From a virus: a DNA stretch of 39,556 nt. The notes below the pieces were generated by a model, which was not told where the DNA came from, did no database searches, and saw only the letters and a program-made list of their open reading frames with translations. Position numbers and translations under genes: made by a program. Shown one piece after another: positions 1 through 39,556 of this stretch (positions are counted from its first letter, which is position 1; each line of letters begins with the position of its first letter). The stretch lies in the IMG/VR virus record IMGVR_UViG_3300044495_000019. One strand, written 5' to 3'.

Positions 1-127
1 CATGCGGGCTCTGATGCGGATGCGGGAAAGTTACGAGGGTCGCATTCCCATCGATCACACGACACCCTCCGCTGACCGGCCGACGCGGGAGGAACTCGAT
101 TCGATGGTCGGCGACAAGCGCTACCTG
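1..127. repeat. Left copy of an exact 127-bp terminal duplication (identical to 39430..39556). It marks a circularly closed or permuted genome of 39,429 unique bp.
   Basis: Base-by-base comparison shows 1..127 equals 39430..39556 with no mismatch. A CDS reads in frame across the junction. Confidence 0.95.
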
Positions 128-199
128 AAAGATCCGGCATTCAGGGCGAAAGTCACTGCAGGCTTCGAGAAATTGTACGGCACCGGAGTCGTCCCGTAG
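2..199 (+). CDS. Scaffolding-like protein, C-terminal part (same gene as 38801..39556; joined length 828 nt = 275 aa)
   Basis: The frame is continuous with 38801..39556 through the repeat (39431 is equivalent to 2). Stop at 197..199. It lies immediately upstream of the capsid gene. Confidence 0.7.
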   Translation: MRALMRMRESYEGRIPIDHTTPSADRPTREELDSMVGDKRYLKDPAFRAKVTAGFEKLYGTGVVP

Positions 200-217
200 C
201 AAGTTCAAACGGGGGGA

Positions 218-246
218 TTGCATATCGTGAAATTGTGGATTACAGT
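218..246 (+). promoter_or_regulatory. Candidate sigma70-type promoter in the 200-nt leader upstream of the capsid gene
   Basis: TTGCAT (218..223), 17-nt spacer, TACAGT (241..246). Based on motif match only. Confidence 0.25.
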
Positions 247-400
247 GCGGGCAGGCTAACCGTTCGCAAGGACGGCCCTGAACAACGCTACAGCGTTCGG
301 GTGGCGCTCGTAAGGCGCAAGTACCGGCCCCGGCCTATTGGCACCGGGTCAACCGTGGCGAGAAGAAGTCTTTTTCTCAACGGATTGAAAGAGGTGCCAC

Positions 401-1240
401 ATGGCAATTCAACTCTCGACCGCCTACATCGCGCAGTTCGATGCGGAGGTCAAACAGGCATACCAGGGCACGTCGGTACTGCGCGGAACAGTGCGTACGC
501 GAACCGGTGTCGTGGGTTCCACCCATCGCTTCCCCAAGATCGGCAAGGGCGCGGCGCAGCCGCACGTTCCGCAGTCCGATGTCACGCCGATCGGCGCCAG
601 CTACAGCACGGCGACCGCAACGCTCTCCGATTGGGATGCGCCGGAATACTCGGACATCTTCATGCAGCAGAAGGTGAATTTCGACGAGCGCCGGGAACTG
701 GTGCAGGTGGTGGGCAACGCGATCGGCCGCAGGTTCGACCAGCTCATCATCAACGCGATGGTCGCGGCCTCGAGCCCGGAAACCGTCAGCAATGACATCG
801 GCGGAACGGACTCCAACCTCAACGTCACGAAGCTGATCGAGGCGAAGCGGCTGCTCGACAAGAACAACGTGCCCCCGGGCGACCGCTACATTTTGTGCCA
901 TGCGAACAACTTGGCCGGGATGCTCGCCGAAACCCAGGTCACATCCGCCGACTTCAACTCGGTCAAGGCGCTGGTGCAGGGCGAACTCAACACGTTCCTC
1001 GGCTTCAAGTTCATGACCATCGGCGACCGCGACGAGGGCGGGCTTCCGCTCGCAACCAACGATCGCAGCGTGTTCGCGTGGCACCGCCAAGCGATGGGCA
1101 TGGCGGAAGGCATCGCGCCGCGCACCGCGATCGACTGGATCCCGCAGAAAGTATCGTTCCTCGTGAACGCGGTTTTCTCAGCGGGCGCAGTCACGATCGA
1201 CGACGAAGGTGTGGTCGTCATCACCTGCGACGAAGCGTAA
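401..1240 (+). CDS. Major capsid protein (HK97-fold, N4/podovirus-type small MCP)
   Basis: ATG preceded by AAAGAGG. 279 aa. It sits after the portal and scaffold genes. The sequence pattern (FPKIGKG...NFDERRELVQVVGNAIGRRFDQLIINAM) resembles podoviral MCP families. Confidence 0.8.
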   Translation: MAIQLSTAYIAQFDAEVKQAYQGTSVLRGTVRTRTGVVGSTHRFPKIGKGAAQPHVPQSDVTPIGASYSTATATLSDWDAPEYSDIFMQQKVNFDERRELVQVVGNAIGRRFDQLIINAMVAASSPETVSNDIGGTDSNLNVTKLIEAKRLLDKNNVPPGDRYILCHANNLAGMLAETQVTSADFNSVKALVQGELNTFLGFKFMTIGDRDEGGLPLATNDRSVFAWHRQAMGMAEGIAPRTAIDWIPQKVSFLVNAVFSAGAVTIDDEGVVVITCDEA

Positions 1241-1265
1241 CCCTTAACCGCCAAGGAGATTCAAC

Positions 1266-1580
1266 ATGGCATTTGACATCGACAATCTGCAGCGAATCGG
1301 CGGCAGCGTGAAGGGCCAAACCACGAATTTCGGAGCCCCCACGATCTGGAGTTACAAGACGAATGATGCGGTCTCAGCGGTGGACGCGGCCGGCTATTTC
1401 GACAATGGCGCGACCACCAACACGGGGGCTCGCAACCTCCTGTCAATCGGAGACTTCATCTTCGTCCACGGCACGCAGGACACGGTCCCAACCTTCGGGT
1501 TGCTGGCCGTGAACGCGAACGCGAGCGGCATCGTCGACACCACGAACACGCTGCTCGGCACCACGATCGATTCCGACTAG
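1266..1580 (+). CDS. Small capsid-associated protein (possible decoration protein); T/N/G/S-rich
   Basis: AAGGAG RBS 8 nt upstream of the ATG. 104 aa. Located directly after the MCP. Confidence 0.75.
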   Translation: MAFDIDNLQRIGGSVKGQTTNFGAPTIWSYKTNDAVSAVDAAGYFDNGATTNTGARNLLSIGDFIFVHGTQDTVPTFGLLAVNANASGIVDTTNTLLGTTIDSD

Positions 1581-1591
1581 GAATTGATCGG

Positions 1592-2191
1592 ATGGCGGCG
1601 CTCTACAAGGAGCGCCACGAGGGGGCGGCCCTGGTGGTGGGGTACGCCCCCTCGGTGCGGTTAGATGTGACCGCGGCGCAACTGCTTCGTCCCGGAGCGG
1701 TGCTCCTGGGCGTCAAGTATGCGGCGGTGCTGTATCAGGAGATCGAGCACGTGTGGACGCAGCATACCGAGCAAGCTCCAGACATCCGGGTGCGCGCCGG
1801 CCGCAAAATCTCTATTCACGGCCGGCCTTCTCGTCTGCAGCATCGCCGCTCGACTTGGGTGATTCCCGGTAAGACCTCCGATCTCGATTACGCCTGGCCT
1901 AGCCTGTCATGGGTCTATGGCGGCAGCGGCTTCTGCGCCGGTCTGTGGGCGCGTCACGGCATGGGCTTTTCCGAGGTCATCCTTTGCGGAATCCCGATGG
2001 ATACTGGCGGCTACGCACCCGAGATCGCTCAATTCAAGGTGCCGCGCGGTGATGGCGGCAAGTCGTTCGTGGACGCGCCCGCGCTTGCTCGCTGGCGCAA
2101 CCTTGTATCGGAATTCTTAAAAGACGGGCGCGCGGCGGGCATCACCAGCATGAGCGGGTGGACGAGATCCGCCTTGGGGGCACCATGCTAA
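1592..2191 (+). CDS. Maf/DUF115- or CstII(GT42)-like putative glycosyltransferase, paralog 1
   Basis: ALVVGYAPSV N-terminus, GGSGFCAGLWARHGMGFSEVILCGIPMD core, GITSMSGWTRSALGAP tail. Clear paralog of 3503..4087. Confidence 0.55.
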   Translation: MAALYKERHEGAALVVGYAPSVRLDVTAAQLLRPGAVLLGVKYAAVLYQEIEHVWTQHTEQAPDIRVRAGRKISIHGRPSRLQHRRSTWVIPGKTSDLDYAWPSLSWVYGGSGFCAGLWARHGMGFSEVILCGIPMDTGGYAPEIAQFKVPRGDGGKSFVDAPALARWRNLVSEFLKDGRAAGITSMSGWTRSALGAPC

Positions 2192-2823
2192 CGGTATCTT
2201 GCGTCCTGAGAAGTGGCGGAATCTATGACGCAGAGTGGGTCAAGAAACTCCGTGATGGAGTCGCCAGGAATCTGAAAGTCGATCACCGTTTCGTTTGCTA
2301 TAGCGATACCGACGTTCCTTGTGAGCGCATCCCGTTGCGCCACAACTGGCCGGGATGGTGGGCAAAAATAGAGTTGTTCGACGGTCGCGTTTCTGGCCCA
2401 CATATCTACTTTGACTTGGATAATGTAGCGATGGGTGATCTCTCCCCGCTCATCGACTGCCAGCACGAATTCTCCATGCTGCGCAACTTCCACCGTCCGC
2501 AGCACGCAAGTTCATGCCTGATGTGGTTCAAGGAGTCAGCCCCGGCCGGCGTATGGGATAAGTTCATCTCTGATCCAAAGCGGTGGATGGAGTATTACGC
2601 AACCGACCGTAGCGGCGCCTATTGGGGCGATCAGGCATTCATTTGGGATGCGCTGGATCGCAAAGTCCCCCTCATGGATTTCCCGCGCACCGTCGTTGCC
2701 CATTACAAGCAGGACGTTGCCGCAAAGCATTGCCCTCCTCCGAGCGCTTCGATGGTTATCTTCAGTGGCAGCGTTAAGCCATCAATCGTGCAAGATGTTT
2801 GGCTCAAAAAGGCATGGGTATGA
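2185..2823 (+). CDS. GT-A fold glycosyltransferase of the phage GWW-K-ELF type
   Basis: The ATG overlaps the upstream stop (ATGCTAA). Motifs FVCYSD, NWPGWWAKIELF, YFDLDNV (DxD), GDQAF. Confidence 0.65.
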   Translation: MLTVSCVLRSGGIYDAEWVKKLRDGVARNLKVDHRFVCYSDTDVPCERIPLRHNWPGWWAKIELFDGRVSGPHIYFDLDNVAMGDLSPLIDCQHEFSMLRNFHRPQHASSCLMWFKESAPAGVWDKFISDPKRWMEYYATDRSGAYWGDQAFIWDALDRKVPLMDFPRTVVAHYKQDVAAKHCPPPSASMVIFSGSVKPSIVQDVWLKKAWV

Positions 2824-3518
2824 TCTCACTCATTCTTCCGTATTGGCAACGTCAGGCTGCGGCGGATGCGGCGCTTAGTCTGCTCGCCAAACATTACGCC
2901 GATCTCTCCCTTGAAGTGATTGTCGTGGATGATGGCTCGCCCATTCCTTTCCGCGCACCAGAAAGCATGCCCTTCGCTTTGCGAGTAATCAGACTGCAAC
3001 AGAAGAATGATCCAAAAGATCCATGTGTTCCAGTAAATGCTGGGGCGAATGCTGCTGCTGGCGATTATCTCGCGTTATCCTGCATCGAGATTCTGCATGT
3101 GAACCCGGTGCTGCCTGCGATGCTTGAGCAATGCATGAACGGTGATGAGAATACTTACGTGCTCGCAGCGGTGTGGGCTCCAGAGTCCAATCGCTGGCAT
3201 GTTCACAGTTCTCTCGCTGATGGGCGGCCCGCCGCCAGAACCAACATTCGCATGCCCATCGGGGCGCATTACAACTTCATGGCAATGATGAGCCGTTCAC
3301 TATGGGATCATTCCGGCGGTTTCGATGATGATTACCGTTCCGGTGCTGGATACGGAGATGCGGATTACATTTTGCGCTTGCAGCGCGCAGGAGCTCATTT
3401 TCATATACGCGATGACTTGGTTGTTCATCATCCTCGTGCTGGAGCGCATGCGAAATGGACGCCAGAAATGTTCGAGCGCAACCGAAAACTCTATATCAGC
3501 AAATGGGCACCGTCTTGA
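2820..3518 (+). CDS. Family-2 (GT2) glycosyltransferase
   Basis: ATGA overlap with the upstream gene. Motifs LSLEVIVVDDGSP, NAGANAAAGDYL, GGFDDDYRSGAGYGDADYILRLQRAG. Confidence 0.75.
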   Translation: MISLILPYWQRQAAADAALSLLAKHYADLSLEVIVVDDGSPIPFRAPESMPFALRVIRLQQKNDPKDPCVPVNAGANAAAGDYLALSCIEILHVNPVLPAMLEQCMNGDENTYVLAAVWAPESNRWHVHSSLADGRPAARTNIRMPIGAHYNFMAMMSRSLWDHSGGFDDDYRSGAGYGDADYILRLQRAGAHFHIRDDLVVHHPRAGAHAKWTPEMFERNRKLYISKWAPS

Positions 3519-4087
3519 TCGTGGGCTCCGCACCTTGTGTCAGAGCCGATTTGGAAGCAGCGCGGATGCTGCGACCAAGCGCAGAACATATTGCCGTCAA
3601 ATTCTCGGTGGCGATCGTCCATGCTGCGATCGCCGTCACGCATCACGCTGAGCATGCGAGCCGCATGAAGAAGCTGCACCGCGAAATATGGGGCGATGAG
3701 GTCTATATTCACATGCCGAAGAAACTCATCAAGCCGGAATTCATGCCGTATATCGACTACATCTGGAGTGAACTTGCTGGTGTTGGAGGTACTTCATCTT
3801 GGGGTGCCGCGCGCCTCGCGAAACTCCTTGGATACGAGGAAGTAATCCTCTGCGGTTGCCCTCTGGAAAGCGCGAAGGATGGCGAGCTCTACCATGATGC
3901 CGAGATTTTCGAGGCAGCTAATCGTGTCGGGGCATCGCGCCATCGCGGGGAGCCGTGGGCGAATGAGGCGGCCGTGCGCCAATATCAACGTAAGATTTCC
4001 GACCAGGTCGATCAAGGATTGGCGACCGGAATTTATTCGATGAGCGGCTGGACCCGCGATAAATTAGGAGCGCCCAATGGCCGGTGA
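3503..4087 (+). CDS. Maf/DUF115- or CstII(GT42)-like putative glycosyltransferase, paralog 2
   Basis: VLIVGSAPCV N-terminus, GGTSSWGAARLAKLLGYEEVILCGCPLE core, GIYSMSGWTRDKLGAP tail. Start chosen at the ATG inside the track ORF 3455..4087. Confidence 0.55.
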   Translation: MGTVLIVGSAPCVRADLEAARMLRPSAEHIAVKFSVAIVHAAIAVTHHAEHASRMKKLHREIWGDEVYIHMPKKLIKPEFMPYIDYIWSELAGVGGTSSWGAARLAKLLGYEEVILCGCPLESAKDGELYHDAEIFEAANRVGASRHRGEPWANEAAVRQYQRKISDQVDQGLATGIYSMSGWTRDKLGAPNGR

Positions 4088-4691
4088 AACAGACATCTCG
4101 ATTTGCTCATCCGCACTGATCCTGCTCGGACAACCGGCGATTGCTTCCTTCACCGAGGATTCCGATGCCGCACGCACTTGTGCGCAACTCTACGAGACGC
4201 AGAAGGCGGCATTGCTGGCCGCCTACCCGTGGGCCTTCAGCAAGAAAAAGGTGCAGTTGGCGCGTTTGGTGACGGCGCCTATCTCCGGGTGGAGTTACCA
4301 ATATACGATGCCGACCGACCGGGTAGGCGAAGCATTCGCCGTGTTTTCATCAAGCGCTGTCGGTGCGCGCCCGATCCTCGAATACGACATCCAGGCGGGG
4401 CGGCTCCTCGCTGGTGCGACCGAACTCTGGCTCGACTATCAATACAACGCGGATGAAGCCGATATGCCGGCGCATTTTGTCCAGCTTCTTGTATTCGTGC
4501 TGGCATCGATCTTCGCCGAGCCGGTGACTGAAGTTACCAGCAAGAGTGCCTACTGGCATGAGATCGCTTACGGAAACCCGTCGGATAACATGCGCGGCGG
4601 CTACTTTCGCACGGCAGTCGGCATTGACGGCCGCGGACACCCGAATCAGGCAATCAATTCCGACGAGCTGATCAACGTGAGATTCGCCTGA
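4077..4691 (+). CDS. Tail tubular protein A / adaptor (T7 gp11-like)
   Basis: 204 aa. The N-terminus ISICSSALILLGQPAIASFTEDSDAARTCAQLYE...PWAF parallels the T7 gp11 N-terminus. It precedes the gp12-like gene. Confidence 0.7.
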   Translation: MAGETDISICSSALILLGQPAIASFTEDSDAARTCAQLYETQKAALLAAYPWAFSKKKVQLARLVTAPISGWSYQYTMPTDRVGEAFAVFSSSAVGARPILEYDIQAGRLLAGATELWLDYQYNADEADMPAHFVQLLVFVLASIFAEPVTEVTSKSAYWHEIAYGNPSDNMRGGYFRTAVGIDGRGHPNQAINSDELINVRFA

Positions 4692-6676
4692 TGGCCCGGT
4701 TTGTCTCGATACAGAGTAACTTCAGCGTCGGCGAAATCGACCCGCTGGTGCGCGCTCGACTCGACCTCCAGCAGTATTACAACGCCTGTCAGCAAGGCCG
4801 CAACGTGCTGTTTCAGCCGCAGGGTGGGTTTCGTTGGCGGCCCGGAACGAAGTTCATCTTTCAGCTACCGTCAGCAGCGAATCCCGGGAGTGGCGTCAAG
4901 TGCGTCCCGTTCGAGTTCTCGGTGGATGATTCCTACATGCTGGTATTCGTGAATCTCCGCATGTACGTGTTCAAGAATAAAGCCCTCGTCACTGACATCA
5001 ACGGCGTGACCGATCAGGATTATCTTGTGACGACGATTACTTCCGCCATGCTCGCCGAGATGAGCTGGACGCAATCTGCGGATACTCTGATCGTCGTCGA
5101 AAAGGATATGGAGCCGAAGAAGATCGTGCGCGGCGTGACCGACGCCGACTGGACGATCTCAGACATCACATTTGATTCGATACCGCTCTATCAATTCACG
5201 ACTACGACGATCAACGAGCCGGCGGCGACACTCACTCCTTCCGCGACCAGTGGCAATATCACACTGACTGCCAGTGCCCCCGTATTCGTAGCCGGGGATG
5301 TCGGAAAATACGTGAACGCCGAACCGGCCGGTCGCGCCCGCGTTCTCGGATTCACCAGCACGACCATTCTTTCCGCGGTAGTGGAAATTCCATTCTTTTC
5401 TACCACAGCGATTGCTTCCGGCTCCTGGGATCTGGAGGGCAATTACGAAGAAGTCTGGTCGAGTACCCGCGGCTGGCCGCGCACTTGCGTATTCCACGAA
5501 GGCCGTCTGTTCTTCGGTGGTTCCAAGTCGCGCCCCTCTACGGTGTGGGGCAGTCGCGTCGGCTTCTTCTTTGAGTTCTCACAATCGACCGGCTTTGCGG
5601 ATGACGCGGTGGAGCATACCACGGGCTCTGGGCGCTTCAACGCCATCACCGACATGATCAGCGGTCGTGATCTGCAAGTGTTCACCACTGGCGGCGAATA
5701 CTTTGTCCCTCAATCCGCAAGCGAACCGATCACGCCAGATAACTTCTTCATCAAGACCGCGACCCCGAATGGCTCACGCGTGGGCGTGCGCGTACAGCAA
5801 CTCGAATCCGGCACGCTTTATGTCCAGCGCGAGGGCAAGGCGCTACAGGAATTCCTGTTCAACGATGTTGAGCTCGCCTACATCTCGAACAAGATCAGCC
5901 TTCTCTCCGGGCATTTCCTACTGGAGCCGAAGCGCATGGCGTTGCGCCGGGCAACTTCCACTGATGAGGGCGATCTGCTACTCATCACCAACGATTTAGA
6001 CGGCACGATGGGTGCGTGGATGCTGCTGCGCTCGCAGAACGTGATCGCGCCATCGCTCTGGTCAACCGAGGGCTCGTTCATCGACGTGGCGGTGGACGTG
6101 GATACGATCTACACGGTGGTCGAGCGCCAGATCGGCTCCAACTTCGAGTATTACGTCGAGGTATTCGATCTCGATTTGAACACCGATTGCGCCTTCACCG
6201 GCGCTGCGGCATCAAGCGCTTCCGGTATTCCATATACCAGCTTGACGGTAGACCTCCTGCTTGATGGCACGGTGCAGGAGCAGCAGACGGTGGATGGTTC
6301 AGGCGTCGTCACCTTCCCGCGCGCCTCAGTGACTTCCTACGAGTTGGGGATTCCTTTCACTCCGATCGTGACAACGATGCCAGCCGAGCCGAGGCTAGCG
6401 GCTGGCGTTCGCGTCGGATTCAAAAAACGCATCCCGCAAGTCAATACGATGGTGAAGGACACGCAACACTTCACGGTGAACGGGCAGGAAGTATCATTCC
6501 GCACTTTCGGTTCATCGCTACTGGACGAGCCAGTCGTGGAGTTCACAGGTACAAAGCGCATCGGAGGATTGCTCGGGTACTCAGAGGAAGCGCAGATCAC
6601 CTTCTCGCGCACGGTGCCATTGAAGGCTACGATTCTTGGCGTCGATTATCGCGTCGCCGTTCACGGAGGTACCTGA
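4691..6676 (+). CDS. Tail tubular protein B / nozzle (T7 gp12-like)
   Basis: 661 aa. The N-terminus SNFSVGEIDPLVRARLDLQQYYNACQ...RPG is typical of podoviral nozzle proteins. TGATG overlap with the upstream gene. Confidence 0.7.
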   Translation: MARFVSIQSNFSVGEIDPLVRARLDLQQYYNACQQGRNVLFQPQGGFRWRPGTKFIFQLPSAANPGSGVKCVPFEFSVDDSYMLVFVNLRMYVFKNKALVTDINGVTDQDYLVTTITSAMLAEMSWTQSADTLIVVEKDMEPKKIVRGVTDADWTISDITFDSIPLYQFTTTTINEPAATLTPSATSGNITLTASAPVFVAGDVGKYVNAEPAGRARVLGFTSTTILSAVVEIPFFSTTAIASGSWDLEGNYEEVWSSTRGWPRTCVFHEGRLFFGGSKSRPSTVWGSRVGFFFEFSQSTGFADDAVEHTTGSGRFNAITDMISGRDLQVFTTGGEYFVPQSASEPITPDNFFIKTATPNGSRVGVRVQQLESGTLYVQREGKALQEFLFNDVELAYISNKISLLSGHFLLEPKRMALRRATSTDEGDLLLITNDLDGTMGAWMLLRSQNVIAPSLWSTEGSFIDVAVDVDTIYTVVERQIGSNFEYYVEVFDLDLNTDCAFTGAAASSASGIPYTSLTVDLLLDGTVQEQQTVDGSGVVTFPRASVTSYELGIPFTPIVTTMPAEPRLAAGVRVGFKKRIPQVNTMVKDTQHFTVNGQEVSFRTFGSSLLDEPVVEFTGTKRIGGLLGYSEEAQITFSRTVPLKATILGVDYRVAVHGGT

Positions 6677-6678
6677 CC

Positions 6679-7122
6679 ATGATGTGGGTCGCCATTGCCG
6701 CTGTCGCACTCCAAGCCTACAGCTCCGTCAAGCAGGGCCAGCAGGAGCAAAAGCTCTACGAGCAGCAGGCAGAACAAGCACGCTTTCAGGCTCGCGTGCA
6801 GGCCACGCAATACGAGCAGCAGGCTAACCGAATGCTCAAGGCGTCCCTTGAAACGCAAGCCGCAGCTCGGGCGCGGGCGGCCGCTGGCGGCGTGGACCCA
6901 TTCTCTGGCTCGGCCGGCTTCGTGCAGGACTTGAGCGCGAAGGAAGGAATCGAGGATTTCAAGATCCTGTCAGATAGCGCCACGCTTGCCCGCGAGAGCG
7001 GTCAACTTCAGGGGCAAATCTACGAGGATGCGGGCCGTTATGCGCGGCGCCGGGGGCTATTGGGAGCTGCTACAGCCATCGGACAGGGTGCGGCGAGTTA
7101 TGGCCGGATAGGTGGCAGGTAA
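6679..7122 (+). CDS. Internal virion protein (N-terminal TM, Q/A-rich coiled coil)
   Basis: 147 aa. Located after the nozzle gene, as for T7 core proteins. Confidence 0.6.
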   Translation: MMWVAIAAVALQAYSSVKQGQQEQKLYEQQAEQARFQARVQATQYEQQANRMLKASLETQAAARARAAAGGVDPFSGSAGFVQDLSAKEGIEDFKILSDSATLARESGQLQGQIYEDAGRYARRRGLLGAATAIGQGAASYGRIGGR

Positions 7123-8801
7123 TGGCTGAAGCGCTTCCCCGCTACCGCTCTCGCGCCCTCTTGGGCGATGTGCCCCGGCTCGACTTCGCCGCGGGCCGTG
7201 AGCAAGTGCGGCTGCAGTCTCAGTTCACCGAGACGTTGAATCGCATGTCGAAATTCGCCTTCGGCGTGGCCGAGGAGGAAGCCCGAGAGAAGGGACTGCA
7301 ATACGGGGCCGAGAACCCGGTCACGGCCGAGCAGATTCGGGAGGCGACTGCTTCAGGACGCGATCCAGAAACGCTCTTTCAGGGCAAGCGCGGCGTATTC
7401 GGGCGCACGGTGTTCGGGGAAGCGGCGCGTGCCGCACAGGTGGCTTCCGTGGCATCCGAGATTCAGAGCGAAGCGCAGACGAAATTGGGTGCGCTGACAG
7501 TTGGCGTTGAGCGTGGCGAGATTCCGCTTGATAAAGCACGCTCCGATATTCAGGCAATGCTGGATGGCTATAGCAACGCGCTCGTCACGGTTGATCCAAA
7601 GACTTCGGTGCGGCTGCGCGCGGCGCTTGCGACGGACGCCAATTCGACATTCCTCAAGATCACGCAAACCTATTTCAAGAAGCAGGACGAGTTGCGCAAG
7701 GTCGCGGTCGATGCCTGGATCAATAACACGTTGCCCGGAATGATCCAAGCGCATATAGAAGCAGGCGCGACGCTCGATCCGCAAGGCGGGAAGATCACGC
7801 CGCAGCAGCGCATCGACACATTGAAGCCCGTATTGATGAACCAACTCGCTGCGATCGGAGACGATACCTATGCTCGGCAGGCAATGGAGAAGTTCGACAA
7901 GACCGTATCGCGGGCGCGTGTCAATGCTGTTTCCTCCTTCGTTGCCCAAGACGAATTCATGCGGGATCCTTCGGCTGCTCTCACTCAAATTCGTTCGGGA
8001 AACCTGGGCGCGATGTCCGATCTCTACAAGTCGATGCCTGCCTCGGAACAGGAGGACGTTCGCAAGAACTTCATGGAGGAAGCCGGCCGCATTCACACGT
8101 TGACTGAGCGTGCCGTCAAGACGGGCGAGGACGAGGCGAAAAATAAGGTATTCGATCTGGCATCCCGCTACTGGCTGATGCCGGATGGACCGGCGAAGGA
8201 TGGCGTACGAAATCAGATCATCGAGGCCGGGCGCGGGGTGATGAGTTTCGACCAATTGAAATCGCTTCTCAAAACAACGGACGAGCATGAGAACGTGCCG
8301 CTTGAAGTGGAGGCGCAGCGCTTGATTAGGCGCACTGGCGTCACTGACATCTCGGAGATTCAGCGCCGCGTGCCGGGACTGCAGCCGAAGCAGTTGCGGC
8401 GCCTGCAGGACATGATTCTTGATTCTGGTGACAGGTCGCTGCGCGAAGGCATCCGCACGATGGCGGGGATTCCCGATGGCTTGGTGCAGATGACGGGAGA
8501 CCAGCAGCGTCGTTTCCAGGCATTGACCGAAGAAGCTGAGAGGCTGAAATCCGAGGCGATCGCAAAAACCGGCGCTTACGATCCAAATATCGTGCTGGGC
8601 GAGCTACGCTCCACGAAGGAGCGCATCACCGCGGACAAGGCGGTTGACTCCGCGAAAGCCTCGCTTGAGGGATTTGGAGCGACCAAGAACGTGAAGATAG
8701 ACGAGAACACTTCTGAGGCAGAATTGAAGAAATTAAACTTCACTGCTCCCGAAATCCGCGAGATCGAGCGGCAACAGCGCATCATCAAGGGCCAGCGATG
8801 A
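7122..8801 (+). CDS. Internal virion / ejection protein
   Basis: 559 aa, helical and charged. TAATG overlap with the upstream gene. Confidence 0.55.
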   Translation: MAEALPRYRSRALLGDVPRLDFAAGREQVRLQSQFTETLNRMSKFAFGVAEEEAREKGLQYGAENPVTAEQIREATASGRDPETLFQGKRGVFGRTVFGEAARAAQVASVASEIQSEAQTKLGALTVGVERGEIPLDKARSDIQAMLDGYSNALVTVDPKTSVRLRAALATDANSTFLKITQTYFKKQDELRKVAVDAWINNTLPGMIQAHIEAGATLDPQGGKITPQQRIDTLKPVLMNQLAAIGDDTYARQAMEKFDKTVSRARVNAVSSFVAQDEFMRDPSAALTQIRSGNLGAMSDLYKSMPASEQEDVRKNFMEEAGRIHTLTERAVKTGEDEAKNKVFDLASRYWLMPDGPAKDGVRNQIIEAGRGVMSFDQLKSLLKTTDEHENVPLEVEAQRLIRRTGVTDISEIQRRVPGLQPKQLRRLQDMILDSGDRSLREGIRTMAGIPDGLVQMTGDQQRRFQALTEEAERLKSEAIAKTGAYDPNIVLGELRSTKERITADKAVDSAKASLEGFGATKNVKIDENTSEAELKKLNFTAPEIREIERQQRIIKGQR

Positions 8802-9463
8802 ATCCGCTCGAACAAGCGTACTACGATTCCATGTTCGCAGCGCGCTATCCGATGGCGCAGGATCCGGGCGTGCCGATCCGCGGGCCAGCGACCGAGACGG
8901 AAATGCGTGAGCCGACGGGTCCGCTTAAGCCGATGGATGGAAAGCAGGATCCGCATGGCAGTATTCAGGCCATCCCGCAGAATCAGATGCAGAAGGTACT
9001 CGGCCAGGCCGGCCGCATGATTCAGGGCTTTGCCGACCAGCTCGACAAGGTGGGCGTGAAATTCAAGGTTCCCGGCACCGAGGCCGAATTGAATCCTACG
9101 TTGAAGGACATCACGCTGGGCGATCTCGGCAAGGTACTGCAGGACATCAGCTACGGCTTCCCGCCGGTCACGGGCAAGGGTACGACTTTGCAGTTGAAGC
9201 CCGAGGCGCTGGAGATATTGAATGCCCTGATCCTTGCCGCGCCAGTGGCCGCTGTTGGCAAGGCGATAGGCAAAGGCGGAAAGACTGCTGCTACCGCAGC
9301 CGTCGGTGCGGTTGGCGCCCTGGCGTCCTCTCCCGCTGGCGGTGATGCCCCACAACCTGCCAGCAAGACGCTTTCCAAGATTAAAGCAAATTTGCCGGAA
9401 CGCTCGATCAAGTACGACGATAAGGGCCATCGCGCACCAGGAATGCAAGGAGCCAGAGGATGA
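8798..9463 (+). CDS. Virion-module protein, function unknown
   Basis: ATGA overlap with the upstream gene. 221 aa. Ala/Gly-rich hydrophobic C-terminal segment. Confidence 0.6.
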   Translation: MNPLEQAYYDSMFAARYPMAQDPGVPIRGPATETEMREPTGPLKPMDGKQDPHGSIQAIPQNQMQKVLGQAGRMIQGFADQLDKVGVKFKVPGTEAELNPTLKDITLGDLGKVLQDISYGFPPVTGKGTTLQLKPEALEILNALILAAPVAAVGKAIGKGGKTAATAAVGAVGALASSPAGGDAPQPASKTLSKIKANLPERSIKYDDKGHRAPGMQGARG

Positions 9464-9717
9464 GAGCCGAACTTGCTGATGGCACAGAACTCCATTTCCC
9501 GGACGAGATGCCGGATCACGCTATGGATATGGAAGTCATGAAGCACATGGCGATGAAGCAGCATACGACAGCGATGGAGCGCCATACCGAGGCGATGAAC
9601 AATCTCGCCCGTCAGATGGCTGATTTGGCTGCGGCCTTCCGCGCTCCGCGCAAAATCACGGTCGAACGCAATATCAAGGATGAAGTAACCGGCGCAACAT
9701 CAACCATCAAGAGGTAA
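9460..9717 (+). CDS. Small Met/His-rich hypothetical protein
   Basis: ATGA overlap with the upstream gene. 85 aa. Confidence 0.6.
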   Translation: MRAELADGTELHFPDEMPDHAMDMEVMKHMAMKQHTTAMERHTEAMNNLARQMADLAAAFRAPRKITVERNIKDEVTGATSTIKR

Positions 9718-9720
9718 TCC

Positions 9721-10164
9721 ATGTCAGCTACTAATGCTTTTGAAACTTCGCTACTTGGTCTAATCATCACCAACGCCGATGCGGCGAACGTGGGCGATGC
9801 CACAGGGCTGCGCGGCTCGACGACGGCCGGTGTATTCTGGATCTCGCTCACCGTGACTCCTGGACACGGCGATGCTGGCGATCAGACCACGAACGAGACG
9901 GCGTACACGAATTATGCCCGACAGGATGAGGCCAGAAACACGACGCAATGGACGGTAACGGGTGCCACTGCTGATAACGACAATGCAATCGGCTTCCCAA
10001 CTTGTGGGGCTTCGGGAGCTACATTATTCGGCTTTGGTCTGGGTTCAAATCAGACCACCGCCGGCAATCTTTTTCTCTACGGCGATTTGACAGCAACCCT
10101 CGCTGTATCGAATGGCGTCACGCCCAGCTTTGCGGCTGGCGCTCTTGACATCACGCTGGATTGA
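9721..10164 (+). CDS. Conserved phage structural-module protein, function unknown
   Basis: 147 aa. The pattern NETAYTNYARQ...IGFP...LFGFGLG recurs in phage tail regions (from memory). Confidence 0.6.
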   Translation: MSATNAFETSLLGLIITNADAANVGDATGLRGSTTAGVFWISLTVTPGHGDAGDQTTNETAYTNYARQDEARNTTQWTVTGATADNDNAIGFPTCGASGATLFGFGLGSNQTTAGNLFLYGDLTATLAVSNGVTPSFAAGALDITLD

Positions 10165-10166
10165 AC

Positions 10167-10406
10167 ATGGTCGCGATCGTAAATAACAATTTGCTCAAGC
10201 GCGAGAGCATCGCGGTTGAATCCGATGGCGATTTCGTCGTGATCCATCTTGGAAACGTCACGGCGAAAATTCCTTACGAGACGGCACTGCTCCTTTCGCA
10301 ATGGATCCGCATGCGGGCGAAGGAAGCCAAACGCCGCGCTGGCGACAATTCGCGGCATTGGTCCGCCATCGGCACCCTGCACGATGCGAGCGTGACGAGA
10401 GGTTGA
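10167..10406 (+). CDS. Hypothetical protein
   Basis: ATG at 10167. An alternative TTG at 10161 overlaps the upstream stop. 79 aa. Confidence 0.55.
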   Translation: MVAIVNNNLLKRESIAVESDGDFVVIHLGNVTAKIPYETALLLSQWIRMRAKEAKRRAGDNSRHWSAIGTLHDASVTRG

Positions 10407-10407
10407 C

Positions 10408-10752
10408 ATGGCCCGCCTCTGCATTCGCATTCTGCCGAACCCGAACACGACAGAGCCATCGCTTAACGTGATGCGGACTCAGGAGGGCGACGTGGTGTGC
10501 ATCGTGGACGATGGCCATGCGTTTAGCTTCGGTGAGTTGAATTGTGGGCATTACCGGATTATTGATATTCCGGGAGTGCCACCAGCCGACCTCGCTAACT
10601 TGGTCGAATCCGTATTTGATGCTGATGGGGCCACGATACTGCGGCGCAGACGATTCACATTACTGATAACGGTGCTTAATTCCGGTCCGTGGAAGAACCG
10701 CACCACCGCGACCAAGGCGCAGATTGATTCGATTACTACGGACAAGACATGA
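10408..10752 (+). CDS. Hypothetical protein
   Basis: ATG 2 nt after the upstream stop. 114 aa. Confidence 0.6.
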   Translation: MARLCIRILPNPNTTEPSLNVMRTQEGDVVCIVDDGHAFSFGELNCGHYRIIDIPGVPPADLANLVESVFDADGATILRRRRFTLLITVLNSGPWKNRTTATKAQIDSITTDKT

Positions 10753-11972
10753 CGACCACGGTAGTCAAGACCATCGGCACAACCGGAGACTTCTCCACCC
10801 CCCAACTGTGGGAAGACGGTGCGCCAGCAGACCTGACGACCGCAGAGAAGTCCCCGGCAAATACGTTCTCCGGGACGTTTGTGCAGGGCGAGAGCCTGAC
10901 TTTCACGGGTTCCGGCGCAACTGGAAAGTTTCTTCACACTGACAACTCGACCTACATTATTTACGGGTTGATTACTGGAAACCCGGCATCGGGAGATTCG
11001 GTTGCAGGAGCAACTGCATCCTGCGTTTTAACTAGCAGCACGCCGGATGATACCGGCGTGATCTGGCAGGGACAGTGCCAGAATCAGGAGTTTTCCGGCG
11101 CGACCAATAGATTGAGCATAGCAGGATCGACCAGCTCCTCTACTGCCTACAAAGAATGCACAACTGTTGCCGGGGCGTCCTTTAGAGACAATGCGAATGT
11201 TCAGACCAATGCATTGATGTACAACGCCTCTAATGGCGCCGGACTTCGATGCACGGCGATAGATTCAGAAACATGCGTATCTGTTACAGAGGCAAACACG
11301 AGAATTGCCAACCTGCAGATTTCAAATGCAGCAACAGACAGACAAGCATTGTCCTCTACTGCTGCAACATCATTTTATGATGATCTCATCATAGAAGGAA
11401 AAGATACCAGAGCCGGCTCATCCACTGGCGCCGCGCTTGTTGGCAGCACTGGTACGCTAAGAAATTCGGTTGTTATTCAGCGTAGTTCTGTGGCCGATCA
11501 TATATTGGGAACTTTCACAGGATCGCCTAGTTTATTTAACTGCGCATTTGTAGCACCAGATGATCTCGGAACTGCTCCGGTATCGGTTCTAGCTGGAGAT
11601 ACTGGCACGGTGACGGCGCAGAACTGCGGCTTGTTCGCCGGAGATTCTACTAAGGCGGTGAAATCAGGAACCGCGACTTTCAACTTCACCACCTGCTATT
11701 CCGACATCTCTGGTACTGCAGGGGTGACGCAGACGACCTACTCCAGCGAGTTCCAGAACGTCAACGACGCAACCAGAGACTTCAGGCTCAAGACCGGGGC
11801 AGCTCAGATCGACACCGGCACGACGGACGCGACGAACGCGCAGTTCGACATAGCCGGAACAGAGAGGCCAGAAGGGGCAGCCTACGATGTAGGTTGTTGG
11901 GAGCTGGTGCAGGGCGGTGAGCCGCCGGTGGCACCGACATTACGGGTCATTCAAAGCGGTTTAATTTGGTAA
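10749..11972 (+). CDS. Tail fibre/spike-like protein, probable parallel beta-helix
   Basis: The N-terminus KTIGTTGDFSTPQLWEDGAP is typical of phage beta-helix tail proteins. T/S/G/A/N-rich. ATGA overlap with the upstream gene. Confidence 0.55.
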   Translation: MTTTVVKTIGTTGDFSTPQLWEDGAPADLTTAEKSPANTFSGTFVQGESLTFTGSGATGKFLHTDNSTYIIYGLITGNPASGDSVAGATASCVLTSSTPDDTGVIWQGQCQNQEFSGATNRLSIAGSTSSSTAYKECTTVAGASFRDNANVQTNALMYNASNGAGLRCTAIDSETCVSVTEANTRIANLQISNAATDRQALSSTAATSFYDDLIIEGKDTRAGSSTGAALVGSTGTLRNSVVIQRSSVADHILGTFTGSPSLFNCAFVAPDDLGTAPVSVLAGDTGTVTAQNCGLFAGDSTKAVKSGTATFNFTTCYSDISGTAGVTQTTYSSEFQNVNDATRDFRLKTGAAQIDTGTTDATNAQFDIAGTERPEGAAYDVGCWELVQGGEPPVAPTLRVIQSGLIW

Positions 11973-11984
11973 AGGAGAAATAAC

Positions 11985-12422
11985 ATGGCACGCTTTTCAG
12001 TTGCAGGACGTTCGACTGTTGTAGGTACAGCAGCACGAGCAATGGCTTCGTTGTTCGCCGCTGCGGGTTCTGGCGCGCGTATCCGTGAGGTCGGGGTATT
12101 CAACACTACCACGACGGCGCTTGCGGTAGGACTCATCCGGTTCACGAATGCGACCGGCGTGGGTGCAGGTTTGACGGAAGCCGAGCATGATGAGAATGCG
12201 CCACCGCCTTTGAGCACGGGCTTCGCAGGCCACACGGCTGATGGCGCCGTGGGGCAAGTGTTTCGGCAAGCGTCACTGGGTGCTGCGATAGGTTCCGGCG
12301 TGATTTGGACATTCGGCGATTCCGGGCTAGTGATTGTGTTGGGCACAGCCAACGGCATCGGGATTCATTGTCCGACCGGCACCGGCCAGATTTGCGATTA
12401 CTACATCGACTGGGATGAATAA
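11985..12422 (+). CDS. Hypothetical structural-module protein
   Basis: 145 aa. G/A/T-rich, ends in WDE. Confidence 0.55.
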   Translation: MARFSVAGRSTVVGTAARAMASLFAAAGSGARIREVGVFNTTTTALAVGLIRFTNATGVGAGLTEAEHDENAPPPLSTGFAGHTADGAVGQVFRQASLGAAIGSGVIWTFGDSGLVIVLGTANGIGIHCPTGTGQICDYYIDWDE

Positions 12423-12453
12423 ACGAATCCATTAATAGTGAGCAGGTGGTGAT

Positions 12454-13116
12454 ATGTCAACAGTCGTCTGGTGTCCTTCAAGCGGTGCGGCTCCGGTTAG
12501 TCCGACGCCAAGCACCGGCACGTGGACGCTGCATGTTAGTGCCAATAGTCGGGCAATGCAGTTTGATCGTGTGGACTCAACAAAGACGAGCTTGGCCTAT
12601 AACCCCGACGGCGCCGATCACCTTGTTGATGGTAACTCGATGATCTGCCAGTTCGTGAGTGAGATACTACCACCGCAAACGATTCCTGCCCAGAACATTG
12701 GCTACGGAGCGGAAATGCTGGAAGTAGCGGTTAGTAATAACCTCTTTTCCATACTTCGGCTTTATGGATGCAACGTGGCCGGCACAACTAATTTAGGGAC
12801 TATGCTGGCCGGAGCGCGACATACCGTAGAACTGACAGCAGCGCTGCTTGGATCATGCCGGGTTGATCTTAGCTCGGCTGTTACCTTCAACGAGCCGTGG
12901 CGACTTGTCGCGGAGTGGGGAGTCGGAGGTTTGCCTGTGAATACGGCAACAGACACCCACAATGCTTCTATCTCTTTTGACACGACGTTTCCGGTAGGGG
13001 CCATGATTCTTCCGCAAGATGCAGATTCGGGCAACTGTCCGTCGATTATTGTTTTCTCGAATGATATCGCTCGTCTGCCTCGCGGCGGCGGTGCGTCTTA
13101 TAATCTAGGAATTTAA
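12454..13116 (+). CDS. Hypothetical structural-module protein
   Basis: ATG start. 220 aa. Confidence 0.55.
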   Translation: MSTVVWCPSSGAAPVSPTPSTGTWTLHVSANSRAMQFDRVDSTKTSLAYNPDGADHLVDGNSMICQFVSEILPPQTIPAQNIGYGAEMLEVAVSNNLFSILRLYGCNVAGTTNLGTMLAGARHTVELTAALLGSCRVDLSSAVTFNEPWRLVAEWGVGGLPVNTATDTHNASISFDTTFPVGAMILPQDADSGNCPSIIVFSNDIARLPRGGGASYNLGI

Positions 13117-13117
13117 C

Positions 13118-13432
13118 ATGGCTGCTCCATATAATCCCCCAAAGAAAAATGAAGATTTTCTTATTCGCATCGCTTTGATGGATGCGAGCGACCAGCGTTC
13201 ATTCAAGATAACGCCAACTATTGCGGCGGGTGACTTCCAAGTGACCACGGATGCTGGTGGCTTTGGCAATCTTGGCACAATTCCTGCTGTTAGTCCGGCA
13301 GCGACTTGTAGTGTGTTAGTAACTCTTTCTGCTGCGGAAATGAACGGAGATGTGATTACTGTTCGCGGAGTGGATCAAACTAATCCGAAAGAGTGGTGCG
13401 ACTTCTTTTTAAGTATTCCCACGGCCCAATGA
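13118..13432 (+). CDS. Hypothetical structural-module protein
   Basis: ATG 2 nt after the upstream stop. 104 aa. Confidence 0.6.
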   Translation: MAAPYNPPKKNEDFLIRIALMDASDQRSFKITPTIAAGDFQVTTDAGGFGNLGTIPAVSPAATCSVLVTLSAAEMNGDVITVRGVDQTNPKEWCDFFLSIPTAQ

Positions 13433-13614
13433 CCTATAAAGCGTTCTTCGGGAATCCTTCGGCAGATGTTCTCGCTGCGCCGCCTTTAGACTTAATTCTT
13501 AGGGTGCCGAAAGAGCCAGCATCCTTTATCCGTACACTACAAAGCAACGCCATTGCGCCACCGCAAGTCGCTGGTATTTCCGATCTTGTGATGCCCCCCT
13601 ATAGGCCAACATGA
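13429..13614 (+). CDS. Small hypothetical protein
   Basis: ATGA overlaps at both ends (13429 and 13611). 61 aa. Confidence 0.5.
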   Translation: MTYKAFFGNPSADVLAAPPLDLILRVPKEPASFIRTLQSNAIAPPQVAGISDLVMPPYRPT

Positions 13615-14366
13615 GCAAGCTACGTTATCCAATCCCGGCTTATACCCCGGCGGGTCGCAAAACCGTTTCGAGGGTTGTGAGCGGGCTTGTGCCAGCGGCA
13701 GCCGGCGCGATCGATGGCGTAGCCTCTTTCAGCTTCGCCAACACAGCCACGATGCTCGGGGCTGGGGCATTAGCCGGAACCGCAACTATCACATTCTCAA
13801 ATCCCGCGACGCTGATGGGTGCAGCTCCATTAGTTGGGACCATCACTTTCAGTTTCGTAAACTCTGGCACTGTCCTCGGGGATGGCATACTTGCCGGTGC
13901 GGCTCCGATTGTTTTCATCAACAGTGGAATGGTCGTCGGCGCGGGTATTCTCGCCGGAACATCGCCGATCGTTTTCACCGATACCGCTACGCTCGTCGGA
14001 GCTGGCGAGCTTGCGGGTTCAATCGCTGTCACCTTCACGAATGCCGCAACGCTTCTGGGAGCGAGCGCTCTGGCCGGTGCATCTGATCTCGTATTTACGA
14101 ACAATGGAACACTCATCGATGCGTCGGCTGGTGACATAGCCGGAACGATCACATTTTCGTTTGTGAACAGCGGAACCCTGATCGACTCAACTCCTGCTGC
14201 TGCGGTCGCTGGCTTCAAGATGGATTGGGAGACGGGACGCAGACGCAAGCGCGATGAGGAAACCCCGAGAATCGAGACTGACGACGAGGATGCAATCATC
14301 GCCATCCTTGCGGCGGAACTCGCTACCTACGACAATTCACGCAGTCACCGGATAGGAGTGCCGTGA
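13611..14366 (+). CDS. Repeat protein with eight 20-residue units (putative beta-solenoid appendage) and an acidic/basic tail
   Basis: Phe recurs with an exact 20-aa period (residues 62, 82, 102, 122, 142, 162, 182) within units of the form (I/V)xFxNxxT(L/V)xGAGxLAG. Confidence 0.65.
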   Translation: MSKLRYPIPAYTPAGRKTVSRVVSGLVPAAAGAIDGVASFSFANTATMLGAGALAGTATITFSNPATLMGAAPLVGTITFSFVNSGTVLGDGILAGAAPIVFINSGMVVGAGILAGTSPIVFTDTATLVGAGELAGSIAVTFTNAATLLGASALAGASDLVFTNNGTLIDASAGDIAGTITFSFVNSGTLIDSTPAAAVAGFKMDWETGRRRKRDEETPRIETDDEDAIIAILAAELATYDNSRSHRIGVP

Positions 14367-14551
14367 TGATCTACGCCCGCGCGCTCAAGACAGATCGAGT
14401 ACTTCGCCTGATCATGGTGATAGTCCAGGTATTGCACGCGGCACTCCTCGAACGCGGCCTGCCGTTCGGCATGGCGCTGGCTTGCGATCATCCACAGCAC
14501 CAGAAGCGCCACGATCAGCAGCAAATGCTTGTTTTGCAGAATCCAGTTCAT
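14345..14551 (-). CDS. Small membrane-anchored protein encoded antisense inside the structural operon
   Basis: It fills the only ~200-nt gap on the + strand in this module. 68 aa: MNWILQNKHLLLIVALLVLWMIA (TM segment) followed by a Cys/His-containing tail. Third codon positions are mostly G/C. No clear SD sequence. Confidence 0.5.
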   Translation of the reverse strand: MNWILQNKHLLLIVALLVLWMIASQRHAERQAAFEECRVQYLDYHHDQAKYSICLERAGVDHHGTPIR

Positions 14552-14562
14552 AGGGCGGCAGT

Positions 14563-17427
14563 ATGACCCTCGACGCCAGGCTCGACAAGCTGAAGGCACC
14601 CGAGGCCGCCAACGCTGCGCTTGATAGGAATCTCGACGAGTTTCTATCGAAGAACGCGCAAGTAGATGATCCGGTGCAAGTTGCGGGAATCGGCACCGGC
14701 CTACGGAGCCTCATTCGCAAGGTCATTCCCGAGCAGGCGCCGCGCGCGCCCGTGCCGCCGCACCAGCCGAAGCCTTCGCCGCAGCCCGCCGCGGTCGAGA
14801 AGCTGATCACGCCGAAGGTGGCCGCTGAGGTAGCCGAGCGCGTCGAGATGAGCGCGGCCTCGCCGCTGACCGGCAAGCCGCCCGACGAGCTCTTCAACTG
14901 GATGCGTACCGGATTGCCGGACGATGCCAACCAATTCATCAACGAGGCGGCCAAGGCCGCGGGCGTGACGCGGCCGCAGCGGGTGACGCACCAGAAGATC
15001 CTCGATGATCTATCCGAGATGGGGTACAAGCCCCGCGACGTCGACTGGATCGTGAACTATGCGGACAACACCGAGCAGATGCGCCGCGTGGCAATGGCGC
15101 GTGAGCTCCTCGTCACCACAGCACAGCGCACGCAAGACTTGGCAAAGCAGTTGACCATCAACCCCTCGCCCGAACTCGCGTTCAGTTATCACCAGGCGAC
15201 GGTACTGCTCGGCCAGATTTCCAAGGGCGTGAAAAACATTTCCACCGATTATGCCCGCGCGCTCGGAGTCATGCGTGCAACGCCCACCGGCAACGTCGAG
15301 GAACTCGAAATGGCGTTGAGCAGCCTGGGCGGAATGGATAACGTCATTGCGCACGCCGGGAAACTCGCCGCGCTCGACCTCGCCAACACGGCGAATATCA
15401 AGCGCATGGCCGACATGGCCGAGCGCTCCACCTGGTCGAAGGTCAAGGATATATGGGTGACAACTTGGATTAATGGGCTCCTGTCCTCGCCCATCACCCA
15501 TGCCAAGAACACGCTCGGCAATGAACTGTTCGCCGCAATCCAGGTGCCTGAGCGCTTCGTGGGTTCCCTCATCGGGCGCGCGCGCGGCGCCGAGGATGCG
15601 ATCGAGATGGCCGAGTCGGTGGCCTTGCTGCGCGGCATGGTGGCGGGCCAGGCGAAGGCGCTGGAGGCGTTCGGCAAAGGCTTCGTCAACAACGCGCCGG
15701 TTTCCACCACCGGCTCGAAGCTGGCTGACGCCGGGGCGACCGTCTCCGACTTCGGCGATCACCTTGGCATAGGTGGGCAAATGGGCCGCGCCATGAACCT
15801 CTACGGCAAGGCGGTGACGCTCCCGGGGCGCGCACTCATGGCCGAGGACGAGTATTTCAAGGTGCAGGGCTATTACATGGAGCTCTACGCCGCCGGCTCG
15901 AGGGCTGGGTCGGCCGCCCGCCGGGAAGCGCTTGCAGCCGGGAAAAGCCCGGGTGAGGCGGCAGGTATTGAGTCCCGTATCGCCCGCGAGGTAATCGACA
16001 ACCCCTCGCAGGAGATTAGCGCTGCGGCTTGGGACACCGCCCGCTATCTCACCTTCACCGACGCGCTCGAGCACGGCACGGTCGGCCGCAAGTTTCAGGA
16101 CTTGGCGGCCTCCAACGTGGTGGCGCGCATGTTTCTGCCGTTCGTGAGGACTCCGGTCAACATCGCTGCGGCGACCCTTGAGAGGACGCCCTTCGCCCCC
16201 TTCACCAAGCACTTCCAGCAGGGGTGGGCTGCCGGTGGCATTGAGCGCGACATGGCGATTGCCCGGGTGGCGGTCGGAACTTCGCTCCTGACCACCGCCG
16301 GCTACTTGGGCACGGTGGGGCGCATCACCGGCAGCGGGCCGGGCGATCCGGGACAGCGCGACGCCTTGATGCGCTCCGGCTGGCAGCCCTACGCCTTCAC
16401 CTTTTACAAGGACGAGCTGAACGCTTCCATCCGCAAGCTTCTGTCGGATCACGGGCGCCTGACCGAGACCAACGACAAAGTATTCTGGACCTTCGCCGGC
16501 CTGGAACCCTTGGGCGGGATCCTCGCGATGGGGGCGGACTATGCCGAGTACTCGCGCTGGAACGACAACGTGGAGGAAGTCGAGGCGGTGGGCTATGGGA
16601 TGGCCTTCGGGCTCGCCCGCTACGCGATGGAGCTGCCCTACCTGCAGGGCATGGCGGAAGTCATGCAGATGTTGACGGGCTACGGCAACGGCCAGATTAC
16701 GCCCGACACGGTGAAGCGCGCGGTGACGATGCTCGCCAAGACGGCGACCTCTTTCGCCATCGGCGGCTCGCCCGCCGGCGCCTACTCCTCGGCCCAGGCC
16801 GGCATAGAGCGCTACCTCGACCCAACAGCATCGGACACCCGAGCCGCACCAGGGGCGGACCCCACGATCCGCGGCGTGATGGAAGCCTTCAACCGTTACC
16901 GCTCGCGGGTGCCGGGCTTGTCCGCCAGCCTGCCGCCCAAGACCAACCGCTGGGCCGAGCCCATCGAGTACGGCGAAGGGGCGCTCTATGAGACCGTCTC
17001 GCCGATCCGGGTCAAGGCCGGCAGTCAGAAAGAGGTCGATAAGCTGTGGCTGGAATATGACTTGCCCCGTGCGCAACCTTCGCGCTTGATCTCTTGGCCG
17101 GAGCGCCCTGATATGGCTGGCGTACGCGTTGAGTTGACCGCCGAGCAACACAACGAGTTGAAGCGCGTCTACGCCTGGGAAGTGCGGGACGGCGACGGAA
17201 TGAACGTGCAGCAGGCACTCGTCGCGGCCTCCAAGGATCCAGCCTTCTCCAAGATGAGCTTCGGCTCTCAACAACAATACTTGAACAAGATCGACAGTGC
17301 ATTCATGTCTGTGGCGCGCACGCAATTCGTCAACACCTCGCGCTTCGCTGGCCCATTGCAAGCCGAGTTCGAGCGCAAGAAGTTATCCGCCGATGCCTAT
17401 GGCATCTATTCCGATGAGTTGAGATAG
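14563..17427 (+). CDS. Large internal virion / DNA-ejection protein
   Basis: 954 aa, the largest ORF. Located in the tail/core module. No enzymatic motif recognised by eye. Confidence 0.55.
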   Translation: MTLDARLDKLKAPEAANAALDRNLDEFLSKNAQVDDPVQVAGIGTGLRSLIRKVIPEQAPRAPVPPHQPKPSPQPAAVEKLITPKVAAEVAERVEMSAASPLTGKPPDELFNWMRTGLPDDANQFINEAAKAAGVTRPQRVTHQKILDDLSEMGYKPRDVDWIVNYADNTEQMRRVAMARELLVTTAQRTQDLAKQLTINPSPELAFSYHQATVLLGQISKGVKNISTDYARALGVMRATPTGNVEELEMALSSLGGMDNVIAHAGKLAALDLANTANIKRMADMAERSTWSKVKDIWVTTWINGLLSSPITHAKNTLGNELFAAIQVPERFVGSLIGRARGAEDAIEMAESVALLRGMVAGQAKALEAFGKGFVNNAPVSTTGSKLADAGATVSDFGDHLGIGGQMGRAMNLYGKAVTLPGRALMAEDEYFKVQGYYMELYAAGSRAGSAARREALAAGKSPGEAAGIESRIAREVIDNPSQEISAAAWDTARYLTFTDALEHGTVGRKFQDLAASNVVARMFLPFVRTPVNIAAATLERTPFAPFTKHFQQGWAAGGIERDMAIARVAVGTSLLTTAGYLGTVGRITGSGPGDPGQRDALMRSGWQPYAFTFYKDELNASIRKLLSDHGRLTETNDKVFWTFAGLEPLGGILAMGADYAEYSRWNDNVEEVEAVGYGMAFGLARYAMELPYLQGMAEVMQMLTGYGNGQITPDTVKRAVTMLAKTATSFAIGGSPAGAYSSAQAGIERYLDPTASDTRAAPGADPTIRGVMEAFNRYRSRVPGLSASLPPKTNRWAEPIEYGEGALYETVSPIRVKAGSQKEVDKLWLEYDLPRAQPSRLISWPERPDMAGVRVELTAEQHNELKRVYAWEVRDGDGMNVQQALVAASKDPAFSKMSFGSQQQYLNKIDSAFMSVARTQFVNTSRFAGPLQAEFERKKLSADAYGIYSDELR

Positions 17428-17455
17428 AGCATGTCCAATCTTCAAGAGGCACGTT

Positions 17456-19483
17456 ATGACAATTGACATTACTGACCAATCGCGACGGGTCCAATACGTC
17501 GGTAGCGGTACCGGCCCTTACGATTTCGCCTTCGAGGTTCTGGAGCAAACCGATATCGAGGTTTATCAGGACGACACACTGCTTGTCCTGACTACCGACT
17601 ATACCGTGAGCCTCAACGCAGACGGCACCGGCTCCGTCACGACGGTTTCAACTATGACAGGCTCGACCGTGACGATCAATGGCTCGCGGCCCTACCAGCG
17701 CATCACCGATTTCTCGACCGGCGGCGATTTCTTCGCGGCCACGGTGAACGAGGAACTCGACTCGCAGCAGATTCAGATCCTCCAATTGCGCGAGGTAGAC
17801 AATCGAACGCTGCAGGCCCCGGTCACGGATGATCCTTCGCTCGATATGTCGTTGCCCGCAGCAGCGGATCGCCTTGGCTTATATCTCGCTTTTGATGCTA
17901 GTGGTCAACCCGTAGCGACTACCGGCACCGGAACAGATAACACGCTTCGTTCTGATCTCGCCGCATCAAGCGGCTCTACGCTGCTAGGTTTTCTCCAAGA
18001 CGGCACCGGGGCGACGGCGAGGACCGCGCAGAGCAAAAACCGCGAGATTGTCAGCGCCTTCGATTTTATGTCTGCCGCAGAAGTCGCTGATGTTCAAGCT
18101 GGAACCTTGGCGATTGACGTTGCAGCATCTCTCGCCACCGGCTATGCACGCGCCAGAACGCTCGGTGCTGAATTTGTATTACCGCATGGAAGCTATGGTG
18201 TTTCCTCCGTCACCTTTGACGATGAAAACGTGGCAGTCCGGTTTGAAGGGCTTGCAACATTGGTGGGGATCGCGACCGGTGCGACCGGGGCTGTCTTGAA
18301 CATCACCGCGAGACACCTGATCGGTTACAACTTCAAGGTCGACGGGAACTTCAACACCAACTATACCTCTGCGGTCAGGTGGCACTCAGCGAGCGCGGGA
18401 ACGCCTGCTCAGTCCAACAAGATTTTCGGGTTGAGGATCATTCAGACGACGAAGGGACTTATCTTCGGCGCGGATATTGGAGGTTCTCCAATAGACGCCG
18501 CTCAATCGGGGAATGTCATTTTCGGATACACGACACGTTCCGTACAGGTTCCATTCATCGGTAATCAACCCAACGGCTTCATCACGCTGGTTGCACCGAT
18601 TCTGGACTGCAACCCGAATGAATGGAGTTCTCAGCCTGGATATAACGAAGCGACCTATCAGGCGGCGGCTTACTGTTTCAGGAATCCGACCGCTGGAAAC
18701 AACCATCTTGCAATCATCGGCGGGGAACTTCTCAAGACAACCTCTACTTCAGGATACGGTTTCACTGGCGGAAGTTTCGTAATCTCTGGAGCGACGTTCG
18801 AGATTGCTGGGCCGCAGGGATACATAGACGGAGGATGTTCCGTCGTCGATACGCTGACTCCCGGCGCGATGACATGCGGAGGAATCGACACCAGCGCCTT
18901 CAATGCTTTCGTGATCGATGATACTGCCTCTGGGATATTCAATCTTAGAAACTTCGGTCTGGCAAGGCCCGCCTCGAGTAGCGTCAACTCGACTGCAAAC
19001 TTCATCGCCAAGAACGGCGGTTCTCCGACACTCACCGTCAGTATTCGAGACTGCAATCTGATCGAATGGAGATGGAATGCAACGGTCGCTCTTGTTACTG
19101 GTGTCACGCTTCAATACTTCGATAACACATTTATCACTGTTGGCACCCGTGCGCACAACGGAGTGTGGACCGCAGACCTGGCCGGTGGAACGAGAGTCGC
19201 GGCGACTATTTATCAGAACACCAGCGGGAAATTGCGGAAGTTGAATATCGTAGCTTCAGGCGGCGTTGCTGGTGTCTTATCTGGCAGTATTCAAGTCGGG
19301 ACCGCAGCCGATCTTGCTGGCGCTCTCTCGCTTGGACAATTCAACATAAATTCCAATGCAAACGGCGGAACTTCTCATACGGTGAGTTGCTTTGTCGAGG
19401 TTCCAAATGGACATTACTATCGTCTGAATTTCAACACTGGAACGCTTTCTAATTGGTTTGAATTAGATGGCGGGCAGAGCTGA
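17456..19483 (+). CDS. Tailspike / tail fibre with a conserved N-terminal anchor and beta-helix (pectate-lyase-like) body
   Basis: N-terminus RRVQYVGSGTGPYDFAFEV...DIEVY...DYTV and NEELDSQQIQILQLRE. Followed by LRSDLAASSGSTLLGF...REIVSAFDF, typical of depolymerase spikes. Confidence 0.7.
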   Translation: MTIDITDQSRRVQYVGSGTGPYDFAFEVLEQTDIEVYQDDTLLVLTTDYTVSLNADGTGSVTTVSTMTGSTVTINGSRPYQRITDFSTGGDFFAATVNEELDSQQIQILQLREVDNRTLQAPVTDDPSLDMSLPAAADRLGLYLAFDASGQPVATTGTGTDNTLRSDLAASSGSTLLGFLQDGTGATARTAQSKNREIVSAFDFMSAAEVADVQAGTLAIDVAASLATGYARARTLGAEFVLPHGSYGVSSVTFDDENVAVRFEGLATLVGIATGATGAVLNITARHLIGYNFKVDGNFNTNYTSAVRWHSASAGTPAQSNKIFGLRIIQTTKGLIFGADIGGSPIDAAQSGNVIFGYTTRSVQVPFIGNQPNGFITLVAPILDCNPNEWSSQPGYNEATYQAAAYCFRNPTAGNNHLAIIGGELLKTTSTSGYGFTGGSFVISGATFEIAGPQGYIDGGCSVVDTLTPGAMTCGGIDTSAFNAFVIDDTASGIFNLRNFGLARPASSSVNSTANFIAKNGGSPTLTVSIRDCNLIEWRWNATVALVTGVTLQYFDNTFITVGTRAHNGVWTADLAGGTRVAATIYQNTSGKLRKLNIVASGGVAGVLSGSIQVGTAADLAGALSLGQFNINSNANGGTSHTVSCFVEVPNGHYYRLNFNTGTLSNWFELDGGQS

Positions 19484-19514
19484 TGAATCTCATTGACTAC
19501 TCCGGGCAGGATAG

Positions 19515-19814
19515 ATGACTGACCGCGCCGAACCGAACTGCGGACTGGAGGGTGCTGATGGCGACCCTGTTCAGGTCGGCCGCTTCAATCGCTGGCTGGC
19601 GATGGGCATGCGCCATCACCTAATCCCGATGAAGCAGGAACTCTCGCAGGTCCATGCCTCCCTTGCCGATCACATCAGGGCCGATGAGATCATGCAGGCG
19701 CAGATCCTAGGTGGCATCAAGGTTCTGACGTGGCTGACCCCCATTCTCGCCATCCTCGTGCCAGGACTGATCGGCCTCATCATTTACATGATGTTCAAAG
19801 CAGGGATGATCTGA
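19515..19814 (+). CDS. Membrane protein with a C-terminal TM (holin/antiholin candidate)
   Basis: 99 aa. TM segment VLTWLTPILAILVPGLIGLIIYMMF. First gene after the tailspike. Confidence 0.5.
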   Translation: MTDRAEPNCGLEGADGDPVQVGRFNRWLAMGMRHHLIPMKQELSQVHASLADHIRADEIMQAQILGGIKVLTWLTPILAILVPGLIGLIIYMMFKAGMI

Positions 19815-20188
19815 TGGACGACAGTCCTTCCCGGCGCTCTGTCGATCACGGCGTTGCAGCAGTTGCCGCCAAGACAGCCGCGCGCACGAGCAAGACGTTC
19901 TGGAACTGGTTCGAGAGCCATCATATCGATATGCTGCTGGTGCTCAGTGTGACTCTCTATCTCACCTATACGGTAGTAGATTGGGCGCTATGGTTCCCGA
20001 CCGAAACGGAAACGAAGATGTCAGGCGTTGATCGAGCGGCCATTCTCGGTGCGGTGCTGACGCCGTGGGGGATCATGCAGGGTTTGATGTTCAAGTTCTA
20101 CGTCGATCTCAAAGGTAAGAATGGGCAAGCACCACAACCGATAGTGATTCAAACTCAACTCCAACCTCAACCAGGAGCCTCATCATGA
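19814..20188 (+). CDS. Two-TM membrane protein (holin candidate)
   Basis: The ATG overlaps the upstream stop (TGATG). 124 aa. TM segments MLLVLSVTLYLTYTVVDWALWF and AAILGAVLTPWGIMQGLMF. Confidence 0.5.
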   Translation: MDDSPSRRSVDHGVAAVAAKTAARTSKTFWNWFESHHIDMLLVLSVTLYLTYTVVDWALWFPTETETKMSGVDRAAILGAVLTPWGIMQGLMFKFYVDLKGKNGQAPQPIVIQTQLQPQPGASS

Positions 20189-20601
20189 AGATGGAGTCAT
20201 TCGCTCGCATCATGATCGTTACCCTTGTATTTCTTATCTGGATCATCATGGGGCTCAGCGCAGCACGGCCGGCGTTCGCCAATGACGACGACGACGATAA
20301 ACCCAAACCGAAGCCGACGCCCGTAGCGCAAGCGGGCGAGTCTGATCGCCACAAGGAGAACCTCTGGGGCGGTGTGGCCTTCGGTGGCTTGGCGGTTACT
20401 GCGTTGCAGAAAACTGAACACCCAACGCTCTACGCCATCGGAGCAGGGGCGCTGACTGCTGCTGCGGTAGAAGCCGCGCAGCCCGGCGGTTTCAATGGTA
20501 AGAACTTCCGATATGCGGTTGGTGGCGTCCTGCTTGGCACGACTACTACAGGCTTCGTATTCGGGAAGAAGTTCTTCGGTTGGCAAACTACGTTCAAGTA
20601 A
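20185..20601 (+). CDS. Secreted/membrane protein with signal peptide, Asp5 and (KP)3 linker, Gly-zipper-like C-terminal half
   Basis: ATGA overlap with the upstream gene. Signal peptide IMIVTLVFLIWIIMGLSAARPAFA, then NDDDDDKPKPKPTP. Confidence 0.6.
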   Translation: MKMESFARIMIVTLVFLIWIIMGLSAARPAFANDDDDDKPKPKPTPVAQAGESDRHKENLWGGVAFGGLAVTALQKTEHPTLYAIGAGALTAAAVEAAQPGGFNGKNFRYAVGGVLLGTTTTGFVFGKKFFGWQTTFK

Positions 20602-20611
20602 AGGAGACATC

Positions 20612-20761
20612 ATGGATACGCAAAAAGCGAAAGAAACTCTACAGGACCTCGAAGGCAAGACGGATAGCATCCTCACGCGATTGGTGCAGTCACCTTATAC
20701 GGTGGTCATCGTCGGCATTGCGGTGATCATTGGGCTTATTGCTTGGGCAGTGTTCCGGTGA
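20612..20761 (+). CDS. Small single-TM protein (holin/antiholin-like)
   Basis: AAGGAG at 20601..20606, 5 nt before the ATG. 49 aa. TM segment YTVVIVGIAVIIGLIAWAVF. Shorter than the ORF-track size cutoff. Confidence 0.6.
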   Translation: MDTQKAKETLQDLEGKTDSILTRLVQSPYTVVIVGIAVIIGLIAWAVFR

Positions 20762-21183
20762 CATTGGAACTTGAGCTGCAGCGTGACCAACCGGATGAGA
20801 GCCGAATGTTCGGCGTCTTTTCCGTATCTGGTCTTTACGAATGCGTAACCCTGGAAGATCCGCCGCGTTCTGAAAAGATCAAAGGCAGGACGGCGATTCC
20901 CGAGGGACGCTACCGGATCACGCTGGAAGAATCCCCACGCTTCGGGCCAAACACGATCACCATTAAGGATGTTCCGGGATTCACGGGAGTTAGGATTCAT
21001 GCCGGGAATACGGAGAACGATACCGAAGGGTGCCCACTGGTAGGCCAGGAACGCACCGAGATGACTATCATCCGGTCGCGGCAAGCACTTGCGCACCTGA
21101 AGTCCAAGATTCAGGTAGCGTGGGACGCCGAGGATGAAATTTGGCTCACGATCAAGAATGCGGCGCAGGAGGTAATAGCATGA
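20758..21183 (+). CDS. DUF5675-like protein in the endolysin position (putative cell-wall hydrolase with a YkuD-like His/Cys motif)
   Basis: The GTG overlaps the upstream stop (GTGA). Motifs CVTLEDP, GRTAIPEGRYRITL, VPGFTGVRIHAGNTENDTEGCPLVG. Confidence 0.55.
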   Translation: MTLELELQRDQPDESRMFGVFSVSGLYECVTLEDPPRSEKIKGRTAIPEGRYRITLEESPRFGPNTITIKDVPGFTGVRIHAGNTENDTEGCPLVGQERTEMTIIRSRQALAHLKSKIQVAWDAEDEIWLTIKNAAQEVIA

Positions 21184-21665
21184 ACCCATTTCAGATTATT
21201 TCCAGCGTCGTCAGCATTGCTGTCCTAAGCGCGGTGGGCTGGTATGTCTGGCAGTGCGAGGATTCAAAAGACTTCAAGGACAAGGCCGTGATGCTGGCCG
21301 AGCAAGCCCGAGACAGCGCGATCAAACAGATGGTGCTCTACCGAAAAGCAAAGGAGAACTCTGATGCTGAACTCAAGAAGTTGCGTGCTGATAACAAGTC
21401 TCTGGTTCAGCGGCTGCGTGACGAGCGTGCCCTTAGCCGTTCCCTGTCCCGAGTTGCCGCCCGTGCCCCAAGTCCTGAACGAGCCTGCTTCAAAGGAGCC
21501 ATCCTTGACGCAGCAGTTACACGACTCATTGATGAAACATCAGCAACGAACGCAGAGCTTGATCGAGAACTATCTCAAATCGTTGGACTCGGCCAAGATG
21601 CCGTGAGTGGACTCGACACGGCAAAGAAATGGGTGCAGGAAACACTCAGGCCACCTACCCCTTAA
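21180..21665 (+). CDS. Rz: i-spanin (Rz-like)
   Basis: ATGA overlap with the upstream gene. N-terminal TM segment IISSVVSIAVLSAVGWYVW followed by a charged coiled coil. It contains the embedded lipoprotein ORF. Confidence 0.75.
   Translation: MNPFQIISSVVSIAVLSAVGWYVWQCEDSKDFKDKAVMLAEQARDSAIKQMVLYRKAKENSDAELKKLRADNKSLVQRLRDERALSRSLSRVAARAPSPERACFKGAILDAAVTRLIDETSATNAELDRELSQIVGLGQDAVSGLDTAKKWVQETLRPPTP
21364..21606 (+). CDS. Rz1: o-spanin (Rz1-like lipoprotein), fully embedded in the +1 frame of the i-spanin gene
   Basis: Signal peptide and lipobox LITSLWFSGC, followed by a Pro-rich mature part (PLAVPCPELPPVPQ). Confidence 0.7.
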   Translation: MLNSRSCVLITSLWFSGCVTSVPLAVPCPELPPVPQVLNEPASKEPSLTQQLHDSLMKHQQRTQSLIENYLKSLDSAKMP

Positions 21666-21793
21666 CCCCATCCTCCCGTGGCGTCCTGGATGCTCCTGGC
21701 AAGCCCCAAGGCCATTCCGAATAGAATACGACCCCGCTTCACTCTTCCCTCCCCGCGCGGTCCTGTCCACGATCGTATTCGGCTGCGCGAGTC

Positions 21794-22699
21794 TCATGCC
21801 CAATCTTCGGCTTCGATCTTGGTAATAAAGAAATGAATACCATGCGAGCATTCGTTGGTAAAGTCGCTGTCCCACTTATCTGCGGTCACGCGCTTACCCA
21901 CGCGGTATTCGATCTTGTTGTCGTGCGTGCCGTTGAAGGCTGATTTCTTGCCATTAGATATTTCCAGCACATCGGCAAATTCGGCGCGGCATTTGCGCCC
22001 AAAGGCGTGAGAGCGTTTAGCATTTGCAGGGATAGAGAGTTTGATGATCTCGCCTTTTGATCCTTTCTTATAGCCAATGATCTGTCCTTCTGGCAGGATT
22101 CGCGTATAGGCGATAATGCGCGCGGCGTTTTTCGAGCCGCTCAGGTTGCTGCCGCTCAGGTTGCTGCCGCGCAGGTTGCTGTCGCGCAGGTTGCTGCCGC
22201 TCAGGTTGCTGTAGCTCAGGTTGCTGTAGCGCAGGTCGCTGCCGCTCAGGTTGCTGCCGCTCAGGTTGCTGCCGCTCAGGTTGCTGTAGCTCAGGTTGCT
22301 GCCGCGCAGGTTGCTGCCGCGCAGGTTGCTGCCGCTCAGGTCGCTGCCGCTCAGGTTGCTGTAGCTCAGGTTGCTGCCGCGCAGGTTGCTGCCGCTCAGG
22401 TCGCTGCCGCTCAGGTTGCTGTAGCTCAGGTTGCTGCCGCTCAGGTTGCTGTAGCTCAGGTTGCTGCCGCTCAGGTTGCTGCCGCTCAGGTCGCTGCCGC
22501 TCAGGTTGCTGTAGCTCAGGTTGCTGCCGCTCAGGTTGCTGTCGCGCAGGTTGCTGTCGCGCAGGTTGCTGCCGCTCAGGTCGCTGTAGCTCAGGTTGCT
22601 GTAGCTTTTTACGGCTGTTTCAAGACAGATTTTCAAGTTATCGCACTCAAGCGCAAACAGAACATTCCCGGTAAAACGATGCTTGATCTCAAATTTCAT
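21794..22699 (-). CDS. Pentapeptide-repeat protein (31 consecutive S-[ND]-L-x-x units) with a C-terminal DUF5758-like domain
   Basis: AAGGAGGGG RBS, then an ATG at 22699 in an ATGA overlap with the upstream gene. Repeats are SNLSG/SNLSY/SDLSG/SNLRG/SNLRD. C-terminus ...KCRAEFADVLEI...ECSHGIHFFITKIEAEDW. Confidence 0.85.
   Translation of the reverse strand: MKFEIKHRFTGNVLFALECDNLKICLETAVKSYSNLSYSDLSGSNLRDSNLRDSNLSGSNLSYSNLSGSDLSGSNLSGSNLSYSNLSGSNLSYSNLSGSDLSGSNLRGSNLSYSNLSGSDLSGSNLRGSNLRGSNLSYSNLSGSNLSGSNLSGSDLRYSNLSYSNLSGSNLRDSNLRGSNLSGSNLSGSKNAARIIAYTRILPEGQIIGYKKGSKGEIIKLSIPANAKRSHAFGRKCRAEFADVLEISNGKKSAFNGTHDNKIEYRVGKRVTADKWDSDFTNECSHGIHFFITKIEAEDWA
22136..22600. repeat. Tandem array of 31 near-identical 15-bp units (coding repeats of the pentapeptide protein)
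   Basis: The + strand reads GCTCAGGTTGCTGCC and single-base variants back to back. Fully in frame within 21794..22699. Confidence 0.95.
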
Positions 22700-23016
22700 T
22701 GCCCCTCCTTCGTCAAAAACCAGCAGAACTCCTCGACCGGCCATCTGACCGGCAGACAAACGTAAGCGGCGCCTTTGGCATCCACGCCTTGGACGGGTGC
22801 AACGGGGACAGGAATCGAACCTGCTGTCTCCGAAACTATGCCTTCATGACTGGCACTATGTTCCGGCGAGGTTCCGTGGGCATCATCGCGAATAACGCCC
22901 CGCGCCACCTCCCCTCCCGTTGCATTGAGATAGACCATCATCGGTATCACGATGAGGGGGTAGAGCTTCAGGCGCCAGTCCCAGATGGTGCGGTGGCGTT
23001 GATGGACGGTTTTCAT
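22696..23016 (-). CDS. Hypothetical protein with an N-terminal hydrophobic segment
   Basis: The ATG overlaps the upstream stop (TAATG) and the stop overlaps the downstream ATG (ATGA). 106 aa. Confidence 0.5.
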   Translation of the reverse strand: MKTVHQRHRTIWDWRLKLYPLIVIPMMVYLNATGGEVARGVIRDDAHGTSPEHSASHEGIVSETAGSIPVPVAPVQGVDAKGAAYVCLPVRWPVEEFCWFLTKEGQ

Positions 23017-23210
23017 TACCAACGGATGACCGCAGCCAGGATCGCGAGCAAGACACCGAGCGCTGCCAGCTTGATTCTGAGCGAATTGTGCGAGCCTTCA
23101 AGCCATTGTGAATTCTGCGAGTTGCGCTGGAATCTGAAATGGCGCGGATCGTGGTTGTAGCATCGGCCGAGGCGTTGCGCGGGCGTCACGTAGTCTCTTG
23201 GCAAGATCAT
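23016..23210 (-). CDS. Small tail-anchored membrane protein
   Basis: 64 aa. C-terminal TM segment LAALGVLLAILAAVI. Start/stop coupling on both sides. Confidence 0.5.
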   Translation of the reverse strand: MILPRDYVTPAQRLGRCYNHDPRHFRFQRNSQNSQWLEGSHNSLRIKLAALGVLLAILAAVIRW

Positions 23211-23425
23211 GTGTTCTCCTTGATGGTGATTTGTCGCCCAGGATAGTGCGGCTTTGATTCGTCGAATATTACGAGGCCATCGTGCTCCATCGCCTTCAAC
23301 ATCCGTGTCACGTTCTGCCGCGTGCAGCCGACATTCGCTGCAATCTCCTTATGGGTGGGCGGGCGTCCGTACTCCGCGGTATCGGCACGGATGAAGTCGA
23401 GGATGCGTTGGCGGCGGTCGTTCAC
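23207..23425 (-). CDS. Winged-helix DNA-binding protein resembling the LexA N-terminal domain (no peptidase domain)
   Basis: GTG start with an AAGGAA RBS. RQRILDFIRADTAEYGRPPTHKEIAANVGCTRQNVTRMLKAMEHDGLV. Confidence 0.65.
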   Translation of the reverse strand: MNDRRQRILDFIRADTAEYGRPPTHKEIAANVGCTRQNVTRMLKAMEHDGLVIFDESKPHYPGRQITIKENT

Positions 23426-23681
23426 AGCGGTTCCTTGTAGAGTCGGACGTATCCCTTCGTGTCGGCTTTGAAAAAATAACCTTTCGGGGCGGGGAAATTT
23501 GGAACACCGTAATATCTCTCGCCAATACGATTCACGGCATCTTGTTGCGCGAGTGTGCGTTTTCTACGGAACTGACGTACCCGCTTGGGGAACGGCAACG
23601 GAAGGTCAAGCGCTACCGACTCGTCTCATTTGGCCTTACCGAATAGCCGCCGCATGCCATTACAGATGTCTTTCCAGAGAG

Positions 23682-24782
23682 TCACTTGGCTGGCTCCGTC
23701 AGCGCGGCTTCCTTGAGTTCCCGTGAGCGCTTCGCGATGTCGGCGTTGATCGCACCCATCATCTGCGCGCCGAAGCGCTTGATTATTTGCTCGTTCGCTT
23801 TCCTGAGATCGCGGATTTTCTTGTCCTTCGCCGCGGGGTCGATTTTGGTTGAGTTGACAATGGTGTCGCACAGGTGCTGCCAGAGCTTAAACCACTCATC
23901 TGGCGACTCGGCCTGGTCCTGCGGCCCTTCCATGCCGGGATAGTAGAAGGGATAGGCGCGTGTCGTAGACGCATCGGGGGCCGCCGCCGCGACTGCGGGC
24001 TCCGGGGAGGTTCCGGAGGATTCCGCAGCGGGCGTCGCGACGGCGGCTTTCGGTGCGGCCCCGCTCGCCCATTGCGCGAGACGGCGGCCAGCTTCTTCGC
24101 TGATCGGTGTCGTGAGCGGGAATAACGCCCGGTGCTGCTCCTGAAGCTTGATCGGCTTCGGAATGCCGGGCGCGTCCGGCGTCAGCAGGAAGGATGCTGT
24201 CAGCTCATAGGGCAGATTCTTCTCACAGATCGGCTGCCAGCCTTGCGGGACGATGATGGTCTTGCCCTCGGCGTTGCGTTCCATCTTCACTTTTTCCTCA
24301 GCGCGGAAGCAGAGGATCAGATGGGCGCGGACCTGGAGCAACCGCTGCACCATTTGCTTGTGCTCCATCTTCGGCTTGATCCACGCGGCCATCTTGCAGG
24401 CTTCGCGTTTCTTCCAATCATCGCCTGCCATGCGGCCGAGCTCCTCCTCATGCCAATCGAGGATGCCGCCTTCGCCCGCATGCTCATGCGAGCAGGAATC
24501 GACAACGATGACGGGGTAACCCTTTGCGTCCGCCGCCTTGATCGCGTCGGCGTAGGCGCCGGGGCGAAACGGTGGCTTGAGATCGCCATGATCGAACTTG
24601 AAGCGGTCGGCATAGTGCTTTGCTCTACCCGCTTCAGTATCGATTACGCAGAATGGCTTGTCTCCGGCAATGCCGGATGCGAGACGCAAGGCGCTGAAAG
24701 TTTTGCCGGCACCGCTACAACCAATCAACCCAAGAATTAGGCCGACTTCCTCCCTGATCGCAGGGCGAAACGTAAAAGTCAT
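23682..24782 (-). CDS. Sak4-like / AAA_24 RecA-fold ATPase (recombination) with a ~130-aa C-terminal extension
   Basis: Walker A LIGCSGAGKT. Walker B-like VIVVDSCSHE. 366 aa. Confidence 0.65.
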   Translation of the reverse strand: MTFTFRPAIREEVGLILGLIGCSGAGKTFSALRLASGIAGDKPFCVIDTEAGRAKHYADRFKFDHGDLKPPFRPGAYADAIKAADAKGYPVIVVDSCSHEHAGEGGILDWHEEELGRMAGDDWKKREACKMAAWIKPKMEHKQMVQRLLQVRAHLILCFRAEEKVKMERNAEGKTIIVPQGWQPICEKNLPYELTASFLLTPDAPGIPKPIKLQEQHRALFPLTTPISEEAGRRLAQWASGAAPKAAVATPAAESSGTSPEPAVAAAAPDASTTRAYPFYYPGMEGPQDQAESPDEWFKLWQHLCDTIVNSTKIDPAAKDKKIRDLRKANEQIIKRFGAQMMGAINADIAKRSRELKEAALTEPAK

Positions 24783-25207
24783 GGCTGACTCCTTTTCCCT
24801 CTATATGCCCACGGTTTCCAGGGGAGTTTCATTCCTGGTATGCCGAGCCCGTGTTGCTTCATGTGTTCTGCTTGAGTTGTTACGACCAAATTCTCCGGAT
24901 CGTTATTCAGCTTATTTCCATCTTCGTGATGGACGACTTCGTGTTTCTTGAGCGGTCGTCCAAGTATTTGTTCTGCAACTACGCGATGTTCATGTCGGCC
25001 CATGCATTTGCGATACGATTTACCGTTTCCCTTTCCTCTTTGAGCGTCACCACTCTTAATCGCGTTCTGCCTGCCGATTCTGGCGTTGTATTCCGGGCCT
25101 TTTAATGCGAGCCAGATACATCGTTTTGAGCAGTAGCGCGGCTCGTGCCTTTTTGGCGGGGTAAACTCACGACCGCAAACGACGCAATTTCTTGGCGATG
25201 GCCTCAT
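24779..25207 (-). CDS. HNH homing endonuclease (HNH_3 type)
   Basis: HEHRVVAEQILGRPLKKHEVVHHEDGNKLNNDPENLVVTTQAEH. ATGA overlaps at both ends. Visibly more AT-rich than its neighbours. Trimmed from the 263-aa track ORF to M122. Confidence 0.8.
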   Translation of the reverse strand: MRPSPRNCVVCGREFTPPKRHEPRYCSKRCIWLALKGPEYNARIGRQNAIKSGDAQRGKGNGKSYRKCMGRHEHRVVAEQILGRPLKKHEVVHHEDGNKLNNDPENLVVTTQAEHMKQHGLGIPGMKLPWKPWAYRGKRSQP

Positions 25208-26127
25208 GCCTGCAATCCTTCCTTTTCCTGCAGTTGATCGTATGAGCTCGAGGTGGAGCGCTCCATATAGCGGGCTTCCATCCACGGCAGCGGGTCCGGC
25301 CAGCAGATACGCGGCGAGTAGGCGGGCCAGGTGCCGCGTTTCATGCAGTCCTGCCAAGTGCGGATCGCATCGGCCACCTTCTGATCGCCGAGCGCGAGGA
25401 ACGCAGGCGGCATGCCAATGAATGAGCAGGCGTAGGGTGGCTCGATCTCCTGCACGAGAAAAACGAATGACGGCGGGCGCGGTAATTGCCTGGAAAGTTT
25501 TTGCAGACCGTATAAATAGAACGCCGCCTGCACGTCGCCCCCGAGCGTGATAAGCGATGAACGAATCCACGAACTCGGCTCTGCGCTCGCGCTCGTTGTC
25601 TTGTAGTCCAAGATCAACGAATAATCATTCGCCAGCCAATCAAGGCGCGCGCGGCACCACGCATCGCCATCATTCCAGATGATCGTCTGCTCTGGCTTTC
25701 CGTCAGCAAGTGTGATGCCCGAGAGGTCCGGGCAGTTGGCGATGGCCTGCACGGCTTGATTCACCATGAGTTTGATCGCCGGAGCTTTCGATGCGAGGAC
25801 CGGGATGAATCCACGAAGGCGAGCGTCATCGCGTTCATCCCTCGTCGCCTGCTTGCGCCAATCCTCGGCATTGATCACGTGAACGCGGTCGAGCCCCTGC
25901 AGCAACGCCTCGTGAGCAGCGGTGCCAAAATCGAAGTCGGAACGCTCTTCGGCTACGTAACCGGGATTCAGGCGTGGATGCGCGGTCCAGGCATGGGCCG
26001 GTGATTGGTTGATGAGCAGCTTCGCCACACTGGACGATAGCGACGGCTGCTGGCAAGGGTCCGTGTGATAGACCGCAGCGGCCATGTCGTAGATGCCGGG
26101 TTTCAATTTCTTCTTGCGGGCCATCAT
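25204..26127 (-). CDS. PD-(D/E)XK exonuclease (RecE/Exo VIII-like, DUF3799-type)
   Basis: GIYDMAAAVYHTDPCQQPSLSSSVAKLL, GTAAHEALLQG, LILDYKTTSA (D-x-K). Confidence 0.7.
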   Translation of the reverse strand: MMARKKKLKPGIYDMAAAVYHTDPCQQPSLSSSVAKLLINQSPAHAWTAHPRLNPGYVAEERSDFDFGTAAHEALLQGLDRVHVINAEDWRKQATRDERDDARLRGFIPVLASKAPAIKLMVNQAVQAIANCPDLSGITLADGKPEQTIIWNDGDAWCRARLDWLANDYSLILDYKTTSASAEPSSWIRSSLITLGGDVQAAFYLYGLQKLSRQLPRPPSFVFLVQEIEPPYACSFIGMPPAFLALGDQKVADAIRTWQDCMKRGTWPAYSPRICWPDPLPWMEARYMERSTSSSYDQLQEKEGLQA

Positions 26128-26348
26128 CGTCTCCGATTCAATTCTTCCGCCTGCCCATGCCGCGGGTCATCCAGCCGCTCGTCCTCATGGCTCCAGAAAT
26201 GCTCATCGCAGCAGAAGGTGCGCTCGCCGTGGTCGAACTTGCAGCCGCATGCCTCCTCGCCCTTCGGCGTCTTGCAGACATTGCAGATGATGCCGATGTA
26301 GATGTGGCCGCATTCAAGGCATGTGAAGGTTGAGGGTTTGGTTAGCAT
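26124..26348 (-). CDS. Small Cys-rich (zinc-ribbon-like) protein
   Basis: 74 aa from M45 of the track ORF. CLECG...CNVCK...CGC...CCDEH. The ATG overlaps the upstream stop (ATGCTAA) and the stop overlaps the exonuclease ATG. Confidence 0.55.
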   Translation of the reverse strand: MLTKPSTFTCLECGHIYIGIICNVCKTPKGEEACGCKFDHGERTFCCDEHFWSHEDERLDDPRHGQAEELNRRR

Positions 26349-26506
26349 GGGCTGAAGAATTGCAGGGCGACGATGCTCTCGCCCAAGTAGGTTTGAATGA
26401 CGGTGGAGCATCGCTTCACCGATCCATCGTCCTGATAGGCGTACTGGCTCGATACTGCACAGGAGGAGATCAGCAAACAAAGCAGGATGAGCACTACCCT
26501 ATCCAT
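26342..26506 (-). CDS. Small lipoprotein (54 aa), not in the supplied ORF track
   Basis: Hand translation gives MDRVVLILLCLLISSCAVSSQYAYQDDGSVKRCSTVIQTYLGESIVALQFFSPC. Signal peptide plus lipobox-like LISSC. Coupled to both neighbours. Confidence 0.55.
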   Translation of the reverse strand: MDRVVLILLCLLISSCAVSSQYAYQDDGSVKRCSTVIQTYLGESIVALQFFSPC

Positions 26507-26708
26507 CGCTGCCGGTCCTGTCGTTGGGCCTGGTCAGGTACTGCTCCAGTCCCTTGATTGCCGCCAGCACGAAGGCGTCAACGAGCGCCAACGCATCCTC
26601 ATTCGAGACAAGCGGGTTGTTCTGCGTCACCTGCTTGTGAACGAGCAGTTGAATCTTTCGCGCCGCCTCCATGCGGTAAGCTTGCGCGGTGTCATCGCGG
26701 TTAGGCAT
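26499..26708 (-). CDS. Small hypothetical protein (69 aa)
   Basis: AAGGAG RBS upstream of the ATG at 26708. The ATG lies 8 nt inside the end of the upstream gene. Taken from M64 of the track ORF. Confidence 0.6.
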   Translation of the reverse strand: MPNRDDTAQAYRMEAARKIQLLVHKQVTQNNPLVSNEDALALVDAFVLAAIKGLEQYLTRPNDRTGSDG

Positions 26709-27012
26709 TGTTATTCTCCTTCGCTCGGTAAACTCGGATAATTCGGGCGTGGGCCTTGACATGCTCGGCCTCGGTCGTGCCGCATTGCTGGAATCGCTTG
26801 TCGCGGAAGATGGCGCCGATGGCGTTCGGGGGGAGCACGTCGAGATCGCACACGCGGCGGACGTCGTTGATGGATACCGTGCCGGTGCGCTCGGCAAAGG
26901 ACAGCGCCCAGCGGCGGCAGGCTTCGATCAGATCGCGCACCGCTACGTTACGGGTAACGTGCAGAATGCCAGCGTCACGCAGAGCGCGGCCGGCGAAAAG
27001 ATCGCGGGTCAT
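26701..27012 (-). CDS. Hypothetical protein (103 aa)
   Basis: Balanced amino-acid composition. The ATG at 27012 overlaps the stop of a 35-codon upstream ORF. Confidence 0.6.
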   Translation of the reverse strand: MTRDLFAGRALRDAGILHVTRNVAVRDLIEACRRWALSFAERTGTVSINDVRRVCDLDVLPPNAIGAIFRDKRFQQCGTTEAEHVKAHARIIRVYRAKENNNA

Positions 27013-27116
27013 GCTGCACCCGCGTAAAATGGAGGGTTAGACGGTACTGCGACAGTCGCGGCCGGGTCGGTGGCCGGATCGTGGCGGATCGGGTTCATAG
27101 GATGGAATTGCCGCAT
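27009..27116 (-). CDS. Possible 35-aa ORF between the recombinase and the 103-aa gene
   Basis: ATG 4 nt after the recombinase stop. Its stop overlaps the next ATG (ATGA). No other support. Confidence 0.25.
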   Translation of the reverse strand: MRQFHPMNPIRHDPATDPAATVAVPSNPPFYAGAA

Positions 27117-27119
27117 AAA

Positions 27120-27866
27120 TCATGCCCGGCGCTTGAGCAGGTTCGCCACTTGGGACGGGTGCCAGTTGAGGTTGCCGCGCGGGGTCGAGACGCCCCTGTC
27201 GGTGAGCCCCCGGGCGATTTCCCGCAATGTGGAATAGCCGTGGCGGGTAAGCTCGCGCACGATCGGCATCACCTTCACCGCGAAGTCGTCGGCCTGGCGT
27301 TTCAAGGTCGCCACCCCCAGCTTGTTGCCGTGCATGGGCGAGGGAGAACCTAGCGCGAGGATTCGATGGGTGACAACGCCGCGTGAATCCTTGACCTCAT
27401 GGTATCCCTGTTTCTTGATCTTGTTGCTGACGGTTTGTAATGCGGCTGACGTACGCTGTCCGATCAGGTCGCTTTCGTGTTCAGCGATCGCCGCGAGCAG
27501 GTGAATCGTCAGCTTGTTCGCGTGCGGGTTGTCACACGCTACGAAGTTGATTCCAGACTCCATAAGTGCCGTCATCGCGTGTACGTTGCGGTAGAGGCGG
27601 TCGAGTTTGGCGACGATCAACGTCGCCTTTTCCTTGCGGCACATTTCGAGCGCCTTCATCAACTGCGGGCGCTTCCTTGTGCGTCCTGACTCGATCTCGG
27701 TGAAGCTGCCGATCAGCGTCCAAGGCCCGCCGTTCAGATATGTATTGACAGCCTCGCGCTGTGCTTCCAGCCCGAGGCCAGAATCCCCCTGCTTCTTCGT
27801 GGAAACACGGTAGAGCGCGACGTAGCGGCCGGTGTGTGGGCGCCCGTGGCTGCGGTCTGGGGTCAT
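27120..27866 (-). CDS. Small serine recombinase (resolvase/invertase family, 248 aa)
   Basis: YVALYRVSTKKQGDSGLGLEAQ catalytic-Ser motif, IVAKLDRLYRN, C-terminal HTH-like LREIARGLTDRGVSTPRG. AGGAGG RBS. Confidence 0.85.
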   Translation of the reverse strand: MTPDRSHGRPHTGRYVALYRVSTKKQGDSGLGLEAQREAVNTYLNGGPWTLIGSFTEIESGRTRKRPQLMKALEMCRKEKATLIVAKLDRLYRNVHAMTALMESGINFVACDNPHANKLTIHLLAAIAEHESDLIGQRTSAALQTVSNKIKKQGYHEVKDSRGVVTHRILALGSPSPMHGNKLGVATLKRQADDFAVKVMPIVRELTRHGYSTLREIARGLTDRGVSTPRGNLNWHPSQVANLLKRRA

Positions 27867-27894
27867 GCGATCCTCCTAGTAGTTGCCAAGCATC

Positions 27895-27923
27895 TTGACG
27901 ATATCTCTGTGATGCCTTATTGT
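27895..27923 (+). promoter_or_regulatory. Candidate rightward sigma70 promoter for the RHH/early operon
   Basis: TTGACG (27895..27900), 17-nt spacer, TATTGT (27918..27923). It overlaps the leftward promoter in mirror image. Confidence 0.45.
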
Positions 27924-27926
27924 CAA
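27898..27926 (-). promoter_or_regulatory. Candidate leftward sigma70 promoter for the recombinase operon
   Basis: The minus strand reads TTGACA (27926..27921), 17-nt spacer, TATCGT (27903..27898). Confidence 0.45.
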
Positions 27927-27967
27927 GCCCTCAAATGCGCCCATTGTGTAAAACACAGGAGCCACCA

Positions 27968-28153
27968 GTGGCAAACGAGCTTAAACCCATGATATTTCGG
28001 CTGGCCCCGCAGGACAAAGCCCGCCTTGTAGCCCATGCCAATCGCACCCGCACCCCGATGTCGGCCATCATCTACAACGCCCTGATGCATTACCTGGACG
28101 AGAACGAGACGCCGACTGAGCGCTTGCGCAGAGTCACGGAGGACGTAGCGTGA
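27968..28153 (+). CDS. Ribbon-helix-helix (Arc/CopG-like) transcriptional regulator
   Basis: AGGAG 6 nt before the GTG at 27968. KPMIFRLAPQDKARLVAHANRTRTPMSAIIYNALMHYL. Confidence 0.65.
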   Translation: MANELKPMIFRLAPQDKARLVAHANRTRTPMSAIIYNALMHYLDENETPTERLRRVTEDVA

Positions 28154-28419
28154 GCACCCTCCTCGGCTGGACGATTTCGCAATGGGCAGAGGCGGCGGGA
28201 TGGTACGAGCTGGTCAATAAATGCCTGCCAGAACGCACGCTCGCCGGCGCGAGGATTATTCGCCATACATGGTTTACGAACAGGATGGACGAGCCCGGCA
28301 ACCAGCGGATCATCGAAGTCGCGCACCTCATGAATTACGCTTGGGCGAACTCCATGTTCGAGAACGTGATCCGCGAAAGCGGGTGCGCGACTTCAGCGAG
28401 CTGGACCAGGAAAACGTGA
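28150..28419 (+). CDS. Hypothetical early protein
   Basis: The GTG overlaps the upstream stop (GTGA). 89 aa. Confidence 0.5.
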   Translation: MSTLLGWTISQWAEAAGWYELVNKCLPERTLAGARIIRHTWFTNRMDEPGNQRIIEVAHLMNYAWANSMFENVIRESGCATSASWTRKT

Positions 28420-28444
28420 TCGTTCCCGCTATCGTCGGTGGTTG

Positions 28445-29173
28445 ATGGCATTTACGTTCTCTTCTCAGCAGCAGCAATATCCAACGGGCATGCAGCGCAT
28501 GGTCGATGAGTTCGCGCGCCAGCTGTACGACACAGGTTTAATACGCCAGGTGACCGTAGAGCGCAATATAGGCACGCTCGTTCAGGATTTTACGGTTAGG
28601 TTGACGGATAGTCGTTGCATGAGATGGGCGATCACCGACGAGGCATTGGCGATGGGCGGGGCCGAAGCATTGCGCTATTGGTTTGAGCGTATCGAGAACG
28701 ATATCAGGCTGGCATCGGGAGCGGACGCTAACACAATTTACATGCGCCAAGATATATGGCCAGCGCCGCTCTTTGACCTGCATCGGCACAGCGAGGAAGC
28801 GGACAGCCGTGCATCGGAGTTGTTCAAGCTGATGGTTGGCACTGAAGCATTCGCGATACTCGATGCGGGCAAGCCGCTGCCAATCATGGGTAGCCAAGGC
28901 ACGGCCTATACGCTTCACAAACGTGCCTCGTACTGCGTGGAGCGCGTGAAAGACGGAGCAAAACTCTGTGCGGTCGTGCCGGGTGTGCCGTTGTGGGATC
29001 ACTTGCTCGGTATCAAGTTGATGGTCGAGAATGATGAGCCGCGCTTCCTCAAGACGGCGAACGTGTCAGCCGGCAGTTACGGCGGACTCACGCTCACTCA
29101 GGCATTTATTGATGAATATGCACAGATCGTCGACGCAGGCTACAGAGCATCAAATCCAATCGGCTTTCGTTGA
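28445..29173 (+). CDS. Hypothetical early protein (242 aa)
   Basis: ATG at 28445. Balanced composition. No motif recognised. Confidence 0.6.
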   Translation: MAFTFSSQQQQYPTGMQRMVDEFARQLYDTGLIRQVTVERNIGTLVQDFTVRLTDSRCMRWAITDEALAMGGAEALRYWFERIENDIRLASGADANTIYMRQDIWPAPLFDLHRHSEEADSRASELFKLMVGTEAFAILDAGKPLPIMGSQGTAYTLHKRASYCVERVKDGAKLCAVVPGVPLWDHLLGIKLMVENDEPRFLKTANVSAGSYGGLTLTQAFIDEYAQIVDAGYRASNPIGFR

Positions 29174-29525
29174 GCTGTGCCGCCTCCACGAGTCGCGCTA
29201 CCCTGCCCTGCAGTTGGCCTACGGGATACCGAATGCGGGCGCCGGCGCATCCCGCGGTCGAGCCGGCAAGATGAAGGCTGAAGGCGCGCGCCCGGGGATC
29301 CCCGACTGGTGCCTGCCTGTCGCCAATAGGCAACACATTGGCCTTTTCATCGAATTCAAGAGGAACAAGTACCGCAAGGCCGAACTCCATCAGCGGGCAC
29401 TGCACTCGCGGCTGCGGCTGGCCGGCCACCAGGTCGAGGTGTGCTGGGATGTCGAGCAGGCGTGGTTGGTGGTTAAGCGCTACTTTGGCAACGTCCAAAA
29501 TACAAGCGTCCCGGCTGTTGACTGA
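29112..29525 (+). CDS. VRR-NUC domain nuclease
   Basis: EHQIQSAFVELCRL...AYGIPNAG...GIPDWCL...LFIEFKRNK...Q...L...GHQVEVC. The start is uncertain (ATG at 29112 or 29118), and the gene overlaps the upstream gene. Confidence 0.65.
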   Translation: MNMHRSSTQATEHQIQSAFVELCRLHESRYPALQLAYGIPNAGAGASRGRAGKMKAEGARPGIPDWCLPVANRQHIGLFIEFKRNKYRKAELHQRALHSRLRLAGHQVEVCWDVEQAWLVVKRYFGNVQNTSVPAVD

Positions 29526-29552
29526 ACGGCTGGACACAGGCAGACTAGCGCC

Positions 29553-29768
29553 ATGCCCCAAGAATCGCACGCCACGAACCCAGGCGAAGGCTCCCCACAT
29601 CCACGAGAGGTTTTGTCGGTCGAGTCTGATCACCGCTGCGATCAATGTGGTGAGGGATTCGTGCCCAAAGTACGATGGCAGCGGTTCTGTGCTCAAGCAT
29701 GCGCTCGGGCGTGGTTCGAGAAAGAGCGCAAGGCCGCGATCGCAGCGTGGCGCCGAGGCTCCACGTGA
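29553..29768 (+). CDS. Small zinc-finger-like protein
   Basis: 71 aa. HRCDQCGEGF...RFCAQACARAW. Confidence 0.55.
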   Translation: MPQESHATNPGEGSPHPREVLSVESDHRCDQCGEGFVPKVRWQRFCAQACARAWFEKERKAAIAAWRRGST

Positions 29769-29771
29769 AAT

Positions 29772-30383
29772 ATGCCTGACCGGATCATCCGCGATGAGCT
29801 GCTCGAGTCGGAGCGCTGGCTGAGTCTCAAGGACAATGCCGATCGGCTAGCATTCCTGGCGCTGCTGCTGAAAGCTGACAGCCTCGGCAACTTCACCGCG
29901 GAACGCTACCGGCTGATGCGACTGTGGCGAGACTATGGAATCAATACGCTGGCATTGGTCGCCAAGACTCTCACCGAGTTGATCGACCACGACCTGATCA
30001 GGCTATACCCAATGGACGGCAAAGAACTTATCCACATCCCCCGCTTCGGCCAGCGCAACACTCGATACCTCAAGCGCATCTATCCATTATCACCTTGGAC
30101 AACCACTGAACAAAAACAACTACTTGAACATTACGCACAGCGTGACCACAGCGCGCTCACACTGTCCTCACAACCTAAGATAGGAAAGGATAGGAAAGGA
30201 AGTACTCTTGGTCTTACTGAGTCTCCTACACGTCCCAAGATCAAACCCACACTGAAACATCCCCCATCAGCCGAACACCAACCCAACCTCGAACGCGAAG
30301 CGAAAAGCCGACGCATCGCCGAACTCGTCATCGAAGATAGACTCGACGAAGCCCGCGCACTCAGCCAAGAAAACACACCATGA
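29772..30383 (+). CDS. Putative replication/DNA-binding protein (replisome-organizer-like N-terminus; low-complexity basic C-terminus)
   Basis: IIRDELLESERWLSLKDNADRLAFLALLLKADSLGNF. 203 aa. The functional call is weak. Confidence 0.4.
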   Translation: MPDRIIRDELLESERWLSLKDNADRLAFLALLLKADSLGNFTAERYRLMRLWRDYGINTLALVAKTLTELIDHDLIRLYPMDGKELIHIPRFGQRNTRYLKRIYPLSPWTTTEQKQLLEHYAQRDHSALTLSSQPKIGKDRKGSTLGLTESPTRPKIKPTLKHPPSAEHQPNLEREAKSRRIAELVIEDRLDEARALSQENTP

Positions 30384-30823
30384 AAATCCCACGCAAACCA
30401 CCCACACTCGAAGCCAGGACAGAACGCGAGGGATTACTCGAGCGCTGCGCACCCTGGACCGTCCTACCCACCACGCCAAAGTTCAGCGCATTCACCACCA
30501 AAGACAGCATCAACCTCTTCAGGGTATATGATGCTCTCGCAGCACACGCAGATCGCAATGGCCTCGTGCAAGTCGGCCGACAACGCATCGCTACACTCCT
30601 CAGTATCCACAAGGACACCGTAGGCAAAGCAATCAAGCGACTCATTGAACGCAGACTCATCGAGCTCGCATGGAAGAAACCCATCGCACACAACCGCTTC
30701 ATCTGCGTCTACCGCATCAACTTCTTGAGACCACGGAAAGACACGATATCAACAGGGATGACCTACATGCATGCGCACCCACTCAACCGCGCACGTCGCA
30801 CACCCACAGCCTTGGCCGCTTGA
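30380..30823 (+). CDS. Winged-helix DNA-binding protein
   Basis: ATGA overlap with the upstream gene. GRQRIATLLSIHKDTVGKAIKRLIERRLIE. Confidence 0.5.
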   Translation: MKIPRKPPTLEARTEREGLLERCAPWTVLPTTPKFSAFTTKDSINLFRVYDALAAHADRNGLVQVGRQRIATLLSIHKDTVGKAIKRLIERRLIELAWKKPIAHNRFICVYRINFLRPRKDTISTGMTYMHAHPLNRARRTPTALAA

Positions 30824-31184
30824 CCCTATGTCCAATCCTCAAACGCTCGTAAGCACTCTGGACAGGACGCCAATTGTCCTTCCCAATCAAGGCACTGCAA
30901 GCGCACCGATGCTAGCCTGGGATCCACGTACGCAAAGCCGCGCACCGACGACCCCCACCTTATCCCCCCCGCCCCCCTCGGCCCTGTCGTGGGGGCTCTC
31001 TCTCAAATTTTTTTCTTCCCATGCATTTAGCAATTGACCTGGACGGATTGCGCCATAACGCGGACTCGTTCTACTGCGCGAGTTCCGGCAGCAAAGCCCG
31101 CAAAGCCGCCTCTGCCGCAATCGCCAAGATTCCTTTCGTCTTGGCACGGCATATCGCTGCGGCATGGAAGCCGAGGGAGTTCGC
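30824..31184. other. Largest intergenic region; candidate packaging site and/or origin region
   Basis: 361 nt without a credible ORF, directly upstream of the terS-like gene. Contains C7GC6 tracts, a GCCCCC/GGGGGC inverted repeat (30971..30996) and a T7 run (31008..31014). The G/C skew flips here. Confidence 0.4.
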
Positions 31185-31661
31185 ATGAGCGACTCTCCTC
31201 CCGATCTGAATCCTATTCCTCCGGTGCCGCGTGGGGATCCTGATTTTCCTGATTTGAGGGATTTTGGTGGTGTGTCGCGGGTGCGGCGTGAGATGCGGCG
31301 ATCGGCGACGATCATGGCGAATCGGGAGGCGATTGCGTGGCACATGTTGGCGATGGGTTCGACGGTGATTACCGATGTGGTGGGGTGGAATGAAGCGGGC
31401 GAGTTGAAATTTGTTCCTTCCTCCAAGGTTGATCCGCGGCATATCGGGATGGTGAAGTCGATTGAGCAGCGGCTGGACAAGGCGGGCAATGTCGTTGGCA
31501 TAAAGCTTACGTTATACGATCGGGTGGCGGTGTTGCGGTTGTTGGCTGGGGCTGCTGGGTTGTTGCGGAAGGATGCGGATGATGACAAGCCGGCGGTGAT
31601 GGGTGTGCGTGTGCGGGGGCCGAAGCGAAAGACGGTGACGGTGGAGCAGGAGAAAGAGTGA
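31185..31661 (+). CDS. terS: Terminase small subunit-like protein
   Basis: GAGGGAG RBS 5 nt before the ATG. The C-terminal pattern KSIEQRLDKAGNVVGIKLTLYDRVAVLRLLAGAAGLL resembles the Terminase_2 family tail. Confidence 0.5.
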   Translation: MSDSPPDLNPIPPVPRGDPDFPDLRDFGGVSRVRREMRRSATIMANREAIAWHMLAMGSTVITDVVGWNEAGELKFVPSSKVDPRHIGMVKSIEQRLDKAGNVVGIKLTLYDRVAVLRLLAGAAGLLRKDADDDKPAVMGVRVRGPKRKTVTVEQEKE

Positions 31662-31792
31662 TGGGTGATGCGTTGGAGATTGTTTTGCAGCGGCACCGTG
31701 CGATTTGGCGGGAGCGCTTGTGGTGGGCGGCGGTGATGGCCGGGGGCGTGGGTGCGCTCGTGGGTTACGTGGCGCGGTGGATATTCGAGTGA
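31661..31792 (+). CDS. Small TM protein (43 aa), not in the ORF track
   Basis: The ATG overlaps the terS stop (TGATG) and its stop overlaps the next GTG (GTGA). LWWAAVMAGGVGALVGYVARWIF. Confidence 0.4.
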   Translation: MGDALEIVLQRHRAIWRERLWWAAVMAGGVGALVGYVARWIFE

Positions 31793-32205
31793 AACCATTG
31801 ACGCAGGAGTTGCTCGAGGCGCGGGCGAGGAATGAGGCGCGGCTACGCGAATTGGACAAGCCGGTGAAGCCCGCGACGACGGGAACGAGTTACGCAGCCG
31901 CACGCATGAACTGCCCGAATCACACGGGAGCGGCGGACAAGATTCGCGATGCGCTGCGCCACGCGGCCGGGCCGTTGTCCGTCTACAAGCTGCATCTGGC
32001 GACGAGTCTTGATACCGCTGTCATACGCCGCGTGCTGACGCAGTTGATGAACGGCGGCGGTGTCGTATCGCTGCCGGGTATCAAGGCCCGCGTTTATTCG
32101 CTCTACGCGAGAGTGCCGAGGGAAAAGCATCACTCGGGCTCGGGGCAGGTGGCGGGCCGCATCACGATACCGCAGTTCAATTGGAAAGGTACGAGGCTGG
32201 GATGA
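31789..32205 (+). CDS. Hypothetical protein (possible wHTH)
   Basis: GTGA overlap with the upstream gene and ATGA overlap with the downstream gene. 138 aa. Confidence 0.5.
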   Translation: MKPLTQELLEARARNEARLRELDKPVKPATTGTSYAAARMNCPNHTGAADKIRDALRHAAGPLSVYKLHLATSLDTAVIRRVLTQLMNGGGVVSLPGIKARVYSLYARVPREKHHSGSGQVAGRITIPQFNWKGTRLG

Positions 32206-33809
32206 ATCACTGCGAAATCGGTGACTGCCGCGAGATCATGCGCCGCTGGATCGACGATGGCGTCAAGGTGCAGATGTGCGTGACGAGTCCGCCGTACTGG
32301 GGTTTACGGGATTACGGAGTACCCGGGCAGCTCGGCCTCGAATCCACGCCCGAGGAATACGTCGCCAACATGGTCGAAATGTTCCGGCTGGTGCGCGAGC
32401 TGCTGGCGGATGATGGGACGCTGTGGCTGAATCTCGGGGACTCGTATTGCGCCAGCCCTAAGGGCAATCTTAACGGCCAAGACAAGAGTGGGCTGACGTC
32501 TACCAGAACTCAGGAGGCGTCGATTGTGGGGTTCTCAAAGCGCGGCAGCAATGTTCCACAGACCAAGAATCCCAACGTCTCTTACCCAGCCGACGCAGGA
32601 CATCGTCGCGTCTACATTCCCGGACTTAAGCCCAAAGACCTCGTAGGCATCCCGTGGGCTGTAGCACGCGCACTCCAAGCGCCCTACTACACTGGACGGA
32701 TTCCTAGAGAGCGTGATCGGGTTTGGTTGGCCGCCATGATTGATGGCGAGGGAAGCATTTGCGGATTTGATCATGACAGAGCGGACGGTGGTGGCCATAG
32801 GAGCGGGGTCCACATCACAATTACCAATACGTCAATTCCGCTGCTTGATGAGGCTGCGCGCATTTGGCCTACAAGTCGCAGCGAGCATCAACGCCCTTAT
32901 GCTGGACATTTAGGCACCAAGATTTCCTATCGCTGGTTGGTTCACAGCGTCGAAAACAAACTCGCTGTGTTACGCGAATTGTATCCGCACCTGATCGCAA
33001 AACGTCAGCAGGCCACCGTCGCTTATTCAATGCTACTGCTCATGGCAGATGCGAAGCGCCTCGGGCACTCGTCTCAGAAGGATGCGACGTTAGAAAAGCG
33101 GGCACTTCTGACTGCGCTACTTTCCGATCTCAATCACCAACGCCCAGTGACGCTTCCTGATTGGTTGACGGAGCCGCCAAGTCTCTTTGAACCGGGCTGG
33201 TATTTGCGCAGCGAGATTACCTGGTGCAAAAAGGTTCCGATGCCAGAATCCGTTACTGACAGGCCGACTTCTGCGACGGAAAAGATTTTCCTGCTCAGTA
33301 AGTCCGGACGCTACTACTACGATGCCGATGCCGTGCGTAACCCGCCGTCAGAAGCGTTCTTGAATGATCCACGATGGGAAACAGGATCAACTCTTGAGAA
33401 CGAGAAAGACGGGTACGAGGCTGCTGGAGCGCAGAATCCGAAGAAGCTGCATCGCATGTTCGACAAGCAGCGCGGCCACTCCAGACCCCACGCGGGGTTC
33501 AATGACCGATGGGACTCCATGCCGAAGGCCGAACAAATGAAGTTCGGCAGCAACATGCGGAATTACTGGGTACTGGGGCCAGAGCCGTACCCGGAAGCGC
33601 ATTTCGCCACCTTTCCACGTGAGATTCCGCGACGTTGCATCCTCGCTGGCTCGCGCTCGGGTGACATCGTGCTTGACCCCTTCATGGGGAGCGGAACCAC
33701 TGGAGAAGTGGCGCAGAATCTCGGACGTCAGTGGTTGGGCTGCGAGTTGAATCGGGATTACGTTCCGCTTCAACACGAACGCACGAAGCAACTTGGGATG
33801 GTGCTATGA
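32202..33809 (+). CDS. N4/N6 DNA methyltransferase (PF01555-type, SPPY motif) carrying an internal domain insertion
   Basis: MCVTSPPYWGLRDY, TLWLNLGDSYC, LKPKDLVGIPWAVARAL, then the insert, then GWYLRSEITWCKK, DRPTSATEKIFLLSK, VLDPFMGSGTTGEVA. Confidence 0.85.
   Translation: MNHCEIGDCREIMRRWIDDGVKVQMCVTSPPYWGLRDYGVPGQLGLESTPEEYVANMVEMFRLVRELLADDGTLWLNLGDSYCASPKGNLNGQDKSGLTSTRTQEASIVGFSKRGSNVPQTKNPNVSYPADAGHRRVYIPGLKPKDLVGIPWAVARALQAPYYTGRIPRERDRVWLAAMIDGEGSICGFDHDRADGGGHRSGVHITITNTSIPLLDEAARIWPTSRSEHQRPYAGHLGTKISYRWLVHSVENKLAVLRELYPHLIAKRQQATVAYSMLLLMADAKRLGHSSQKDATLEKRALLTALLSDLNHQRPVTLPDWLTEPPSLFEPGWYLRSEITWCKKVPMPESVTDRPTSATEKIFLLSKSGRYYYDADAVRNPPSEAFLNDPRWETGSTLENEKDGYEAAGAQNPKKLHRMFDKQRGHSRPHAGFNDRWDSMPKAEQMKFGSNMRNYWVLGPEPYPEAHFATFPREIPRRCILAGSRSGDIVLDPFMGSGTTGEVAQNLGRQWLGCELNRDYVPLQHERTKQLGMVL
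32679..33194 (+). other. In-frame I-CreI-like single-motif LAGLIDADG domain inserted in the methyltransferase core
   Basis: LAAMIDGEGSI (32727..32759) followed by ITITNTSIPLLDEAARIW and YRWLVHSVENKLAVLRELYPHLIAKRQQATVA. More AT-rich than the flanks. Confidence 0.6.
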
Positions 33810-35335
33810 GCGTCATTGCCGAGAAGCGCGTCGATCTCGATGTCGATTTTACGAACGCGCCGACCGTTTTCGATTTCTTCGAGGACGATTCGTTCGTCAC
33901 CGGCATCATGGGGCCGGTGGGAAGCGGAAAATCGTACGGGAGCGCGGCAAAACTCATGATGAAAGCGCTGGAGCAGAAGCCCTCCCCACGCGACGGCATC
34001 CGCTATTCGCGCTGGGCGGTGGTGCGCAATACGTACGGAGAACTGAAAACCACGACGCTCAAAACCTGGACGGAGTTGTTCCCCGAGCACCAGTGGGGGC
34101 GGCTCCTGTGGACGCCGCCGATCACGCACCACATCCGCATGCCGAAACGCGGCAAGATTCCGGGGCTCGACGCGGAGTTCATGTTCCTCGCGCTCGACCA
34201 GCCGAAGGACGTTCGCAAACTCCTCTCGCTCAACATCACCGGCTATTGGGCGAACGAGGCCCGCGAGCTCGGTTTCTCCATCATCACGCATCTGAATCGA
34301 CGCTGTGGACGATTTCCAGATAAGAAGATTCACGGCGGCCCGACCTGGCGCGGCGGCATTCTCGACACCAACGCCACCGACGAGGATCACTGGTGGTATC
34401 GCATCGCGGAGAAGGAGCGCCCCAAGGGCCGCTTCAAGTGGAGTTTCTACAAGCAACCGCCGGCCGCCTTCGAGCTGAAGGGCGAGCCCACCGCCGAGGA
34501 GGCCGATTCCTGCATTTTCGCTGCTGGCCGCTGGTGGCGCTTCAACCCGGACGCGGAAAATCTCGCGCACCTTCCGGAAGGCTACTACGAGCAGCAGATG
34601 GCGGGTGTGAAACTGGACGAGATCCGGTGTTATGTGGCCGCGCAGTACACGTTCGTCGCCGACGGCAAGCCGTTCTGGCCGGAGTTCGACCAGGAGGCGA
34701 TGACGGGCGAGCCGAAATTGGCGAAGGGCATTCCGCTACAGGTGGGACTTGATTTCGGCTTGACGCTGAATCCCGCCGCCGCCTTCGGCCAGCGCATGCC
34801 CGACGGGCATTGGAACATCCTCCACGAAATCGCTCTCGACGAAATGGGCCTCGAGCGCTTCGGGCAGCGGCTCCTCTCGGATATGCAGCTCCACTTCCCG
34901 AACGAGAAAGTAATCGCCTGGGGCGATCCCTCGGCCGAATCACGCGATCCGGTCTACGAGCGCGTGTGCGCGGATTATCTGCGCGGGCTCGGGCTGCAGT
35001 TGCGCCCCTGCGAGACCAACGATGTGGACGCCCGGCGCGACGCCGGCGCCGCCCCCATGCTCCGGAGAAATGGCCTTACCATCCATCGCAACTGCAAGTA
35101 CATGGTGAAGGCGTTGGCCGGCGGCTACCACTTCAAGCGCGTGCGGGTCGGCGGCAAGGACTTCTTCCGCGACAAGCCGAACAAGAACCTGCTCTCGAAC
35201 ATCGGCGATGCCTACGGCTATCTCATGCTCGGGGGCGGGGAGTACCGAAAGCTGACGCGCGCCGCGCCACTCAATCCCGCCTTCGCGCAGGGCAGTTTCA
35301 GCGCCAAGACGGACTTCGACGTGTTTGCGGCGTGA
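33806..35335 (+). CDS. terL: Terminase large subunit
   Basis: ATGA overlap with the methyltransferase stop. Walker A GIMGPVGSGKSYG. 509 aa. Located upstream of the portal gene. Confidence 0.8.
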   Translation: MSVIAEKRVDLDVDFTNAPTVFDFFEDDSFVTGIMGPVGSGKSYGSAAKLMMKALEQKPSPRDGIRYSRWAVVRNTYGELKTTTLKTWTELFPEHQWGRLLWTPPITHHIRMPKRGKIPGLDAEFMFLALDQPKDVRKLLSLNITGYWANEARELGFSIITHLNRRCGRFPDKKIHGGPTWRGGILDTNATDEDHWWYRIAEKERPKGRFKWSFYKQPPAAFELKGEPTAEEADSCIFAAGRWWRFNPDAENLAHLPEGYYEQQMAGVKLDEIRCYVAAQYTFVADGKPFWPEFDQEAMTGEPKLAKGIPLQVGLDFGLTLNPAAAFGQRMPDGHWNILHEIALDEMGLERFGQRLLSDMQLHFPNEKVIAWGDPSAESRDPVYERVCADYLRGLGLQLRPCETNDVDARRDAGAAPMLRRNGLTIHRNCKYMVKALAGGYHFKRVRVGGKDFFRDKPNKNLLSNIGDAYGYLMLGGGEYRKLTRAAPLNPAFAQGSFSAKTDFDVFAA

Positions 35336-35637
35336 TGCCGATCGACTACTCTACCTATCCGCCGGACTGGAAACTGCGCAGCCGGTTCGTGCGCTTCTAC
35401 AGGGCGCGCAATCGCTGCGAGTGGTGTGGTGCCGAGAACGGTAAATCGCATCCACTGACCGGCAGCCGCGTCGTGCTCACGGTCGCGCACGTCTACGATA
35501 TGACGCACGCGAACGCGAGTCTCTTGAACCTCGCCGCGCTCTGCCAGCGCTGCCACCTGAATCATGACCGAGCGCACCACATGGAAAATGCCTGGAAAAC
35601 ACGCCGGCTGAAAAAGGCGAATGGCGAACTCTTTTGA
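35335..35637 (+). CDS. HNH endonuclease (terminase-associated type)
   Basis: The ATG overlaps the terL stop (TGATG). RCEWCGAENG...VLTVAHVYD...NLAALCQRCHLNHDRAHH. Confidence 0.75.
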   Translation: MPIDYSTYPPDWKLRSRFVRFYRARNRCEWCGAENGKSHPLTGSRVVLTVAHVYDMTHANASLLNLAALCQRCHLNHDRAHHMENAWKTRRLKKANGELF

Positions 35638-36091
35638 CGCGGAAGCCCTCAACGCCGCCCTCCCCCGCCCGGCGGATACCTGGATCGTTCCCTTCGCCGA
35701 TTACCACTTGATCATCGTCGGCGAGCCGCACCAGGCGCTCATGGAACAGGTGCGCCACGGCCCCGCATTCACGCTGATCCACGAAGGGCGGATCGCCGCG
35801 TTGTGGGGACTCGTCCTCCTTTGGCCGCACGTGGCCGAGGCGTGGATGATCGCGACCCCGCAGTTGAAGCCGATCGCCATCCCCTTCACCTACGGCGCGC
35901 GGCGCTTCTGCGCTATCGCCGCGCAATCACTCGACTTGCATCGGATGCAGATTCACGTGCAAACTTCAAACGCTGTGTTTCTGCGCTGGGCAGTTGCGGC
36001 GCGCTTTCGCCCCGAAGCAGTGCTGAAACGCTATACCTCGACCGGCGAGGACGTTTACGTGATGGCGAGATTTTTCAAGGAGCAGCCATGA
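35621..36091 (+). CDS. GNAT-like acetyltransferase-fold protein
   Basis: 156 aa. ...AEAWMIATPQL...LHRMQIHVQTSNAVFLRWAVAARFRPEAVLKRYTSTGEDVYVMARF resembles the GNAT C-terminal half. Weak call. Confidence 0.4.
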   Translation: MANSFDAEALNAALPRPADTWIVPFADYHLIIVGEPHQALMEQVRHGPAFTLIHEGRIAALWGLVLLWPHVAEAWMIATPQLKPIAIPFTYGARRFCAIAAQSLDLHRMQIHVQTSNAVFLRWAVAARFRPEAVLKRYTSTGEDVYVMARFFKEQP

Positions 36092-36360
36092 AAGAAATCG
36101 GCAAGGTACTTGACCCGCTCGGAGGCACGATGAAAGTGGCCGGCCCCATGTTGGGCGAGGGCGGATCCGCTCCAAAAGGGGCTGGCGATCAGCCGATCCT
36201 GGCACGGCAGGAATCAGAAGCCGATGTCGAGCGCCGCCGCCTGCTGGCTGAGCAGCAGGCCCGCCAGCGCGCGGCGCGCCGCGGCGGCTACCGGGCGCTG
36301 CTTTCCCAACAGCGTCTTTCTCCCGAGACCGGCCTGCAGACGACTTTGGGCGTCGCCTAA
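36088..36360 (+). CDS. Small hypothetical protein upstream of the portal
   Basis: ATGA overlap with the upstream gene. 90 aa. Basic RRRLLAEQQARQRAARRGGYRALLS segment. Confidence 0.55.
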   Translation: MKEIGKVLDPLGGTMKVAGPMLGEGGSAPKGAGDQPILARQESEADVERRRLLAEQQARQRAARRGGYRALLSQQRLSPETGLQTTLGVA

Positions 36361-36363
36361 CCC

Positions 36364-37968
36364 GTGGCCGAGGCGAAGAAAAGAACGGGAAAACTCTCCC
36401 CCAAGGAGATCCGCGCCCGCTTCGACAAGTGCGACAAGAAGTGGGAGGAAACCCGCGCATTGGTCGAGCTCTGCTACACCTTCGCCTGCCCGCAGCGAAA
36501 CCTGTTCGATGGGCAGTACGAGGGCGGCACCCAAGGCGGCGGCAAGATGAATCTCGTGTTCGACTCGACCGCGATCTCCTCGCTTGACCGCTTCGCCAAC
36601 CGCATCCAGGCCAATGTCTTTCCGCCGCAGGGCGAATGGTGTCGGCAGGAAACCGGGACCGACATCCCGGAGGGCGCGCGGGAGAAAACGCAGAAAGTCC
36701 TCGAAGCCTTCAACAAACGCATGTTCGCCGTCATGCGCTCCTCCAACTTCGACATCGCGATGGGCGAATTCCTGCATGACTTGGGCATTGGCACCGCCCA
36801 CATGATCGTGCAGGCGGGCGACGCGGTGAATCCGGTCAATTACACCGCCGTGCCGCCGTACCTCGTGCGCTTCGAGGAGGATGAATTCGGCAAGCCTTGC
36901 AATCACTTCCGCAAGATGAAAGTGAAAGCCGAGCTGATCGAGACCATGTGGAAGGGCGCGGACCTCGACAATGACTTGACAACCGCCGTCAAGGACAAGC
37001 CCTACGATGAAGTCGATCTGCTGGAAGCCTCACTCCGTGACCGCGAAACCGGACGCTACCACTATCACGTGCTCTACAAGGAGCATGAGGTTTTCTACAA
37101 GGCGAAGCGCTACTCGAACTGGTTGACGGCGCGTTACTCGAAATTGCCCGGCGAGACGATGGGCCGCGGGCCGGTGATTTCCGCGCTCCCCGATATTCGC
37201 ACCTTGAACAAAGTCAAGGAACTGGTGCTGAAGAACGCCGCGCTTGCGGTCTCCGGCGTATACACAGGGCGCGACGACGGCGTGTTGAATCCCAACAACG
37301 TCAAGATCACGCCGGGAATGGTGATCGGAGTCCACGCCAATGCCGGCCCGCAGGGACCGTCACTGCAGGCGTTGAAATCCGGCGCTGATTTCAACGTCGC
37401 GCAGTTGATCGTGAACGACCTCGTGATGTCCATCAAGCGCATCCTGCTCGATGAATCACTGCCGCCGGATACCGCGAGCGCCCGCTCCGCGACCGAGATC
37501 ATCGAGCGCATGAAGGAACTCGCGCAAAATCTGGGCTCGGCCTTCGGGCGCCTGATCGACGAGGTGATGATCCCGCTGGTGGAAATCACGATGTACGTGC
37601 TGGACGAGGCCGGAGTGGTGGACTTCCCGCTGCGGATCAACGGGCGCGAGGTCAAGGTGACGCCGGTCGCGCCCCTTGCGATGGCGCAGCACCTGGATGA
37701 AGTTGAGACGATCGTGAATTACACGATGATGATGGGCCAGTTATTCGGGCCTGAAGGCCAGGTCGCAGTCAACGAATCGGTGGCGATCGACTACGTTGGC
37801 GACCGGTTGGGCGTACCGCTCTCCATTCGCCGCAATGCGACCGAGCGCGCCGGCAAGGTCGAAGAACTCCAGGCGCAGATCGCCGCCGCCGCGCAAGCCG
37901 CTGGCGCCGCACAGGCGCAACAAGCAGGCGCGGCAAAGCAACCAGCACCAATGCCGATGGCGGCGTGA
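36364..37968 (+). CDS. Portal protein (T7 gp8-type head-to-tail connector)
   Basis: 534 aa with a GTG start. Size and position match podoviral connectors. Ala/Gln-rich C-terminal tail. Confidence 0.75.
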   Translation: MAEAKKRTGKLSPKEIRARFDKCDKKWEETRALVELCYTFACPQRNLFDGQYEGGTQGGGKMNLVFDSTAISSLDRFANRIQANVFPPQGEWCRQETGTDIPEGAREKTQKVLEAFNKRMFAVMRSSNFDIAMGEFLHDLGIGTAHMIVQAGDAVNPVNYTAVPPYLVRFEEDEFGKPCNHFRKMKVKAELIETMWKGADLDNDLTTAVKDKPYDEVDLLEASLRDRETGRYHYHVLYKEHEVFYKAKRYSNWLTARYSKLPGETMGRGPVISALPDIRTLNKVKELVLKNAALAVSGVYTGRDDGVLNPNNVKITPGMVIGVHANAGPQGPSLQALKSGADFNVAQLIVNDLVMSIKRILLDESLPPDTASARSATEIIERMKELAQNLGSAFGRLIDEVMIPLVEITMYVLDEAGVVDFPLRINGREVKVTPVAPLAMAQHLDEVETIVNYTMMMGQLFGPEGQVAVNESVAIDYVGDRLGVPLSIRRNATERAGKVEELQAQIAAAAQAAGAAQAQQAGAAKQPAPMPMAA

Positions 37969-38141
37969 TGCCTTCAAAAAGCGCCAAGCAGGCGAGAACG
38001 ATGCGGGGTGCAGCGCATGATCCAGCGTATGCAAAGAAGATGGGAATCCCGCAATCGGTCGCACGTGAGTACGTCGCGGCTGACAAGCACAAAGCGAAGA
38101 AGCGCGGAAAACGCCACATGATGAGGGATGCGAAAGCATGA
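37968..38141 (+). CDS. DUF3008-like small basic protein (57 aa), not in the ORF track
   Basis: The ATG overlaps the portal stop (TGATG). Hand translation gives MPSKSAKQARTMRGAAHDPAYAKKMGIPQSVAREYVAADKHKAKKRGK... Confidence 0.5.
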   Translation: MPSKSAKQARTMRGAAHDPAYAKKMGIPQSVAREYVAADKHKAKKRGKRHMMRDAKA

Positions 38142-38554
38142 GATTTGATGATCCACAAATGCTGCGAGTTTGGAGAACATGGATTCAAATGCGCTATAGA
38201 TGTCGCAGCGTAAAAAAATACTCCGGCATCACTGTTTGCGACTCATGGAACAACAGATCCGATGGCTTTGCCAATTTCCTGAGAGATATGGGAATTCCTG
38301 ACAACGGAAAAAGCATGGATCGAATTGACGGATCGAAAGGCTATTCTCCAGACAATTGCCGATGGGCAACCGTAACGATTCAAAATAGAAATAGGCGTAC
38401 CATCAAGTTATCAGAAACAATCGTCTTTCACGCCAGAAGATTATATGCAATGGGAATCTCTGGTCGAAGATTGGCGAGGATTCTAGGTGTTTCTCCTGAG
38501 ACAATGCGCGATGCACTCATCATGAAAACATGGAAAACGAATGGGCTGGGATGA
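38138..38554 (+). CDS. Free-standing HNH-family homing endonuclease-like protein with a C-terminal HTH
   Basis: W..M..RC...KYSGITVCDSW...FANFLRDMG...SMDRIDGSKGYSPDNCRWATVTIQNRN. Conspicuously AT-rich relative to the flanks. Confidence 0.65.
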   Translation: MRFDDPQMLRVWRTWIQMRYRCRSVKKYSGITVCDSWNNRSDGFANFLRDMGIPDNGKSMDRIDGSKGYSPDNCRWATVTIQNRNRRTIKLSETIVFHARRLYAMGISGRRLARILGVSPETMRDALIMKTWKTNGLG

Positions 38555-38801
38555 TCTCGACGAAGTAAAGCTGCCGCCGGTCGGTGATATCGACCTGACG
38601 GATAAGTTGTTCATGGAAGCGCTGAATACTCCAGCGGGAAAGCGCTTGCTTGCCTACTGGAAACGCACTTATCTCGATAAGCCGGTGTGCGAAGTGGGCG
38701 CCGGCTCGGATGCCGGTTTTCACCGCGAAGGGCAAAACTACGTCGTGCGCGAAGCGCTGACGCGAATGGACCGCGCACTCAAACCGAAAGGAGCGAAATA
38801 A
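38541..38801 (+). CDS. Small conserved head-module protein (possibly Bbp19-like)
   Basis: 86 aa. FMEALNTPAGKRLLAYWKRTYL...REGQNYVVREAL. The stop overlaps the scaffold ATG (TAATG). Confidence 0.5.
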   Translation: MGWDDLDEVKLPPVGDIDLTDKLFMEALNTPAGKRLLAYWKRTYLDKPVCEVGAGSDAGFHREGQNYVVREALTRMDRALKPKGAK

Positions 38802-39556
38802 TGGTCGAAGCCGCAGCAGTAGTCACAGATGCCGTACCGAATCCAGATGCAAAAGGCTTGATCGACGACGCCAAGCCTGTCACGGATGCGCCGAAGCCGG
38901 AAGATCAGGATGGCGTTGCCGGCGCGCACTTGGTCAAAGACACGACTGCGGATGCGCAGGCCGCCGAACTCGCCAAGCGCGAGCGCCCCGCCTACCTGCC
39001 GGAGAAGTTTTGGGATGCCGAGAAGAAAGAAGCGCGGCTCGATGTCATGTCGAAATCCTATTCCGAACTCGAAAAGAACTTCAAGCTCGGCAAGCACAAG
39101 GCTCCCACCGACGGCAAGTATTCGATGGACGTTTTTGCCGACAAGATTCCAGAGAATGATCCGCTGCGCACGGCCTACATCGCTTGGGCGACGAAGTATG
39201 GGCTATCCCAGGGCGCATTCGACGAGTTGGCCGGGCAGGTATCCGAACTCTCAGCCGCCAGCGAGAAGGAATTTCAAGTTTCCTACAAGGCCGAGCGCGA
39301 AGCTCTCGGCGCGAATGCGGATGCCATCATCAACTCGATGACCGATTGGGCGCGCGGGTTTGTCAGGTCCGGCGTCTGGTCAACCGAAGACTTCGAGGAG
39401 TTCAAGGTGATGGGCGGCACCGCCGCTGGCATGCGGGCTCTGATGCGGATGCGGGAAAGTTACGAGGGTCGCATTCCCATCGATCACACGACACCCTCCG
39501 CTGACCGGCCGACGCGGGAGGAACTCGATTCGATGGTCGGCGACAAGCGCTACCTG
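38801..39556 (+). CDS. Scaffolding-like protein, N-terminal part (continues across the circular junction to 199)
   Basis: ATG at 38801. Open to the end of the window and in the same frame as 2..199 via the 127-bp repeat. Acidic/helical with ERPAYLPEKFWD. Located between the portal and the MCP. Confidence 0.7.
   Translation, partial: MVEAAAVVTDAVPNPDAKGLIDDAKPVTDAPKPEDQDGVAGAHLVKDTTADAQAAELAKRERPAYLPEKFWDAEKKEARLDVMSKSYSELEKNFKLGKHKAPTDGKYSMDVFADKIPENDPLRTAYIAWATKYGLSQGAFDELAGQVSELSAASEKEFQVSYKAEREALGANADAIINSMTDWARGFVRSGVWSTEDFEEFKVMGGTAAGMRALMRMRESYEGRIPIDHTTPSADRPTREELDSMVGDKRYL
39430..39556. repeat. Right copy of the exact 127-bp terminal duplication
   Basis: Identical to 1..127. The window ends exactly at the end of the repeat. 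Confidence 0.95.

Follow-up and report, generated by a model that had tools for sequence, protein, structure and literature searches.

A glycosyltransferase cassette with Maf-like paralogs in the structural operon of a MEP301-type podovirus: a candidate virion glycosylation system

Glycosylation of virions by phage-encoded enzymes is, as far as established, experimentally known for actinobacteriophages only, in which it alters recognition by antibodies. Soluble glycosyltransferases of the mycobacteriophages Che8, Corndog and Myrna have been proposed or shown to act on capsid and tail-tube subunits, the modification taking place in the cytoplasm and forming a glycan shield (Freeman et al. 2023, as cited in PMC11256854 and PMC12619734). 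The glycosyltransferase genes of cluster F1 phages are located close to the 3' end of the genome and not at the capsid-tail junction (PMC11256854), and the passages citing the primary work describe no Maf-like component. The Maf flagellin glycosyltransferases are cytoplasmic enzymes of ~600-700 aa with flanking helical domains, encoded in flagellar glycosylation islands. Capsid glycosylation in chloroviruses and giant viruses (PBCV-1 A064R-type) is virus-encoded, cytoplasmic and multi-enzyme, and involves proteins in which glycosyltransferase and methyltransferase are fused. The known serotype-converting phage glycosyltransferases, of the Gtr type, are membrane proteins encoded near the integration module. 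An Acinetobacter study, 'RNA and Sugars', was considered as a further parallel and set aside, as it deals with lipid-linked glycans of the host on a cystovirus and not with glycosylation encoded by a phage.

The window analysed here is a stretch of 39,556 nucleotides of DNA from an aquatic phage in which positions 1592-4087 are filled by four plus-strand open reading frames, A to D, lying between the capsid genes and the gene for tail tubular protein A. Gene A (1592-2191) encodes 199 aa and gene D (3503-4087) 194 aa, the first and second of two single-domain, Maf/DUF115-like paralogs. Between them, gene B (2185-2823, ATG start) encodes a 212-aa protein of predicted GT8-like, retaining GT-A type and gene C (2814 or 2820-3518) a protein of 232-234 aa of predicted GT2-like, inverting GT-A type. 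The borders of the slot are the major capsid protein upstream (401-1240, plus strand; PF19821 E 5e-76; phrog_3437; 65% identity to the MEP301 capsid protein) and downstream tail tubular protein A, the gp11-like adaptor (4077-4691, plus strand; phrog_394 E 7.5e-34; 46% identity to the MEP301 counterpart). A small conserved protein of 104 aa (1266-1580, plus strand; phrog_18004 E 1e-10) precedes gene A. Start and stop codons overlap at every junction, by 7 nt between A and B (ATGCTAA), 4 or 10 nt between B and C, 16 nt between C and D, and 11 nt between the stop of D and the start of tail tubular A. Gene prediction carried out independently on 18 contigs belonging to the same phage gave matching lengths. 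The gap separating the capsid gene from tail tubular A measures 2,840 nt here, against ~315-490 nt in MEP301, SI2 and ~60 IMG/VR relatives, with ~370 nt as the usual size in the relatives. The initial annotation had described a translationally coupled four-gene island at this site, and the overlaps and the widened gap bear it out: the island is a true insertion inside the late structural operon.

The island had also been called more AT-rich than the flanking capsid genes, which holds for B, C and D (GC 0.54, 0.53 and 0.57; GC3 0.63, 0.51 and 0.62) but not for A, whose GC of 0.64 is the highest of the region; the capsid gene has a GC of 0.625 and a GC3 of 0.84, and the GC3 of gene C is the lowest of the region. 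Positions 1-8000 gave no nucleotide match among cultured phages by megablast. The whole genome is MEP301-type, and MEP301, the closest isolate, lacks A-D, as do ~60 related contigs. Although the structural module is T7-ordered, neither an RNA polymerase nor a DNA polymerase was found in the genome, and the earlier designation as a T7-type phage applies to gene order only. No excess of promoter-like or terminator-like signals was found in positions 1-7200. None of the four proteins has membrane-helix-like hydropathy in 19-residue windows (maximum 1.59), in line with the absence of TM segments noted at first; in this, and in their place within the structural operon, they differ from the Gtr-type enzymes.

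All the motifs quoted for A-D at the outset are present. Gene A carries ALVVGYAPSVRLD and GGSG...EVILCGIPMD, gene D VLIVGSAPCVRAD and GGTS...EVILCGCPLE, and the two proteins are 33% identical over ~200 aa (E 5e-26), as expected of the paralogs they had been taken for. Orthologs of A in related loci (L003-L010) are 65-70% identical, and in an alignment of the family A shows the shared motifs. Direct searches with A and D in Pfam (none at E<=1, below the PF01973 threshold), PHROGs, NCBIfam, PDB sequences and 50,697 phage records gave nothing, and the link to Maf was revealed only by an alignment profile and a predicted structure. The AlphaFold model of D (pLDDT 94.4) has Magnetospirillum Maf (5mu5) as its top PDB match in Foldseek (E 8.4e-4, prob 1.0, TMq 0.45), with ST8SiaIII at rank 5. 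The A/D profile also matches 5mu5_A best among PDB sequences (E 0.005), over Maf residues 274-435, the central catalytic domain of a 666-aa chain. Three Maf-like relatives score 23-27 bits on PF01973 against a cut-off of 34.6. The fold matches of D in BFVD are MptE-like/DUF115 phage proteins with TM 0.5-0.6, together with DUF115-like proteins of giant viruses. Cst-I (2p2v) is matched by the profile at motif level only, over 27 residues in the GGTS...LGY..ILCG stretch (E 1.1). Taken together, model and profile predict that A and D adopt the fold of the Maf/DUF115 central catalytic domain, a sialyltransferase-like variant of GT-A. They share with Maf a cytoplasmic location and the patterns (I/V)VG(S/G)xPS..D at the N-terminus and G.(T/S)...A..LG...(I/L).L.G, but they are single-domain proteins of 194-199 aa without its flanking helical domains. 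They are also found in phage virion modules rather than flagellar islands, and no genes for flagellin or for CMP-pseudaminic or legionaminic acid synthesis were found in the window. Since A and D fall below the DUF115 threshold and DUF115 includes the kinase MptE, they are putative transferases.

Gene B carries NWPGWWAKIELF and YFDLDNV and matches phrog_1962 (E 1e-42). It has no Pfam match itself, and Pfam GT8 is weak and sub-threshold in 7 of its 37 homologs (best 1.2e-4). A profile of the B family found the Skp1 alpha-galactosyltransferase 6mw5 (5e-5), glycogenin (4.5e-3) and other GT8 chains in the PDB. The residues D77-L78-D79, invariant in the 37 homologs, correspond in the alignment to the DxD motifs of 6mw5 and glycogenin (YlDLD in the B family, YIDAD and FMDAD in the solved enzymes). 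Both of these are cytoplasmic, protein-directed GT8 enzymes, and the similarity is no more than remote (E 5e-5 to 5e-3). From these alignments B is best read as a GT8-like GT-A glycosyltransferase with a DxD motif. In a tblastn search of 50,697 phage records, B matched P1-like, jumbo and pelagiphage genomes, among them P1 PmgQ (31.6% identity over 97% of the length, E 5e-23). PmgQ and its P7 counterpart HdmD belong to phrog_1962. Some records assign the P1 gene a 'putative morphogenetic function', and RefSeq calls it a glycosyltransferase; unlike B, it adjoins a protein phosphatase gene and has no capsid or Maf-like neighbours. In the same records neither A, B nor D matched any Mycobacterium phage, which does not uphold the suggested kinship of B with mycobacteriophage virion glycosyltransferases. 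Those phages also differ from this podovirus in being siphoviruses or myoviruses of actinobacterial hosts.

Gene C carries VVDDGS and FDDDYRSGAGYGDADY, and scores 19.2 bits on PF00535, under the cut-off of 23.3; its orthologs have PF00535 on record. It gives an MftF-like match (E 2e-15), and the C-family profile finds chondroitin synthase (2.6e-14) and DPMS (2e-6). The N-terminal DDGS is invariant in the family, whereas the canonical DxD after the fourth strand is absent and replaced by LS(N/C)(P/I)E(I/V)xH, in which E92 and H95 are invariant. The acidic patch singled out in the initial annotation is present and aligns with a stretch of chondroitin synthase, a solved GT2 enzyme; it looks like the GGFDE...G.ED.D motif that is common towards the C-terminus of GT2/GT7 enzymes, and no oddity. 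The profile matches mark C as a GT2-like glycosyltransferase. Profile and fold searches (5mu5, GT8, GT2) place all four proteins in glycosyltransferase-type families, as had been anticipated.

We surveyed the Maf-like family represented by A and D. A full HMM search recovered 1,986 clusters, against which the 31 matches of a word-indexed protein search are a heavy undercount. The family was not found in cultured phages (50,697 phage records), and in cellular genomes it occurred on 2 MAG contigs among 185,579 species. The MAG contig examined, L089, contains a phage capsid module, and in one of the two contigs the capsid module abuts RND efflux genes, a possible chimera. The family looks phage-restricted. 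A PF19821-type capsid gene lies no more than 2.6 kb upstream of the Maf-like gene in 54 of 67 viral contigs (median 434 nt). These capsid proteins are just 24-91% identical to that of the window, and more distant members have the same placement next to a capsid gene. In the neck region of a lambda-like siphovirus, Neck1 is followed by two Maf-like genes and then by a B-type glycosyltransferase gene of phrog_1962. The Maf-like family is nearly confined to the capsid, neck and tail modules of phages.

The content of the cassette varies between relatives. At its smallest it is one Maf-like gene (L092-L107) or A and D only (L009), and at its largest it holds about ten genes, including GT1, GT2, methyltransferase and GDP-mannose-dehydratase-like enzymes. 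The Maf-like genes form the invariable core of the cassette, and the other genes are exchanged among relatives; the neighbours of A/D-type genes are always sugar-handling enzymes, and certain members of the family carry a fused GT2 or methyltransferase domain. Such fusions recall the chlorovirus enzymes, but that system belongs to eukaryotic viruses and builds atypical N-linked glycans, and the likeness extends to fold class only. Sugar-biosynthesis genes had been reported as missing; no sugar-nucleotide synthesis genes were found in this window, but the related islands do carry GDP-mannose-dehydratase-like proteins and methyltransferases. Literature searches on phage DUF115 or Maf proteins and on glycosylated capsids of podoviruses yielded no relevant report.

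Candidate glycan acceptors are the 104-aa phrog_18004 protein and the capsid protein. Almost every related locus, with or without the island, has a homolog of the former between its capsid gene and tail tubular A. In the window this protein has a Thr-rich insertion of seven residues, GYFDNGATTNTG (1392-1427, plus strand; alignment and motif scan), a putative TTNTG loop. A structure model built from five sequences reached a pLDDT of only 43.8. Island-bearing and island-free clades interleave in the capsid tree. A motif scan found the TTNTG insertion in 15 loci of three lineages, all with a Maf-like gene, and in none of 59 island-free loci, but it is missing from 54 island-bearing loci. With only three independent lineages, the correlation has a chance expectation of ~0.16. 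As most island-bearing genomes lack the insertion, we dropped it as strong evidence.

The explanation we prefer, and hold at about even confidence, is that the cassette is a late-expressed, modular glycosylation system of a MEP301-type podovirus that attaches a short glycan to a surface protein of the virion. The modification would take place in the cytoplasm of the host, ahead of assembly or in its course. By analogy with flagellin O-glycosylation by Maf, the Maf-like enzymes may catalyse the step or steps directed at the protein, and the presence of two paralogs could point to a second acceptor site, a second donor or a heterodimer. B (GT8-like) and C (GT2-like) would then extend the glycan from host nucleotide sugars, and in relatives the methyltransferases and the GDP-mannose-dehydratase-type enzyme may diversify it. 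The variable content of the cassette suggests diversifying selection on a surface glycan. That a virion protein is the substrate we infer from this context, and the survey tying the Maf-like family to capsid and neck modules strengthens the inference. The solved relatives include cytoplasmic, protein-directed transferases (Maf, the Skp1 galactosyltransferase and glycogenin), which is a point in support. Counting against it are the modest TM-score to Maf (0.45), the placing of A and D below the DUF115 threshold, their absence from cultured phages, the replaced DxD of C, the small number of lineages behind the TTNTG correlation, the failure of B to match any mycobacteriophage genome and the putative status of the 104-aa protein as a virion component; a position next to the capsid gene could also be simply a permissive, highly expressed insertion hotspot.

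An unlikely alternative is that the cassette modifies a glycoconjugate of the host envelope (LPS core or O-antigen, capsule, or a flagellin-type glycoprotein), late in infection or in lysogens, masking the receptor so that progeny are spared loss on debris or superinfection is blocked. GT8 and GT2 are classic families of LPS-core and polysaccharide synthesis, and many of these enzymes are soluble or peripheral. The lack of membrane segments, offered in the initial annotation as an argument against a host-surface target, consequently does not exclude one. The Maf relatives act on flagellin (5mu5 match), the variability of the cassette recalls O-antigen loci, and the genome encodes a resolvase-domain protein, which makes lysogeny conceivable; a functional integrase role of that protein is, however, doubted by the MEP301 authors. 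The cassette has no promoter or terminator signal of its own and is translationally coupled to virion genes, which makes expression in a lysogen unlikely. The Maf-like family is, moreover, almost missing from bacterial genomes and follows capsid or neck genes in unrelated phages.

It is improbable, in our judgement, that A and D are not glycosyltransferases at all but other nucleotide-binding Rossmann-like proteins, such as an MptE-like kinase or an assembly factor, the island being an accessory mix in a permissive hotspot that follows the strongly expressed capsid gene. PF01973 does also cover a pterin pyrophosphokinase, Pfam, PHROG and NCBIfam give no match for A and D, the Foldseek values (E 8e-4, TM-score 0.45) are modest, and the low GC3 of B and C suggests separate acquisition. 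Nevertheless, structure and profile independently rank Maf first and sialyltransferases next. Fusions to GT2 and methyltransferase domains occur in the family, A/D-type genes recur with a B-type glycosyltransferase in an unrelated siphovirus, and sugar-handling enzymes are their invariable neighbours.

Glycosylation of phage DNA against restriction, comparable to the glucosylation in T4 or to the 5hmC hypermodification with glycans described by Pyle et al., is a role commonly assigned to phage glycosyltransferases. DNA hypermodification by several glycosyltransferases is known (bioRxiv 10.1101/2023.12.21.572611), and this genome encodes a DNA methylase (32181-33809, N6/N4 type). We regard this role as highly improbable here. 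Among ~40 ORFs scanned (against Pfam or PHROG, one library per ORF, several ORFs unannotated) we found no hydroxymethylase, TET/JBP-type dioxygenase, C5-methyltransferase or other gene for base activation, which is why we reject it as the leading interpretation. In addition, the cassette sits among structural genes at a distance from those for replication and recombination, and the substrates of its closest solved relatives are proteins or glycans, not DNA.

Glycosylation of the virion remains the preferred reading, and the initial interpretation, as a whole, is partly supported. A broader proposal, which we advance only tentatively and consider somewhat less probable, is that these phage-restricted, miniature Maf-like enzymes are protein O-glycosyltransferases that seed a hypervariable glycan coat on the abundant aquatic podoviruses, and on some siphoviruses, of Gram-negative hosts. 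The capsid-tail slot would then be a viral 'O-antigen locus' remodelled under diversifying selection, with the phrog_18004 protein and its TTNTG loop as one acceptor. The tryptic peptide TNDAVSAVDAAGYFDNGATTNTGAR provides a concrete target that can be checked in metaproteomes. If the cassette does glycosylate virions, a function could be assigned to a large orphan protein family, and compact proteins of ~195 aa would become candidate protein glycosyltransferases for glyco-engineering. It would also explain a hypervariable hotspot amid a conserved structural operon, and self-glycosylation would be common in uncultured aquatic phages that infect Gram-negative bacteria.

The four-gene island is an insertion between the capsid module and the gene for tail tubular protein A. 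Upstream of it lie the major capsid gene (401-1240; PF19821, E 5e-76) and a gene for a 104-aa small protein (1266-1580; phrog_18004), and downstream are tail tubular proteins A (phrog_394) and B (phrog_376). In the closest isolate, MEP301, and in "Dunaliella viridis virus SI2", the small gene alone lies between the capsid gene and tail tubular A. Among 80 IMG/VR relatives collected by capsid protein search, the gap is about 315-490 nt at every locus with a capsid identity of 68% or less, and the island is confined to a close clade at 73% or more. Near relatives also swap cassette content: in locus L006 (9774-12581), whose capsid protein is 91% identical, gene C is replaced by four others, encoding a phrog_14945 glycosyltransferase, a basic 106-aa protein, a GT1-like protein (PF13524) and a GDP-mannose-dehydratase-family enzyme.

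All four island genes are on the plus strand, and each overlaps the gene that follows it. Gene A (1592-2191, 199 aa) shares ATGCTAA with gene B (2185-2823, 212 aa counted from the ATG); gene C, with two possible starts (2814 or 2820, ending at 3518), overlaps B by 10 nt or by ATGA and overlaps D by 16 nt; and D (3503-4087, 194 aa if begun at the ATG that its homologs use) overlaps tail tubular A by 11 nt. A consensus scan of 1-7200 did not reveal promoter-like or terminator-like sites in excess, and we therefore read A-D as members of the late structural operon. The largest non-coding gap in the module, 200 nt at 200-400, separates the scaffold and capsid genes. The initial annotation had described the island as AT-rich relative to the capsid gene, which is true of B, C and D (GC3 0.63, 0.51 and 0.62 vs 0.84) but not of A (GC 0.64). 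The motifs it quoted are all present in A-D, and each of the four proteins is free of membrane-helix-like hydrophobic stretches, as it had stated.

The window represents a complete genome assembled as a circle, with an exact 127-bp direct repeat at its ends (1-127 and 39430-39556) and a unique length of 39,429 bp; the scaffold gene (PF05396 in relatives) straddles the end junction. Several samples yielded the same phage, on 18 contigs or more, with identical gene calls; samples that hold it are JGI 3300034164 and 3300034114 and SRR35361035-38. The capsid protein shares 65% identity with the counterpart in Methylophilales phage MEP301, and the structural genes share the T7-like order reported for that phage (PMC8024684). 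As with MEP301, searches of the window turned up neither an RNA nor a DNA polymerase, so the earlier label of "T7-type" is valid for module order alone; the phage is of the MEP301 type. A resolvase N-terminal-domain protein (27120-27866, minus strand) also occurs in MEP301, where its function as an integrase has been doubted (PMC8024684). Other genes encode a 542-aa N6/N4 DNA methylase (32181-33809, plus strand), a pentapeptide-repeat protein of 321 aa that has DUF5758 as its C-terminal domain (21794-22759, minus strand; Pfam E 2.6e-48 and 1.7e-22), a RecE-like exonuclease, an AAA_24 protein and an HNH nuclease.

Direct searches with A and D gave no match in Pfam, PHROGs, NCBIfam or PDB sequences. 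The two are true paralogs, as had been proposed (33% identity, E 5e-26). An AlphaFold model of D built from the homolog alignment (pLDDT 94.4) has as its best solved-structure match the Maf flagellin glycosyltransferase 5mu5 (E 8.4e-4, probability 1.0), with a human sialyltransferase at rank 5. Independently of the structure search, the best PDB match of the sequence profile is also 5mu5, in its central domain (E 0.005); next comes the Campylobacter sialyltransferase Cst-I, matched at motif level. Among predicted viral structures, D matches proteins of phages and giant viruses that carry MptE-like or DUF115 labels, and three A/D relatives match PF01973 below threshold. These matches support the original Maf/CstII suggestion in terms of fold and distant homology. 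The proteins nevertheless lie outside the curated family: judged from the model and profiles, A and D are single-domain Maf-like miniatures and putative sugar transferases.

B matches the phrog_1962 "glycosyltransferase" profile (E 1e-42), and its family profile finds the GT8 enzymes Skp1 alpha-galactosyltransferase (5e-5) and glycogenin (4.5e-3), with the DxD of which its invariant D-L-D aligns. It is a clear homolog of phage P1 PmgQ and P7 HdmD (31.6% identity) and has no match in any Mycobacterium phage record. The P1 homolog (NC_005856.1, 81449-82111) is a late 'putative morphogenetic' gene adjoining the phosphatase gene ppp. C is assigned by profile as a GT2-like protein; its Pfam score falls slightly under threshold, its family profile matches chondroitin synthase (2.6e-14), and (N/C)(P/I)E..H stands in place of the canonical DxD.

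A full HMM search of 1.84 billion representative proteins placed 1,986 clusters, defined at 50% identity, in the A/D family. The family is absent from all cultured phage records searched, and among genomes of 185,579 species it was found in only two MAG contigs, one of which (L089) was checked and contains a phage capsid module. In that alphaproteobacterial contig (CAYUYV010000069.1, 8697-16118) terminase, portal, capsid, small-protein and Maf-like genes are followed immediately by HlyD and AcrB efflux genes; the options are a truncated prophage, the relic of a capsid module and a chimeric contig. A PF19821-type capsid gene lies on the same strand within 2.6 kb upstream in 54 of the 67 IMG/VR loci with enough upstream sequence. 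The median capsid-to-Maf-like distance is 434 nt, just the small gene, and the capsid proteins are 24% to 91% identical to that of the window.

Cassette content ranges from a single D-type gene (L092-L107), A plus D only (L009) or an A-type with a B-type gene (L108-L116) to A, B, a methyltransferase, C and D (L003-L005). Larger cassettes (L006, L123 and the P0026 contig) hold GT1-like, GT2 and other glycosyltransferases, methyltransferases and a GDP-mannose-dehydratase-family enzyme. Fusions to GT2 or methyltransferase domains also exist within the family; four such proteins of 610-690 aa (P0173, P0245, P0197 and P0202) carry the Maf-like domain at about 245-445 and a C-terminal GT2 or class I methyltransferase. 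In a rough neighbour-joining tree of capsid proteins, drawn without support values, island-bearing and island-free clades interleave, which implies that genes were gained or lost more than once at the same slot. In L087, a lambda-like siphovirus, a Neck1/tail-completion gene is followed by two tandem Maf-like genes and a phrog_1962 glycosyltransferase (6202-9216), implying that the A/D plus B combination travels together from one virion module to another, unrelated one. This phage also encodes a cement (decoration) protein.

The small protein is conserved in island-bearing and island-free relatives. A 7-residue insertion, giving GYFDNG(A/S/T/G)TTNTG, occurs in the clade of the window, in L139 (60% capsid identity) and in L125 (31%). 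Fifteen loci have both the insertion and a Maf-like gene and none has the insertion alone; 54 have the Maf-like gene without the insertion, and 59 have neither. As only three independent lineages are involved, the chance expectation for this co-occurrence is roughly 0.16. In the full-insertion lineages the small gene is adjoined by an A-type paralog or, in L125, by a Maf-like gene equidistant from A and D; the D-only clade lacks the insertion. The small protein with its TTNTG insertion may be considered a candidate acceptor, a lead and not a result. Its homologs (L001-L149) have a conserved VGD core and, in most aligned relatives with or without the island, a C-terminal (D/N)(S/T)D.

The island is very probably a modular cassette for building glycans, with Maf-like genes at its core. 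Its most likely use, to which we give about an even chance, is to glycosylate a virion protein in the cytoplasm; this is favoured by the embedding in the late operon, by the restriction of the family, in lineage after lineage, to capsid and neck modules of phages, and by the protein-directed enzymes among the solved-structure relatives. Modification of the host envelope is less likely but a serious rival. The initial annotation had argued against it from the missing membrane segments, but LPS-synthesis enzymes of the GT8 and GT2 families are likewise soluble, which leaves that argument weak. Glycosylation of phage DNA is unlikely, since Pfam or PHROG scans of about 40 ORFs revealed no base-activating enzyme.

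Phage-encoded glycosylation of virions is known for mycobacteriophages, as cited in two papers (PMC11256854, PMC12619734). In the literature that we searched, Maf-like enzymes are not described within the structural modules of phages, and neither is a cassette of this kind in podoviruses that infect Gram-negative bacteria. The comparative pattern of these putative glycan-building cassettes is robust and previously unreported.
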